Assembly (NCBI GenBank): GCA_041937175.2
Contig: CP166615.1
Location: 4,000,001 to 4,064,000 of the forward strand
Origin: Limnothrix sp. BL-A-16
Lineage (GTDB): Bacteria; Cyanobacteriota; Cyanobacteriia; CACIAM-69d
Length of the DNA: 64,000 bases
Direction: 5' to 3'
Part shown: one piece after another, positions 1 to 64,000 of the stretch
Layout of the letters: the number at the start of each line of letters is the position of its first letter
Numbering within the stretch: position 1 is the stretch's first letter
Made by a program: the position numbers and the translations under genes
Notes under the pieces: model-generated
What the model was told of the DNA's origin: nothing
What the model saw: only the letters and a program-made list of their open reading frames with translations
The model's database searches: none

Positions 1-487
1 CCTTCAAATCTTTTGCAACTTCCCTTTTGCAACTTCTCTCAGTCGATTGTCAGGCAAATTAGGTGTTCAAATTCACTTTTTCAACTCTTGTTGACTTGAA
101 AATTTGATAACCCAACTCAATGGGCTAATAAGAACCAACCTGCTGTTGTTGTCGTCAAGTCATGTTTCAGCGTATGGGACTGAAACAAGGTTGGCTCAAG
201 AATTTGGAGTATAAGTCTCTCCTTTTTCTTGCTCTAGCATGGTGTTTTTAAAGATTGGTAGACTGATTGGGGCATCCTATGCAAAATTGGGATCCTGGTC
301 AGTTTTTTTGTGGGCTGATTTTTTGTGGGCTGATTTTTTGCGGGCTAGATGAGTGCTGGGTGAGTCCAGCTAGCTACTGGTTCATGAAATTGGTGATTAA
401 CTTGTTAACGAAGCGGCGGATCGTTGGATTTTGATCGCTGGATTTTGATGATCTGATTTTGATGGTTTGAGCAGGATAACCAAGCGC

Positions 488-961
488 ATGGGTGTAGTGA
501 CTTTAAGACCAGCTCGATCGCCCGATCGGGATTTGGTGCTGTCCTTAATTAGTCAGCTTTATGAGCATGAGTCCATTGAATTTGCCCTCGATCGGGTGGG
601 GCCTGCGCTCGATCGGCTCCTGGCCCAACCGGATTGGGGCACGGTGCTTTTGATTCAGCCGGAAAGTGATCCCCAGCCCGATCGCCCGGCAATTGCCGGT
701 TATGCCGTGTTGGCCTATCTTTACAGCCTCGAATTTGGCGGGATGGTGGCGCTGCTTGATGAGCTATGGATTAGCGAGGCCTGGCGCGGCCAAGGGTTGG
801 GGCGCAAAACCATGGAAGCGATCGAGCAGTTCTGTGGCGATCGCGGGCTGGTGGCCCTGCGGTTAGAAGTGGGCAAAACTAACCTAGTTGCCCGATCGCT
901 CTATCAGTCCTTGGGGTTCCAGGATCTCGATCGCGACTTTTGGACCAAGCGCCTCGGCTGA
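488..961 (+). CDS. GNAT family N-acetyltransferase
   Basis: Acetyl-CoA motif WRGQGLG, LDELWI, and N-x-x-A-x-x-LY-x-x-LGF; ATG at 488 chosen over TTG at 467. Confidence 0.85.
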   Translation: MGVVTLRPARSPDRDLVLSLISQLYEHESIEFALDRVGPALDRLLAQPDWGTVLLIQPESDPQPDRPAIAGYAVLAYLYSLEFGGMVALLDELWISEAWRGQGLGRKTMEAIEQFCGDRGLVALRLEVGKTNLVARSLYQSLGFQDLDRDFWTKRLG

Positions 962-1035
962 GGGCCGGGCTGACGTGTTCTGCTTTCAGACTGCCGCACT
1001 ATTCCTATCACCGTTAATTTGCGTTCATTAGCCCT

Positions 1036-1548
1036 GTGATTTCCATCGAAAACCCCCAACCGGCCACCGTCCAGATTCGATCGGCCCAACCGGCGGATGT
1101 GACGGCCCTCTTTCACCTGATTGAAGCCCTAGCGGCCTACGAGAAACTGAGCCATCAGGTCACCGGTTCCCCGGAAGCCCTGCGATCGCACCTGTTTGGT
1201 GATCGGCCCTTTGCCGAAGCCCTGGTGGCCGAGGCCCAGCCCACAGCGGGCGGCGCGGCCGGCATCGTTGGGATGGCGCTGTTTTTCTATAACTATTCAA
1301 CTTTTCTAACCCGGCCAGGCTTGTATCTCGAAGATCTGTTCGTGTTGCCGGCCTATCGGGGTCAGGGTTTGGGGAAAGGACTCTTGCAAGCGGTGATCGA
1401 TCGGGCCCGATCGCAACAGTGCGGGCGGGTGGAGTGGAGCGTGCTGGACTGGAATGCTCCGGCGATCGCGTTTTATGAGCACATGGGCGCAACGGTTTTG
1501 CCCGACTGGCGAATTTGTCGGGTGCTGTTGCCTGAAGCGATCGCCTGA
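1036..1548 (+). CDS. GNAT family N-acetyltransferase (spermidine/diamine acetyltransferase-like)
   Basis: YSTFLTRPGLYLEDLFV, YRGQGLG and EWSVLDWNAPAIAFY, typical of SSAT-like GNATs. Confidence 0.9.
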   Translation: MISIENPQPATVQIRSAQPADVTALFHLIEALAAYEKLSHQVTGSPEALRSHLFGDRPFAEALVAEAQPTAGGAAGIVGMALFFYNYSTFLTRPGLYLEDLFVLPAYRGQGLGKGLLQAVIDRARSQQCGRVEWSVLDWNAPAIAFYEHMGATVLPDWRICRVLLPEAIA

Positions 1549-1598
1549 CAACCGGCCCACCAGCTCGCCCCGGCAAATTGTCTAGGGCGATCGGCTAA

Positions 1599-2345
1599 TT
1601 AATCCTGGATCTCAATGGGCGATCGTCCCAAAAACTCATCCAGCTTGGCCCGCACCACCTGGATGTCTTGCCACATCAACCATTTGGGGCTGCCCTTCTC
1701 TCGCGACTGGTTTCGCAGCAGGTAAGCAGGATGGAAAATGGGCATACAAAGCCGCCCTTCCCATTCCAGCCACTGGCCCCGAATTTTAGTAATTCCATCC
1801 TTGCGACCGGTCACGCCGCGCACCGCCGTGGCTCCGGTCAGCAAGATAATTTTTGGATCCACTAACCGAATCTGCTCCATCAGGTAGGGCCGACAGGCCG
1901 CCGCTTCCTCGGGGGTTGGGGTGCGGTTACCGGGCGGCCGACAGCGCACCACATTGCAGATATACACTTCCGTGGCTAGGTCAATGCGCACGGATTCCAG
2001 GATTTTTTCGAGCAACTGTCCCGATCGCCCCACAAAGGGCAACCCGGTTTCGTCCTCCGTTTGGCCCGGCCCTTCGCCAATAATCATGATTGGGGCCGTG
2101 GGCAACCCACGACCGACCACCACGTTGGTACGACCGCCGGCCAGCTCGCAACGCTGGCATTGGCGGCAATGGGCAAACAGCGCTTCAAGGCTGTTGTAGG
2201 TTCCCGGCGGAATGGGTTGCCGACCGTCTAGGGGAATCCGTTCGAGGTCGATCGCGGGGGGAGGTGGGGGCGCAGGCGGTGCAATGCCCCCAAAATCGAA
2301 CAAACTAATTTGCTCGCTCACGGGATCAGTGGCGGACACGATCAA
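1599..2345 (-). CDS. Uracil-DNA glycosylase family 4 (Fe-S)
   Basis: CxxC cysteines, GEGPG, PFVGRSG, CRPPGNRTP, HPAYLLR. Confidence 0.93.
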   Translation of the reverse strand: MIVSATDPVSEQISLFDFGGIAPPAPPPPPAIDLERIPLDGRQPIPPGTYNSLEALFAHCRQCQRCELAGGRTNVVVGRGLPTAPIMIIGEGPGQTEDETGLPFVGRSGQLLEKILESVRIDLATEVYICNVVRCRPPGNRTPTPEEAAACRPYLMEQIRLVDPKIILLTGATAVRGVTGRKDGITKIRGQWLEWEGRLCMPIFHPAYLLRNQSREKGSPKWLMWQDIQVVRAKLDEFLGRSPIEIQD

Positions 2346-2410
2346 ACAACTTCCTTTTTCTTCCGGTGGCTAGAGTCCGGTGGCAACCCGATCCTGGGGG
2401 CCGGGCTGAC

Positions 2411-3487
2411 CTAGACGGCGGCGGGTTCCATCCCCAGACGGGCCAGCAGTCGATCGAGATCAAAATGCTCGCCCATCAAGTGGCGGATGCATTGAATTTT
2501 AATCGGTTCCTGCAAACGCACTTGCCCAAAGGCCCGATCGACAATTTCCACCGTGGTCAACGTGTCTAGATCCACCGTCAGCACCGGAACTTCCAACTCT
2601 TCGGCGCGGGTGATGATTGTCGGATCCGGCGGCACTTGCCCCGTCAGAATCAAGCAATGGGTTGAGGTTTCCAAGGCTGCAAACTGAATATCAGCGCGAT
2701 CGCCCCCGGTCACCACGGCCATGTTGTTGCCCTTGCGGAAATACTTGAGGGCCGAATTCACGTTCATGGCCCCGATCTTCAGGTCTTCCACCATCAGTTC
2801 CAGGCGATCGCGGCAACAGAGCACTTCCGCATCCAGTTGGCGCACCAGTTCACCCACGCTGACACTTCGCAGCAGGGCGTTGCGCGGCAGCAGCCCCAAA
2901 ACGGGAATGCCTTGGGACTCCAAAAATGGCCGCGCTACACCGTTCACCGCGTCCAGTTCCTTGGCAGGCAAACGATTCAGCACCACGCCCGCCAGCCGAT
3001 CGCCCAGCAGTTCCCGCGCGGCCATCAGCCGATCGACCGTCAGGGTGGGTTCATAGGAACAAACCAGCAACACGGACGCATCCAACGTCCGCGCCATTTG
3101 GGCCATGGATAGTTCAAATAAACTGCCCTCTTGTAAGGAGGCGGGCCCCTCCATCAGCACCAACTCAGCGCTGGTGTTGCCATAATCCTCCAGCAAGGCG
3201 CTGTAGTGGGTGGGGTCTTCCCCTTGCAACCGCTTGAGCACCGCATCGGAGGTTAGTTGCACCAGCGTCGGCAGCAGTCGATCGCTCGGGAGGTTCAATG
3301 TCTCGCGGATCAGCCGCACATCCGCATCTTCGCCATCCGTGGCCGTCATCAGGCCACCGAGCGGCTTCCCGTAACCGATCTTGATGTCCTTGGTGGCCAA
3401 CAGATGAGCCAGACCCAGCAATACCGCTGATTTGCCGCTGTACTCTTCCGTAGAACCGACGATCAAATGCCTGGGACGAAACGGCAC
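2411..3487 (-). CDS. Phosphotransacetylase-family protein (BioD-like N-terminal plus DRTGG domain)
   Basis: YSGKS P-loop-like motif, GYGKP, IGAM...VVTGGDRADIQ DRTGG signature; no PTA catalytic domain. Confidence 0.88.
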   Translation of the reverse strand: MPFRPRHLIVGSTEEYSGKSAVLLGLAHLLATKDIKIGYGKPLGGLMTATDGEDADVRLIRETLNLPSDRLLPTLVQLTSDAVLKRLQGEDPTHYSALLEDYGNTSAELVLMEGPASLQEGSLFELSMAQMARTLDASVLLVCSYEPTLTVDRLMAARELLGDRLAGVVLNRLPAKELDAVNGVARPFLESQGIPVLGLLPRNALLRSVSVGELVRQLDAEVLCCRDRLELMVEDLKIGAMNVNSALKYFRKGNNMAVVTGGDRADIQFAALETSTHCLILTGQVPPDPTIITRAEELEVPVLTVDLDTLTTVEIVDRAFGQVRLQEPIKIQCIRHLMGEHFDLDRLLARLGMEPAAV

Positions 3488-4445
3488 GCTAAAACTCCTG
3501 TGTTGTGCAACAAACTGGGGCGAAATGAACCGTCTGCGGTTGAGGGAAATCGGTTGAAATCGGGGAACCGTGGCTCGATCGAAGGGCGATCGAAAAGGTT
3601 AGCGATCGTTGGCAGAACCGGCGGGGGTCTCTCGCTGCGTCACAGACCCGTTCAACAGATCCATCGGCCTTTGCGAGGGGGAAACTCCGCAACCCAGAAC
3701 CGTGGGCGGTCTTCAGTATTCAGAACGTGATTCAGAACGTGAATTGGCTTTCAGATGTCGTCAGATTTGAGGGGCGATTTTCAGGTGCGATCGACCCATC
3801 AAATCTGGAGGGATACCAGACATAGCAATCCTGTTAATGCAATTAAATCATTAATGTGTATTGCAGCGATTGCAACTGTCCATTACACCTGGTATGGAAG
3901 GGTAACGATTGTAACAAGTTGTTAGGGATTGTTGCCGCAATTTTGCGCCCTGAGTCCGGGTGGGCTGAGGTGTTTGGGGATCGCTCTTCCGGGTTTGAGA
4001 ATGGGTTTGGAAACCGACGGCCGGCCGCCGATGCGACCCGATCGCCCCTCTAGGGTTAATCATTCCCAAAATTTCTCGCCCATGGGCAGCTCCGAAGCAA
4101 CCCAATTCAAGGTTCCCCGGACGATTTGGCGGACGATGGGGCTAAGGGGGCAATTATGCGATCGTCTCCTAACATTACCAAAAAAATAATGCCTGATTTC
4201 GGTTGGATGCTGAACCTACCGTTGAGCCTGATGCGGGATTTGACTTCGGGATTTGATTCTGGAATTTGATTTCGGTCTGATTTTGATTTGGCCAAAGTCT
4301 GATCGGGTTTCGCTGGTCGGAGGCTGAAGGGTAAGTCCAACCAGCGATCGCACCAATCTGAGGGCCAATCCAAGCCGCGATCTAAGGGCTAGACCGAAGG
4401 GCCCAGCAAGGGCCGATCGGAAGGGATATTTTAGTCCGCTTGATC

Positions 4446-4820
4446 CTATTCCAAATGGCTCAGAAGCTTGCGATAAAAGGCCTTTGAAAAATCCGTCACC
4501 CGCGTTTTTTTATAGTCAATTAACACATCAATTAGAAAGCTAATAAATTCAAAATTAGCCATGGACACTTCGTAGCTTAATTCTGCATTGCCATCAAACT
4601 GAATTCGACAGCGGGTTAGGTCGGCCGGCAGGGTGGAAACACGCCAGGTGGCCACAAAGGGAATATCATCGCCGCCTTCAATGCGACGTTTACCCTCGAT
4701 CGATCCCTTTTGGTATAGCCCGATGGCAAAGGGCAACACGTTTCGTTTTGCGCCCTGATAGTAGGGCAGATAAACGCCAACGGCTCCCTTGGCGGCCGGT
4801 TCTAGTTTGTCCAACGACAT
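4446..4820 (-). CDS. ebsA: Type IV pilus/secretion biogenesis protein EbsA
   Basis: VYLPYY...LPFAIGLYQKGSIEGKRRIEGG...FSKAFYRKLL matches recalled EbsA family; ATG at 4820. Confidence 0.8.
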   Translation of the reverse strand: MSLDKLEPAAKGAVGVYLPYYQGAKRNVLPFAIGLYQKGSIEGKRRIEGGDDIPFVATWRVSTLPADLTRCRIQFDGNAELSYEVSMANFEFISFLIDVLIDYKKTRVTDFSKAFYRKLLSHLE

Positions 4821-5143
4821 GTGGCGTGGCCTCCTGTGGCCCGTGAGAGGATGACGAGATGATGGGGGGTGGTGACAGCATTGGGGCGATCGCGCCGTGG
4901 CCGTCAACCATCGGCAATTGCCGCATTTGCCATTATTGCCAAGCCAGACCCCTTCAACAAGGGGCGTTTGGGTCTCCAGAATTCCTCAAGAATGTCGTAA
5001 GAATACCGTTGATTCACCGGGCCTAAACTGCGCCAATTGGTGGGATGGATCGCTTGCGTGATTTGGCCGCAAGCGGTCTAATGCTAGGGAAGATTGCCGT
5101 TGATTAACCCCAACCCATTACTTGCACCATCTTCCTGAAGCAT

Positions 5144-6640
5144 ATGACGGAACCACTTCTTGACCGGGATGCTCTCGATCGAACCACGGCGGAATCGGGC
5201 GACCAGTGGGATTGGAGCGGTGGCCTCGAAGGGCGACGGCGCAAGGCGGCCACGGCTCTCTTTGTCCTTTGGTCCACGGTGGTGATGTTGCACTATGCGG
5301 CTTGGGGGCCGGCCTTTGTGTGGGTGGTGACGGTGTTGGCGGGGGCCTATGTGTTGCGAGTGATGGCGGCTCCCCAGGCGGCGGCGACTGCGCGATCGAC
5401 CGACCAACGCGCGCCGATCGCCCCGGATGTTTCCCGATCTCCGGTTGCTTTGGCGGCGGAGGCTTGGCCTTCGGTGGCGGTGTTGGTGTCGGCCAAGGAT
5501 GAGGAAGCGGTGATTGGGGCGCTGGTGAAACGCCTCTGCGCGATCGACTATCCAGCCGATCGCTACGAAGTTTGGATTATTGACGATGGCAGCAGCGATC
5601 GCACCCCCCAGGTGTTGCAACAACTGCAAACGGTTTATCCGCAATTGCGCGTTTTGCGGCGGCCGCCGGGGGCCGGGGGCGGCAAGTCCGGCGCGTTGAA
5701 TGCGGCCGTGGCCCAGGCGCGGGGCGAAATTTTGGTGGTGTTTGATGCGGATGCTCAAATGCAGCCGGATTTGTTGCGGCAGGTGGTGCCAGTTTTTGAT
5801 CGATCGAGCGTGGGCGCGGTGCAATTGCGCAAGGCGATCGTCCAAGCGGAAGCCCTTGATTTTCATCCCGATCGCAATAACTTTTGGATTCGGGGTCAGC
5901 AGGCAGAAATGGCCCTCGACAGCCACCTGCAAGGACAACGGGCCCGCCTGGGTGGCGTGGGCGAACTGCGAGGCAATGGTGAATTTATTCGGCGCGCCGC
6001 CCTCGAACAATGCGGCGGATTCAACGAAGCCACCATCACCGACGACTTGGATTTGGCCGTGCGGCTGCACCTGAACGGTTGGGATATTGAATGCTTGATG
6101 TTCCCGGCGGTTCTGGAAGAAGGCGTGACCCGCCTCAAGGCCCTGTGGCATCAGCGGAATCGCTGGGCCGAAGGGGGCTACCAACGCTATCTCGACTATT
6201 GGCGGGCGATCGCCGGGAATCGCGGTGGAGCCGCCAAAACCTTGGATTTAGCCGTGTTTTTGCTATTCCAATACCTCGTTCCCCAAATGATTGTGGCTGA
6301 CTGGGTTGTGGCCGGCATTCGGGGCGATGGGCCCGTGCTGACTCCGTTGGCTACGGCGGGGCTGTTGCTTTCCGCCTTGGGGATGGTGTTGGGGTTGCGA
6401 TTGGTGGCGGTGGGCACTGAATCCCCCACCCATTGGGGCGATCGCCTGGTCAGTTGGTTGCGCACCCTCAGCCAAACAGCCTTGGGTTTGGCGTACATGC
6501 TGCACTGGTTCCCCGTCATTGCCAGCATGGGTTTGCGGATTGCGGTGCGGCCCAAGCAGTTGAAATGGGTGAAAACGGCCCATGCCGGTTCCGGGGAACT
6601 GGCGATCGAGCTAGATGATCTCGACTCCGACCATTCCTAG
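5144..6640 (+). CDS. mgdA: Monoglucosyldiacylglycerol synthase (GT2)
   Basis: GRRRKAA N-terminal motif, DDGSSD, GKSGALN, VFDAD, TDDLD, QRNRW; membrane helices at both ends. Confidence 0.82.
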   Translation: MTEPLLDRDALDRTTAESGDQWDWSGGLEGRRRKAATALFVLWSTVVMLHYAAWGPAFVWVVTVLAGAYVLRVMAAPQAAATARSTDQRAPIAPDVSRSPVALAAEAWPSVAVLVSAKDEEAVIGALVKRLCAIDYPADRYEVWIIDDGSSDRTPQVLQQLQTVYPQLRVLRRPPGAGGGKSGALNAAVAQARGEILVVFDADAQMQPDLLRQVVPVFDRSSVGAVQLRKAIVQAEALDFHPDRNNFWIRGQQAEMALDSHLQGQRARLGGVGELRGNGEFIRRAALEQCGGFNEATITDDLDLAVRLHLNGWDIECLMFPAVLEEGVTRLKALWHQRNRWAEGGYQRYLDYWRAIAGNRGGAAKTLDLAVFLLFQYLVPQMIVADWVVAGIRGDGPVLTPLATAGLLLSALGMVLGLRLVAVGTESPTHWGDRLVSWLRTLSQTALGLAYMLHWFPVIASMGLRIAVRPKQLKWVKTAHAGSGELAIELDDLDSDHS

Positions 6641-6694
6641 GCAGCGCAGCAGTCTGAATTCATCGGGTCAACGTTGCGGAATCAGTCGCCATAA

Positions 6695-6714
6695 CAAGGG
6701 GCTTAAGCCCCTTG
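6695..6714. repeat. 20-bp perfect palindrome CAAGGGGCTTAAGCCCCTTG, copy 1 (REP-like)
   Basis: Identical copy at 43189-43208; both intergenic, just 3' of a gene. Confidence 0.85.
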
Positions 6715-6828
6715 CCGCCTGACGATCTGGGAGTAGCAGCCAGTGGAATTGACTGATGAATTGACCGATCATAAGAAGCTTGCCTTGCGACTGGTCAGCA
6801 CATCAAAAAGCACACCTAAAGAGGGCAT

Positions 6829-7692
6829 ATGCTCGCAAATTGGCGCTTTTGGGTCATGGGTCTGATCGTGGGAATGGTGGTGGGATGTCGTGCGGACTCG
6901 AACAGCCCCAAGGGCCAAGCAAAACCCCAACAAACCCTGACTGTTTCCGCCGCCGCCAGCTTGCAACCCGCCCTCACTACCCTGCAAGCGGAATATCGCC
7001 TGGTGGAACCCACGGTGCAGTTAAGCCTCAATTTCGGTTCTTCCGGCGCGCTCAAGCAGCAGATTTTGCAAGGGGCCCCCGTGGATCTGTTCATTTCTGC
7101 CGACACTAAGACCATGGCAGAGTTGGCGGGGGCGGGTCTGGTAGATCCGACAACCCAACGAGATTTGCTGACGAATGAGTTGATTTTGGTGGCGCGCTCT
7201 GGCATTTCCCTGCGGAGTTGGCAAGATCTGGCTCGGCCAGGGGTGAAATTTGTGGCGATCGGGGATCCGGAACGCGTGCCGGTCGGTCGCTATGCCCGCG
7301 CCACGTTGGTGTCTTTGGATCTTTGGAAAGCCGTGCAGCCGAAGTTGGTTCTGGGCCAGGATGTCAGACAGGTATTGACGGCGGTGGTGACTGGCAATGC
7401 GGATGCGGGGGTGGTGTATGCCTCCGATGTGCGCCGATCAACTGAGCCGCCAGAGGGGTTGGTGGTGGTGGGGGATGCGCCGCCGGGATCCCATCCGCCC
7501 ATCACTTACCCGATCGCGGTGATGGCCAAAACGCGCCAACCGGCCGCCGCTCGCCAATTTGCCGACTGGTTGGGGAAACCCACCGCCCGATCGATCTTTG
7601 TTCGCTATGGGTTTGTGCCCCTGAGTTTTGGGAGTGCTTCACCCTTGCCGCATCCGGTGGCGGCCCCTAAGCGATCGCCCGCCCATTCATGA
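6829..7692 (+). CDS. modA: Molybdate ABC transporter substrate-binding lipoprotein
   Basis: VSAAASL, FGSSGAL, GAPVDLFISA, VPVGRYA, DAGVVYASD; lipobox-like VVGC. Confidence 0.93.
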   Translation: MLANWRFWVMGLIVGMVVGCRADSNSPKGQAKPQQTLTVSAAASLQPALTTLQAEYRLVEPTVQLSLNFGSSGALKQQILQGAPVDLFISADTKTMAELAGAGLVDPTTQRDLLTNELILVARSGISLRSWQDLARPGVKFVAIGDPERVPVGRYARATLVSLDLWKAVQPKLVLGQDVRQVLTAVVTGNADAGVVYASDVRRSTEPPEGLVVVGDAPPGSHPPITYPIAVMAKTRQPAAARQFADWLGKPTARSIFVRYGFVPLSFGSASPLPHPVAAPKRSPAHS

Positions 7693-8372
7693 CTAGCCTT
7701 GCCAGTGGGGTGACCCAGTGGGATTGGTCGCCTTGGAGTTTGTCCGTGGGGGCGGCCCTCTGGGCCACGGGGTTGGCCGTGAGCTTGGGCTTGCTGATCG
7801 CCTGGGCGATGCTGTCCTGTCGGGAACCCTGGCGCAGCGCGATCGATACGGTGTTGGTGTTGCCGCTGGTGTTGCCGCCGACGGTGGTGGGGTTTGGGCT
7901 GTTGGTGTTGTTGGGTCGCCAGGGGCCGATCGGGTTGGCTTTGGAATCGATCGGGGTGTCGGTGGTGTTTTCGCCTTTGGGCACGGTGGTGGCGGCCACG
8001 GTGGTGGCCTTTCCCTTGGCCTATCGCACCTTGCTTTCCACCTTTGAACAGTTGGATCCCGATCTGTTGAGGGCCGCACGCACCTTGGGCCTGAATGGTT
8101 GGCAGATTTTTTGGCGGGTGCGGTTGCCCCTGGCGCGATCGGGCTTGGTGGCGGCGGCCTTGCTCACCTTCGCCCGATCGCTCGGAGAATTTGGGGCCAC
8201 GGTCATGTTGGCGGGCAATATTCCCGGCCGCACCCAAACCATTCCCAGTGCCATTTTTGCCGCCGTGGAAGCGGGTGACTGGCCCCGGGCCCAACTGTGG
8301 GTGTGGTTATCGCTCGCGATGGCCCTGCTGGCAATTGTGGGGCTTAATCAAGCGGCCCGTCGCCCTTGGTAG
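7689..8372 (+). CDS. modB: Molybdate ABC transporter permease
   Basis: LPLVLPPTVVGF, AARTLG, FARSLGEFGATVMLAGNIPGRTQT; ATGA overlap with modA. Confidence 0.93.
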   Translation: MTSLASGVTQWDWSPWSLSVGAALWATGLAVSLGLLIAWAMLSCREPWRSAIDTVLVLPLVLPPTVVGFGLLVLLGRQGPIGLALESIGVSVVFSPLGTVVAATVVAFPLAYRTLLSTFEQLDPDLLRAARTLGLNGWQIFWRVRLPLARSGLVAAALLTFARSLGEFGATVMLAGNIPGRTQTIPSAIFAAVEAGDWPRAQLWVWLSLAMALLAIVGLNQAARRPW

Positions 8373-9693
8373 GGGGAGCGGTGGGTTCTGAATTCGTTGC
8401 AGAACTTGTTGCAGAATTCGGCGGTTTGATCGGTTCGATCAATTCTTCAATGAACTCGATCGGCTCGATCGGCCCCGTCGTTGCGGGCGACCAAATGAGC
8501 CAACCCGCCGCCACCGCAAAGGAACCCGCCGCCTGACCAGGATGCAGCGGCAACCCCGTGGCACTCAGCAGCGCATTCACGGCCGCAAAGCCACCAAAAA
8601 AGCATCCAATCCCCAATCCCACCCGATCGGGCATCAGGTCGATCGCCAGCGGAATGCCCCCATTGAACAGCCCCGCCCAGGCCACCATCATCACCAACGC
8701 CAGCGGCCAAGTGATGATGCCCAATTGCGGCAACGTCAGCATTGGCAGCCCCATACCCAAGGCGATCGCCCCCGCCAACATCACCGATCGATTGCCCCAC
8801 CGGCCCGCCAACAGCCCCATCACCAACGCCCCGATCGCCACCGTCAGACCCACCCCCAACCCAATTACACTGCCGGGCCATTGGGGCAACTGGCTTTGCA
8901 AGGCAGCGGGCACAATGCCAAAAAACAGCCGCAACCCCCAACCCACGGCCGCCCCCAATCCCAACAGCCGGACGACTTCTCCCCAGTGAATTGGCCCAGG
9001 ACGGTTTTGGGCAACGGCGCTGGCTCCCAGAACTCGATCGGGCCCCGCCAATTGCAAGACTCCCGCCGCCGCCACCAGGGCCAACGATCCCAACCCAAAG
9101 GCATAGGCCGGGCCCAACTGCAAAACACGATCGCGAACCAAAGGAGCCACCGCCCCCACCAAGCCCGCCGACAAAACCAGCAGACTGTTGGCCTGGGGCA
9201 GTTGACTGCTCAAGGCGTATTGACCAATGAGGGCGATCGCGGGCGATCGAAACACCGCCATGGCCACCGCCCACAGCACCACAGTCACCATCAACAGGCC
9301 CTGAATGATGGCCCCGCGCCCCAACGTCGCCGCCACCATGGCCCCAAACATCAACACCGTCAGCCCCACCCCCGCCACCACCAGGGGATAGCGGCTGCCC
9401 ACGCGCAACCGGGCCCGATCGCTCAGGCCTCCAATCACCGGCTCCAATACTGCCGCCAGGCCATCTTCCAAAATCAACACCGCCCGATCGACCCCCGGTA
9501 ATCCCACGGCCGCCAACAACTGGGGTAAATAGAACCGATACAGCACCCAAGCCAGGGAAATGCCTCCTTGTAATCCCGCCAATCCCAACACGGGCCGCCA
9601 CAGGAGGTTGCGTTCAGGTTTGGTTAATTCAGGTTTGGTTAATTCAGGCTCGTTTGGCTTGGGATGGGCGACAGGCTCAGGCGATGGGGTCAT
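8344..9693 (-). CDS. MFS transporter
   Basis: About 12 hydrophobic segments, GGLSDR motif A; ATG at 9693; 3' end overlaps modB by 29 bp. Confidence 0.8.
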   Translation of the reverse strand: MTPSPEPVAHPKPNEPELTKPELTKPERNLLWRPVLGLAGLQGGISLAWVLYRFYLPQLLAAVGLPGVDRAVLILEDGLAAVLEPVIGGLSDRARLRVGSRYPLVVAGVGLTVLMFGAMVAATLGRGAIIQGLLMVTVVLWAVAMAVFRSPAIALIGQYALSSQLPQANSLLVLSAGLVGAVAPLVRDRVLQLGPAYAFGLGSLALVAAAGVLQLAGPDRVLGASAVAQNRPGPIHWGEVVRLLGLGAAVGWGLRLFFGIVPAALQSQLPQWPGSVIGLGVGLTVAIGALVMGLLAGRWGNRSVMLAGAIALGMGLPMLTLPQLGIITWPLALVMMVAWAGLFNGGIPLAIDLMPDRVGLGIGCFFGGFAAVNALLSATGLPLHPGQAAGSFAVAAGWLIWSPATTGPIEPIEFIEELIEPIKPPNSATSSATNSEPTAPPTKGDGPLD

Positions 9694-9865
9694 GGGATGG
9701 GGCCAGGGCAAAGACTAATCGCCTCTGGGGCGATCGGGCGGATAGTTCCGGTCTAACCGATCGATTCGGCTCCTGGCGAACCTGTCCGGGCGATCGTCCG
9801 CATCAGCAAGGATTCTGGATCAATCGCCGTCACTCATCCCTCAGCGTCGGGGCTGAATTCTGGCG

Positions 9866-10312
9866 CTAATTCGCCGTGGCCGCTCTCAGGGTGTCAATAT
9901 TGGCTTCCCAATTGCGCCCATCAAAGGGTTCAATCAGCACCTGTGCCGGATCGGTTAAATCAACTCCATCCAGACAGCGGGCATTCACGCTGTAGCCATC
10001 CGGGTGCGATCGGGGCAGATAAAACGACTTGATGCCACAGGTGCGACAAAACAAATGTTTGGCCGTGCCTGTGTTGAAGGTGTAGGTGGTTAATGCCGTT
10101 TCGCCCTGCAACAGTTGAAAGCGCGATCGGGGAACGAGCAAATGCAAAAATCCCGTTTTGTCGCAGATGGAACAATTGCAAGACTGCACCTGTAAGGGCG
10201 ATGGCCCCTGCACCTGAAAGCGCACGGCTCCGCAATGGCAACCGCCCTCATAGGTGATGGCAGCGTCACGAGCGGATCCAGCCTCCGCCGTGGGGTTGGG
10301 TTCTTGGGTCAT
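9866..10312 (-). CDS. GFA/CENP-V family zinc-binding protein
   Basis: GGCHCGAVRF, CNCSIC, FCRTCGI. Confidence 0.92.
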   Translation of the reverse strand: MTQEPNPTAEAGSARDAAITYEGGCHCGAVRFQVQGPSPLQVQSCNCSICDKTGFLHLLVPRSRFQLLQGETALTTYTFNTGTAKHLFCRTCGIKSFYLPRSHPDGYSVNARCLDGVDLTDPAQVLIEPFDGRNWEANIDTLRAATAN

Positions 10313-10355
10313 GGCGAATGGTCGATCGAGAAGAAACGGATCGCTAAGGCTTAAG

Positions 10356-11042
10356 TTAAGGCTTAAATTGTCGATCGAACGTGGCCCGGTCGATCGGTTG
10401 TGGCACTTCCAAACCCTCGCCCCCCAACACCGTCAAGGGTTGGCCTTCCACCAAAATCCAAACCTTTGCAGCGGGATTCAACGTGCTGGCCGTGTAAACA
10501 ATTTGGCCTAACCGTCCCATCATCGATGCACTGCCGCCACCGCTGGTGAATTCCGACGACAGGTTCACCCGCACCCCTTCCGGCGCGATCATCACGTCCA
10601 GCAGCTTGGTGTTGGTGGGAATGGCGCTGCTTAAGTTGTTGTCGGTGGGTTGCCCGGCCAAAACTTGCTCGATCGCCCCGCGCAGTACCTCATCTGGCTC
10701 ACTGCTGGCCACAGTTTTGGCCGGCTGACCCGCCATCACAAAATGGGTTCCCGTGTCCTTCAGCCAATAGACCTGGGACTGCTCAGCGATCGGAGCGGTG
10801 GCCGCAGGGGCAGGAGTCGCCTTGGGCGATTGGGGCACGGCGCTGGGCGGCGGCGTGGGTGCAACGCTGGCCGCCACCGAAGGGCTGGGGCTGGGAATTG
10901 TCGTTGCGGCGGAAGGGCTGGGGGTTGGGGTGGGGGCTGTGGAAGCATTCCACCAGGCAACGCCGGCCCCCACTGCCACGGCCGTTGAACCAACGGCGGC
11001 CACAAGACTGATGGGTAGATTGCGACGGGGACGATCGGACAT
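10356..11042 (-). CDS. GerMN domain membrane-anchored protein
   Basis: N-terminal TM, Pro-rich linker, SAIP..TKLL...VNLSSEFTSGGGSASM...QIVYT. Confidence 0.85.
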   Translation of the reverse strand: MSDRPRRNLPISLVAAVGSTAVAVGAGVAWWNASTAPTPTPSPSAATTIPSPSPSVAASVAPTPPPSAVPQSPKATPAPAATAPIAEQSQVYWLKDTGTHFVMAGQPAKTVASSEPDEVLRGAIEQVLAGQPTDNNLSSAIPTNTKLLDVMIAPEGVRVNLSSEFTSGGGSASMMGRLGQIVYTASTLNPAAKVWILVEGQPLTVLGGEGLEVPQPIDRATFDRQFKP

Positions 11043-11365
11043 GGTGACAAAACCTCCTGAGGCGGTGCAAACGCAAGGCCCATAGCCAGCCTGGAACCGC
11101 ACTGGGCATGGCCCAACCAACTGAAACTGTGACCGAAACTGTGACCGCAACGGTGGCTGAGGCAGTACCGGAAACCGTTAGCGAAATGGTTCTTGAACTC
11201 TTGTTCTGGGTGGGGGGATGGAAACCCGGATCATTCGAGGGTGGCGATTTGGGGGCAACTTGGGGGCGACTTAGGGATCGATCATCGGGTTCAACAATGG
11301 GCGATCGGGCTGTTACGGCCATTCTAGGCCGCTCCTCAACAGTCGGTGTGAAGGCTCCCCGGGAA

Positions 11366-12352
11366 TTAGGCTCCTTGGGCCAGTTCCATCAGGGCCACTT
11401 CCCAGGCCAAGCGAGGTTGCACATAGCCCATCAGTTGCTTGCGGAGGGCTTCCAATCGACGCAGGTCCCGATCTCGCTGGGGCCAAGGCTGATCGCCCTG
11501 TTGCCACCAGGTTTGTTGCAGATAGTTCACCAGCCACAGTTGCTGCTCCAGGTCGATCGCCTTATCGAGCTGCCGGGCCAAATCCAGGGCCGCAAAGGCG
11601 GACTGGGGCGGTTGGCGCAGGGCCATCAGCAAGTCCTGTGGCAGGGTTTGCAACCGTTGCCAATGGGCGATCGCCTGGCCAGGACAGCCCTGGGCCAAGG
11701 CCAACACTTCGGGAGCGTCGCGCAAGTCGCCATGGCCCGCCCGATCGAGCACTTGGATCAACTCCGAGGGAGCCAACCGGCGAAAGGAAACCCGCGCGCA
11801 ACGGGAAACCAAGGTGGGCAAAATCGCCTCGGGGCCAGGAGCCAACAGAATGATGGTGGCGCGGCCCGGTTCTTCGAGGGTTTTTAAAAGGGCATTGGCG
11901 GCCCCTTCGGCCATGGTTTGGGCCGCTTCAATCACCACGAATGATCGGGGCGCTTCCATGGGTGGCCGGCCGAGGCTGGTGGCCAATTGGCGAATTTGTT
12001 CTAGGCGCACCTGGGGTGGTGTTTTCTTTTCCAGACCGCTGGCTTGGGCTTGGCTGATGGAAATTAGTTGTCCCCGATCGAGGTAGGTTGGCTCCAGCCA
12101 AATCAGATCGGGGTGCATTCGCTCGCGCACCCGTCGTCCCAAACTGGCCGCCAACTCCGGGCGATCGGGCGGACAAAGAATCCATTGGCCAAAACATTCC
12201 GCCGCCAACTTGCGCCCCACCCCATCGGGCCCCGCAAACATATAGGCCGGCGCAATTCGATCGCGGGCGATCGCCATCGTCAAAAAATCAATGACCGAAT
12301 CTTGACCCACTAGGGGCCCAAACCCAGCCCGAATCGTCGCTGGCTCCAGCAT
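11366..12352 (-). CDS. holB: DNA polymerase III subunit delta'
   Basis: YMFAGPDGVGR, HPDL, AANALLKTLEEP, LPTLVSRC. Confidence 0.93.
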   Translation of the reverse strand: MLEPATIRAGFGPLVGQDSVIDFLTMAIARDRIAPAYMFAGPDGVGRKLAAECFGQWILCPPDRPELAASLGRRVRERMHPDLIWLEPTYLDRGQLISISQAQASGLEKKTPPQVRLEQIRQLATSLGRPPMEAPRSFVVIEAAQTMAEGAANALLKTLEEPGRATIILLAPGPEAILPTLVSRCARVSFRRLAPSELIQVLDRAGHGDLRDAPEVLALAQGCPGQAIAHWQRLQTLPQDLLMALRQPPQSAFAALDLARQLDKAIDLEQQLWLVNYLQQTWWQQGDQPWPQRDRDLRRLEALRKQLMGYVQPRLAWEVALMELAQGA

Positions 12353-12448
12353 CTAACCGGCCTCCATCCCCATGGCCCCCTTGTTTCCGTCCTGTGATCT
12401 CGGCCGCAATGACCTGCATGAACGACCTGCATTCCCCCGGCTGTTCGA

Positions 12449-13201
12449 TTAGAACGCGGGCTGCACCGGAACCGGCCACCAACAGGCCAAGCGCTCGGTC
12501 AACACCGCTTGGGTTTGGGCAAAGGTGGCGGCCAGGTCTCCATCGGCGGCGATCCGCACCACTCGATCGGGATCCTGGGTGGCCAAGGCTCCAAACCCCG
12601 ATCGCACCCGTTCATGGAATTCGATCGCGCTGCGTTCTAGGCGATCGGCCGGGCCCCGCCGCGCCGCCCGCCGGGCCAAGCAACAGTCGATCGAGGCATC
12701 AAACCACAGGGTTAAGTCACTGGTTAAACCCGCCGTGGCAATGCGGTTCAGGGTTTCAATCAGAATTAAATCCTGTTGGCGGCCAAAGCCTTGATAGGCC
12801 ACGGTGGAATCCACAAATCGATCGCTCACCACCAAGGCCCCGGCGGCCAAGGCTGGTTGCAGCACCTGCGCCACATGCTGGGCCCGATCGGCCGCATAAA
12901 GCAGTAGCTCGGTGCGATCGGCTACCTCCCAATCGCCCGAGAGGAGCAAGTGGCGAATCTGCTGGCCCAAGGCCGTGCCTCCCGGCTCCCGTGTCACCAC
13001 CAAGGGGCGATCGCCCAAAATGCCGCTGGCCTTGAGCCAATCCACCGCCCGCTCCAGTTGGGTGGTTTTGCCTGCGCCGTCAATTCCTTCAAAGGTGACC
13101 AACCGGCCCGGATTTGTCGTAACTGTCGGTGATAAATCCAGTGGTGACAGACCCGATCGCGGCATGGTGTCCAATCCCATAACAACTGTTTCCGTCCCCA
13201 T
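12449..13201 (-). CDS. tmk: Thymidylate kinase
   Basis: FEGIDGAGKTTQ, TREPGGT, DRFVDSTVAYQG; start uncertain (13201, 13165 or nearby). Confidence 0.92.
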   Translation of the reverse strand: MGTETVVMGLDTMPRSGLSPLDLSPTVTTNPGRLVTFEGIDGAGKTTQLERAVDWLKASGILGDRPLVVTREPGGTALGQQIRHLLLSGDWEVADRTELLLYAADRAQHVAQVLQPALAAGALVVSDRFVDSTVAYQGFGRQQDLILIETLNRIATAGLTSDLTLWFDASIDCCLARRAARRGPADRLERSAIEFHERVRSGFGALATQDPDRVVRIAADGDLAATFAQTQAVLTERLACWWPVPVQPAF

Positions 13202-13353
13202 CGCCAGCTTTCCCAAGCAAAACCCTTGGGATCTGGTTCTGTTTTGCTCACGATCCCTTGGTTCCGGGCCCCAAGTCCACAGTCGAGAGCAAAAGCGCTT
13301 GGGTATTATAGGGTTGGACGCGGTTCTACGCAGTTTCACGCAATCGAATCTTC

Positions 13354-13701
13354 ATGGCTCGTTATACCTGTCTATTCTCCTTCTCACAGCCGTCAGATCA
13401 ACTGCTTGGCCAGCTTGAACCCTCGCTGACCGATTGCGGTCTCAACGTCGTCCACAAAACCGTTGATTATCTCCTTGCGCGTGAACGACCGGGCAAAGTG
13501 TCCTATTACCGTTTGGTGACGGTGGAATTGGTGATCGATCGCGCCGACGAAGTTCGCAATCGCGCTCGCTTAAACCTGATTGTCAAGAATGAAGAGCTGG
13601 CCCTTCAGCAAAATAATCATTGTCGGCAAATGTCCGAGCAAATTGGCCAAACCTTGCAGGACAGCGGCTTGCTGGAACTGCTCAGTAGTGTCACGGGCTA
13701 G
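13354..13701 (+). CDS. Conserved cyanobacterial hypothetical protein
   Basis: ATG start, natural composition, MARYTC...YLLARE...LVTVELVID...KNEEL...NNHC. Confidence 0.7.
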   Translation: MARYTCLFSFSQPSDQLLGQLEPSLTDCGLNVVHKTVDYLLARERPGKVSYYRLVTVELVIDRADEVRNRARLNLIVKNEELALQQNNHCRQMSEQIGQTLQDSGLLELLSSVTG

Positions 13702-13722
13702 GCAATTCAGGCGATCGCGCCG

Positions 13723-16700
13723 TCAAGGCGTGAGGGTTGGCGGTTGCGCCAAATCGGCAATTTGTTCTAGTTGGAAATTGTCGAGCAAGTCCTCGATCGC
13801 CTGGCACAAATCGTGATGGCCCGGTGGTAACTCCGTGAGCAGCACCCGCACCTGATCTTCATCGGCACTGCGGGCGGCTAAGTCCAACGCCAAGCGCCAC
13901 TCGATCGGCAGTTCCGCAAACCGATCGCGCAGGTTCAGGCTGGGTTGGCCATCGAGCACTGAATGGGGAGCCATGGGCACGGCGATCGGGCAGATGGGGC
14001 CCTGGGGAGCCAGCAGGCCGCGAATCAGATCCAACAGCAGAGGACAAAGCGGGGGCGAATTGGGCAGCAAGGTGCAGTCCAGCTCTTGCAAACAATGGTG
14101 ATCTTGGGGACTGGGGGCAATGGCCACAATCGCACAGGGACGATTCACCAGGTTCTTGCGCTCGATCGCCCGGATGCGGCGAATGGTGGCCAGCCCTTCC
14201 CCGTCCGGCAGCCGCAGATCCACCCACAGCAGTCGCGGTTGCCAGGAAGTCCATTGGCGCAAGGCATCCCACCCGTGACGAACACATTGGCTTTCCAAGC
14301 CCACCTGTTTCAGATAGTTCACATAGGCCTGGCCCCGATCGAGCAGAGGATCCACAATTAACAAGCGTCCAATCCAGGGTTCGGGCGGCGCGGACTCCAG
14401 CAGGGCCAGGGGCTTGCGGGCCGGTGGCTCCGGATGCGCCAACAGGCCATCCAGGCGGGGCAAGGGCACTTGCAGCCGAAAAATGGTCAGGATGCCCGGG
14501 CGACTTTCCGCCACCAAAGAACCCCCCATCAGCAGGGCCAACCGCTGCCCGATCGCCAAGCCCAAGCCCGTGCCCTGGCGCAGACGACGGCCGGCCTTGG
14601 CCTGCACAAAGGGTTCAAAGATGTCAGTCATTTCCTCGGGGTGAATGCCTTCTCCGGTGTTGCTAATTTCAAAAACAAGCAGGTCACCTTCGCCTAAATC
14701 AACGGCGAGAGTGACTTGGCCGGGCATCCCAACGAATTTGAAGGCGTTATCGAGCAAGTTGGTTAAAATTTGCCGCAGCCGCCGGCCATCACCCTTCACC
14801 CAATGGGGAACCGTGCCCGCTACGGCCATTTGGAAATGAACACGGGCACTGCGCGATCGCATCTCAAAAATTTCATGCAAATCGCTTAATAGGGCCAGCA
14901 GATCAAAATCGATCGGCTCCAGTTCCAGATGATCCGTTTCCACCCGGGCGATCGAGAGCAAATCATCAATCAGTTGCAGCAGGTAAGAACCATTGCGGGC
15001 GATCGCGTCCAGATGTTCCAGGGCCGGATCCCTGGGGGGGGAAATCAGGCCCAAAACGCGCGATCGCAGCAGTTGCCCAAATCCCAAAATGGCGTGGAGT
15101 GGCGTGCGCAACTCATGGGTCACATTGGCCAAAAAGACTGTCTTGGCACGGTTGGCCTGTTCCGCTGCGTCCCGGGCCGCCGCCAAATGGTGATTCGCCA
15201 CCGCCAAGGCCGCCGTTCGTTCCGAAACCTGCCGTTCCAGGTTTTGGTTGTAGCTCACCAATAATTCCTCAGTCACCTTGCGATCGGTGATGTCTTGCAA
15301 CACCACGATCGCCCCAGTCACGGCCTGCTCACTGTCAAACAGCGGCACGGCCAACACCTCCAAGGGCAGGCGGCGGCCGTGGGTTTGCTGCACATCCAGC
15401 CGCGTGGGTGCAACGGTTTTTCCTTCCAGGGCCAGGATCTCCGGTAACTGTTGCGTGGGAAATTGCGTCTCGCTGCCGGCCAAGAACAGGCGGTGATGCA
15501 AGGTTTCGCAGGTACGCCCCAACGGTTGCAGCCCGATCGGCAGTTGCAAGAGGCCCCCCGCCACGGAATTAACGTACTGCAAGGAACCGTCTTGGCTCAA
15601 AACCAACACCCCCATCGGCAGCGACTCCAGCACTTGGGTTAAGTGACTTTTGCTGTCCTGGAGGGCGCTGAAGGACAAACGCAGGGTGGCCGACATGGCG
15701 TTGAAGGTTTGGGCCAAGGCATCAAATTCGCGCACCCCCGTGTTGCTGTCTACGGGTTGAAACTGGATGCGGGCAGCGGCGCGGGTGGCCTGGTTCAGTT
15801 GCTCCAGAGGGCGCAAAACCTGCTGCACCGTCCACCATCCAATCCCCATGGCCAACAGCAGCGCCGTGCCGGCCAACAGCAACATAATTTCGGCGGTTTC
15901 TTGCACATCGCTCAGAAAGGCCGATTCGGGAACCAACACCGCAATCCACCAATCGGGGGTCGTGGGATGGTTGCAGCGCTTGAGGTGAAGTAGGTAGCGC
16001 TTGCCGTGGAATTGGTAGAGCTGGCTGGTGCGATCGGGCAGATAGCGAAATCCTCCGAATCGATCGAGCAGGTAGTAGCCCACGCTTTGGATGGACCGAT
16101 CGGGGAAGCTCTGCAAGGACAAGGGGTGCAGTTGGTTCAGTTCGCCCCGCTGTTCCACCCGATAGGGCAACTGATCGCTGGAGGTGGCCACCACCGTCCC
16201 CTCATCGGTGAACACAAAGACCTGACCCTGAGGCGGTAGGGGAATCGATCGCAGCAGTTGCCCCACGGTCAGCAGGTTTAAGTTGGCGCTAAACACCCCC
16301 AACAATCGGCCGGAGCGATCGTCATACAGCGGCCAGGCATGGTGCATCACCCAATCGGCGCTCCATTGCCAGTTGCGGTTTTGTTGGCGCTGATCCAAAC
16401 TGCTCCAGGTGGGCTGGCCAACCCCCACCGCCGCATTAAACCAAGCCTGGGATTGGGGTTCGCTGGTCCAATAGAGCCGAGGGCGACCGGCTGGATATCC
16501 CCGATCGCTCACAGACCATTGCCAGATACTTTGGCTATTGCCTTGGCCGTTGGCAAAGCGCCGCCACCCTCCTAACCGCGACACCCCGCGCAAATTGCCC
16601 TCGGGATCGCTGTAAACCAACTGGCCCAAGTCGGGAAACTCCCGCAACCGTCGCCACAGGTATTGTTCGATCGCCCGCCAATCTCCTTGGGGCCATTGCC

Positions 16701-16998
16701 CTGTTAGGAAATCATTCGTTTGCAGTTGGGCAACGGTGTTGTAGGTACGAAAGAGGTTTGTGAGCTGTAAATGGGCCTGCTGGCTGCTCATTTGCAGCAG
16801 TTGCTTGGTGTTTTCGGTGGCAACGGTGCGATTGCTGCGCAGGGCTAAGTAGGCGATCGCCCCCACCACCAGCACCAATTGGATCACAAACGGCACAATG
16901 ATCAGCCACCGCAGAGAAACCGCCCAACCGCCGCCCGCCGAAGGAGCGGTGGTCTGCGATCGAACCGGGGGTGGCGACTCTGGGGCGGATGGTTTCAA
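13723..16998 (-). CDS. Hybrid sensor histidine kinase (Cache, HAMP, PAS, HisKA, HATPase, degenerate receiver)
   Basis: Two TMs, FLANVTHELRTPL H-box, QILTNLLDNAFKF, GTGLGL, receiver-like VDLRLP; start uncertain. Confidence 0.88.
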   Translation of the reverse strand: MKPSAPESPPPVRSQTTAPSAGGGWAVSLRWLIIVPFVIQLVLVVGAIAYLALRSNRTVATENTKQLLQMSSQQAHLQLTNLFRTYNTVAQLQTNDFLTGQWPQGDWRAIEQYLWRRLREFPDLGQLVYSDPEGNLRGVSRLGGWRRFANGQGNSQSIWQWSVSDRGYPAGRPRLYWTSEPQSQAWFNAAVGVGQPTWSSLDQRQQNRNWQWSADWVMHHAWPLYDDRSGRLLGVFSANLNLLTVGQLLRSIPLPPQGQVFVFTDEGTVVATSSDQLPYRVEQRGELNQLHPLSLQSFPDRSIQSVGYYLLDRFGGFRYLPDRTSQLYQFHGKRYLLHLKRCNHPTTPDWWIAVLVPESAFLSDVQETAEIMLLLAGTALLLAMGIGWWTVQQVLRPLEQLNQATRAAARIQFQPVDSNTGVREFDALAQTFNAMSATLRLSFSALQDSKSHLTQVLESLPMGVLVLSQDGSLQYVNSVAGGLLQLPIGLQPLGRTCETLHHRLFLAGSETQFPTQQLPEILALEGKTVAPTRLDVQQTHGRRLPLEVLAVPLFDSEQAVTGAIVVLQDITDRKVTEELLVSYNQNLERQVSERTAALAVANHHLAAARDAAEQANRAKTVFLANVTHELRTPLHAILGFGQLLRSRVLGLISPPRDPALEHLDAIARNGSYLLQLIDDLLSIARVETDHLELEPIDFDLLALLSDLHEIFEMRSRSARVHFQMAVAGTVPHWVKGDGRRLRQILTNLLDNAFKFVGMPGQVTLAVDLGEGDLLVFEISNTGEGIHPEEMTDIFEPFVQAKAGRRLRQGTGLGLAIGQRLALLMGGSLVAESRPGILTIFRLQVPLPRLDGLLAHPEPPARKPLALLESAPPEPWIGRLLIVDPLLDRGQAYVNYLKQVGLESQCVRHGWDALRQWTSWQPRLLWVDLRLPDGEGLATIRRIRAIERKNLVNRPCAIVAIAPSPQDHHCLQELDCTLLPNSPPLCPLLLDLIRGLLAPQGPICPIAVPMAPHSVLDGQPSLNLRDRFAELPIEWRLALDLAARSADEDQVRVLLTELPPGHHDLCQAIEDLLDNFQLEQIADLAQPPTLTP

Positions 16999-17104
16999 GC
17001 GTGCTCTCCTCTAGGGCCGAGGCGCAAGCAAGGGGCTAATCAACAGCTAATCAACAATTGAGGCCGAAATTGGAGCCAAGGCGATTGACCGATCGCACCC
17101 AAAC

Positions 17105-18118
17105 TCAAGCATCGGAGCCTAAACATTCGCCGGGTTGAAGGTGCAGGCCGTTGGCAAAGTCCCAGCCGGGTTGCGGCCGTTTGCCCGCAGGCACCACTTG
17201 GCGCAACAGTAGATAATCTTGCCCAGTGCGCACCACGGGGCCCCATCCCTTCAGGATGCCAACGATCGTTCCGGGTGGCCCCGCGATCGCCTGCCACTGG
17301 GTCTGTAAATTCTCCCATTGGGCGGCAAGGGAACCAAAACTCTCGGGTAATTGAGACCAAAACGTTGAACCCAAAGGGGCCGTTTCCAACAGCTTCAGGC
17401 CGTTGCCGCGCAACTGGCTGTGGCCGTTGGGGATCATGGCCCGCACTTGGTTATGGATTGCCAAGGCCGAGTGTGACCAGTCGATCGCCCATTCTTCTTT
17501 TTTGATTGGGGGGGCGTGGGTGGCTTCGGCCGGTTGGGATTGGGGCTGAAGCGACCCATCGGCCAAGCCCCGTAAGGTGGGGGGCAACAGATCCGCCGCG
17601 ATCTCCGCCAGCCGTTCCGCCAAGCTTTGGGCGTTGTCCAGGAGGTCGATCGGGGTGTCGCCCCGCAGCAACATGGGGCCCGTGTCCATCCCTTCATCCA
17701 TCAGCATGGTGACAATGCCCGTGAGGCGATCGCCCGCTTGCAAACAGCGCTGAATCGGGGCCGCGCCGCGATAGGCCGGCAGGATGGAGCCATGGCCATT
17801 GATGCAACCCAACCGGGGCATGGCCAACATTTCTGCCGACAGCAGTTGCCCATAGGCCACCACCACAAAGGCATCGGCTTGGGTGGCACGCAGGCGATCG
17901 AGGGTTTCGGGATCTTTCTTGACCCGATCGGGCTGCCAAACCGGGATGCCCGCCGCCAGGGCCAGTTGCTTCACCGGGGAAGGAATCAGGTCGCTGCCCC
18001 GTCCTCGCCGTCGATCGGGTTGGGTGACCACGGCCAAGACCTCAAAATCTGGCTCGTTGATCAGGCGCTGCAAACTGGGAACCGCAAAGGCGGGAGTACC
18101 GAAAAAGACAAGCCGCAT
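17105..18118 (-). CDS. fmt: Methionyl-tRNA formyltransferase
   Basis: MRLVFFGTPAFA, TQPDR, INGHGSILPAYRGAAPIQ, MDEGMDTG. Confidence 0.96.
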   Translation of the reverse strand: MRLVFFGTPAFAVPSLQRLINEPDFEVLAVVTQPDRRRGRGSDLIPSPVKQLALAAGIPVWQPDRVKKDPETLDRLRATQADAFVVVAYGQLLSAEMLAMPRLGCINGHGSILPAYRGAAPIQRCLQAGDRLTGIVTMLMDEGMDTGPMLLRGDTPIDLLDNAQSLAERLAEIAADLLPPTLRGLADGSLQPQSQPAEATHAPPIKKEEWAIDWSHSALAIHNQVRAMIPNGHSQLRGNGLKLLETAPLGSTFWSQLPESFGSLAAQWENLQTQWQAIAGPPGTIVGILKGWGPVVRTGQDYLLLRQVVPAGKRPQPGWDFANGLHLQPGECLGSDA

Positions 18119-18199
18119 GGTGATAGGAAAAACAAAACGGTCGGAGGGGCGATCGATGCTGAACCCAACGCAAGCCAAACACCGTGACAAGCGGGCCGA

Positions 18200-19147
18200 T
18201 CAGGGGTTCATCAACGGTTCAATCACAATTTCGATTCGTCGATTGCGTTGCTGGCTGGCGGGATCCGGGTCGGGCGTGAGGGGCCGGCTGGCCCCGAAGC
18301 CGGCCGTAACCCAACGGTAGGGGCCCGTGAGCCGATCGGCCAGGTATTGACCCACGGCCTTGGCCCGGCGCAGGGTTAATTCTCGGTTGGCGGCCGGATC
18401 CCCGATCGCGTCACTGTGGCCGGCAATGCGCACGGTTGCGCCTGGGTAGTTTTGCAAGTCGGCGGCAATGGTGTCCAGAATGGCTCCGGCTGCCGGTTGC
18501 AGGTTGCTGTGATTGTCCTGAAACAACAAGTCCGTCGGCAGGGCGATGGTGAGGCGGCCGGCGGTTTGGGTGGGGGTGCTGCGGGTGGGGGATGGTGCGC
18601 TGCGGGGTGTGGATTCCGTGCTGTTCAGGGCTTGGGCGATCGCCTGCACCCGTTGCTCGATCGGCCCCGTGGGATTGCGATTGCCCAACTCCCCTTCAAT
18701 GGCCGTGGCCTCCCCAATCAGGGCATTCAGATCCGCTTCGAGGGCTTGCAGTTGGGTTTGCAGGGCCTTGCGTCGATCGGGGCTGAGGGTTGCGGCTGGA
18801 ACCGGCGACGCACTCAGGGTTGGACTGGGGCTGGGAATGGGGGCTGGGGGTAAGGCCAGCGGGCCGGGCGAGCGGGGCCAACGGGTTAACCATTGATCCA
18901 ACTGGCGCAGGGCCAATTCCAGCGGTGGGGTGCTGGTGATGGTTCCCGGAACCCAGCGAGCGGCAGCTACCCCGCCCAAAACCCCTGCAATCCCCAGTCC
19001 CAACAGCAGGGCCAGCCGCAACAGGGCAACAATCCAACCCCAAGGGCCCGGTCGGGGCGATCGAGCTGGAGGACGACCGGGCCGGCGCGATCGGTTCCGA
19101 TTGGGTTGGGGATCTGGGGTGGGCGGTAGTTCAAACGGCGATTGCAA
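18200..19147 (-). CDS. OmpA/MotB-like peptidoglycan-binding membrane protein
   Basis: N-terminal TM, coiled coil, GHSD...NRELTLRRAKAV...GFGASRP...NRRIEI. Confidence 0.85.
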   Translation of the reverse strand: MQSPFELPPTPDPQPNRNRSRRPGRPPARSPRPGPWGWIVALLRLALLLGLGIAGVLGGVAAARWVPGTITSTPPLELALRQLDQWLTRWPRSPGPLALPPAPIPSPSPTLSASPVPAATLSPDRRKALQTQLQALEADLNALIGEATAIEGELGNRNPTGPIEQRVQAIAQALNSTESTPRSAPSPTRSTPTQTAGRLTIALPTDLLFQDNHSNLQPAAGAILDTIAADLQNYPGATVRIAGHSDAIGDPAANRELTLRRAKAVGQYLADRLTGPYRWVTAGFGASRPLTPDPDPASQQRNRRIEIVIEPLMNP

Positions 19148-19230
19148 AACTCAAAACGTCCTATCTTGAGGTTGATCGGGACATAGACCAGACGGGACTG
19201 TTTCCATTCTAGGCTGGTTCTTTGCTGGGC

Positions 19231-20418
19231 CTAGCGCCCGAGCCTGTTTTCAATCCCTTCGCAGCCGCCGGGAATTGTGCCGCGTGTGCGTTCCCCGCCC
19301 CACATGCAGCAATAGACCCGATCGGCCTCGGATAGATCAACCACGCCGCTCAAGTCGGCATTTTCAATCACGGCTCCTGTGCCTTCGCCGGTTTGGTAGT
19401 TGGCTTCGTCGTCCTCGCGTGATCGGGGCGTGGCGGTTTCCAAATTGCCGTAAAACAGCCTGACTCCCTTCAAGTCGGCTCCCCGCAAATTGGCCTCAAA
19501 TAAAATAGTGCGGCTGAGGTTGGCCCGGGTTAAGTTACAACCGCTGAGGTCGGCTCGCACCAGGTTGGTTTCCCCCAGGTCAACCCACCGTAGATCCGTG
19601 CCTTGAAGATCAGCCCCCGCTAACATCACGCCCAGATCAATGACCCGCACGCCCCGGGCCCGATCTTCTTCATAACCGCCGGAACCGTCCAAGATTGGCC
19701 GACCCAGCAGCCGATCGCGCTTGAGGGGTGTAACCAGCTTGGCTTGGGACAAAAAGCGCACAATTTTGGACTTGCCCTCCGCATCCACACTGCCAAGAAT
19801 GGCGGCGGTGCGGCCTTCCGCGATCGCCCGTTCTTGGGGCCAATCTTCCAAAAAACCCTGCTCATCCAAGGCCAAGTCCGATACGCCTTGGAAATAGGCA
19901 TCGATAGTTTGCTGTTGGGTAATCCGGTTTTGCTGAATGGTTAGATCCCGCGAGAGTACATATTGCTGCCAGGCCACATAGACCGCCAACACGGCGATCG
20001 CAATTTGGCCTAAGGCTCCCAGGGCTTCGCTAATCGCTCCCACCGCATCCCAATTGATGCTGAGGCGGGTTCCCTGTTCCCCCTGCGATCGCTCCGTGCC
20101 CCACAACAGCAGCAATCCAAAGACCCCAATGATCGATCCCAAGGCTCCCGCGATCGGCACACGCCAGGAAACGGGGATCAGTTGATTCCAGAGCTGGCTG
20201 CGAAACGGTGTGAGCAACCATAGACCCGTGCCCAAGGATCCCAAGCCACCAATTAACCCCAGCCAGAGATTGCCGGAAATTAGCCCCAAGGCTAACAGGG
20301 CGATTGTGGTGGGGACAACCACCGTGGTCAGGGTGCGGGATAGGGGTGAGGCAATTCGATCGACCGGAATCGATCGACTACCCGCGCCACCCTCAGATTT
20401 TTCAACAGACAAGCTCAT
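19231..20418 (-). CDS. Membrane-anchored pentapeptide repeat protein
   Basis: TMs followed by ADLQG/TDLRW/ADLSG/ANLSR/ANLRG repeats. Confidence 0.85.
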   Translation of the reverse strand: MSLSVEKSEGGAGSRSIPVDRIASPLSRTLTTVVVPTTIALLALGLISGNLWLGLIGGLGSLGTGLWLLTPFRSQLWNQLIPVSWRVPIAGALGSIIGVFGLLLLWGTERSQGEQGTRLSINWDAVGAISEALGALGQIAIAVLAVYVAWQQYVLSRDLTIQQNRITQQQTIDAYFQGVSDLALDEQGFLEDWPQERAIAEGRTAAILGSVDAEGKSKIVRFLSQAKLVTPLKRDRLLGRPILDGSGGYEEDRARGVRVIDLGVMLAGADLQGTDLRWVDLGETNLVRADLSGCNLTRANLSRTILFEANLRGADLKGVRLFYGNLETATPRSREDDEANYQTGEGTGAVIENADLSGVVDLSEADRVYCCMWGGERTRGTIPGGCEGIENRLGR

Positions 20419-20644
20419 GCAACGGCTCCTTAACCGTTTTATTGAACTCTTCAATTCCCAGAATGCCAAGGGCCAATCATGGCCCCAAAACTTCTTTAAA
20501 ACGGTAGCAATTGATTTTGACGCAAGCTACAGTTCCCTGAGAGACTAGACCATTAACGCCAGCCACGAGCTTGTAGCGCTGCCGCCCGGCAACCTTGGCA
20601 ACGCCTGATCTGGCAGTCATCCCTAATGTGAACTTCCGAGAAAC

Positions 20645-21808
20645 ATGAAACTAGCGGCGCGGGTCGGACAAGTCACCCCCTCCATCACGCTCGCCATCAC
20701 TGCCAAGGCTAAGGCCATGAAAGCGAGCGGTCTGGATGTCTGTAGCTTCAGCGCCGGGGAGCCAGACTTCCCCACTCCGGCCCATGTGGTGGCGGCAGCC
20801 CAAAAGGCTTTGGATGAGGGCAAAACTCGCTATGGCCCGGCGGCAGGGGAACCGGCCCTGCGCCAGGCGATCGCCCAGAAGCTGAATCGTGATAACCGGT
20901 TGCCCTATGAACCGGAGCAGGTGATCGTCACCAATGGGGGCAAACATGCCCTCTACGGTTTGATGATGGCGACGATCGAAGCGGGCGATGAGGTGATTAT
21001 TCCCGCGCCCTACTGGCTCAGTTATCCAGAGATGGTGGTGCTGGCGGGGGGCAAGCCGGTGATTGTGCCCACCACGGAGGAGACGGGCTACAAGATTACG
21101 CCGGAACAGTTGCGATCGGTGATTACGCCGCGCACCAAGTTGCTGGTGATGAATTCGCCCTCGAACCCCACGGGCAAGGTTTACAGCCCCGACGAAATTC
21201 GAGCGATCGCCCAAGTGGTGATCGAAGCGGATATTGCGGTGGTGTCCGATGAAATTTACGAAAAAATTCTCTACGATGGGGCCGAGCACCTGAGCATTGC
21301 GGCCGTGGAGGGCATGTTCGATCGCACCCTGGTTTGCAATGGGTTTGCCAAGGCCTATTCCATGACTGGCTGGCGGGTGGGCTACCTGGCGGGGCCCCAT
21401 GCCCTGATTAACGCCGTGGCCACCATTCAGGGCCATGCCACTTCCAATGTTTGTACCTTTGCCCAGTTTGGGGCAGTGGCGGCCCTGGAAGAGTCCCAAG
21501 ACTGTGTGGCGGAAATGCTGGCAGCGTTCACGGAGCGGCGATCGGTGATGTTGGAGCGGATCCGGGCCTTGCCGGGGATCACCTGCTCAGAGCCGGAAGG
21601 TGCGTTTTATCTGTTCCCGAATATTACGAAGCTGGGCCTCGGGTCGATCGAGTTTTGCCAGCGCCTCCTGGAAGAGTTCCAAGTGGCCACGATTCCCGGC
21701 TTGCCCTTTGGGTCGGATGCCAACTTCCGCCTGTCCTATGCCACGGATCTGGATACGATTTTGCGGGGTATGGATCGACTGGATAAGTTTGTGGCTTCTT
21801 TGCAGTAG
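20645..21808 (+). CDS. aspC: Aspartate aminotransferase (PLP, class I)
   Basis: [37 protein letters not shown]. Confidence 0.9.
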
Positions 21809-21953
21809 GCGGCCATCAGCGTTCAATCAGGGCGCTGAATCCTCGATCATGGCTTGATTGATCATGGCTTGATTGGGGGATTCAGCGCCAGCGACGGGGT
21901 TGTTTGAGATGTGTTGATCGCCTCATTCACCGTAATCAGTTCCCCTAACAGCC

Positions 21954-22223
21954 ATGAACCGCCCCACTAATCCTTTGCAAATTTGGCAGTTGGCGACCCC
22001 TTACGATCGGCGAGAGTTTGCCATGGGGCTATTGGTGGCCCTGTCGTTGGGGGTGGGCTTTGGGTTTGGTGCTGAAAATTTCTATGTGGGCCTTTTAACC
22101 GGTTTGGTGGTGATGACTCTTCAGCAGCAACAGTTGGCCACGACGGTGCTGTTGCGGGAACTGGGCAAGGTGCGGGAGCTAGTGGATCAATCGGGCGATC
22201 GGGCTGAGGATGGGCCCGCCTGA
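21954..22223 (+). CDS. Small membrane hypothetical protein
   Basis: 89 aa, two hydrophobic helices, fills the gap between aspC and lptC. Confidence 0.6.
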   Translation: MNRPTNPLQIWQLATPYDRREFAMGLLVALSLGVGFGFGAENFYVGLLTGLVVMTLQQQQLATTVLLRELGKVRELVDQSGDRAEDGPA

Positions 22224-22282
22224 GATTTTGGGGATCCTGAACGGGCGATCGAACCCAGGATGGTGGATTCTGCGGATCGATC

Positions 22283-23998
22283 CTAGGGGCCAAACAGGTT
22301 TGAGAACGGATCTTCAAAAATGCCGGTTTCTGTCCCCAACAGGGCCGGCGGAATCGGCGGCAAGGTGCTGGGAACGGGCGGCGGGCCCACGGGCGTGGCA
22401 GCGGGCCCCGGCGCGGGCGCACCAACGACGGGACTGGGCGCGGGCGCAGGGGAAGCGGCAGCCTGGAGATTTTCCGGGAAGAAGGTCGATCGGGCGCGGC
22501 TGTTGCCCCCGGATTGCAGGAAGATTGCGCCGTCTTTCATGGAACCCACGCCATAGTTACCCCGAGAAATCAGGAAGGGGTTGGCCTGTTGATAAAACAC
22601 ATTGCCGAAGGCTTGAAGTTGCTGATCGCGCATGGACCAAATCAGCCGATCGCTGCTGAGGTTGGCGCTGCGGAGGCGGGACACACCGCGCACATTGCCC
22701 AACATTTCGGCATTTTGGTTTTTGAGATCCATGAAGCCCCGATCGGCGTTTAACACCACCTGCTGTTGTCGTTCGTAGACCGTTACGGGGCGATCGGCCG
22801 TCAGGGACTGGGCTTGGAATTGCCAAATCAGGGAATCGCTGGCCACGTCTACCCCAGGATTACCGGTGCTGACTTGGGCTTGGTTACGCAAAAAGGCAAC
22901 GCGATCCTTTAAGCTCACATCTACCAAGTTGCCCACGGCCCGATCGGAAATGACACAGCGGCCGCCCGCACAGTTAAACCGCTCGATGATGGTGCGGGTG
23001 TCGCTGCTGACCAGTTGCGGTTTTTGTTGCCACACCACCCGCTGGGATTGCACGCGCACGGCGGGATCCTGGCGCACGCCCACCACGTTCCCGATCGCCT
23101 GGGCCACTTGGTCTTTCATTTGCCAAATAATGCGATCGGCCCGCAGTTGCATCGGCGGGTTCTGGCCGGTGGCAACGGCCTTGCCCTCCGCCTGGGCCAC
23201 TTGGTCTTTCATTTGCCACAACACCCGATCGGCCGTCAGCCGGTTGGCTCCCTTGTTCTGAACGGCGACCACATTCCCGATCGCCTCGCTGACTTGCTTT
23301 TTGCGCTGCCACACCAGCCGATCGGTCGTCAGCTTCATCTCGGGCTTGCTGCCGGTGGCCACCACCTTCCCGATCGCCTGTAGCTCGTCGGCCTTCATTT
23401 GCCAAATCAGCCGATCGCTGTCCAACTTCATCTGGCGATCCTTGGAGACCAGCTTCACCGCCTGCACCATCTCCACCCGGCGATCGCGACTGAACGCCAC
23501 CGCCTCCTGGGATTGGATCTTGGCCTGGGGATGATTCAGCGTCACCCCGCCCTTCATTTGCAGTTGGAACTTCGCGGGTTCCCAAGTGGCAGAGCCGCCC
23601 TGGAATTCCATTTTTTCCCGCACATCCTTGGCGCGCAAGTTGCCGGAAACCTTCAAAACTTGCCCGTTTTGTTCCACTTCCCCCTGTTTGGCCGTGATCT
23701 CATAGACCACCTTGCCATCCTGGAACAGCTTGCCCTTCACGTCCGACAGTTTGGCCAGCTTGCGATCGCGAGAATAGCGTGCTTGGTTGGCCCGCACTTC
23801 CCACAACACCTGCCCCTGCTTGTCCGCTCGGTTCAGGGTCAAATTGTCAAATACCAAGTCTCCTTGGAAGTCCTCGGCGGCCTTCGTGTCGGCGGCAATT
23901 CGTTCCTCCCCTCGGTTGCGATTGCCACAGGCCGTGCTCAGGCCGGCAATCAGTGCAAGGGCGACCAGTCCCCGAATAGCGCGAGTTGGAAAGCTCAT
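22283..23998 (-). CDS. lptC: LPS export periplasmic lipoprotein LptC-like, with expanded repeats
   Basis: Lipobox LSTAC, LWEVRANQARY, beta-jellyroll-like L-x-x-D-R-x-x-W repeats; metG-NYN-lptC order recalled as common in cyanobacteria. Confidence 0.75.
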   Translation of the reverse strand: MSFPTRAIRGLVALALIAGLSTACGNRNRGEERIAADTKAAEDFQGDLVFDNLTLNRADKQGQVLWEVRANQARYSRDRKLAKLSDVKGKLFQDGKVVYEITAKQGEVEQNGQVLKVSGNLRAKDVREKMEFQGGSATWEPAKFQLQMKGGVTLNHPQAKIQSQEAVAFSRDRRVEMVQAVKLVSKDRQMKLDSDRLIWQMKADELQAIGKVVATGSKPEMKLTTDRLVWQRKKQVSEAIGNVVAVQNKGANRLTADRVLWQMKDQVAQAEGKAVATGQNPPMQLRADRIIWQMKDQVAQAIGNVVGVRQDPAVRVQSQRVVWQQKPQLVSSDTRTIIERFNCAGGRCVISDRAVGNLVDVSLKDRVAFLRNQAQVSTGNPGVDVASDSLIWQFQAQSLTADRPVTVYERQQQVVLNADRGFMDLKNQNAEMLGNVRGVSRLRSANLSSDRLIWSMRDQQLQAFGNVFYQQANPFLISRGNYGVGSMKDGAIFLQSGGNSRARSTFFPENLQAAASPAPAPSPVVGAPAPGPAATPVGPPPVPSTLPPIPPALLGTETGIFEDPFSNLFGP

Positions 23999-24278
23999 AG
24001 GTGCAGCAGCGGTTGATCCTGAGTCTGATCTTGGGTTGGCCCCTAGGTTGGATTCTGGGTTGGATCCGGCTGAATTCGTTGGGGTTGAATTCGGCTCGAT
24101 CGTGGCCGAGGGGGCTAGCCCATGGGCGATCGCTGGGGATCGAAAAACCGCGATCGTCAACCGCAATTCTAAAGGCGAACGGGCAGGGACGGGATTGCCC
24201 AGGCCAGTTTCTTGCGGGACTGGGGCCCCAGCGGGCTGCCATGCGCACCACAACTGAGGTCTGCAAGGGGGCGCAAGC

Positions 24279-24878
24279 TTAGCTCTCTAAACGCTCTTCA
24301 TCCGCATGGGGTAAGGGATGGTAGGTGTAGCCTTGGCGGGGGCTTTTTTTGATGTCGTCCTTGATCGCATCCAAATCAATATAGCGATCGGCCACGTTGA
24401 TCAAATTGTCGCTGGTCATCGATCGCAAGCTGACCACTTCCACCCGGGCCCCGCGATAGCTCACCGCATCCACCGCATAGGCTAAATCCCCATCGCCACT
24501 GACCAAAATGGCCGTGTCATAGGAACCCACCAGCGCCATCATGTCCACGGCGATTTCCACATCGAGGTTGGCCTTTTTAGACCCATCGGGGAGCTGCACC
24601 AAGTCCTTGGCCACCACCCGATAACCATTGCGCCGCATCCACAACAAAAAGCCCTGTTGCTTTTCGTTGGTGCGATCGACCCCAGTGTAAAAGAACGATC
24701 GCAACAGCCGCGACCCGGCGGTCAGGCGGCAAAGCAGTTTGGTGTAGTCGATTTCAATGCCCAATTGCAGCGCTGCATAGAACAAATTTGACCCATCAAT
24801 AAAGATGGCAACCCGCCCTCGATTTTCCAGAACTTGCTCTGGCGTAAAGATTGGATCTCGCTCCATGTTGCTATTCAT
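24279..24878 (-). CDS. LabA/NYN domain protein (probably the LalA paralog)
   Basis: AIFIDGSNLFY, KANLDVEIAVDM, LVSGDGDL. Confidence 0.88.
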   Translation of the reverse strand: MNSNMERDPIFTPEQVLENRGRVAIFIDGSNLFYAALQLGIEIDYTKLLCRLTAGSRLLRSFFYTGVDRTNEKQQGFLLWMRRNGYRVVAKDLVQLPDGSKKANLDVEIAVDMMALVGSYDTAILVSGDGDLAYAVDAVSYRGARVEVVSLRSMTSDNLINVADRYIDLDAIKDDIKKSPRQGYTYHPLPHADEERLES

Positions 24879-25083
24879 GATTGTTATGCCTCGTCGTTTA
24901 AAGAAGAAGATGGAACCTGCTCGATCGCCAGCCCATCGAAAAAGGTTTCAAAGGTTCTTAAAGAGCAAAAAGAAAGAAAAAGATCATCAAAAGCTCGGGA
25001 CTTTTCAGGAGAGTTCTAGCAACTCCCTTCACGATAACCCGATCGCTCCGGTGGTCAATTCCAGTGCAATCGGTGCTCGCAAG

Positions 25084-26697
25084 TTACTGCGGCATTTCCA
25101 GCTTTTGGAACACGGGTTGCGGTTCCGCCAGCCCTTGCCCTGTCGGTAGGCCACCCCAATGGCCATGCCCCCCTAATTGCTCCCGCAGGGACGGATCCGC
25201 ATTCACGCGATCGAAATCCACTGCAAACCCCAATTGGCCATAAATCCGGCTGCTCAGTTGAGGCACGATCGGGGACAGCCAATAGGCCGCCAACCGCACC
25301 GACTCCAACACCGCATACAGGATTGCTTCCACAGCCGCCCGATCGCCCTGTTTGAACTTCGTCCAGGGGGCCTGCTCGTCTAAGTACTTGTTGCCCGTTT
25401 GCGCCAACGTCAGCACCGACTGACAGGCCTCGTGCAGCGCCATGGCCCGATAGGCTCGCCCTGCTCGATCGCCCAACGTCGTGCCCAGTTGGCGCAAAGG
25501 ATCCGTTTCCGCCACCGTCACCGACGGCACCCGACCCTCGCAATACTTGTGGGCCATCTTGAGGGTTCGGTTCAGCAAATTTCCCAAATCATTCGCCAAG
25601 TCCGCATTCACGATATTAATAAACCGCGTTTCATTGAAGTCCCCATCGCGGCCAAACTCAATTTCCTTGAGGAAGTAGTAACGAACCGCGTCGCTCCCAT
25701 AACGATCGATCAATGCCACCGGATCGATCGTATTCCCCAGCGTTTTGCCCATCTTTTGGCCATCTTTCGTTAAGAAGCCATGACCAAACAACCGTTGGGG
25801 AATCGGCAACCCAGCCGACATTAACATTGCTGGCCAATAAATGGCATGAAACCTCAGGATATCCTTACCAATCACATGGGTACTGATCGGCCACCAATGC
25901 TTCAGGGCATTCTCCAGGGTCGGGGCTTCACCGGGTTCTAACAGTGCCGTCACGTAGCCCAACAGCGCATCAAACCAAACATAAAGCGTATGCTTGGGAT
26001 CATTGGGCAGTGCGAATCCCCAGTCGATGTTGACTCGTGAAATGGAGAAATCTTGCAGCCCCCGTTCCACAAATGCCAACACCTCATTGCGGCGACTTTC
26101 CGGTTGAATAAATTCCGGATGGTCTCCATAAAATTGCTGAAGGGTCGCTTGATATTTGGAGAGCCGGAAAAAATAATTTTCCTCATCGCGCCACTCAGCC
26201 TGCTTGTTGGGATGCACCAGGCAATGATGATCCTCCGTTAGCTCCCGTTCTTCCTTAAATTCTTCGCAGGAAACGCAGTACCACCCCTGTTGCTTGCCAG
26301 AATAAATGTCCCCCGCAGCCCAAACCCGCTCAAAAAATTCCACCACAATGGCGCGATGTCGCTCGTCCGTTGTCCGAATGAAGCGATCGTAACGGATATT
26401 CAGCTTTTGCCAGAGATCGGTGAAACCCTGGACAATCTCATCACAGTGTTCCTGAGGGTTTTTGTTGCGTTCCTGGGCTGTCCGTTCGATTTTTTGGCCA
26501 TGCTCATCGGTGCCGGTAATCATTAGCACCGGATGCCCCTGTAACCGATAAAAACGGCCCACCGCATCCACCGCCATCGTGGTGTAGGCACTACCGATGT
26601 GGGGTAATGCGTTGACGTAATAGAGGGGGGTTGTGATCGTGAAGGGGGACGGTTGGAGGGGAGGCGGGGAACTGGTCAAATCTTCGGTGACAACCAT
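25084..26697 (-). CDS. metG: Methionine--tRNA ligase
   Basis: TTPLYYVN..PHIGS, TGTDEHG, YVWFDAL, KMGKT. Confidence 0.97.
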   Translation of the reverse strand: MVVTEDLTSSPPPLQPSPFTITTPLYYVNALPHIGSAYTTMAVDAVGRFYRLQGHPVLMITGTDEHGQKIERTAQERNKNPQEHCDEIVQGFTDLWQKLNIRYDRFIRTTDERHRAIVVEFFERVWAAGDIYSGKQQGWYCVSCEEFKEERELTEDHHCLVHPNKQAEWRDEENYFFRLSKYQATLQQFYGDHPEFIQPESRRNEVLAFVERGLQDFSISRVNIDWGFALPNDPKHTLYVWFDALLGYVTALLEPGEAPTLENALKHWWPISTHVIGKDILRFHAIYWPAMLMSAGLPIPQRLFGHGFLTKDGQKMGKTLGNTIDPVALIDRYGSDAVRYYFLKEIEFGRDGDFNETRFINIVNADLANDLGNLLNRTLKMAHKYCEGRVPSVTVAETDPLRQLGTTLGDRAGRAYRAMALHEACQSVLTLAQTGNKYLDEQAPWTKFKQGDRAAVEAILYAVLESVRLAAYWLSPIVPQLSSRIYGQLGFAVDFDRVNADPSLREQLGGHGHWGGLPTGQGLAEPQPVFQKLEMPQ

Positions 26698-26954
26698 GGA
26701 TCGACAGACGAGATTAGGGGGATTTGTTAAGCGGAAAAACTGAGTATTTTTTCACAGCTTCTTAGAATACGGCCGAACCGAGCTTGCCGTCTATGGAGTA
26801 CGGGGCGGGAGTCTGGGAGAGTTGAAGGAATTTTGGATCCAATTTTGGGCTGCAATTTAACCGAACCGGGGGACTGGGGCCAGCTTTACCCTAGGCGATG
26901 AGGGGGAAAAGCGGAGGGAACGATCGGGGTTTCCATAGATTTGTGCAGATTTGC

Positions 26955-27060
26955 GCGGAAGATGCCCCAGGAATGCACTCATCCTGCGGCCTAGTTGAGT
27001 AACTTCGGTTGTTGGGCTAGGACTGGTATCCCTACGCCTTGAGGCTGCGGAGGATGTCAA
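26955..27060 (+). mobile_element. Orphan IS200/IS605 right-end / omegaRNA-like remnant (no tnpB)
   Basis: C(UUCG)G stem-loop with G-U pairs on +, then ATCCC..GCC-TTGA-GGC..GGAGGATGTCAA, resembling cyanobacterial tnpB element right ends (hairpin plus TCAA). Confidence 0.6.
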
Positions 27061-27524
27061 TCTGCCGTCAATCGGTAGGGGCTGCGCATCCCTGGCTTGA
27101 AGGTTCCAACCCAAACCTCGTAGGTGCCAGCCGGCCATTGGGGTGCGGTCACTTGGGCGGAAGCCGTGCCCACGGTGTCATCGCCACAGAGGAGCAGTCC
27201 GTTGGGGCCGCGCACGGCCAAGGTGGTGTCGTCTTGGCCGCTGTTGACACTGAGGGTCAGGTTGGCGATCGGGGTTTGCAGGGTCAGGCGGTGATTGGGA
27301 CTCAGGGAGCTGAAGCCAAGACAATCGTGGCCCGCTTGGTCGGTCGATCGCCCCAGGACAGCGGAGGGCAAGTCATGGGAGCCGATCGCCGTGCCGGTGA
27401 GGGAACCCTTGGGACTGTTGTTGGAAAGGGTCAAGTCTCCATCAATGGAAGTCTGGGCGATCGCGCGGGTGGCCCAGCAGCTCACCATGGCACAACCTAA
27501 GGTCAAAATCAGGGCAGGTTTCAC
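27057..27524 (-). CDS. Secreted hypothetical protein (pre-peptidase C-terminal-like beta domain)
   Basis: Signal peptide; DTTLAVRGP...CGDD...GTYEVWVG. Confidence 0.75.
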   Translation of the reverse strand: MKPALILTLGCAMVSCWATRAIAQTSIDGDLTLSNNSPKGSLTGTAIGSHDLPSAVLGRSTDQAGHDCLGFSSLSPNHRLTLQTPIANLTLSVNSGQDDTTLAVRGPNGLLLCGDDTVGTASAQVTAPQWPAGTYEVWVGTFKPGMRSPYRLTAD

Positions 27525-27645
27525 GGTTGAAGGACTCTAGTTGCAAGCTGAATGGGTACTATTCAACCTATTCTCAGCGGTGCGACCTTGGCCCGCCGTT
27601 TCGACCTATTTTTGATCCGACTGTGGCAGTTCCACGGAGACAAAG

Positions 27646-27825
27646 ATGCCGTTAATTTTGGGGGCGATCGGGGCGGTGGCCCTGCTGCTGTTTTTGGACT
27701 GGACTGTGGTGGGGGCCTTTGTGGCCGTTATTCGTGGCTGGGTGGGTTGGGTGTTGCCGTTGCCCGGTTGGTTGGCGGCCGTTGGGGGATTGGCTTTTTT
27801 GGTTTGGTGTCTGAGTGAGGATTAG
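27646..27825 (+). CDS. 59-aa hydrophobic small membrane protein (below ORF-track cut-off)
   Basis: GGAGA upstream; MPLILGAIGAVALLLFLDWTVVGAFVAVIRGWVGWVLPLPGWLAAVGGLAFLVWCLSED. Confidence 0.6.
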   Translation: MPLILGAIGAVALLLFLDWTVVGAFVAVIRGWVGWVLPLPGWLAAVGGLAFLVWCLSED

Positions 27826-27834
27826 CGCTGAAGA

Positions 27835-27882
27835 TTGGGTGTTGAGAATTGGGTGTTGAGAATTGGGTGTTGAGAATTGGGT
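27835..27882. repeat. 14-bp tandem repeat (GTTGAGAATTGGGT x3 plus partial)
   Basis: Read directly. Confidence 0.85.
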
Positions 27883-27924
27883 ACTTTTAAAATCGCATAG
27901 TCCTAGCAGTTAGTCCTAGCAGTC

Positions 27925-29988
27925 CTAACGGGGTTCGATCGCGGCGGCAACCGCCAATGGCTGTTTGGCATCGAGAGGCAGTTGCCCATCGATCGGAATT
28001 TCGATCGTGAAAGTGGTGCTCTGGCCCAGCTGCGATTGGCAACTGAGGCGACCACCATGCTTTTCCTGCACAATTTTGTAGCTGATGGATAGGCCCAAAC
28101 CGGTTCCTTTACCCACATCTTTGGTGGTGAAAAAGGGGTCAAAAATGCGCTGAAGCAAGCCATCGGGAATGCCTAAGGCATTGTCTTGAATTTGGATTTT
28201 GACCCATCGATCGGGCGTGGTTGCCGTAAAAATTTCGATGGTGGGGATCCGCTTCTCCTGAGGATTCAGAATTAATTCCTCTAATGCATCGATCGCGTTC
28301 GAGAGCAAATTCATGATCGCTTGGTTTAATTGCCCCGGATAGCAGGTGACCAAAGGTAGATCGCCATAGTGCTTTTTCACCACAATCTCCGATCGCCCCT
28401 TACCCGACTTCAAGCGACTGCCCAAAATCACCAAGGTGTTATCAATTCCTTCATGGAGATTGACCTGTTTATAGTCTGCTTCATCCAGCCGTGCAAAATT
28501 TCTGAGGGAAGTCACGATTTCACGAATGCGTGATGCTCCTACTTCCATGGAACTCAGCAGTTGGGAAAAGTCTTCGATGATAAAATCCAACTCCTCATCA
28601 TCAATAGGGCCGCTTTCGGATTCCACTTGTAAAGGCTGATCATCCCGATCGCGGTAAGCTGCCATCACAGTCAACAGTTGATTCATATAGAGCTTGGCGT
28701 GAACTAAATTACCGTAGATAAAATTCACAGGATTATTAATTTCATGGGCGATTCCTGCTACTAATTGCCCTAAACCTGACATTTTTTCACTCTGAACTAA
28801 CTGGCTTTGAGCTTGCTTGAGTTCCAGCAGAGTCGCTTCCAAATCATCATTTTTCTGGCCCAGGTCAACCACGACCGTTTGAATTTCGGCTGTCATGCTA
28901 TTGAACGTGGCGGCTAAGGCTCCCAACTCATTTTGTTGTGAAACTTGAACCTTGGTTTGATAGTTGCCTTCTCGGATTTTTTTGGCGGCCGCCGTTAATA
29001 AGGTCAAGGGCTGAATGAGCGATCGCGTGACCAACATCCCGATCGCGGTCGAGATCATAATTGAAATCAATAGGGCCCCCAACAACACTAAGCCCCACTG
29101 TCTGACGGGGGCATAAACTTCCTGCAAAGGCAGCTCCACCACCACATACCATTGGATACTAGACATATAATCCGTGACCCCGAGCACTGGCACATTTGCT
29201 AGACCTTGATAGGAGCGAACTCGGTTGGAATTGGTTCGTTTTTCCGTGGCGTATTGAGTGACATTGGCAGGTGCTTTTTGCAACTGAAAACGCTGATAGG
29301 TTTCGTTGGGCGATCGAGTTTTGGCAATTAATATCCCTCGTCGATCCAGAATGTAGGTATAGCCTGTTTGACCGACTCGATTATGAGCAACAATAAAATC
29401 AAGAAACTCTAAATTAACTTGAGCCACTAGTACCCCATCCAATTGATCTTGCTGGTTATGCACAGGAATGGCGATGGTGATTGCGGGAACTTGTGTCCTA
29501 GGATTCAGTTCCACTTGGGTAATCTGTCGAGATTGATATTGAAACACCCGTTGCACCACGGAATAATAGGGACGAGTGAGGGCAATGGCCGCCGCTTCAT
29601 CACGCACGTAGGGGGCAATGGTAGTTAATAGCTTGCCCTGGCGATCGAACAGGGCAACAGACTCATAACTGTGGTTATCGCGCACCAATCCTTCGAGCAT
29701 ATTGCGATGTTCCCAAGGATGTAGCTCGCTGAATCCGCGCACCTTGGTTAAATAGCTCAAATGGAGTTGCATATCGTCCAAATAGGTCTCAATGCGACTG
29801 ACGATCGATTGGGATCGAATTTGTTGAAGCTGCAAAGTGCGATCAATATAAGACTGGTAGCTCAAACTAATGAGAGCACCCCCAATTAAAACCACATTAC
29901 CGATCACCAAGGTCACCAATCCCACTCGCATTAACATTGCCAGGGAATATTCACGAGCAAAGAAACGGCGGAAAAAGGTTGCTTTCAT
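27925..29988 (-). CDS. Sensor histidine kinase (dCache, HAMP, HisKA, HATPase)
   Basis: Two TMs, NELGALAATFNSM HAMP, AHEINNP, DPFFTTKDVGKGTGLGL. Confidence 0.92.
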   Translation of the reverse strand: MKATFFRRFFAREYSLAMLMRVGLVTLVIGNVVLIGGALISLSYQSYIDRTLQLQQIRSQSIVSRIETYLDDMQLHLSYLTKVRGFSELHPWEHRNMLEGLVRDNHSYESVALFDRQGKLLTTIAPYVRDEAAAIALTRPYYSVVQRVFQYQSRQITQVELNPRTQVPAITIAIPVHNQQDQLDGVLVAQVNLEFLDFIVAHNRVGQTGYTYILDRRGILIAKTRSPNETYQRFQLQKAPANVTQYATEKRTNSNRVRSYQGLANVPVLGVTDYMSSIQWYVVVELPLQEVYAPVRQWGLVLLGALLISIMISTAIGMLVTRSLIQPLTLLTAAAKKIREGNYQTKVQVSQQNELGALAATFNSMTAEIQTVVVDLGQKNDDLEATLLELKQAQSQLVQSEKMSGLGQLVAGIAHEINNPVNFIYGNLVHAKLYMNQLLTVMAAYRDRDDQPLQVESESGPIDDEELDFIIEDFSQLLSSMEVGASRIREIVTSLRNFARLDEADYKQVNLHEGIDNTLVILGSRLKSGKGRSEIVVKKHYGDLPLVTCYPGQLNQAIMNLLSNAIDALEELILNPQEKRIPTIEIFTATTPDRWVKIQIQDNALGIPDGLLQRIFDPFFTTKDVGKGTGLGLSISYKIVQEKHGGRLSCQSQLGQSTTFTIEIPIDGQLPLDAKQPLAVAAAIEPR

Positions 29989-30085
29989 GGTGATGTGATG
30001 AAAAAGAGAAAAATCCCTTGAACCCGGTCTGAATTTGGTGAGCAATGGTCAAGGCTCAAGGATAACGGTCTTGAACTAAGAAGTC

Positions 30086-31300
30086 TTAGACCTGAATGAG
30101 TTCTTGTCGGTTAAGGTCAAGGGACAAGCCAAAGGATTGGGGCCCACCCACCTGCTCGATCGCTTGTCGGACAAAGCGCTCATCTACCAAATCCTGTGCA
30201 ATGGCTTGGGGATCGAGGTTGCGCAGAAATTCAATTTCGCCTGTGATCAGCGTCGATTGAAGCGATCGCACCAAGGCTGTTGTATAGGATGGAAAAGGAT
30301 AGGGCTGGAATGCGATGCGTTGTGATCGCCATTCCGGATGTTTAATTACCCCTTGAATTCGGTAAAACTCTGAATCAGAATAGGTCAGAACACGATCCAA
30401 AATGGACACTGGATAGGGCATATAATTTCCCCCATCCCGAGAGAGCAAATAGGCTAATTCAGATCGATTAATTTGAGACCATTGTTGTGCTTGAATAATC
30501 GCATTCACCACTCGTTGAGTCCATTGGGAATGTTGCCTAACGTCCGCTTCATGCATCAACACCACACAGCAAGCATGATCTTTCCAAACATCTCCTGTTA
30601 GACGTAATAATTTGCCTATGTGTGTCAATTCTGCCGCTGCATTATGGGGTTCCGCCACGATATAACCCGCTATTTTTCGAGCCTTGAGAGCTGCGACCAT
30701 GTCCGGTGGCGGCAACACTTGCAACGCCACTTCCCGATCGCCCAATTTGCGAGGTTCCGTCCCATGAACCGGCTGCAATCCGTGATCTCGCAACAGAATT
30801 TGCAAAATGACATTGTGCAAGGAATACCAAGAGGGAACGGCGAGCGATCGTCCGGCTAAATCTTGAACCTGATTGATTTCCGGCAAAACCGTGATTGCAG
30901 AACCGTTCGTGTGGTTCCAAGCCATCACTTTGGCGGGAAATTTCAGGCCATAACGCATCCAAATGGCCGTAGGCATCAGGATATGAATCAGGTTGACCTC
31001 CCGCTTCATAAACGCTTGGGCGATCGCATCCCACGATCGATAGCGTTGGATGGGGGCAACGTCTAAATCCTCATGGGCATAAAAGCCTTTTTCCTGGGCT
31101 GCTAATAGGGGTGAAGCGTCGGTGATGGGTAAGTAACCAATTTTGAGGCGGGGTTCTTGGGTGCCCAAGGCCCGATCGAGCCATCCAGTTTGACATCCAC
31201 CCAAAGCACTGGCCAATCCTGTGGAGGTTGCAAATAAACCAGTTAAGTGGAGCCACTGACGGCGGGTTAATGGTTGAGTCCAAGAATCAGGAATAGCCAT
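30086..31300 (-). CDS. NrtA/CmpA-like ABC substrate-binding protein, Tat-type lipoprotein
   Basis: TRRQWL, ALGGC, KIGYLPITDASPL, YIVAEP, HACCV. Confidence 0.88.
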   Translation of the reverse strand: MAIPDSWTQPLTRRQWLHLTGLFATSTGLASALGGCQTGWLDRALGTQEPRLKIGYLPITDASPLLAAQEKGFYAHEDLDVAPIQRYRSWDAIAQAFMKREVNLIHILMPTAIWMRYGLKFPAKVMAWNHTNGSAITVLPEINQVQDLAGRSLAVPSWYSLHNVILQILLRDHGLQPVHGTEPRKLGDREVALQVLPPPDMVAALKARKIAGYIVAEPHNAAAELTHIGKLLRLTGDVWKDHACCVVLMHEADVRQHSQWTQRVVNAIIQAQQWSQINRSELAYLLSRDGGNYMPYPVSILDRVLTYSDSEFYRIQGVIKHPEWRSQRIAFQPYPFPSYTTALVRSLQSTLITGEIEFLRNLDPQAIAQDLVDERFVRQAIEQVGGPQSFGLSLDLNRQELIQV

Positions 31301-31391
31301 GCAAATGGACGAATTTGAAGGAAAAGCAAAGACGCGGTGATTGAATCAAGCCATCGGGGCCAATGGCTCAGAAGTCTTGCTGAGAACTATG

Positions 31392-31446
31392 GTTGAGCAA
31401 TGGGGTTGAGCAATAAGGCTGAGCAATGGGGTTGAGCAATAAGGCT
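31392..31446. repeat. Compound tandem repeat with TGAGCAAT core (x4)
   Basis: Read directly upstream of the substrate-binding protein gene. Confidence 0.8.
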
Positions 31447-32118
31447 CAGAGAGGTGGCTGAGAAATAGGGTTAAAAATCTCATCAACTTCATTCTGAAAA
31501 CTGACCCTTGGACCAAGTTGTCTAGCCTAGTAACCATTATCACTTTCCAAACCCTATTATTCGAGGCAAGATCTCAATGCTTCCCAGTTACTTCCCGGTT
31601 ACTTCCCAAAAATGGGTCAAGAAATGCTGATCATCGCGGCAGGCGCAAAATGCTAATGACGGGTGTTGATGTTCATTCTTGAGGTTCAGGGCTGATATCT
31701 GAATAGGTGTTCAGGAAATAATTAAAACGTCAATGAATAACAGGTTGGATATCAGGCGCAATATCAGGCGCGATATCAGGTGTGATATCAATCCTGGTAT
31801 CCATACTGACTTGTGAACTGGAAGATGGGCTGAAATATCGTAAATTTGCAATATATAGGGCTGAAATCAGGGAATTTTTCAGGCTGATAAAAGTTTTCTG
31901 AGATTTTTGATGGACAGGTGAAATCGTCAGGATCGGCGGCTCTCGAATCATCAAGCCCCAAAAAGTGGATGGGTGCTCCATGAATCGGGATCCAAAATGG
32001 TGCTCGCGAGATCTCCCGGCGGGTATTGGTCGATGCGCCTTGGTTGAAAGACCAGCGCGACTTGTATGTTTGTTAGTATTCTTGAGCGCTTACTCGCAAA
32101 ACAGTATCGGGTCTGATT

Positions 32119-33828
32119 TTGAGCTTGTCGCCTTCCCAACTTCCAGTTTCCTGGTCTTCGGCTGACCTTGATCCGCAGCCAGCGGCCCTGGCCAGGGTGG
32201 CTGAGTTGCGATCGGCTCTGCGCCAGCAACCGATCGGGCCAGAAGCAGCGGTGTGTTATGGCCAGTTGGGGGCAGCGCTGGCAATGTTGGGGCGACGAGT
32301 GCCGGCCCTGTGGGCGTTTTTGCATCAGGCTCTTTGTGCCGGTTGGGACGATGCGGACTTGGCCTACCAGGAATATCATCTGCTGCCGACCTGCGCGATC
32401 GAGCAGCAAGCCCACGCCCATCACCAACTGGCCCTGTGGCTGCGCGATCAGGGCTGTTGGTTGGGGGCCCGAGTGGCCCTGGAGGAGGCGATCGCCCTCA
32501 ATCCAGACGCACCGACCACTTGGACGGCCCTAGGCGATTGGTGGCGAGACTGTCCCGACCCGGCCTTGGAACCGGAGCGGGTCGATCGGGCCTTGGCGGC
32601 CTATCTCCAGGCCTTGTATCGCAACCCCACCTACCGCCGACCCTACGATCACTTGTTTCGGTTGCTCCAACGGGCGGGCCGTTTTGAGGATGCCCTGTCC
32701 TGTGGGCGCAAGTGGGTTCCGCGTTCCCTGGTGTTGGCCGATCGCCAGCAAGTTCCCCCGGAATTACCCGCCGCCACCTTGGACTATTGCCCGATTGACC
32801 CGGCCGATCGGGTGCAGCTCAGGGCCTCCCGATCGCCCCTCGGAGAGCCGCCCCATCCCGACCTTTGCGCCACTGAATACGAAGTCGATCCCACCTTTGT
32901 GGTCACCCTGCCCCAGGGCCGGGCCTGGACGGATCATTACACCAGCGCCATTTTTACCGAAACGGGCGCATTGGTTCAGGAACTCTCCCTCGGCAGCGCG
33001 GAGTTGGTGGCCCTGTCGGAGCAATTGCCGCCGCCGCGTCGGGTTGCGGGAACCGTCGCCCTGTTGTCGGTGGCGGGGGGGTCAATGTTTTGTCACTGGT
33101 TGCTAAATCTCCTGTCGCGGTTGCGGCTGCTGGCCGATGCGGGCTGGACGTTGGATCAGTTTGACTATGTGGCGGTGAATGAGCAGGAATATCGCTACCA
33201 AACGGAAACCCTCGAACTGTTGGGCATTTCGCCCCAAAAGCTGATTATTAGCAATCCAGACGATCGCCATATTGTGGCCGATCGGTTGGTGGTGCCCTCG
33301 CGGGTCGATCGCGCCACGCCCTGGATTTGCGACACCCTGCGGCAACTGTTTTTGCGACCCGCCATTATTCAGTCCATGGCCCCGCACGATCGGCTCTACA
33401 TCAGTCGTGACTGGGCCAAATATCGCCGCGTTGTGGACGATCGCCAACTCAGTGATTGGCTGGTGCGTCAGCATGGGTTCAAAATCGTGCTGCTGGAAAG
33501 TCTGTCCTTTGCCCAACAGGTTTCCCTTTTAGCCCAAGCCAAGGTGGTGATTGCGCCCCATGGAGCCGGCCTCACCAACCTGGTTTTTTGCCAACCGGGC
33601 ACGATCGTCCTGGAACTGTTTTCGCCGCGCTATGTGCCCAGCTACTTTTGGGAAATTGCCGACCTGATTGGCCTCGCGCACTATCACCTGGTGGGTGAAC
33701 CCCTAGATCACTATCCCGATCCGGAGGCGATTTTGAACTATCGCTTCTCGGATCCCGGGGCGGATGGGATTTGGATTCCGTTCGATCGCTTCCAAACGGC
33801 CGTCAACCATTTGCTGACTCAGGGGTAA
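32119..33828 (+). CDS. TPR-containing glycosyltransferase family 61
   Basis: TPR-like helices; FCHWL, RLYISR, SFAQQVSL, PHGAGLTNLVFC. Confidence 0.85.
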   Translation: MSLSPSQLPVSWSSADLDPQPAALARVAELRSALRQQPIGPEAAVCYGQLGAALAMLGRRVPALWAFLHQALCAGWDDADLAYQEYHLLPTCAIEQQAHAHHQLALWLRDQGCWLGARVALEEAIALNPDAPTTWTALGDWWRDCPDPALEPERVDRALAAYLQALYRNPTYRRPYDHLFRLLQRAGRFEDALSCGRKWVPRSLVLADRQQVPPELPAATLDYCPIDPADRVQLRASRSPLGEPPHPDLCATEYEVDPTFVVTLPQGRAWTDHYTSAIFTETGALVQELSLGSAELVALSEQLPPPRRVAGTVALLSVAGGSMFCHWLLNLLSRLRLLADAGWTLDQFDYVAVNEQEYRYQTETLELLGISPQKLIISNPDDRHIVADRLVVPSRVDRATPWICDTLRQLFLRPAIIQSMAPHDRLYISRDWAKYRRVVDDRQLSDWLVRQHGFKIVLLESLSFAQQVSLLAQAKVVIAPHGAGLTNLVFCQPGTIVLELFSPRYVPSYFWEIADLIGLAHYHLVGEPLDHYPDPEAILNYRFSDPGADGIWIPFDRFQTAVNHLLTQG

Positions 33829-33961
33829 CCCAGGGCTAACCCAACGCAAATCCAGAACTGCTCGATCGCTCCAATTTCCTGCCGTTCTGCTGCCTTTCCC
33901 CTCCTTCCTCAGCAAGCCTGCTCCCCCGATCGGGTGCGTCCGGTTGTTGACTGCGATACTT

Positions 33962-33980
33962 TTTGAAAGTCATTTGCATT
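33962..33980. promoter_or_regulatory. Fur-box-like site upstream of the AraC gene
   Basis: TTTGAAAGTCATTTGCATT, AT-rich imperfect inverted repeat ahead of the iron cluster. Confidence 0.5.
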
Positions 33981-34062
33981 TAAAATAAATGCCAACTTTT
34001 GAAACTGCTAGCAATTCCTAATAATTCCATTCCTAAATTTCACCAAAAATCACTTATCTGAC

Positions 34063-34695
34063 ATGGCTCCTGGCATCTCTGACGGTGACTGGCGGGACTT
34101 GTGGCAAGCCAGCCGCCAGATGGCCCACCCCTTCAATCCCCAAAATTCCCCCGATTTCCAAGATTCCCCCGATTCCACCGATCCATTGACCCTAATCACG
34201 CCTGCGATGCAAGTGGTGCTGCAACAGATGCTCCATTGCCCCCATCACGGCGCGATGAGGCAGATGTATTTGGAAAGTAAGTTCGTGGAACTGTTGACCC
34301 TGTGGTTAGCTCAAGTGGAAGACCAAGGGGGAGCTGATCGACCCATCGCCGATCGCTCGCTGCCCATGAAGGGATCTGACCTCGATCGGATCTATCAGGC
34401 GCGGGATATTTTGCTGCAACGGTTCCAGACTCCCCCGTCCTTGACGGATTTGGCGCGACAGGTGGGGCTAAATGACTGCACCCTGAAGCGGCAGTTTAAG
34501 CAGGTGTTTGGCAAAACCGTCTTTGGCTATTTACACGATTACCGAATGGAGCAAGCCCGCCGCTGGTTGCTCGATCGCCAGTGGTCTGTGACGGAAGTGG
34601 CCCGGCGAGTGGGCTACACCAACCTTTGCGCTTTCAGTACGGCATTTCGCAAAAAATTTGGCCTCAGTCCCCGATCGTTCCAGCGACAAGGCTGA
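34063..34695 (+). CDS. AraC-family (PchR-like) regulator, short form
   Basis: YLESKFVELL, PPSLTDLARQVGLN, FKQVFG, VGYTNLCAFSTAFRKKFG. Confidence 0.88.
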   Translation: MAPGISDGDWRDLWQASRQMAHPFNPQNSPDFQDSPDSTDPLTLITPAMQVVLQQMLHCPHHGAMRQMYLESKFVELLTLWLAQVEDQGGADRPIADRSLPMKGSDLDRIYQARDILLQRFQTPPSLTDLARQVGLNDCTLKRQFKQVFGKTVFGYLHDYRMEQARRWLLDRQWSVTEVARRVGYTNLCAFSTAFRKKFGLSPRSFQRQG

Positions 34696-34769
34696 AACTG
34701 ACGGCCGGCCGAGGCTCAAGGGGCGATCAAGGGACTACTGCGCGATCGTCCCCTGGCCCCAATTTCACT

Positions 34770-34804
34770 AAAAATTCCGTTTCGCCAAAGAAAAATTCCG
34801 TTTC
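34770..34804 (+). promoter_or_regulatory. Direct repeat AAAAATTCCGTTTC x2, 21-bp period (putative AraC operator)
   Basis: Copies at 34770-34783 and 34791-34804, between araC and exbB. Confidence 0.6.
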
Positions 34805-34862
34805 AGCAAACTTTTGTTCCCCATTTTCGGGGAATGACACCGTAAGATCATCTCGCCAATTA

Positions 34863-34881
34863 ATTGAAAGTAGTTCTCAAC
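34863..34881. promoter_or_regulatory. Fur-box-like site upstream of exbB
   Basis: ATTGAAAGTAGTTCTCAAC (TTGA...TCAA inverted repeat). Confidence 0.6.
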
Positions 34882-35264
34882 TGAGAGGCTCGGCGGTGGC
34901 GCTCCACCGTCGTGTTGGCTGGCGCGAGGGGATTGGTGTGGCTCGTGGATTTAAATTTGATGGCTGGCAAACCCGTGATCAAGGGCGCTTGAACAGTAAA
35001 AATATCAGCTCAGAATAAAAAACGTCTGAAGCCTCAAGCTTGATCTATTTGCCTCCAGCCACCGTAACCAACAAGAACCAGCAAGAAACTTGAACTCTTT
35101 GTTTTCATTGCTGTTTTGGTTTGACGAACATTTCAGAATAAATTTTTGAAAAATCTCCTTGAAAACTGAAAATGAACAATTCATTGACGAGCATTAAATG
35201 AGCATTTATTGGCATTTTTTGCAAAATTTGCAGGCAATTTGTTGACAAGGTGGGTGAAGGCACA

Positions 35265-35939
35265 ATGCAGAAACTGGGTGAAATTTTGGTGGCAGCGGGA
35301 GCAGTTGCGGTTCCCCTCACGTTGTTTTCAGTGTTGGCGATCGCCCTGATCATCGAGCGAGTGGTTTTTTGGTTTCGAGTTAATCGACGACAAACCAAAG
35401 CCATTCGGGAAGTGTTGGATCTCTATGAATTTGATCCATTGCTAGCGGTTGAAAAACTCAAGCGAAATGTGGATTTACCTCTGGGGCGAATTTTCCTGGC
35501 GGCAGCATCCTTAGAAGAAGCGGAACCCGATGAAATTGCCCTGGCGATCGATGGGGCTACTCAGGCAGAAATTCCCGTTTTAAAACGCTTTAACAACATC
35601 TTCGACACCATCATCACGCTCTCCCCCTTGTTGGGATTGCTGGGAACCGTGTTGGGGCTAATTCAATCCTTTAGCTCCCTGAATTTAGGTGATGTGGGCG
35701 GTGCAAAGACCACCGCTGTGACTTCCGGGATTAGTGAAGCCTTGGTTTCTACGGCTTTTGGGTTGGTGGTGGCACTGTTTACGCTGTTTTTTGCCAATAC
35801 CTTTCGAGGGTTTTACCTACGGCAAATTGCCCTGATTCAAGAATATTCGGCGGAACTGGAACTCCGGCATCGGCGCTATTGGAAAAAAATGCGACTCAAA
35901 CAAACCGAGGAGACACCCTATGCGCAGACGAAGTATTGA
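35265..35939 (+). CDS. exbB: MotA/TolQ/ExbB proton channel
   Basis: SPLLGLLGTVLGLIQSF, GISEALVSTAFGLVVA. Confidence 0.93.
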   Translation: MQKLGEILVAAGAVAVPLTLFSVLAIALIIERVVFWFRVNRRQTKAIREVLDLYEFDPLLAVEKLKRNVDLPLGRIFLAAASLEEAEPDEIALAIDGATQAEIPVLKRFNNIFDTIITLSPLLGLLGTVLGLIQSFSSLNLGDVGGAKTTAVTSGISEALVSTAFGLVVALFTLFFANTFRGFYLRQIALIQEYSAELELRHRRYWKKMRLKQTEETPYAQTKY

Positions 35940-36336
35940 AGAACCGGATTTGCCACCTCGGATTGAAATTGTGCCGATGATCGATGTGATCTTCGCCATC
36001 TTGACCTTTTTTATTATGTCTACGCTCTTTTTGGGGCGGTTTGAAGGGTTGGCGGTGAACTTGCCGAAAGCCCAATCCGCTAAACCTCAAAAGGTGATTC
36101 GAGCCACGGTGACACTCGATCCCCAAGGTGGTTTATTTCTGAACAAAACCCCCGTGGCGATCGAGTCTTTGACCAACGCGATTCGAGGACTTCAGCAATC
36201 GGGACAGGATTTAACGATCGTCCTGAATGCGGATGGTTCGGTGACCCACGATCGCGTGGTGGCGGTGATGGATCGGGTGCGCCAAGTGGAGGGGGCCAAA
36301 CTGGCGATCGCCACCCAAAAAATCACTCCGCCTTAA
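35920..36336 (+). CDS. exbD: ExbD biopolymer transport protein
   Basis: IVPMIDVIFAILTFF, VNLP, NAD..V.H..VVAVMD. Confidence 0.93.
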   Translation: MRRRSIEEPDLPPRIEIVPMIDVIFAILTFFIMSTLFLGRFEGLAVNLPKAQSAKPQKVIRATVTLDPQGGLFLNKTPVAIESLTNAIRGLQQSGQDLTIVLNADGSVTHDRVVAVMDRVRQVEGAKLAIATQKITPP

Positions 36337-36386
36337 GGGATTGCTTACCTATTTTTGCCCGATCGCTCGATGGTTTAAATCCGCCT

Positions 36387-37832
36387 ATGGACAGCTCACA
36401 ACTGATTGGTCAGCAGCGCCAAAAAGAATCTCGGTGGCTGCAACGGTTTCTGTTAGGTAGCCTTTGCGGGTCGGCGGCGCTGCATGGTTTGGCTTGGGGC
36501 TGGCAGGTGCAGGATTTGTGGGGCGATCGCCCGGTCAGTGACGACACCGAAATGGAAGTGACCATTTCCAACGTCACGCCCGACCAACCGCCGGAACCTC
36601 TCGCCCCACCGCCCAAAACCCAGGTGCCCCAACCCGTCCAGCGCGATCGGGTTCCTTTGGCTCCCCAAAGTCAGGCTCCTTTGAAAGCCGGTGAAGACGC
36701 ACCCACCCGCAGCCCCAACCCCACAGCCGATCGCGACCCGATCGCCCCCGGCACTAGTCCCACGGGGGATGCACCGGCCCTGGCGACGGGCACCGGCCCG
36801 ATTAGCGACCCCAATGGTACGGGGGACGGATTTGGCAATGCCAGCCAAGCCACCGGATTCACCCCGGGCGCACCGACCGGCGATCCCGAAGGCACGGGGT
36901 CGAGCGATGGGGAACCGGCTGGCACCTTGGAGGGGCCGCCCGTGGCCAGCCCGCCCCCGAGTCCGCCGCCCGCGCGATCGCCCGGCCAGCCCCAATGTGT
37001 GAGCTGTCCCCTGCCGCGCTATCGGGGTACGGAAGCCAGTCCCCGCGTGGATTTGCGAATTCGACCCGATGGCAGCGTAGAGGTGCGGTTGCGCCAATCC
37101 AGCGGTAACCCCGAGGTCGATCGCGAAACCCTAGAAGCGATGCGGCAATGGCGCTTTGACCCGCAAACCGTGCCCGAGGGTGGCCTGCGCCGACCCATGC
37201 GCGTCACCTACGAAGAGGAGGGATCGCGGTTCCAGCGGGCCAACGAGGCGCGCCGTCGCGAGGAAGTGGAGCGCCGTCAGGCGGCGGAGCAGGCGGAACG
37301 GCAACGGGCCGCTGAACGCCCCGTGGAACAGCCCGTTACATCCACGGCCGATCGCCCCGTGGAACCCGCCGCCGATCGCCCCTCTGAACGCCCAACGGAA
37401 CGCCCCACCGAGCGCCCCACCGAGCAACCGGCCAGCCCCGCCCCAGCGGCCGCTTCCACGGGATCCGCCCCCGCTGCTCCGGCGAGCACTGACCGGGAAC
37501 CGCGCCCCAGTCGCCCCAGCGCGCCCAGCACCGCTAGCGATCCAAGTCCTAGCCGCCCGGCTCCAGAACCGGCGCGCCCCGCAGTGGTGGCCCCCGCCCG
37601 ATCGCCCGTGGCCCCAGCGGAGCCACCGGCCCGCAGTCCCGCCGCCGAGCCCCGGCCGCGCCAGTCCGCCGCAGTCCCCGGCCCACTCGATCGCCCCGGC
37701 CTCGGCGATCGCCCCGCCCGGCTCAAGCGGCCCCGGCTCCTCAGCCCGCGCCCGCCGCCCCGGCTGCGCCCAGCGCTCCGGAACCCGCCCCCGCCAGCAG
37801 TCCCGCCAACTAGATCGCTCGAACACCATTGA
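36387..37832 (+). CDS. tonB: TonB family energy transducer (possible frameshift in tail)
   Basis: TM with SxxxH (SAALH), Pro-rich linker, SSGNPEVDRETLEAMRQWRF. Confidence 0.8.
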   Translation: MDSSQLIGQQRQKESRWLQRFLLGSLCGSAALHGLAWGWQVQDLWGDRPVSDDTEMEVTISNVTPDQPPEPLAPPPKTQVPQPVQRDRVPLAPQSQAPLKAGEDAPTRSPNPTADRDPIAPGTSPTGDAPALATGTGPISDPNGTGDGFGNASQATGFTPGAPTGDPEGTGSSDGEPAGTLEGPPVASPPPSPPPARSPGQPQCVSCPLPRYRGTEASPRVDLRIRPDGSVEVRLRQSSGNPEVDRETLEAMRQWRFDPQTVPEGGLRRPMRVTYEEEGSRFQRANEARRREEVERRQAAEQAERQRAAERPVEQPVTSTADRPVEPAADRPSERPTERPTERPTEQPASPAPAAASTGSAPAAPASTDREPRPSRPSAPSTASDPSPSRPAPEPARPAVVAPARSPVAPAEPPARSPAAEPRPRQSAAVPGPLDRPGLGDRPARLKRPRLLSPRPPPRLRPALRNPPPPAVPPTRSLEHH

Positions 37833-37966
37833 TGTCCTGCCTCGGATCCGCCGTTACCTCGGCGTGATTCCCGATCGTGCTGCGCAAAATTCGGGCGCAA
37901 TGGTTCTGGCTGAAGGGTTTGTCTGTTTTGAATTTGCTGTTTTGAATTTGTTTTTAGGAAGCCCCC

Positions 37967-40489
37967 ATGAAGCCTGCATCTCCCCTGTCTCTGTCGGTTT
38001 TGGTGATGGCGATCGGCTTGTTGGCCGCTCCCGCTGGGGCTGAGTCTGTTCCCCCGGAGCCACTCGATCGATTCCGCAGCACCGCCCCCGCCACGTCGGT
38101 AGAGTCCTGGCTAGCCCAAGCCGATCGCCCGGCCACCGTCACTCGTGTGGTGGTCACAGCTCTGCCCGATGAGTTGGAAATTGCCCTAGAGACTCCAGCC
38201 GGTCAGTCCTTGCTGATTGATGCGAACCAGTTTCGAGCTGAAGGCAACCAACTGATCGCCGAGATCAACAACGCCAGCTTGGTGCTGCCGGAAGGGGCAG
38301 AGTTCAACCAAGCTGATCCCACTTCTGAAGTCGCTGCCGTGCGGGTTTGGCAGGTTGCACCCGATCGAATCCAAGTGGTGGTGACAGGTCGTAATGGTTT
38401 ACCCATTCAGGACGTGACCTTGGCCACGGGTGACTTGGCCTACAGCCTGAACGTGGATGCCAATGCACCCGAAGAAGAACTGGTCGTCACCGGGCAGCGA
38501 TCGCCCAGTTACCGGGTTCCCAATGCCTCCAGTGCCACTGGCACGGACACCCCAATTCTGGAAACGCCTTTCTCAGTGCAGGTGATTCCCCAAGCCGTCC
38601 TGCGCGATCAGCAAGTAATCAACATCGAAGATGCGTTGAACAACGTGAGTGGCGTGGCTTTTGCTGGGAGCAATGGCAGCCGGGAAGCCAGTTTCAGCAT
38701 TCGCGGATTCGGCAATCAATTTTCCACTGGAGCCCCTCTATTGCGCGATGGGTATCGCATTTATGGCGGCTTCCAAGCCATTCCCGAAGTGGCCAACCTG
38801 GAACAAATTGAAGTGTTGAAGGGGCCAGCTTCCATTTTGTATGGGCAAATTGAACCGGGTGGCATTATTAATCTGGTTTCCAAACAACCCTTGGATCAGC
38901 CTTTTTATGAAGCAGAATTCCAAGCTGGCAGTGATGAGCTAGTCCGTCCTCGAATTGACTTCAGCGGCCCCTTAACCAGCGATGGCAGTTTGCGCTATCG
39001 ACTGAATGCCCTTTATCAGCATCGATCACCTTTTCGGGACTTTGACACTGATATTAATCGATTCGCGATCGCCCCAGTCTTGGCTTGGAAAATCAGCGAT
39101 CAAACTGATTTGGCTCTCAATTTGGAATATATCCATCAAAAGGGGCCAGCAGACTTTGGAATTAGCCGATTTGGGGATGGTGTTGCGCCTGTTGATCGGG
39201 AATTTGTGATCAACAACCCCGATGACTCAATTACCACTGAATACTTGAATACCGGCTATCAATTTGAGCACCGCTTCAGTGATAACTGGAAAATTCGCAA
39301 TGGCTTCCGCTACATCAACTACACCTATGACTACAGCGTTATAGCCCTGCCGATTATCGTGAATGATGCGGAGATTACTCGCTTTTATGCTGATCAAGAT
39401 GGAGACGATCGCTCCTACACAGCCCAAACCAGTGTTATTGGGAACTTCAAAACGGGTTCCCTAGAACACGAAGCGACGATCGGCCTCGATCTCAACTACA
39501 GCGAGTTCGCAATTGAGACTTTGTTTGATACGGCTAATCCGAGCACGATCAATATTTTTAACCCGGAATATGAGCGAGTTCCCAAGCCCGATCGCTCAGA
39601 TTTGCCGTCTTTTCAAGACGATATTACGATATCCACTCGGTTAGGAATTTATCTGCAAGATCGTATCAAGCTAACTGATAACCTGTTGATCATCGCCGGG
39701 TTGCGTTACGACACGATCGACAGCAAAACCGATCAAAAATTGACCGATGAGAGCAGCAGCTTCAATGCGGATGCTTGGACACCTCGCCTCGGAATTTTAT
39801 ATCAACCAATCCCTGAATTAGCGCTCTTCGCCAGCTATTCCCAATCCTTTCGACCCACGACGGCCACCAGTTCCAGTGGTGCAATTTTGCCTCCGGAAGA
39901 GGGCGAAGGATTTGAAGTGGGTGTGAAGGCCGAATTGTTCGATCGTCGCCTGCTGGCCACCCTCACCTACTTCGACATTGCCAAGCAAAATGTTGCGGTT
40001 TCAGATCCCGCAAATCCTCTCTTTTCTGTGGCTTCCGGTGAACAACGTAACCGAGGAATTGAGCTGGATCTGATTGGGGAACCATTACCCGGCTGGAAAA
40101 TTTTGGGTTCCTATGCCTACATCGATGGGGAAGTTACTGAAGACACCGATGAAGCCTTAATTGGTAATCGGCCGGCTGGTTTGGCAAAGCATAAAGCCAC
40201 CCTCTGGACAAGCTATGAAATCCAGTCCGGTTCCTTCAAAGGATTGGGCTTTGGGGTGGGGTTTGAATATGCGAGCGATCGCTACGGAAGCTTAGCCAAT
40301 GACTATCGATTGGGTGATTATCTGATTGGTAATGCAGCAATTTTCTATCAGCGAGATAACTATCGCTTCGCTTTGAATTTCCGCAACTTCACCGATGAAA
40401 ACTACATCAAAGGGGCCACTGGAAACGAAGGCGGTATTGAAGTGGGTTCACCCTTCACGGTCACAGGGTCAGCTTCAATTCGGTTCTAA
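37967..40489 (+). CDS. TonB-dependent siderophore receptor with AMIN-like N-terminus, copy 1
   Basis: EELVVTG TonB box, ETPFSVQV, IEVLKGPASILYG...PGGIINLVSK plug, C-terminal Phe. Confidence 0.95.
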   Translation: MKPASPLSLSVLVMAIGLLAAPAGAESVPPEPLDRFRSTAPATSVESWLAQADRPATVTRVVVTALPDELEIALETPAGQSLLIDANQFRAEGNQLIAEINNASLVLPEGAEFNQADPTSEVAAVRVWQVAPDRIQVVVTGRNGLPIQDVTLATGDLAYSLNVDANAPEEELVVTGQRSPSYRVPNASSATGTDTPILETPFSVQVIPQAVLRDQQVINIEDALNNVSGVAFAGSNGSREASFSIRGFGNQFSTGAPLLRDGYRIYGGFQAIPEVANLEQIEVLKGPASILYGQIEPGGIINLVSKQPLDQPFYEAEFQAGSDELVRPRIDFSGPLTSDGSLRYRLNALYQHRSPFRDFDTDINRFAIAPVLAWKISDQTDLALNLEYIHQKGPADFGISRFGDGVAPVDREFVINNPDDSITTEYLNTGYQFEHRFSDNWKIRNGFRYINYTYDYSVIALPIIVNDAEITRFYADQDGDDRSYTAQTSVIGNFKTGSLEHEATIGLDLNYSEFAIETLFDTANPSTINIFNPEYERVPKPDRSDLPSFQDDITISTRLGIYLQDRIKLTDNLLIIAGLRYDTIDSKTDQKLTDESSSFNADAWTPRLGILYQPIPELALFASYSQSFRPTTATSSSGAILPPEEGEGFEVGVKAELFDRRLLATLTYFDIAKQNVAVSDPANPLFSVASGEQRNRGIELDLIGEPLPGWKILGSYAYIDGEVTEDTDEALIGNRPAGLAKHKATLWTSYEIQSGSFKGLGFGVGFEYASDRYGSLANDYRLGDYLIGNAAIFYQRDNYRFALNFRNFTDENYIKGATGNEGGIEVGSPFTVTGSASIRF

Positions 40490-40601
40490 GTTTCGTAGGA
40501 AGCGCTTGCAACCATTGTGTTGATCTCATCCCCGGTCTTCATGAGGCCAATGTTCAAAAAATTTTCCCTGATTACTCCTTGAATTCCCTTAGAACATTCC
40601 C

Positions 40602-43127
40602 ATGAACTCTGCATCTCCTCTGTCTCTGTCGGTTTTGGTGATGGCGATCGGCTGGTTGGCCGCTCCCGCTGGCGCTGAGTCTGTTCCCCCGGAGCCGCTC
40701 GATCGATTCCGCAGCACCGCCCCCGCCACCTCGGTAGAGTCCTGGCTGGCCCAAGCCGATCGCCTGGCCACCGTGACTCGTGTGGTGGTCACAGCTCTGC
40801 CCGATGAGTTGGAAATTGCCCTGGAAACTCCAGCCGGTCAGTCCTTGCTGATTGATGCGAACCTGTTTCGGGCCGAGGGCAACCAACTGATCGCGGAGAT
40901 CAGTAACGCCAGCTTGGTGCTACCGGAAGGAGCAGAGTTTAACCAAGCCGATCCCACCACCGAAGTGGCCTCGGTGCGGGTTTGGCAGGTTGCACCCGAT
41001 CGAATCCAAGTGGTGGTGACGGGTCGTAATGGTTTACCCGTTCAGGACGTGACCTTGGCCACGGGTGACTTGGCCTACAGCCTGAACGTGGATGCCAATG
41101 CGCCCGAAGAAGAATTAGTTGTGACGGGCCAGCGATCGCCCAGTTACCGGGTTCCCAATGCCTCCAGCGCCACTGGCACAGACACCCCAATTCTGGAAAC
41201 GCCTTTCTCGGTGCAGGTGATTCCCCAAGCCGTCCTGCGCGATCAGCAAGTAATCAACATCGAAGATGCGCTGACCAACGTCAGCGGCGTGTCCTATGCC
41301 GGGAGTAACAGCGGTCGGGAATCGACGGTTAGCATTCGCGGATTTGGTAACCAATATCCCGCCACGGTCTCGATTCTGCGAGATGGCTATCGGCTTTATG
41401 GTTCCTTTCAAGCGATTCCCGAAGTCGCCAACCTTGAACAAATTGAAGTGTTGAAGGGGCCAGCTTCCATTCTGTATGGGCAAATTGAACCGGGTGGCAT
41501 TATCAACCTGGTGTCCAAACAACCCCTCGCCGAACCCTTTTATGAAGTCGAACTTCAGGGCGGCAGCAATGAATTAATTCGTCCTCGAATTGACTTTGGT
41601 GGCCCGCTGACGGCAGATGGTAGCTTGCGCTATCGGCTGAATAGTGTTTATCAGCACCAAGCCCCTTTTCGGGACTTTGAAACTGATACCAATCGCTTTT
41701 CGATCGCACCCGCTCTGGCTTGGAAAATTAGTGACCAAACTGATTTATCGCTCAACCTTGAATACATTCACCAGAAGGGGCCGTCTGACTTTGGTCTAAG
41801 TCGATTTGAAGATGGGGTTGCACCGGTCGATCGCGAGTTGATTATTACGGATCCTGAGGACTCCATTACAACGGACTATTTCAGCACCGGTTATCAATTT
41901 GAGCATCGATTTAGCGACAACTGGAAAATTCGCAATGGCTTCCGCTACATCAGCTATGACTATGACTACAGTGTGGTGGCGCTTCCCCTGACTGCCAACG
42001 GACCCAGGGTCACTCGCTTCTATGCTGATCAAGATGGGGAGGATCAATCCTACACCTTGCAAACCAGTCTTGTGGGTACTTTCAAAACCGGATCGATCGC
42101 CCACCAAGCAACTATTGGTCTTGATCTGAATCGTAGTGAATCGCGAATTTCTACGCTGTTTGATCGCTCGAAACCGTCAATCATCAACATTTTTGACCGC
42201 AATTATGATGCGGTGGTTCGCCCCGATCGCTCTGATCTACCCCCTTTCAATGATGACCTGACCACTGCCAATCGTCTCGGATTTTATCTTCAGGATCAAA
42301 TTAATCTCACGGACAATTTGATCGTGGTTGCCGGTCTGCGTTACGACACGATCGGCATTGAAACAGAAGATCAATTGGGCCGTCGCGAAGGCAACAACAT
42401 TGAACTGAGTTCTTGGACACCGCGCCTCGGGATTCTTTACCGCCCGATTCCTGAACTGTCGCTGTTTGCCAACTATTCGCAGTCATTTCGCCCCACCACT
42501 TCGACCGGTGCCGATGGTTCAATCCTGAAGCCTGAAGAAGGTGAAGGGTTTGAGGTGGGCGTGAAGGCTGAATTGTTCGATCGCCGCCTCCTGGCCACCC
42601 TCACCTACTTCGACATCACCAAACAAAATGTGCCGGTGACTGATCCAGATAACCTGCTCTTTTCGGTTTCTTCAGGAGAGCAACGAAATCGCGGAATTGA
42701 GCTTGATTTGATTGGTGAACTGTTGCCCGGCTGGAAAATTTTGGGTTCCTATGCCTATATCGACAGCGAAGTTACGGAAGATACCAATGAGGCGCTGATT
42801 GGAAATCGACTGTATGGCATTCCTGAGCACAAAGCCACTCTTTGGACGACCTACGAAATTCAGTCGGGTTCCTTCAAAGGACTGGGCTTTGGGGTGGGGT
42901 TTGAATATGCGAGCGATCGCTATGGCAACCTTGCTAACGACTACAAAATTGGAGACTATTTCATCGGAAATGCTGCCATTTTCTATCAGCGGGATAACTA
43001 TCGTTTTGCCTTGAACTTCCGAAACTTCACGGATGAAACCTACATCAAATCCACGGTGGGAAGCAACACGGGTCTCGAAGTAGGTACACCTTTCACGGTC
43101 ACTGGATCGGCTTCCATTCGGTTCTAG
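40602..43127 (+). CDS. TonB-dependent siderophore receptor, copy 2
   Basis: Same motifs; tandem paralog of 37967-40489. Confidence 0.95.
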   Translation: MNSASPLSLSVLVMAIGWLAAPAGAESVPPEPLDRFRSTAPATSVESWLAQADRLATVTRVVVTALPDELEIALETPAGQSLLIDANLFRAEGNQLIAEISNASLVLPEGAEFNQADPTTEVASVRVWQVAPDRIQVVVTGRNGLPVQDVTLATGDLAYSLNVDANAPEEELVVTGQRSPSYRVPNASSATGTDTPILETPFSVQVIPQAVLRDQQVINIEDALTNVSGVSYAGSNSGRESTVSIRGFGNQYPATVSILRDGYRLYGSFQAIPEVANLEQIEVLKGPASILYGQIEPGGIINLVSKQPLAEPFYEVELQGGSNELIRPRIDFGGPLTADGSLRYRLNSVYQHQAPFRDFETDTNRFSIAPALAWKISDQTDLSLNLEYIHQKGPSDFGLSRFEDGVAPVDRELIITDPEDSITTDYFSTGYQFEHRFSDNWKIRNGFRYISYDYDYSVVALPLTANGPRVTRFYADQDGEDQSYTLQTSLVGTFKTGSIAHQATIGLDLNRSESRISTLFDRSKPSIINIFDRNYDAVVRPDRSDLPPFNDDLTTANRLGFYLQDQINLTDNLIVVAGLRYDTIGIETEDQLGRREGNNIELSSWTPRLGILYRPIPELSLFANYSQSFRPTTSTGADGSILKPEEGEGFEVGVKAELFDRRLLATLTYFDITKQNVPVTDPDNLLFSVSSGEQRNRGIELDLIGELLPGWKILGSYAYIDSEVTEDTNEALIGNRLYGIPEHKATLWTTYEIQSGSFKGLGFGVGFEYASDRYGNLANDYKIGDYFIGNAAIFYQRDNYRFALNFRNFTDETYIKSTVGSNTGLEVGTPFTVTGSASIRF

Positions 43128-43188
43128 TTTTAGAGGATGCCTGAAAAGCCAAAATTGCTACTCTGTCCGCCCCGGTGATCGACCCAGA

Positions 43189-43208
43189 CAAGGGGCTTAA
43201 GCCCCTTG
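43189..43208. repeat. 20-bp perfect palindrome, copy 2 (REP-like)
   Basis: Identical to 6695-6714. Confidence 0.85.
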
Positions 43209-43376
43209 CTCCCACAATAATTGATGCCTAGCCCGTACTGCAAGTTACTTCCCAGATATTCTCTTCAGCCTCGGTTCTGGAGTTGATTTCTGGTTTGTCA
43301 TCTTCCCTGTTCTAGCCATAACCGATGCTTGAATTAGCGTTTCAAGCATGACTCAAAACGTTCTTCAAACCCAACC

Positions 43377-44150
43377 ATGATCATGACAAAGAACCACGCG
43401 ATCGCCCTGCTGACCTTGAGCTTGATCACCGCTTGCCAATCTGCTCCAAGCCCTGAAGCGTCTAGCCCTGCCAGCCCTGCCGCTGTTGAATCCGCTAGCA
43501 GCCCCCAAGCTACCGATGCTGCGATCAAAAATGCTGCGGCTAATGACAATACTCGACATTTTGATCAAGCCCTTTATGCCCTCGCCTATCCCGAAGTGAA
43601 TAAAGAGGTGAAAGCCGGTAAATTCGCTTCTCCCCTCGCCCACTATCAAGCCGTTGGACAGTCAGGAAAAGATGCCAACGGCGAAGACATTGCGGGCTTT
43701 TTTATGGGCACGGGTGGCAATGACACCATTTCGGGTTTTGGCCATCACCCTCACATCTCAGGCGTGGCATTCGAGATTCTGGCTGATAAGGGCGGTGAGT
43801 TGCCAATTCGCCCCAAAACTTTGGGTCAAGGGGAGGTCGATCGCCTGGTGGGTCAACCCGGCTCCGAGGATGAATTTATCCTGGGCAGTTTGATCACGAC
43901 CGCTAATCCCAAGTCTGAGACTTTTTATGTGGGTAAAGGGGACGCAGACTACGCCCAAATTGACAATTTCAAACCCGGTGAGGACACAATTTTGCTCGCA
44001 GGTAAACCGGAAGATTACACCCTTCAACCCCAGGATAAAACCCTGCGTATTTCAACTAAAAGCGGTGATTTGGTGGCGATCGTGCAAGGGGTCGATCGTC
44101 TCACGGTGGGTGATGTGGTGGCCGATTACGGCATTTTCATCTTGAAGTAG
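43377..44150 (+). CDS. Hypothetical lipoprotein with RTX-associated-like motifs
   Basis: Lipobox LITAC, Ser/Pro/Ala linker, GTGGNDTISG, DYAQIDNFKPGEDTILL. Confidence 0.7.
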   Translation: MIMTKNHAIALLTLSLITACQSAPSPEASSPASPAAVESASSPQATDAAIKNAAANDNTRHFDQALYALAYPEVNKEVKAGKFASPLAHYQAVGQSGKDANGEDIAGFFMGTGGNDTISGFGHHPHISGVAFEILADKGGELPIRPKTLGQGEVDRLVGQPGSEDEFILGSLITTANPKSETFYVGKGDADYAQIDNFKPGEDTILLAGKPEDYTLQPQDKTLRISTKSGDLVAIVQGVDRLTVGDVVADYGIFILK

Positions 44151-44194
44151 ATTTTCAGGATTGATTTTCAACTAAATCGGAACCCGAGGGGACT

Positions 44195-45325
44195 ATGCAA
44201 GCTCGCCAAATTCGATCGATCCTATTTCCGCTGCATCGTTATCTGGGCTTAGTCGTTGGCCTAATTTTGATCGTTGTGGGTATAACGGGAAGCTTGCTGG
44301 TGTTCTCCCACGAATTGCAAGATCGGCTGGTTGTTCAAAAATTTGGCGAAATTGCCCCCCAAGAAACCCTGGTCAGCATTGACCAAGTGTCCAATGCTGC
44401 CCAAACCTTTGCTCAACAGTTATCGGGTTCCATGGTTGAGGGCATTTTGTTTCCTCAGCATCCTGGCCAGCCTTACCAAGTTCGCCTTTGGCAGAGTGAT
44501 CAGCTCATTCAGCTTTTTATTCATCCCTACAATGGAAAAGCGCTAGGAACCCTATCAGCGCAAGATAACTGGATGAATTGGACTTTCCGTCTGCACTATC
44601 AATTATTAGCCGGCACTACTGGCTTGATTATTGTGGGAATTTCGGGTTTCTTAATGACTATTTTGGGTATTACTGGCATTGCACTTTGGCCCGGTTGGCG
44701 ACGGTTGGCAGCGGGTTTCAAAATTAAGTGGAATACTCACCCAAAGCGACGCAATTTTGATCTTCACAAGGTTGTGGGTATCATTGCCGCTGTTTTTTTA
44801 GTGCTGACCGGATTCACAGGGTTTTGTTGGAATTTTTACGCCCAATCAACGGCGGTCACTAAGGCAATTACCTTCACCCCTGCGGAGCCGGTTTGGCAGT
44901 CCAAGGTGTTGCCCAATCAAAAACCCTTGCCCTTGTCGGAACTGGTCGGGCGATCGAACCAAGCATTACCCGGAGCTGCCACGACTTTTATCGCGCTGCC
45001 CAGAACACCGGATGGAGTGGTGCGGATTGGCAAGCGCCAGAGCCACGAACCCAGCTCCTACGGCCAGAGCAACGTGATTCTGGATGCCTACAGCGGCCAA
45101 GTGTTGCGGGTAAATGACAGTCGGCAGGCGGCCTTGGGCGATCGCGTCTTGAGCAGCTTTGGACCGCTGCACTTTGGCACCTTTGGCGGTTTGTGGACGC
45201 GCTGGCTTTATGTGCTGGTGGGCCTGTCCCCGATCGCCTTAATGTGGACGGGCGTGAGGATGTGGCAGTATCGCAAACGCCCCAGCGCTCCAGCCCAACC
45301 TCAACCCGATCTCCCCAGCCCCTGA
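44195..45325 (+). CDS. PepSY-associated TM helix domain protein
   Basis: LHRYLGL..G..TGSLL, RLHYQL, DLHKVVG, PLHFGTFGG; His residues in TM segments. Confidence 0.9.
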   Translation: MQARQIRSILFPLHRYLGLVVGLILIVVGITGSLLVFSHELQDRLVVQKFGEIAPQETLVSIDQVSNAAQTFAQQLSGSMVEGILFPQHPGQPYQVRLWQSDQLIQLFIHPYNGKALGTLSAQDNWMNWTFRLHYQLLAGTTGLIIVGISGFLMTILGITGIALWPGWRRLAAGFKIKWNTHPKRRNFDLHKVVGIIAAVFLVLTGFTGFCWNFYAQSTAVTKAITFTPAEPVWQSKVLPNQKPLPLSELVGRSNQALPGAATTFIALPRTPDGVVRIGKRQSHEPSSYGQSNVILDAYSGQVLRVNDSRQAALGDRVLSSFGPLHFGTFGGLWTRWLYVLVGLSPIALMWTGVRMWQYRKRPSAPAQPQPDLPSP

Positions 45326-45447
45326 CTCCCATCCACCGCCCCGATCGCCCCCTTTGCAAAAGTTTTGTCCTAGAGAAGGGTTGCTTCCCGCCCAAGTTGG
45401 CGATAATGGGAAAACCATTGCTAACTCAGCGCAGGAGCCGCGCCCGC

Positions 45448-46635
45448 ATGAGCAACACTGAGCCACTTCCCGCAAGCAAGCTGGTTCAATGGTGGGAATC
45501 GCTCTCGCCGCTATCACGGTTTCTATTCTTTGCCCTGGCTGCTCCCCTGACCGTGCTCAATGCCTGGGCCTTGGCCACGATTTTTGGCTACTTCCAATCA
45601 TTGCTGGGGGTGTTGTTGGTCACGGCTTTGCTGGCCTTTTTGCTGAACTATCCCGTGAACTGGCTAGCGGCCAAGGGTGTGAAGCGAGGGCTGGCCGCCG
45701 TCGTGGTGTTTTTGGTGGCCCTGTCGATCGTCATTGGTGTGGGCGTGACCCTAGTGCCGCTGGTGGTGGCACAGGCGCAACAGTTGGTGGCGCGGCTGCC
45801 GGAATGGATTGACTCGGGCCAGCGCCAACTGATGATGCTGAATGAGCGAGCCGACTTGTTTGGTTTGCCCATCAGCTTAGATGGCGTGATTTCCCAACTG
45901 AACGATCGCCTCAAAACCGAACTCCAAAGCATTGCCGGCCGCACCCTCAACTTGGCCCTGAATGTCACGGTGGTGACGGTGGTTCGGTTGTTGGATGTGG
46001 TGTTAACCATCGTCCTCACCTTCTATTTGCTGCAACACAGCGAAGAAATTTGGGATAGCTTGATTGCTTGGCTACCCGATCGGGTTCAGCAGCCCTTTTC
46101 CCGCACCCTGCGATCGAGCTTCCAAAACTACTTCATTGGGCAAATCCTCACGGCCACCTGCTTGGGTCTGGGGTTAACCACCATGTTTGTGTTGCTCAAA
46201 ATTCCCTTTGGCCTACTCTTTGGCCTCACCATTGGGTTGATGGCCCTGGTTCCCTTTGGCGGCTCCGTGGGCATTGGCACGGTCATTTCCCTGATTGCCC
46301 TTCAGGATATTGGCCTGGCCCTGCAAGCCTTGGCTGCGGCCCTGATTGTGCAGCAAGTGGTGGAAAACCTGGTGGCTCCTCGAGTGTTGGGCAGCGTGAC
46401 GGGCCTCAATCCCTTTTGGGTGTTTGTGGCCATCCTAACCGGTGTGCGTGTGGGCGGCCTGTTGGGCGTGGTGGTGGCCGTGCCCATGGCTGTGTTGCTC
46501 AAGGAAGCCTTGGCCAATTTGCGGGCCCAAGATCCCACTCCCGGTGCTGTGAAATCTCTGCCCGAAGTGGAACCGGAATCACCATCTGTGGGTATTGCGG
46601 CGGCGGCCCCTTCCCCGGTTGCGGAATGCGATTGA
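45448..46635 (+). CDS. AI-2E family transporter
   Basis: AFLLNYPV, ENLVAPRVLGSVTGLNP, GGLLGVVVAVP; AGGAG before ATG 45448. Confidence 0.9.
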   Translation: MSNTEPLPASKLVQWWESLSPLSRFLFFALAAPLTVLNAWALATIFGYFQSLLGVLLVTALLAFLLNYPVNWLAAKGVKRGLAAVVVFLVALSIVIGVGVTLVPLVVAQAQQLVARLPEWIDSGQRQLMMLNERADLFGLPISLDGVISQLNDRLKTELQSIAGRTLNLALNVTVVTVVRLLDVVLTIVLTFYLLQHSEEIWDSLIAWLPDRVQQPFSRTLRSSFQNYFIGQILTATCLGLGLTTMFVLLKIPFGLLFGLTIGLMALVPFGGSVGIGTVISLIALQDIGLALQALAAALIVQQVVENLVAPRVLGSVTGLNPFWVFVAILTGVRVGGLLGVVVAVPMAVLLKEALANLRAQDPTPGAVKSLPEVEPESPSVGIAAAAPSPVAECD

Positions 46636-46814
46636 TGTCTTGCATTAAGTCATCATTTTTCAAATCAAACTGATCAATTGGAGTCGCTTTAAAAGCAACG
46701 GTTCTGAGCGTCATTCAATAGTATTGATTGTGAAAAAGTCGGGTAGGCTAATTTGCTTGCTCTCTCAAGATTGAGATCGTAAAACTGAACAGAAGACCAA
46801 TAGCCAAGCTTGTT

Positions 46815-47417
46815 ATGTCCTGTTCAGTTGCCCTGATCCTGATTGGGTTCCAAAACGACTATTTTGCTGCCGATGGGATCCTGCGGTCTGTGATTGACCA
46901 GGCTGTCCCAGTCGATCGCATCTTAGACAGTACGGTACAAGTGGTGCGCGGGGCGATCGCCCATGGAGTCCCCACCATTGCAACCCCAATTTTTTTCACC
47001 CCCACCTATGAAGAATTGGTGGATCCCGTTGGTATCCTTAAAACCGTCCGCGACGTGGGAGCCTTCCAAGCAGGGCAAAAAGGGTCAGAAATGGTTGAGG
47101 CCCTCTTGCCCTTTCAAGATCAAATTTGGGTTGTGCCCGGAAAGCGGGGTTTAAACGCCTTCACGGGAACCTCGTTGCATGAGCTGCTCCAAAAACATCA
47201 AATCACCCAGATTGTGTTGGCCGGTGCGGTCACTTCCGTTTGCATTGACTCCACCGGTCGGGCTGCCCACGAAAAGGGCTATCGCGTGTCAGTTTTGGCC
47301 GATTGCACCTGTGCCAGAACCCAATTTGAGCAGGAATTCTACTTAGAAAATGTGTTTCCCCTTTATGCCAATGTAATTTCCGCTGAGTCCTTTCTTGAGT
47401 CTTTGGCGGATGTCTGA
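46815..47417 (+). CDS. Isochorismatase-like cysteine hydrolase (first triad Asp replaced by Gly)
   Basis: LILIGFQNDY, GKRGLNAFTGT, GAVTSVCIDSTGRAA.EKGY. Confidence 0.85.
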   Translation: MSCSVALILIGFQNDYFAADGILRSVIDQAVPVDRILDSTVQVVRGAIAHGVPTIATPIFFTPTYEELVDPVGILKTVRDVGAFQAGQKGSEMVEALLPFQDQIWVVPGKRGLNAFTGTSLHELLQKHQITQIVLAGAVTSVCIDSTGRAAHEKGYRVSVLADCTCARTQFEQEFYLENVFPLYANVISAESFLESLADV

Positions 47418-47550
47418 AAAGTGTTTTGAGATACCGAGCTAGGGGCCAGCAGTTGGCAAAGGCGCTTGAGCATCCTGTGTTTGCCGGTGACTGGAGCTTG
47501 CAGAGTATCCATTGGGGCTTTTCAGACATCCTCTTAGGTAAAACAGGATA

Positions 47551-48972
47551 ATGACCGATTTTAGTAAAGGTGATGAGCTAAACACCCAAATTCAATACCG
47601 ACTTATTGAAAGGCTGGCGGAGTCAGAACGCCGTTATCGAACTCTGGTTGAGAACCTCAGTGAAATTGTTTTTAAGGTTGATCATTTGGGTCAAATCACC
47701 TTTTTAAATCCGGCTTGGACGAAGATTCTGGGGTTTCCCATTAACTCCTGCCTGGGTAAACCCTTGGCTCAGTTTATGGACGAAACCGAGCAAGCTAGTT
47801 GGCAAATGACAATCGCCAACTTAGATCATTGCGCCATCTTGCGACAGGAACTTCACTTTCGAGACCACAATCAGCAAACAGTTTGGTTAGAAATTACGAT
47901 TCAGCCCCGTGGTGCAGATGGTGAATTTTCAGGATCCTTAACGGATGTGACCGATCGCCACCAGGCTGAGCAATTGTTGCAACGGATGAATACGGAACTC
48001 GAAAAACGGGTTGCCCAACGAACGCAAGCTCTAAATGCGGCTAATCAGAAGTTACAGGCCACGATCGAGCGGCTTCAGCAAACCCAATGCGAGCTGGTGC
48101 AGTCTGAAAAAATGTCGGGCTTGGTGCAGCTTGTGGCTGGGGTTGCCCACGAAATCAATAATCCCGTGAACTTTATTCATGGCAATTTGGAATATTTAGA
48201 AGAATATCTACAAATGCTGATTCAGTCCTTGGAAACGTATCAAGCTCAGAATCTGGAAACCACCGCTACGATTCCATTACTCACAGAACCGATTGATTTG
48301 GATTTTTTGAAAGAGGACTCTCAAAAAATCATCAACTCGATGCGAACAGGGACGCATCGAATTCGGCAAATTGTCTTGGATTTACGCAATTTCTCGCGAA
48401 TTGATGAATCTGAGTTGAAAACCATCAGTGTGCATGAAGATATTGATGGAATTTTGAAAATCCTAGGCTATCAACTAAAAGCAAAACTGCAATCCATTTC
48501 GATTTCAAAAAACTATGGTCAATTACCTTTAATTGAATGCTATCCCCGATATTTAAATCAGGCATTGATGAGCATTTTGGAAAATGCGATCGATGCCATT
48601 GAGGAAGCTGTTAAAAAAGTAGACTCAAAAATTATTATGCCCAGTAGTTCCACTTATTTTGGAACCATTGAAATTAATACGTTTGTCTTGGATAGCCAAT
48701 GGGTTGCGATCGAGATTTCCGATAATGGTATTGGTATTCCGTTACTGATTCAGGGCCAAGTTTTTAATCCTTTTTTTACGACGAAGGATGTGGGTAAGGG
48801 AACCGGGATGGGGCTGGCCATTAGTTACCAAATCATTACGGAAAAACATCGGGGGAAACTCAGTTTTCGATCGCAATACGGCCAGGGCACAACTTTCACG
48901 ATCCAAATTCCAATTCAGCAAACCAATTTGGCGGATTCGCCCGCGCAGGAGTCGGCGAATTCCCAACGCTAG
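47551..48972 (+). CDS. Cytoplasmic PAS-domain histidine kinase
   Basis: SERRYRTLVE...FLNPAW...DVTDR PAS, AHEINNP, NPFFTTKDVGKGTGMGL; no TM. Confidence 0.92.
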   Translation: MTDFSKGDELNTQIQYRLIERLAESERRYRTLVENLSEIVFKVDHLGQITFLNPAWTKILGFPINSCLGKPLAQFMDETEQASWQMTIANLDHCAILRQELHFRDHNQQTVWLEITIQPRGADGEFSGSLTDVTDRHQAEQLLQRMNTELEKRVAQRTQALNAANQKLQATIERLQQTQCELVQSEKMSGLVQLVAGVAHEINNPVNFIHGNLEYLEEYLQMLIQSLETYQAQNLETTATIPLLTEPIDLDFLKEDSQKIINSMRTGTHRIRQIVLDLRNFSRIDESELKTISVHEDIDGILKILGYQLKAKLQSISISKNYGQLPLIECYPRYLNQALMSILENAIDAIEEAVKKVDSKIIMPSSSTYFGTIEINTFVLDSQWVAIEISDNGIGIPLLIQGQVFNPFFTTKDVGKGTGMGLAISYQIITEKHRGKLSFRSQYGQGTTFTIQIPIQQTNLADSPAQESANSQR

Positions 48973-48974
48973 GC

Positions 48975-49769
48975 CTAGGCTTTGGGGGTGGCAAGCTGGG
49001 CCTGGAGGGGGCGGGCATTGCTTCCCAATCGGGTTTGCAACTCGGTGAGCAGGGCGGGGGCGATCGCCTGGGGTTCTGGCAACAGCAGCCAAGTCACCCC
49101 TTCAGAACAGGGGGGCGTGGTGAGGGAGCCTTGGTAGTGGTAGAGCGATCGGGGAATGGGGGGCAACAGGTCGGCGGGGTTCCCTTGCCAAGCGCGATCG
49201 AGGCTGGTTCCGAGGGCGATCGGGGCGCGGGCTAATAATTCTTGCAACAGTTGGGGGGCGGCCTGCGGGGGACTGGCGGCCTTGGTTGGGGCTGCGGCCG
49301 TTAACCAAAGACCCAACACCAACAGGCCCCCGGCCCGATCGCGATGGACAAAATGCACTTCTGCGGGGAAGGTGCGGCCAGCGCGGTGATGCTCGCTGGG
49401 GTGGTGAAAATGGAATTGCAAGAGGTCATGGGGGCGATCGCCCAGATGCAGGATGCAAGCGCCGGGCGGGCAGTCCACCAAGATCGATCGCCCCGTGTTG
49501 CGGGCCGTCAGGGGCGCGGATTGGTAATCCAACCGCAAATCCACGGGCCCAAGCTGTTCCTGGGCGGTCAGGTCGATCGGGGATTGGCGCTGGCCCAGGC
49601 CACAGGTCGCAAAGGCAGGATCCAACTCGCTCCAGTGGTTGGGGCCGGTGGGGCCGTCATAGCTCCAACGGGTGGCGGCCCGAACGGGGCGATCGCCCAA
49701 TCCCGCCCAACTGCCAAGGGCCCCGCCCAGCGCGAGGGATCCTTGCCACAACCACTGACGACGTTTCAT
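48975..49769 (-). CDS. Alpha-class carbonic anhydrase with Tat signal (EcaA-like)
   Basis: MKRRQWL, QSPID, QFHFH.PSEH, EVHFVH, GSLTTPPCSEGVTW. Confidence 0.92.
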   Translation of the reverse strand: MKRRQWLWQGSLALGGALGSWAGLGDRPVRAATRWSYDGPTGPNHWSELDPAFATCGLGQRQSPIDLTAQEQLGPVDLRLDYQSAPLTARNTGRSILVDCPPGACILHLGDRPHDLLQFHFHHPSEHHRAGRTFPAEVHFVHRDRAGGLLVLGLWLTAAAPTKAASPPQAAPQLLQELLARAPIALGTSLDRAWQGNPADLLPPIPRSLYHYQGSLTTPPCSEGVTWLLLPEPQAIAPALLTELQTRLGSNARPLQAQLATPKA

Positions 49770-49856
49770 GGCTTGCTCTTGACTTCCGAATGGCCTGATT
49801 TCTAGTTCCCGATTCCCAAGGTTCAGGAACCAGCGTTCAGGAACCGGTTCCCAAGC

Positions 49857-49888
49857 AAAAGGAGCGATCACCGGGGCGATCGCTCCTT
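49857..49888 (-). terminator. Intrinsic terminator after the RNase R-like gene
   Basis: 11-bp stem AAGGAGCGATC/GATCGCTCCTT ending in TTTT on the minus strand. Confidence 0.65.
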
Positions 49889-49906
49889 CTAGGATAGGCA
49901 GCGGAT

Positions 49907-52318
49907 CTAGTCGTCGTCGAACTCGTCGAGGGGCGCTTCCAAATCGTCTGGCTCATGGAGATCCACAAGATCCGATTCTTCCGGCTCCTCAGCCCCGTAG
50001 CCAAAGGTCAGATCCGAATCATCGGTGTCGTCCTCATCGTCCACCAGCGCATCAAAGTTGGACTCGGCCCCGCCACTGACGGCCACCAAATCAATTTGCT
50101 GGCGGTAGTAGTCCACGCCGCGCACTTCCACTTCCACACGGCCCCCGAGGGCATATTGGCGGCGGCTCTTGCGACCAATCAACATTTGCTGGCGCGATCG
50201 ATACTCGTACCAGTCGTCCTTGAGGGAGGACACATGCACCAGCCCTTCAATGCCCAAGGCCTCTAGCTCCACAAAGAAGCCGTAGGACTGCACTCCCACG
50301 ATCGGGCCGCTGAAGGTTTCGCCAATCCGGGCCCGCATGGCGGCGGTTTTGCGGAGGCCGTGGCTGTCGGCGGCGGCTTCTTGGATCAAGCGTTCCCGAT
50401 CGCTTAGCAGCCAGGCCGCGCTGGTGATCGAGGCTTCCAACTCCTGTTGATCTTCCGTGGGCAACAGATTCCAGCCGATCGCCCCATGGCAAGAACTGTG
50501 GTGCAAATTCACGCCTTCTTTGCTGCGGGCCGTGCGTCGATCGCGTCCCTTGGCAAAGAGGGTGTTCAAGCTCCGTTGCACCAACAGGTCTCCGTAATGG
50601 CGGGTGGGTGCATTCAGGGTGGTGTAAACCGGCAGGGCCAAACCAAAGTGGGAGCGGGGTTCGTGGCTGTAGGCGGCTGGCTTCAGAGCTTCCACCAACA
50701 GACGATTCAGGATTTTGCGGGTGTCGCTGTCGGTGGCCTGTTGCAGCCACTGCTGCACATCGTGGGGGGTCACCTGATCTGGCTGCTCCAGGGTCAGCTC
50801 CAAGCCCAGGTTGCCGGCCAACCGCAAGGTTTCCTGCACATCCCCGGGACTGGGGGCCGCTTGCACTCGATAGAGCGTGGGCACTTGCAGGGCTTGCAGA
50901 TGGCTGGCGACCACGGCATTGGCGGCGATCGTCACTTCCGCTAACAGGACACGGGCCGTGGGGGCAATCCCGATCGGGGCGATCGGCGCACCGGGCACAT
51001 CCTCGCGATCGAACGAGGTCAGCCCTCGGTAACCGCTCAGATCAAACCCACCTCGGCTGAGCCGCTGGCCCCGCAGGGCTGCCGCCAGGGTTTTCAGTTG
51101 GGTTAACAAATCCCCGATCGCGGGGGCTTGGGGCAACTCCGGATCCGCCTGGTTGCCGTCCAAGAACGCATCGAGCTGTGCTTCCGTTAGGGTGGCATCG
51201 GCCCGCACCACGCTGGGATGAATTTCAAACTCCAGTAATTCACCCTGATCATTAAAGGTCAGCAGCACGGAAGTGGCCAGGCGATCGCACCCTAGACCTA
51301 AGGAACCATGGCGCGCGTAAAGATCCGCCGGGAACAGCGGCAACCATTGGGCCCCCAAGTCGGCCGCCACACCCCGCCGCCGGGCTTCGCGATCGAGCGG
51401 TGAATCCGGTTCCACATAGTGAGCCACATCGGGCACATGCAGCCCCAACCGCATATGGCCCGCCGGGTTGGTTTCCAGGGTAATGGCGCGATCGATCACC
51501 GGGGGCAACTCTCCGGCCGTGGCGGTCACCGTTGCCACCGTCAGCAGCGATCGTAAATCCAACCGTCCTTGAATTTCGCTCGCCTTCAAGCTGTCCACCG
51601 GAGCCGGTAACGCTGCGGCCGCCGCCAAAACTTCCTCCGGGAAGCTTTCATGTAGCCCATATTTACAGACCACAATGTCCGCCGGAGCCGCCGCGTCCGC
51701 ATCGGCTCCCAACACCTTGATCACGCGGCCCAAGGGCGGCAACTGCCCGATCGGATAACGGACAATCTCCACGCTCACCAGGTAGTTGACGATCGCGTCC
51801 AAGTCCACCCCGCTGGTGTCCAGTTCCACTCGGAACAGCAATCGATCGTCCAACGGAGCCGCCCGAAAAATGCCGTCCTCCCCCTTTTCCACCCGGGCCA
51901 ACAGAGACGAATTCGCCCGATCGAGCACCAACTCCACATGACCTTCAGGACTGCGCCGCCGACTGCGACCGCCGCCCTCTTTGATCACCTTCACCAACAC
52001 TCGATCGCCATTCCAGGCATGATTCAGGTGACATTCCCGCACATAGACATCTTCCGCGTCGTCGTCATCCTGAATGGCAAAGCAAAACCCCTTGCTAGAG
52101 CAACGCAGCTTGGCCTCAAACATGCCCTCCTGTTCCAACCGGCGATAGCGACCGCGCTCCTTATTCAAAATCCCCAACTTTTCCAGTGCGTCCAGGGCAA
52201 TCTGAAGCTGGCGATTGCCGCGTCCTTCGCGAGTGCCCAACTTTTGTTCAAGAACCTTTGGCGTGAGCGACTTTTCTGAGGTAAAGCTCGCGAGTAGGGA
52301 AGCGATCGAAAATTCCAT
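49907..52318 (-). CDS. RNase II/R family protein (Zam-like; catalytic motif degenerate)
   Basis: MEFSIASLL N-terminus, cold-shock domains, DVAHYV, HFGLA, C-terminal S1 (GFFVEL..EGLVHVSSL), acidic tail. Confidence 0.88.
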   Translation of the reverse strand: MEFSIASLLASFTSEKSLTPKVLEQKLGTREGRGNRQLQIALDALEKLGILNKERGRYRRLEQEGMFEAKLRCSSKGFCFAIQDDDDAEDVYVRECHLNHAWNGDRVLVKVIKEGGGRSRRRSPEGHVELVLDRANSSLLARVEKGEDGIFRAAPLDDRLLFRVELDTSGVDLDAIVNYLVSVEIVRYPIGQLPPLGRVIKVLGADADAAAPADIVVCKYGLHESFPEEVLAAAAALPAPVDSLKASEIQGRLDLRSLLTVATVTATAGELPPVIDRAITLETNPAGHMRLGLHVPDVAHYVEPDSPLDREARRRGVAADLGAQWLPLFPADLYARHGSLGLGCDRLATSVLLTFNDQGELLEFEIHPSVVRADATLTEAQLDAFLDGNQADPELPQAPAIGDLLTQLKTLAAALRGQRLSRGGFDLSGYRGLTSFDREDVPGAPIAPIGIAPTARVLLAEVTIAANAVVASHLQALQVPTLYRVQAAPSPGDVQETLRLAGNLGLELTLEQPDQVTPHDVQQWLQQATDSDTRKILNRLLVEALKPAAYSHEPRSHFGLALPVYTTLNAPTRHYGDLLVQRSLNTLFAKGRDRRTARSKEGVNLHHSSCHGAIGWNLLPTEDQQELEASITSAAWLLSDRERLIQEAAADSHGLRKTAAMRARIGETFSGPIVGVQSYGFFVELEALGIEGLVHVSSLKDDWYEYRSRQQMLIGRKSRRQYALGGRVEVEVRGVDYYRQQIDLVAVSGGAESNFDALVDDEDDTDDSDLTFGYGAEEPEESDLVDLHEPDDLEAPLDEFDDD

Positions 52319-52691
52319 GAAGCGCGTCAACCTCCGGGCACAGAGAATGGGATGGGGCGAATGAGGCGCGAGCGACAGCCATCACAGTGCTGCGAACAGC
52401 ATTGTTGAATGCCATGAACATTAACCGTACTGACGACGATCCCTATGCCTCTGGAGCGTTGCTGGTCGGGGCCCGTCGCATCGATCGGGCGGGAAATCCA
52501 CAAGCGTCACTCGAGCTAGGGCCGGAAGGGTTCCGCATTGGGTGCTGCAAGATCTTGAACCGGCAAGATCGAAGTTGCAGCGCTGTGGCATTGGGAGGGG
52601 GTGGTCGATGGGAACCCTCGTCCAAAGACACTCCAAACACCAAATCAATGCAGGAACACACTGGAGGGAGCGGCTGCGCTCGGGCCCATCT

Positions 52692-52753
52692 ACGCTAGAG
52701 CGTGGCGTGCACCTTGTCAATCATTGACATGCGGGTTACCCTAGCCGCACGAT
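52692..52753. promoter_or_regulatory. Back-to-back divergent sigma70-type promoters
   Basis: Palindrome TGTCAAT-C-ATTGACA (52715-52729); minus strand TTGACA-17-TAGCGT, plus strand TTGACA-18-CACGAT. Confidence 0.55.
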
Positions 52754-52809
52754 CGCCGCCATCCCCCCGTTTGCCCAGCCTGCCCACCTAACCGAGATCG
52801 GTTTGTGCC

Positions 52810-53604
52810 ATGTTTGCCGAATTCCGTGCCCGTTATCCCAACGGCAGCCTCACATCCGAAATCATTGAAGTGAACCAGGGAAAATTTATTGTGCGGGCAG
52901 CCGTCACCCTGGAAGGCACGGTGTTGGCCACGGGGTTTGGCGCTTCGGAGCAACTGGAGGAAGCCGAAGATCGGGCCCGGTTGCGGGCCCTGGAAGCGGT
53001 GGGTTTGTTTTTGGAGCCGGCCGATCGGGGGCAGGCCCAACTGATCAGCAGCGCCCCCACTTACCAGCTTCCGGCCGCCTTGTCCGTGGTGACCCCAATT
53101 TCGACCCCGATTCCGGCTCCCCTGGCCGCGCCGATGGTTGATGTGGTGGGTGACCGATTTGATGATCGATCGCCCGATCGATTTGACGGCCGATCGGGGG
53201 TTGATCCAACCCTGGAATCCACATCGCCCGGCTATGAGGATCTCTACGAAGTCGAGCATGGGGAGAGCGACCCCTTGCCCACCATGGAACCAGAATGGCC
53301 CCCAGAGCCGGAGCCAGAGCCAGCCCCGGCTCCCGCCCCCAAGCGATCGCGCCGCGCCGCCAGCCCACCTGCGCCCACCCCTACCCCTGTGCCCACACCG
53401 GCCCCCGCGCCCGCGCCCACGGACTTATCCGATGCGATCGCCCAAACAGACGTGCTGATGAAGCGTTTGGGCTGGAACAAGCAACAGGGCGTGGAATATT
53501 TACAGATGGCCTTTGGTAAGCGCACCCGGGCCCAACTGACCGATCGGGAACTGTTGCAGTTTTTGCAGCACCTGCAAACCCTGGCCGACGACCCGGACTT
53601 TTAG
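52810..53604 (+). CDS. Conserved cyanobacterial hypothetical protein (two domains joined by a Pro-rich linker)
   Basis: FRARYPNGSL...AEDRARLRAL N-domain; LGW...YL...FGKRTR..LTD.EL C-domain. Confidence 0.8.
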   Translation: MFAEFRARYPNGSLTSEIIEVNQGKFIVRAAVTLEGTVLATGFGASEQLEEAEDRARLRALEAVGLFLEPADRGQAQLISSAPTYQLPAALSVVTPISTPIPAPLAAPMVDVVGDRFDDRSPDRFDGRSGVDPTLESTSPGYEDLYEVEHGESDPLPTMEPEWPPEPEPEPAPAPAPKRSRRAASPPAPTPTPVPTPAPAPAPTDLSDAIAQTDVLMKRLGWNKQQGVEYLQMAFGKRTRAQLTDRELLQFLQHLQTLADDPDF

Positions 53605-53706
53605 CGCCCGACTGGCCGGGCTTGGGGCCGAAAGGCCATGAGCTATAACCAGGAAACTGGCGAGACATCAACAACGCCATGACCCAGCAACCATGACCCA
53701 GCAACC

Positions 53707-55383
53707 ATGACCGATCGAGCAATGCGAGCACCACGTTGGTTGGTTTGGGGATCGATTGGGCTAATCACCATTGGCTGCCTGCTGCGATTTTCCGGTCTAG
53801 GCCATTTCCTGCCTTGGTATGACGAACTGGCGACATTGCAGCACATCGCCGTTCAATCGGAATCGGATCTCACCCAACTGTGGCAGGGGCGCGAACAGGT
53901 TTTGGCTGACCTATGGCACAGCCTATCGACAAAACCCCAAAAGACCACCTGGGATATGGTCACATCCCTCGCCACCCATGATGCCCATCACCCGCCCCTG
54001 TATTACCTGTTTGTTCGCGTCTGGGCCGACTGGTTTGGCAACACGATCGTCAGCCTCCGCACCGCCACGGCGATCATGGGGGTGATCCTGCTGGCCAGTG
54101 TTTTTTGGCTCCTGCGGCAACTGAGCCAGCGTCCCAGCCTGCCTTGGGTGGGCACGGTGCTGGTGGCCCTGTCACCCTTGCAAATTCTCTATGCCCAAGA
54201 GGCGAGGGAATATGTGATCTGGCTGATTTTTTTTGTGCTGTCCAGCGGATTGTTGGCCCGATCGCTGCGTCATTCCTCTTGGCCTCACTGGTTGCTGTAT
54301 GGGATTACCCTCACCCTGAATTGGTATAGCCATTTGCTGGGGGGATGCGTGCTGCTGGGCCATGGCCTTTGGGTTGGGGTGTGGGTGTGGCGATCGGGCG
54401 ATCGAAACTGGCGACGGGCAATCCCTTGGGCGATCGCGGCGAGTGGAACCCTGCTGGCCATTTCCCCTTGGATTTGGGTGCTTTACCGGGCCCAAACCCA
54501 ATCGATCGCCTCCCTGGCCTGGCTCAACCAGGCGGGGCCCCCAGGAATTCACCGTTGGGCGGCCCTGCGGGCCTTTGCCGCCACCCTGTGGGATAACCAA
54601 CCGAATCTTTGGGCTTCCTTTCCAACGGCGACCGATGTTCCCTGCCTGATGGTGACCCTGTGGATGATCGTGGCCTTGGTGGGATGTTGGCGATCGGGAG
54701 AACCCTTGCTCAAGGGGTTTGTTCTCAGTGCAGTGGCCCCGTTCCTCGTGCTGGTCTGGCTGCCTGCGATTGTGATGGATCGAACGATGGCTTCCATCAT
54801 TCGCTACCAGTTCCCCTTGCTCTTGGGAATGCAAGTGGTGTTGGCCAACTGGATTGTCACGACCTGCGAGCAAATGACCCCGAAGCCCGTCCAAGAATGG
54901 CCCCAGCCCCTATCGTTCTATCTATTCCGCTGGCGCTGGATGCCCCACTGTTTTGCGGCGCTGTTGGCGATTTTGCTGCTGGTTGCGAACCTGAACGCCG
55001 CCAGAGCACGCTCCTGGCAATTGTCCTGGTGGAGCAAGGGGGGAACCGTTTCTGTTGAAATTGCCAAAGCCCTGAAGGAAATTGATCGCCCCCTATTGGT
55101 GATGACCGATATCCCTGGGTATTCCCTCTCCGCTTTGGCCTTGAGCCACGCCAGCGATCGCTTGAAATCTCGCGGCGTTACCGTTTGGCTGGCTCCCAGT
55201 TTCCAAGGCCTGAACTGGCCCGATCGCCCCAATACCTTTGTGTTTAGTCCATCCCCCGATCTCCGCCAGGCGATCGAGCAGCGGGGTCAGCGGTTGATTC
55301 CCTTCGGAACTAGTTGGTGGAATTTGTGGCGATTGCAGTCCTCAACCCCCGATCGCCCCGCGCCCGATCGTCCCTCAACTTAG
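53707..55383 (+). CDS. GT-C glycosyltransferase family 39-like membrane protein, copy 1
   Basis: WYDE, HPPLYY, SP....YAQEAREY, many TMs. Confidence 0.85.
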   Translation: MTDRAMRAPRWLVWGSIGLITIGCLLRFSGLGHFLPWYDELATLQHIAVQSESDLTQLWQGREQVLADLWHSLSTKPQKTTWDMVTSLATHDAHHPPLYYLFVRVWADWFGNTIVSLRTATAIMGVILLASVFWLLRQLSQRPSLPWVGTVLVALSPLQILYAQEAREYVIWLIFFVLSSGLLARSLRHSSWPHWLLYGITLTLNWYSHLLGGCVLLGHGLWVGVWVWRSGDRNWRRAIPWAIAASGTLLAISPWIWVLYRAQTQSIASLAWLNQAGPPGIHRWAALRAFAATLWDNQPNLWASFPTATDVPCLMVTLWMIVALVGCWRSGEPLLKGFVLSAVAPFLVLVWLPAIVMDRTMASIIRYQFPLLLGMQVVLANWIVTTCEQMTPKPVQEWPQPLSFYLFRWRWMPHCFAALLAILLLVANLNAARARSWQLSWWSKGGTVSVEIAKALKEIDRPLLVMTDIPGYSLSALALSHASDRLKSRGVTVWLAPSFQGLNWPDRPNTFVFSPSPDLRQAIEQRGQRLIPFGTSWWNLWRLQSSTPDRPAPDRPST

Positions 55384-55513
55384 CCACCGTCGATCGCTTT
55401 TCTAGAGTGAACAACGCGGATTTCTTGTGCAGATTTTTCGCACTGAACTGGCGCGAATTGGGCCCACGAAACATGGACTATAACCAGAAAAATGGCGAAA
55501 AATTGACAAAAAC

Positions 55514-57199
55514 ATGGCTGATCCAAACGCACGAGCACCACGCTGGCTAGTTTGGGGGTCGATCGGGCTAATCACCATTGGTTGCTTGCTGCGATTTTCC
55601 GATTTAGGACAGTTCCTCCCTTGGTACGACGAATTCTCGACCCTGCGGCATATTGCGAACCAGACGGATCCTGAACTCATTCAACAATGGGGAGGCCGCG
55701 AGCAGGTGATGGCCGATCTCTGGCGCAGTCTTGCTGCAAAACCGGGCAAAACAGCTTGGGATACGGTTCAGTCTTTGGCTTCTGCCAATGCCCATCACCC
55801 ACCCCTCTATTACTTGCTAGCCCGAGGTTGGGCCCACTGGTTTGGGAACAACATTGTCAGCCTCCGCATGGTGACGGCTCTGATGGGGGTTGCGCTGTTG
55901 CCCAGTGTGTTTTGGCTCTTACGCCAATTGAGCGATCGCCCCAGTTTGCCTTGGATTGGCACGGTGTTGGTGGCCCTGTCACCGCTACAAATTCTCTATG
56001 CCCAAGAGGCGCGAGAATATGCCATTTGGCTAGTTTTTGTGGTGCTTTCCAGTGGATTTTTAGCCCGATCGCTACGCAACTCTGCGCAAAATTCTGTGCA
56101 AAAGTCCACTGGAGTTCACTGGTTGCTGTATGGCATCACCCTGACCCTCAATTGGTACAGCCACTTGCTTGGGGGGTTGGTGTTGCTGGGCCATGGCCTT
56201 TGGGTTGGGGTTTGGTGGTGGCGATCGGGCGATCGGCACTGGCGACGGGTTATCCCTTGGGCGATCGCGGTGAGTGGAACCCTGTTGGCCATGTCCCCTT
56301 GGCTATGGACACTTTTTCAAGTGCGAGAGGGGGCTGTGATATCTCTGGAGTGGTTGAATCAAACCTACCAACCCGGGATGCAGCGTTGGTCGGCCATGCG
56401 TGCGTTTGCGGCCACCCTGTGGGATAACCAGCCGAATATTTGGATCCCAGCTTCCAGGGTTGTGGATTCAATTCGACTAGGGGTCTTGGTGTTATCTGTG
56501 GGGGCGCTGGTGCATTGTGGGCGATCGAGCGAACCAATGGTTAAGCGATTTGTCTTTAGTACCATTGCCCCGTTTTTCCTGTTGCTTTGGTTGCCAGCCA
56601 TCGTGATGGATCGCGCCATGGCCACCATCATTCGCTATCAATTGCCGCTGATCATTGGTGTTCAAGTGGCCCTAGCCGATGGGATTGCCGCGCTTTGCGA
56701 CCAGCTCCCCCCCAAGCCTGGTCAGGAATTGCCCCAACCTCTGTGGTTCTATCTCTGCCGTTGGCGTTGGATGCCTCAACTGTTTGCGAGTAGCTTGGCG
56801 ATTTTGTTGGTCGTGGCTAACTTGAATGCGGCAAAGGTTCGCTCCTCGCAATTAACCTGGTGGAGCAAGGGTGGGCCAGGCTGGGTGGAAGTTGCCAAGG
56901 CCTTGAAAGAGGTCGATCGCCCGTTAATCGTGATGACAGCGGTTCCTGGCTATTCTTCCTCGGCCCTGTCTTTGAGTTATGCCAGCGATCGCCTGAAGGC
57001 TCGTAACATCAGCTTTTGGTTAGCTCCCAGCATTCAAAACTTGAACTGGCCCGAGCGTTCCAATACCTTTGTGCTCGTTCCCGGCAAGAAACTGCCCAAA
57101 GCGATCGAGCAGCGGGGTCAACGGTTGGTTCCCTTTGGGGCCAGTTGGTGGAATTTGTGGCGTTTGGAATCCGCAACCCCCGATCGCCCCTCAACTTAG
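55514..57199 (+). CDS. GT-C glycosyltransferase family 39-like membrane protein, copy 2
   Basis: Same motifs; colinear tandem paralog. Confidence 0.85.
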   Translation: MADPNARAPRWLVWGSIGLITIGCLLRFSDLGQFLPWYDEFSTLRHIANQTDPELIQQWGGREQVMADLWRSLAAKPGKTAWDTVQSLASANAHHPPLYYLLARGWAHWFGNNIVSLRMVTALMGVALLPSVFWLLRQLSDRPSLPWIGTVLVALSPLQILYAQEAREYAIWLVFVVLSSGFLARSLRNSAQNSVQKSTGVHWLLYGITLTLNWYSHLLGGLVLLGHGLWVGVWWWRSGDRHWRRVIPWAIAVSGTLLAMSPWLWTLFQVREGAVISLEWLNQTYQPGMQRWSAMRAFAATLWDNQPNIWIPASRVVDSIRLGVLVLSVGALVHCGRSSEPMVKRFVFSTIAPFFLLLWLPAIVMDRAMATIIRYQLPLIIGVQVALADGIAALCDQLPPKPGQELPQPLWFYLCRWRWMPQLFASSLAILLVVANLNAAKVRSSQLTWWSKGGPGWVEVAKALKEVDRPLIVMTAVPGYSSSALSLSYASDRLKARNISFWLAPSIQNLNWPERSNTFVLVPGKKLPKAIEQRGQRLVPFGASWWNLWRLESATPDRPST

Positions 57200-57321
57200 C
57201 CACTGGCCACCGCTGATCGCTTTAATCGCTTGGATTGTTGTGCTGGGTTTGCTGGATTTGCTGGATTTGCTGGATTTGTCTATTTCAACCTGTTCAAACC
57301 GGCCAAGCCGGCTTCGGAACC

Positions 57322-57822
57322 ATGGATCAATCAGGGATGCCCGTTACCGCTTCGATCGAGTCGTCACCATCGGCCCCTAGGCTCGATCGAGCCATTGATC
57401 GAACTATTGATCAAGCCATTGACGGTGAAATTGTGACCGTTCGCCCCGATGCGGAAACTCTCACGCGCCAGCGATTGCCCTACTTTGTGGGCATTTCAGA
57501 AGCCACCGCAGGATCCAAGGGCATTTCCCTGAATCTGGTGATTATTCCGCCCGGGGGCGCGGCGGAACCCCACTTCCATCGGGACTATGAAACAGCGATT
57601 TATCTGCTCCAAGGACGGGTTGAAACCCGCTATGGCAAAGGGCTGAAACAATCGATCATCCATGAGGCGGGTGACTTTATTTTCATTCCCGCTGGCGTTC
57701 CCCACCAGCCCCACAACCTCAGCACCAGCGAGCCGGCCCAAGCGTTGGTGGCCCGCAATGACCCCAACGAACAGGAAAATGTGGTGCTCTATGACCCGGC
57801 GGCGGATCAGGATACGGATTAA
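57322..57822 (+). CDS. Cupin domain protein
   Basis: PHFHRDYE...GDFIFIPAGVPHQP. Confidence 0.88.
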   Translation: MDQSGMPVTASIESSPSAPRLDRAIDRTIDQAIDGEIVTVRPDAETLTRQRLPYFVGISEATAGSKGISLNLVIIPPGGAAEPHFHRDYETAIYLLQGRVETRYGKGLKQSIIHEAGDFIFIPAGVPHQPHNLSTSEPAQALVARNDPNEQENVVLYDPAADQDTD

Positions 57823-57943
57823 TTGGAGTTAATTGGAGCCGCCGCCTGTGGAATTCGGAAACCGTTGTTTAACCCAAACAGGTACAGTAGAAGCCAGTGT
57901 TACAAAGCTGTTACAGGCTGGGCAATTCACAGGCAAGAAAACA

Positions 57944-58795
57944 ATGGGCGCGGCGGTTTCCCTCCACAACGTACAAAAAATCTATGGCGATCGCCCCGTG
58001 GTGAAGGATCTCAGCTTCGAGATCCAAGCGGGAGAAATGTTTGGGCTGCTGGGCCCCAACGGCGCGGGCAAGTCCACCACCATTCGGATGATCACCACCC
58101 TCACTCGCCCCACCGCTGGACAAATTCAGGTGGCTGGGTTTGATGTGGCTCGCCAAATGCAAGAGGTGCGGCAACAAATTGGCGTGGTGTTGCAACAAAC
58201 CAGCGTGGATGGCGATTTAACCGTTTGGGAAAATTTGGAATTCCACGGCCGGTTGCACCATATTCCCGCCAAAGAACGCCAAGGGCGGATCGATCGCTGG
58301 TTGGACTATGTGGAACTGGGCGATCGCCGCGATAGTCTCGTGAAAACCCTGTCGGGCGGGATGAAGCGTCGGTTGCAAATTGCCCGGGCCCTGTTGCATG
58401 AGCCGGAAATTTTATTTTTGGATGAGCCAACGGTGGGGTTGGATCCGCAAACGCGCCGCCGCCTGTGGGAAATTATTCGCGACCTGAATCGCGGCGGCAT
58501 GACCATGCTGCTGACGACGCACTACATGGACGAAGTGGAATATTTGTGCGATCGAATCGGCATCATGGACGCGGGCCAACTGATTGAGTTGGGAACGCTC
58601 CAAGATTTTCGCACCAAGCATGGGGAAGGATTGGTCATGAAACAAACGGCCGATCGCTGGGATTACAAATTCTTCCCCACCCTTTTGGAAGCGAATCAAT
58701 ACTTAGATTCCCAGGCGGTGAAAACCGGGTTGATGGTGCGTCCATCGAACCTAGAGGATATCTTTGTGGAGCTGACAGGCCGCCAACTGGATTAA
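57944..58795 (+). CDS. ABC-2 type exporter ATP-binding protein
   Basis: GPNGAGKST, LSGGMKRR, LFLDEPT, TTH. Confidence 0.93.
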   Translation: MGAAVSLHNVQKIYGDRPVVKDLSFEIQAGEMFGLLGPNGAGKSTTIRMITTLTRPTAGQIQVAGFDVARQMQEVRQQIGVVLQQTSVDGDLTVWENLEFHGRLHHIPAKERQGRIDRWLDYVELGDRRDSLVKTLSGGMKRRLQIARALLHEPEILFLDEPTVGLDPQTRRRLWEIIRDLNRGGMTMLLTTHYMDEVEYLCDRIGIMDAGQLIELGTLQDFRTKHGEGLVMKQTADRWDYKFFPTLLEANQYLDSQAVKTGLMVRPSNLEDIFVELTGRQLD

Positions 58796-58811
58796 CTGGG
58801 GGCAACCGCCC

Positions 58812-59675
58812 ATGGAAATTGATCAAACCACTCACCAGACTTTCGGTTCCAAAGCATCGCCCTGGAAAATCCTGGCTCAATATGTGCTTTTAGGGGCGAT
58901 CGCCCTGGTGATGTTGTTGCCCCTGCTCTGGCTGATGGGCACATCGTTGAAGTCGCCCACGGAAGATATTTTTTCCTTTCCGCCTCGGCTGATTCCCGCC
59001 GCGCCGACCTTAGAAAATTTTGTCAAAGCCTGGACGAGTGCCCCCTTTGCGCAATATTTGCTCAACAGCACGCTGGTGGCAGGGTTAACCGTGGCGTTGA
59101 ACTTATTGATCTGTTCCTTGGCGGCCTATCCCTTGGCGCGGTTGTCGTTTAAGGGGCGGGAATGGATTTTTAGCGCGATCGTGGCCACCATCGCCATTCC
59201 CTTCCAAATTGTGATGATTCCGCTCTATATTTTGGCGGTGAATTTAGGGCTGCGAAATAGTTTTATTGGCTTAATTTTCCCGGCGATCGCCTCGGCCTTT
59301 GGCATTTTTTTGATGCGCCAGGCCTTCATGGGTGTGCCGAAGGATTTGGAAGAAGCGGCCCGGATTGATGGCTGTTCTGAGTTGGGAATTTGGTGGCATG
59401 TGATGTTGCCATCGGTGCGGCCGGCGCTGATTACCCTGGCAATTTTTGTGTTTATTGGGGCTTGGAGCGATTTTCTCTGGCCGCTGCTAATTTTGGATGA
59501 CCCGAATTACTACACATTGCCGCTGGGGGTGGCGCGGCTGTCGGGCACGTTTTCCCTCGATTGGCGCTTAATTGCGGCGGGTTCGGTCATTTCGATCGCC
59601 CCAATTTTGGCTTTCTTTGTGGTGATGCAAAACTACATTGTGCCCAGCGAAACGGGCAGTGGCGTGAAGGGTTAG
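58812..59675 (+). CDS. Carbohydrate ABC transporter permease (MalG-like)
   Basis: PTLENF, AAYPLARL, EEAARIDG, WSDFLWPL. Confidence 0.92.
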   Translation: MEIDQTTHQTFGSKASPWKILAQYVLLGAIALVMLLPLLWLMGTSLKSPTEDIFSFPPRLIPAAPTLENFVKAWTSAPFAQYLLNSTLVAGLTVALNLLICSLAAYPLARLSFKGREWIFSAIVATIAIPFQIVMIPLYILAVNLGLRNSFIGLIFPAIASAFGIFLMRQAFMGVPKDLEEAARIDGCSELGIWWHVMLPSVRPALITLAIFVFIGAWSDFLWPLLILDDPNYYTLPLGVARLSGTFSLDWRLIAAGSVISIAPILAFFVVMQNYIVPSETGSGVKG

Positions 59676-59898
59676 TCAACGGTTAGGGCGGTTGCCCTGG
59701 GTTTAGTCCATGCCGCAAGGGATGATTTCACCCGTTTTTGAGCGATCGCCCGTTTCAACGGAACGGTACAGTTGAGACGGTTTGGAATTTTGGTGTCCTG
59801 GGGGTTGGCATGGGGTTGATCGCCCGATCGCCCAGCTTTTGCCCGGGTCGCTGCCCAACCGCAAGCCTCAACTTAGCCGTCCGGCAAATTTTTTAGCA

Positions 59899-60801
59899 AT
59901 GGCCGTTATCTGGGAACTGGATTTTTACTCGCGTCCGATTTTAGATGCAGACCAAAAAAAGGTTTGGGAAATCTTGATTTGTGAGAGTCCCACCGACTCG
60001 CGGGCCGATTGGCAATCCCTGTTTCGCTACAGCAAATATTGCTCCAACAGCGAGGTCAATTCCGTGACCCTGATGCAGGCGATCGAAGAGGCGATCGCCA
60101 AGGCGGGCCAGGCCCCCAGCCGGATTCGTTTTTTCCGGCAGGCCATGAAGAACATGATTGTCAAAGCCTGCCAGGATGCGGAGTTGCCCTGCTCCCTCAG
60201 CCACCGCACCCACGCCATCAAGGATTGGATTGCCGATCGGCTCGAAACGGTCTATCCCCAAGAACCGGGCTACCAAGCCACCGCCCAAACGGCGGGCGTG
60301 TTCATGCCGCCACCGGCCGCCCAGCCCTTGCCCGATGCGCTGTTGGGGCAAAAGTGGGCCTTTGTTTCCCTGGAAGCGTCGGCCTTTGGCGAGCTGCATG
60401 AATGGGCGATCGACTTTGGCGAGGCGTTTCCCTTGTCCATGGTCAATTTAGCGCCCGATACGCCAGTTCCCGGGCTGCTGATTTTTTCGCCTCGGGCCAT
60501 GGCCATCTCCGCTTGGATGTCGGGTTTGGAAATGGGCTTTGTGCGGATTGAACAACAGGTGAAGCCCTCCAGCCTGTCAAGCGATCGGGAGGAATTTCCC
60601 GATCGGGTGATTCTGGAAACCGGCATTGGCGATGCTTGGGTGCTCTCGACCTTGCCCAATGCGGCCCAAAAAGCCGAAGGACAAACCTTCGAGGCCCAAA
60701 AGCAAGGAGCACAAGGGGTGCATTTTTTGGCGGTGCAAACCAACCCCGATGAGGAACGCTTTGCGGGCTTTTGGCTCATGCGCGATCGCCGCGACAGCTA
60801 A
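59899..60801 (+). CDS. Tab2/Atab2 family RNA-binding protein
   Basis: WELDFYSRPILD...KKVWE, IRFFR, GVHFLAVQ...FAGFWL. Confidence 0.92.
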   Translation: MAVIWELDFYSRPILDADQKKVWEILICESPTDSRADWQSLFRYSKYCSNSEVNSVTLMQAIEEAIAKAGQAPSRIRFFRQAMKNMIVKACQDAELPCSLSHRTHAIKDWIADRLETVYPQEPGYQATAQTAGVFMPPPAAQPLPDALLGQKWAFVSLEASAFGELHEWAIDFGEAFPLSMVNLAPDTPVPGLLIFSPRAMAISAWMSGLEMGFVRIEQQVKPSSLSSDREEFPDRVILETGIGDAWVLSTLPNAAQKAEGQTFEAQKQGAQGVHFLAVQTNPDEERFAGFWLMRDRRDS

Positions 60802-60926
60802 ACCGTTGATTGACCCCCAAAGTTCAGCCCCCAACTCAACCCCAGCAGAGCAAGACCCAAGGCAACTGGGAATTAGCCCAGCGCGATCGCCCCGCAGCCC
60901 TCAATCAAAACACGCTCAAACCCCCC

Positions 60927-60967
60927 AAAAACTATCCGCTCCTACCCGAAACAACGGATAGGAGCGG
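60927..60967 (-). terminator. Intrinsic terminator of an unannotated minus-strand transcript
   Basis: CCGCTCCTATCCG-TTGTTT-CGGGTAGGAGCGG-ATAGTTTTT; 13-bp stem whose G-U pair works only on the minus strand. Confidence 0.8.
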
Positions 60968-61066
60968 TCTAGCGGGTTATCAACTTGAAACTCAACTGCC
61001 GGGTATTGCGAAAGCTTTAACCGCCCCGTCGAGTGACGTGACCCTTTTTGAAGAGGGAGGGCTTAC

Positions 61067-61141
61067 CTAGGCAACCAGCCCGGTACACAGCCAGTATCCT
61101 CCAACTTGAAAACCCTGAGACATACTACTGCTACTACCCAT
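61067..61141 (-). CDS. 24-aa small ORF MGSSSSMSQGFQVGGYWLCTGLVA
   Basis: AGGAGGTGAT (61155-61146), fully complementary to the 16S 3' end; GGAGG is 8 nt before ATG. Confidence 0.55.
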   Translation of the reverse strand: MGSSSSMSQGFQVGGYWLCTGLVA

Positions 61142-61422
61142 GGGCATCACCTCCTGCTTTATTCAAAGGGCCTCAATCACCTTGAGCCAACTGCTAAAAC
61201 TTGGACATTGCCCGAAGGCTGAATGCCCGCTGTTTCACGTTAAATGGCGGACTAGGCCTGATTGCCATTCAAATTAGCACGTTTTCCAAAAAGGCAGCAA
61301 CCTGGCAGAGTTCATTAATCTAGCAAGCGTTGATCACTGGTCACCCGCAAGCCGTGATTAGTGACTCTCCACTGGCAAGCATGACCTGGCGATTAATCGG
61401 CAAGCACTAATCGGCAATAACC

Positions 61423-62193
61423 ATGGAACGCATCACCCCCATGCCCCCAACCAGCGATCCGAAGGCGGAAATGGCCACGATTTTGCTGGTGGACGATGAG
61501 CAAGCGTTGGCCGATCCGCTCAGTCGGCTTTTGACCCGCGAGGGCTACAGCGTTGATCTGGCCAGCGACGGGCAAGCGGGCTATCAACTGGCCAGCCAAA
61601 ACACCTACGATTTGCTGATTTTGGATTGGATGTTGCCAGAAATCAGCGGGGTGGAAATTTGCCAGCGCCTGCGCCAAATGGGTCAGGGTGTGCCGGTGTT
61701 GTTTTTGACGGCGAAGGACACGATCGACGATCGAGTAGCAGGGTTGGATGCCGGAGCCGATGATTACCTGGTGAAACCCTTTGAGTTGCGGGAGTTGCTG
61801 GCGCGGGTGCGGGCCCTGTTGCGACGGCCCCGAACCACCCCGGACGAGGCCCCAGAAACCCCAACGGGAACCGATCGCCCCGGCCGCTTGCAGTGGCAGG
61901 ATCTTGGCCTCGATTGCGATAACCAGTTGGCCTATCGGGGCGATCGGCTGATTGAACTCTCTGACAAGGAAACCTGTCTATTGGAATACCTGATGCGCCA
62001 TCCGGGGCAAGTGTTGACCCATGACCAGATCTATAACCACCTGTGGCCCACGGGCGATCGCCCCAGCAGCAATGCCTTGGCCGCTCAAATTCGCCTGCTG
62101 CGACGCAAGATTGAAGCCGTGGGCGAACCCCCAGTGATTCACAGTGTCTATGGCAAGGGCTATCGGTTCGGTCTCACGACCGGCGACCCCTAA
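61423..62193 (+). CDS. OmpR-family response regulator (no adjacent kinase)
   Basis: ILLVDD, LDWMLP, LTAKD, DDYLVKPF, winged helix SVYGKGYRF; start may be 61441 or 61471. Confidence 0.93.
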   Translation: MERITPMPPTSDPKAEMATILLVDDEQALADPLSRLLTREGYSVDLASDGQAGYQLASQNTYDLLILDWMLPEISGVEICQRLRQMGQGVPVLFLTAKDTIDDRVAGLDAGADDYLVKPFELRELLARVRALLRRPRTTPDEAPETPTGTDRPGRLQWQDLGLDCDNQLAYRGDRLIELSDKETCLLEYLMRHPGQVLTHDQIYNHLWPTGDRPSSNALAAQIRLLRRKIEAVGEPPVIHSVYGKGYRFGLTTGDP

Positions 62194-62489
62194 ACCCTAA
62201 CCAGCCCATTTTGCGGCCAGCCCATTTTGCGGGCAAGCTACCAGGCCCGGGACAAAGGCCCCCCTCTTCCCGGGGATTGGTGCTCTGATTCAACGATTGA
62301 GCGGCTCAACTCGGAGGCGTTGGTCGTGAAGCGATTGACGCTCCGAGTCCATGACTCGCGCACTAACTCAATCGGTCAGTGGGTTGGAGGCTTGTCAATT
62401 ATGAAGAAACGATGAAGACGTAGTTCAAAAAAATCAAAAATCGGTGCAAAAGCGTTTACTGAAAGGCTGATCTTCTTGATAGATCAACC

Positions 62490-62942
62490 TCACAGATAAA
62501 AACGCTCTTCATCGTCATCGACAGCTTCAAAGTTTCGCAGCAAGACTCGATCGAATACAGCATCAAGGGCCGCATCGTCAAAGTCCGTTGATCGCTGCTC
62601 TTGCAACGGATTCGATAGGGGATAGAGCTGTAGTTGTCTCCGGTCTTGAACTAAATAGAAATAGGGTTCCAAATCTGTTGTTTGGCCAATTTCTAAATAA
62701 TCAAAGCTACAAACATTCAGGTAGAGCGTTCGGTTCGCAACCAACGTTGCCTGATGCTCATCGGCAAAGACATCAAGGACGAGACCTTCTCCGGTGCTCG
62801 TGGTTGTGCCGTCCTGGATATGCGTGTAGCGCACCCGATTCAGCCCAGCGAGCAGTTTTTGCATATCCTGCTTGTTGGCAATGATGCCACGATCGACAAT
62901 GCAGGGAGCCGGTAATTGCGTTGTAGATGGACGTTTGTTCAT
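62490..62942 (-). CDS. Conserved cyanobacterial hypothetical protein
   Basis: LPAPCIVDRGII.NKQDM...TLVANRTLYLNVCSFDYL. Confidence 0.75.
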   Translation of the reverse strand: MNKRPSTTQLPAPCIVDRGIIANKQDMQKLLAGLNRVRYTHIQDGTTTSTGEGLVLDVFADEHQATLVANRTLYLNVCSFDYLEIGQTTDLEPYFYLVQDRRQLQLYPLSNPLQEQRSTDFDDAALDAVFDRVLLRNFEAVDDDEERFYL

Positions 62943-63498
62943 GACAACCCAAGCTGAGGCGCACGCCTAAAGATATCTTGCTCGATCTTATCGGAAGGTC
63001 TTCACTTGTGCGCTGAGAAAATTACTGAAGTTGTTGGCTTGAGATTAACTCAGATCGAGAGCGATCGCCAACTGGGAAAAAATCAGGATGATTGAATCGA
63101 TCGATGGGCCGATCTCAGCATTGCTCCCCCCTGAGAAGCGGCAGCAAAATTGATGCCTAAGAATCATGCCCCCCAAAAAATATGTGACCTGCACTGATCG
63201 AAAGCCCATCGAAAGCGATTGGAACCGATCGAACCCAATCGCAAACCAAATCAGAATGATGATTCATCCATTTCGACAGTTTCAATCAAAATGGAACCGT
63301 AGTTCTACGGAGAGAGAAAGGGGCAAAAACGCTCAGTAATTTCCAGGGTAACAACTACCAACGGGCCCTTACCACTCACCGAGCGCGTAACCTGATGGAC
63401 GAGCCGGGGAAATGGCCCATCCCCCAGCCTGACTGTCGATGGCTCAAAGCTGGCTCCCAGAGCCGCAGCGGAGTTGAATTGAATGGAGATTGCTCCCT

Positions 63499-64000
63499 AT
63501 GACGGAACCCCGACGATCGGCTAAATCAACAGCTAATTCTTCGCCGAACCCCGCGCCCAAGTCTTCCTCGAAACCCTCACCGCCCCGATCAGCTCGATCG
63601 CCCCGTGACCCCTGGTGGCAACCCTGGCGATCGGCGGGGCTACACTTGCTGGCGGGGTTGGCGTTTTATACGGTGCTGCCTGTTCCCTGGCAAGGATCCT
63701 TGGACTTTCGGGGCATTGCTCGCCTTGCGCCGTTGATTGGGGCGTTCTTGGGGCTGTTGGTGGGTTTGGGGGATGGCCTGTTGGGCTGGGTTGGGGTGCC
63801 AATTCTGACGCGCAGTGCGATCGCGGTGTTGGGCTGGCTGGCTTTGACGGGGGGGCTGCACCTCGATGGGGCGATCGATACGGCCGACGGGCTGGCGGTG
63901 CAAGATCCCCAACGCCGTTTGACCGTGATGGCCGACAGCACCACCGGAGCCTTTGGGGCCATGGCTGCGGCCGCAATTCTGTTGTTAAAAACGGTGGCCC
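63499..64000 (+). CDS. cobS: Cobalamin synthase (partial, runs off window end)
   Basis: Not in ORF track; translated by hand: AFYTVLP...[16 protein letters not shown]...[14 protein letters not shown] before ATG 63499. Confidence 0.9.

Follow-up and report, generated by a model that had tools for sequence, protein, structure and literature searches.

A minus-strand unit of Limnothrix sp. BL-A-16 with a micro-ORF inside a covarying helix, and its assignment to the cyanobacterial ncl0160 family

Organisation of the locus

The window analysed here is the whole 64,000-nt stretch of the Limnothrix sp. BL-A-16 genome at positions 4,000,001 to 4,064,000 of contig CP166615.1, and all coordinates below refer to it. 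Between a Tab2-family gene and an OmpR-type response regulator gene, the minus strand carries an extended −10 box, a leader, a Shine-Dalgarno (SD) sequence, a 24-codon ORF and a 13-bp terminator, in this order (61300–60927). All of the sequence features that an earlier sequence-only reading had claimed were found on this strand when 60700–61500 was read. The unit has no same-strand gene downstream in this genome, where the next gene is convergent, and BLAST of the unit indicated that it is single-copy in the genome. The features are as follows.

59782–60801, plus strand: Tab2-family gene (Pfam), convergent to the unit
60927–60973, minus strand: Rho-independent terminator, with a sequence-conserved base GCTAGACCGCTCC ... 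GGAGCGGATAGT and a T run
60974–61012, minus strand: 3' strand of the long helix, TTCGCAA..CCCGG-CAGTTGAGT..AGTTG..AACCC
61013–61068, minus strand: apical region, variable in length and sequence, with small hairpins in the fold of this copy, unalignable between lineages
61069–61115, minus strand: 5' strand of the long helix, codons 9 to stop, GGGTT..CAAGT..ACTGGCTG..CCGGG..GTTGCCT (RNAalifold on 82 sequences, coordinates of this copy via the alignment)
61067–61141, minus strand: micro-ORF MGSSSSMSQGFQVGGYWLCTGLVA, with ATG at 61141–61139, 24 codons, and stop TAG at 61069–61067
61147 and 61150, minus strand: upstream in-frame starts of the micro-ORF (ATG at 61147, GTG at 61150)
61146–61155, minus strand: SD AGGAGGTGAT, a perfect 10-nt complement of the 16S rRNA 3' end
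61156–61266, minus strand: 5' leader of approximately 110 nt, genus-specific in sequence and length, its start placed near 61263–61266 by the comparison given below
61271–61279, minus strand: extended −10 box TGcTAATTT, with an 18-nt spacer from TTGCTG
61295–61300, minus strand: −35-like hexamer TTGCTG, a weak match (3/6 to TTGACA), conserved only within the genus
61423–62193, plus strand: OmpR-type response regulator gene (Pfam), divergent from the unit

The SD is followed by GCCC and then by the ATG, which stands 8 nt after the GGAGG core. It is complementary to AUCACCUCCU within GGATCACCTCCTT, the sequence with which both 16S genes of this genome end. In the window, a single occurrence of the 10-mer compares with an expectation of 0.10, and at least one was seen in 8 of 100 shuffles; there are 15 occurrences in the 4.56-Mb genome, two of which lie opposite the 16S genes. 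The ORF can also be read from farther upstream, for example from the in-frame ATG at 61147 to which the sequence-only reading had drawn attention. Approximately 100 nt of 3' region separate the ORF from the terminator, whose stem (60967–60936) has 13 bp, including 9 G-C pairs, and is followed by ATAGTTTTT. Folded as a whole, the unit (60927–61265, 339 nt) reached −124.4 kcal/mol, with z = −2.66 against shuffles.

A simple sigma-70 consensus scan of 60500–61700 called no promoter-like site on either strand, and the extended −10 box of the unit was also left uncalled, because both hexamers are weak matches. By eye, a TGTG[CT]TAnnnT box was recognized upstream of most unique homologs at a variable distance from the SD, namely approximately 20 nt in one clade, approximately 60 nt in most homologs, and approximately 110 nt in the genus studied here. 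Leaders outside this genus are approximately 20–60 nt long and have a variable hairpin and a semi-conserved CCGTTTAGG, and the leader of the present copy carries CCCTTTGAATAAAGC before the SD. This leader of approximately 110 nt (61264–61156) is conserved only within the genus, homology outside the genus beginning at the SD, and it is predicted to pair with the SD region in the fold of the single sequence. For the Nostoc 7120 homolog, a mapped start is given in Table S3 of PMC4734099; placed in similar loci, this start falls a few bases past the −10 box. Judging from the −10 box and from this comparison, transcription probably starts near 61263–61266, in line with the start near 61264 that the sequence-only reading had suggested. 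Assembled contigs of public runs also cover the region: two runs of unspecified kind span the whole stretch, and two metatranscriptome runs have related-strain contigs across most of it, all in contigs that carry no ends, strand or level. A contig break at approximately 61042–61071 was seen in one public run, whose contigs likewise carry no transcript ends.

Membership in the ncl0160 family and its distribution

BLAST of the unit matched 22 of 61 related genomes, and outside the genus the homology covered exactly the region from AGGAGG to the terminator. A strict IUPAC pattern made from the 3' block and the terminator base was found in 175 of 401 genomes of the class (98 of 169 genera), usually with one match per genome, and a reversed control pattern was rarely matched. 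With a central member of the family as the BLAST query, 101 of 151 genomes were matched; this query missed the family to which Limnothrix itself belongs, which the query with the unit's own sequence does find. Family f2, with small genomes, yielded no match by pattern (0/40) or by BLAST (0/9), families f16 and f30 yielded none among the genomes searched, and family f21 had no match by pattern (0/10) but one by BLAST (1/8). Furthermore, an nhmmer profile built from 21 aligned homologs gave a full-length or near full-length match in all 99 fetched loci, one of which was cut by a contig end, and the Limnothrix copy matched positions 2–256 of 257–258 of the family HMM (E = 1.1e-46). The 99 loci comprised 83 distinct sequences, and the alignment used below (A2) holds 82 distinct homologs; since related sequences are not independent, counts over these 82 overstate the number of evolutionary events. 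This conservation is the decisive evidence that the unit is a real gene and not a chance arrangement.

The unit is almost certainly an ortholog of the cyanobacterial ncl0160 gene, because the published rows of that family carry the same ordered blocks as our alignment. Brenes-Alvarez et al. 2016 (PMC4734099) credit Mitschke et al. 2011 with the first identification of ncl0160, in Synechocystis 6803. The accessible part of the 2016 paper reports 83 homologs among the 89 genomes analysed, a wide distribution, and a strongly conserved region with a putative peptide of 23–25 amino acids whose ATG, sometimes GTG, always follows a ribosome-binding site; the stops are given as 47 TAA, 34 TAG and 2 TGA. 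For the Nostoc 7120 homolog, a start at 5442335f, a predicted length of 283 nt and dRNA-seq reads are listed in Table S3, and a Northern probe is listed in Table S1 (PMC4734099). The same text treats ncl0160 as a discrete sRNA and calls its translation likely.

Rows of Figure S1 and Table S3 of that paper, including those of Synechocystis 6803 and Nostoc 7120, were compared with our alignment by reading, without a model from the published alignment. The shared blocks are AGGAGGTGATGCCCATG, AGTAGTA, ATGGGTC, CCGGCTGTG.GCCGGGGCTGTTCTCTA[AG], TTCC.GGCAGTC, ACCC.CTAGACCGC and GAGCGGATAGTTTT. In addition, GGAGGTGATGCCCATG occurs at 73 places in the accessible supplementary file of PMC4734099 and at 61154–61139 in the window. 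Like other ncl0160 members, the Limnothrix copy combines a ribosome-binding site, an ATG or GTG start and a frame of 23–25 codons (here 24 codons ending in TAG) with an intrinsic terminator bearing the conserved GAGCGGATAGTTTT end; its transcript would be approximately 340 nt long, compared with the shorter one predicted for Nostoc 7120. Stop usage and the wide distribution agree as well. The genus differs from other ncl0160 members in its longer, unrelated leader of approximately 110 nt and in an expanded serine run, which gives frames of 24–25 codons. The copy studied here further differs in having no CCUCC motif in its 3' strand and in lying between Tab2 and response regulator genes, not in a neighbourhood of psbA, a pterin-4a-carbinolamine dehydratase (PCD)-family gene and a porin gene.

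The sequence-only reading had described an unannotated micropeptide or RNA system that it could not assign to a named family. As a micropeptide/RNA unit this interpretation is sound, and no ncl0160 model was found in Rfam, Pfam or NCBIfam. The claim of novelty fails because the unit belongs to a described and named family, with publications from 2011 and 2016; a match to such a family was among the outcomes that the reading itself had counted against it. Of the checks that had been proposed, the homolog search across cyanobacteria returned conserved homologs, and an Rfam E-value scan of 59500–62500 (E up to 1) returned no relevant family. A mir-246 match on the terminator hairpin, scoring 22.9 bits against a gathering score of 60, was dismissed as a chance match. 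A tRNA/tmRNA scan found neither kind of gene, and a Pfam and NCBIfam search with the peptide of this copy and with a typical family peptide returned no family. In the full-text literature, a coverage outside which subscription journals and most supplements lie, the name ncl0160 was not found beyond PMC4734099, and the literature searched yielded no follow-up work on the putative peptide or on the function of ncl0160. Nor were helix covariation statistics, weak codon-level selection, synteny or an antiterminator test, all of which are reported below, found in the accessible part of PMC4734099. As long as Rfam, Pfam and NCBIfam lack this gene, annotation pipelines will pass over it and sequence-only scans will report it as new; ncl0160 ranks among the most widely conserved small transcripts of cyanobacteria.

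Pairing and coding constraints on the micro-ORF

RNAalifold predicted 44 consensus pairs from the 82 sequences, 27 of them with compensatory changes. Paired cells amounted to 95.9%, against 33–50% when the partners were slid by 1–3 columns, the covariation score was 0.327 against at most 0.105 in the slid controls, and none of 500 shuffles reached any of the five structure measures. The pairs form one long interrupted helix between codons 9 to stop (61115–61069) and the conserved 3' block (61012–60974), which is capped by the variable region and directly followed by the terminator with its sequence-invariant base. Across the family, the terminator has 15 pairs, seven of which are invariant and seven of which show compensatory changes. 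G-U pairs are conserved, e.g., in 80/82 and 70/82 sequences at two pairs; the strand is therefore the minus strand, as had been concluded earlier from G-U pairs in the single sequence.

In 50 of the 82 homologs, the 11 alignment columns that cover the SD have the sequence AGGAGGTGATG, and most other variants retain GGAGG. A start codon occupies the same column in every homolog (78 ATG and 4 GTG), and the SD-to-ATG spacing is 8–10 nt even where the spacer is wholly different (L015, L019 and L103). The frame has 23–25 codons in 81/82 homologs, and the stop falls in the same column in 76/82, with TAA in 42, TAG in 38 and TGA in 2. Although 383 of 1584 codon instances are one mutation from a stop, only one of the 82 frames is shortened. 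In this homolog (L012), a one-base deletion leaves 16 codons, and the helix is repaired by compensatory double changes. The family thus bears out the earlier description of a self-contained minus-strand unit that joins a structured RNA to a micro-ORF behind a very strong SD, as well as the expectation that homologs would keep the SD, the ATG and the frame.

Entropy by codon position was 0.52, 0.60 and 0.61, with no three-base periodicity, and the synonymous share of one-step codon differences was 0.30 against 0.234 possible. Because periodicity is absent and the synonymous excess is only slight, the frame could be a by-product of nucleotide-level constraint, and the data suggest codon-level selection on the peptide that is weak. 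Radical residue swaps (Arg/Trp, Gln/Leu and Cys/Arg) run along the helix pairing; for example, the Arg/Trp codon (CGG in 46, TGG in 23) changes together with its pairing partner (C-G in 47, U-A in 29). Even synonymous change is all but absent from several codons (GGT 72/72, CTG 72/72, and AGT 68/72 twice), and the two nearly invariant AGT serine codons are expanded to four or five serine codons in the genus studied here. At unpaired codons, third positions are free where the residue or its class is kept (GAT/GAC/GAA/GAG, TGT/TGC and GTT/GTC/GTG/GTA). We read these patterns as suggesting that a fixed-length open frame and the RNA pairing are both maintained, with the residues loosely constrained.

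The same patterns bear on a purely non-coding alternative, in which the element would be a structured riboregulator that pairs with RNA or binds protein and has no functional peptide, its frame and SD-like stretch being kept for the fold or for contacts, e.g., with the 16S 3' end or with SD/anti-SD-like partners. Strong covariation throughout the 'coding' part is in line with it, as are the radical swaps that track the pairing, the codons invariant even at synonymous sites, the absent codon periodicity, the loss of the frame but not of the helix in L012, and a peptide that matches no protein family in Pfam or NCBIfam. It accounts poorly for a start codon that keeps a fixed distance from GGAGG in 82/82 sequences even with an unrelated spacer, for a stop in one column in 76/82 that is realized by all three stop codons, for a single premature stop where approximately a quarter of codon instances are one step away from one, and for the third positions that are free at unpaired codons keeping the residue or its class. 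We regard the non-coding alternative as possible but rather unlikely.

As judged by eye, the peptide has a polar N-terminal half (consensus M-x-D/E-S-S-K) and at most approximately nine mostly apolar C-terminal residues. In hok- and tisB-type toxin mRNAs, a strong SD precedes an ORF that is buried in long-range pairing, and toxin loci are typically mobile and patchy. The strong SD and the ORF in long-range pairing of the present unit resemble such mRNAs, and the sequence-only reading had drawn the comparison with type I toxins; the unit would then be a type I toxin-antitoxin-like module in which the mRNA of a toxic peptide is silenced by the fold-back helix. The comparison found no support. 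The peptide of 23–25 residues has, by eye, no segment of a length that could span a membrane, the gene is single-copy and conserved vertically, with conserved synteny, across most families of the class (101/151 and 175/401 genomes), and no antisense promoter or RNA was seen, the consensus scan of 60500–61700 calling no promoter-like site on either strand. The hydrophobic membrane-spanning peptide expected of a type I toxin mRNA was not recognized, and we consider a toxin module extremely improbable.

Gene neighbourhood, proposed mode of action and related systems

Neighbouring genes, identified by Pfam, were counted over 83 loci, many of which are cut by contig ends. Upstream, 39 of these 83 loci have a psbA copy in the same orientation (median gap 247 nt); downstream, a PCD-family gene follows on the same strand in 38 and an SLH-OprB porin gene in 39. 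At least one of the three neighbours is present in 62/83. From the end of the element to the first aligned PCD residue, the median distance is 91 nt and the smallest is approximately 0. The recurrent order psbA-PCD-porin may offer a lead to the role of the element. The Limnothrix copy has none of these neighbours, which speaks for an element that functions independently. Many matches of the strict pattern lie 400–1000 nt from a contig end, an effect that would be expected from the repeated psbA next door.

Given these neighbours, the element might be a cis-acting leader (a leader-peptide attenuator or a riboswitch-like element) that governs read-through into the PCD-like and SLH-OprB porin genes lying downstream in most lineages, with the Limnothrix copy as an orphan. 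The same-strand PCD gene, the OprB-type porin, gaps so short that they would leave little room for a separate promoter, and the nearly invariant and, in this genus, multiplied serine codons could all be accommodated by such a leader. However, 45 of the 83 loci, and the genome studied here with its convergent next gene, showed no downstream PCD gene, and the full sequence conservation is retained in loci without the PCD gene. The published account, in its accessible part, likewise presents ncl0160 as a discrete sRNA sized by its terminator, as in Nostoc 7120 (PMC4734099). Furthermore, folding of the 3' strand and terminator without the 5' strand of the helix revealed no antiterminator in the 82 sequences: seven of seven tested pairs formed in 80/82, and six of seven formed in the other two. 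The mutually exclusive terminator and antiterminator of a leader-peptide attenuator were not found; therefore, the unit looks like a discrete transcript and not like a classical attenuator, and we consider a cis-acting leader very unlikely.

Three candidate switch pairings were formable in the family, namely between the SD and CCUCC (95% of cells), in a start hairpin of GCCCAUG with CAUGGGU (91%), and between leader UUAGG and the stop region (74%); none of them showed compensatory change beyond shuffled or slid controls.

We favour, and hold to be probable, the reading of the unit as a small mRNA or dual-function RNA that is highly structured and transcribed independently. It would be a stand-alone unit of approximately 340 nt with an extended −10 promoter of its own and a constitutive intrinsic terminator at its end, and its RNA would be strongly folded and, most likely, translated. 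The very strong SD, 8 nt upstream of the ATG, would load ribosomes onto the 24-codon frame, which from codon 9 to the stop forms the 5' strand of a long, evolutionarily maintained helix with the conserved 3' region. Since ribosomes have to open the helix in order to translate the frame, translation and the folded state would be mutually exclusive. Ribosome access may be limited and timed, and the transcript stabilised, by the helix and, in this genus, by the leader as well. Selection would act mainly on the RNA pairing and on a fixed-length open frame and less on the exact peptide sequence, which fits either a dual-function RNA or an mRNA valued for translation itself. Given that the frame is a strand of a covarying helix and that its residues drift with the pairing, ncl0160 offers a clean test case for separating RNA function from peptide function.

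A more speculative and, in our view, unlikely form of this idea is that ncl0160 is a translation-gated riboregulator, with the ORF chiefly a ribosome track that unzips the helix. Recruitment of the ribosome would rely on a match to the 16S 3' end that is unusually long, and the helix, once unzipped, would make its invariant 3' strand and the conserved terminator base available for a second activity such as mRNA pairing or protein binding. Such a role may be consistent with an RNA pairing that is better conserved than the peptide, with the fixed length of the frame, and with the synteny in 62/83 loci. If it were true, the position among psbA, PCD and porin genes would tie the activity to photosystem II turnover or envelope permeability.

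The Downstream-peptide motif has its ORF after the fold, in contrast to ncl0160, in which the fold includes the ORF. This motif, also known as yfr6 (Rfam RF01704), is likewise a cyanobacterial structured RNA with a very short ORF, and the stretch 59500–62500 had no Rfam match to it (E up to 1). SgrS/SgrT of E. coli, SR1/SR1P of B. subtilis and RNAIII/delta-haemolysin of S. aureus are, like the unit described here, small independent RNAs with a short frame and conserved structure. As far as the accessible descriptions go, their coding and regulatory parts are largely separate, whereas most of the ncl0160 frame is itself a strand of the main helix, and there is no sequence relation between them and ncl0160. 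Closer to hand, according to the accessible part of PMC5126843, Norf1, NsiR6, HliR1 and Norf4 are likewise short cyanobacterial transcripts with conserved small ORFs that came from transcriptomics; they were first taken for sRNAs, and their products of 31–66 residues were tagged for detection. The ncl0160 frame, in contrast, is putative, shorter, and located inside a covarying helix. At 23–25 codons, it would also be shorter than PetN, which with 29 amino acids is given in the same part of PMC5126843 as the shortest annotated conserved cyanobacterial protein.

Gene neighbourhood and copy number of ncl0160

The order psbA, ncl0160, a pterin-4a-carbinolamine-dehydratase-family (PCD) gene and an SLH-OprB porin gene, all on the same strand, was a repeated arrangement around the homologs of this structured small RNA (fetched loci L006-L106). 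Across the 83 ncl0160 loci, psbA was a neighbour in 39/83, the PCD gene in 38/83 and the porin gene in 39/83. The distance from the ncl0160 terminator to the start of the PCD reading frame was often a few tens of bases or less. Examples of this gene order are the following loci.

L008, 1497-1742
L020, 1335-1625
L022, 1346-1605

A transposon gene was located immediately downstream of the ncl0160 element at locus L016 of one genome, and the same place in its close relative L015 was taken by an ORF without a Pfam match.

L016, 1656-2891, minus strand of the locus: TnpB/Cas12f-like transposon gene with OrfB_IS605 and a Cas12f1-like TNB domain

Within the genus of the window, a divergent OmpR-type response-regulator gene lies upstream of ncl0160, approximately 200-250 nt away, and a response regulator was also present approximately 800-880 nt from ncl0160 in a distant clade with a short leader. 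These neighbours were matched by tblastn and noted at loci L001, L003, L019 and L101-L103; because tblastn is promiscuous among response regulators, their orthology is putative.

Most genomes have the element once. A few of those searched (G047, G254, G133 and G370) show it twice, either as two matches to the strict search pattern from its 3' block or as a pair of full copies on separate contigs; such pairs may be true paralogs, assembly duplicates or the result of mixed strains. The copies in G047 were at loci L011 and L027.

Variation in the flanking spacers

The variable part of the ncl0160 locus is the divergent intergenic region. Between the ncl0160 promoter and the response-regulator gene in the window (61340-61420), length varied among related-strain contigs, with a 58-base stretch exchanged for 65 letters in those from one run and a 28-base insertion at 61412 in those from another.

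On the other side, where a spacer separates the Tab2 gene from the ncl0160 terminator, two GCGATCGC palindromes lie within 60780-60900; this sequence is the HIP1 octamer, which is typical of cyanobacteria. In related strains from two metatranscriptome runs, 52 bases at 60804-60857 were exchanged for 68 other letters, and one of these strains had a 14-base insertion at 60906.

A natural variant with the frame lost and the fold kept

One homolog is a natural variant in which the reading frame has been lost and the fold kept.

L012, 1325-1558, minus strand: ncl0160 homolog

Its micro-ORF was shortened to 16 codons by a one-base deletion, and the long helix, in which ORF codons 9 to stop pair with the 3' strand, was preserved through paired substitutions, in which CCGG has become CCAA in one strand and changes of the TTAG type stand in place of CCGG in the other.
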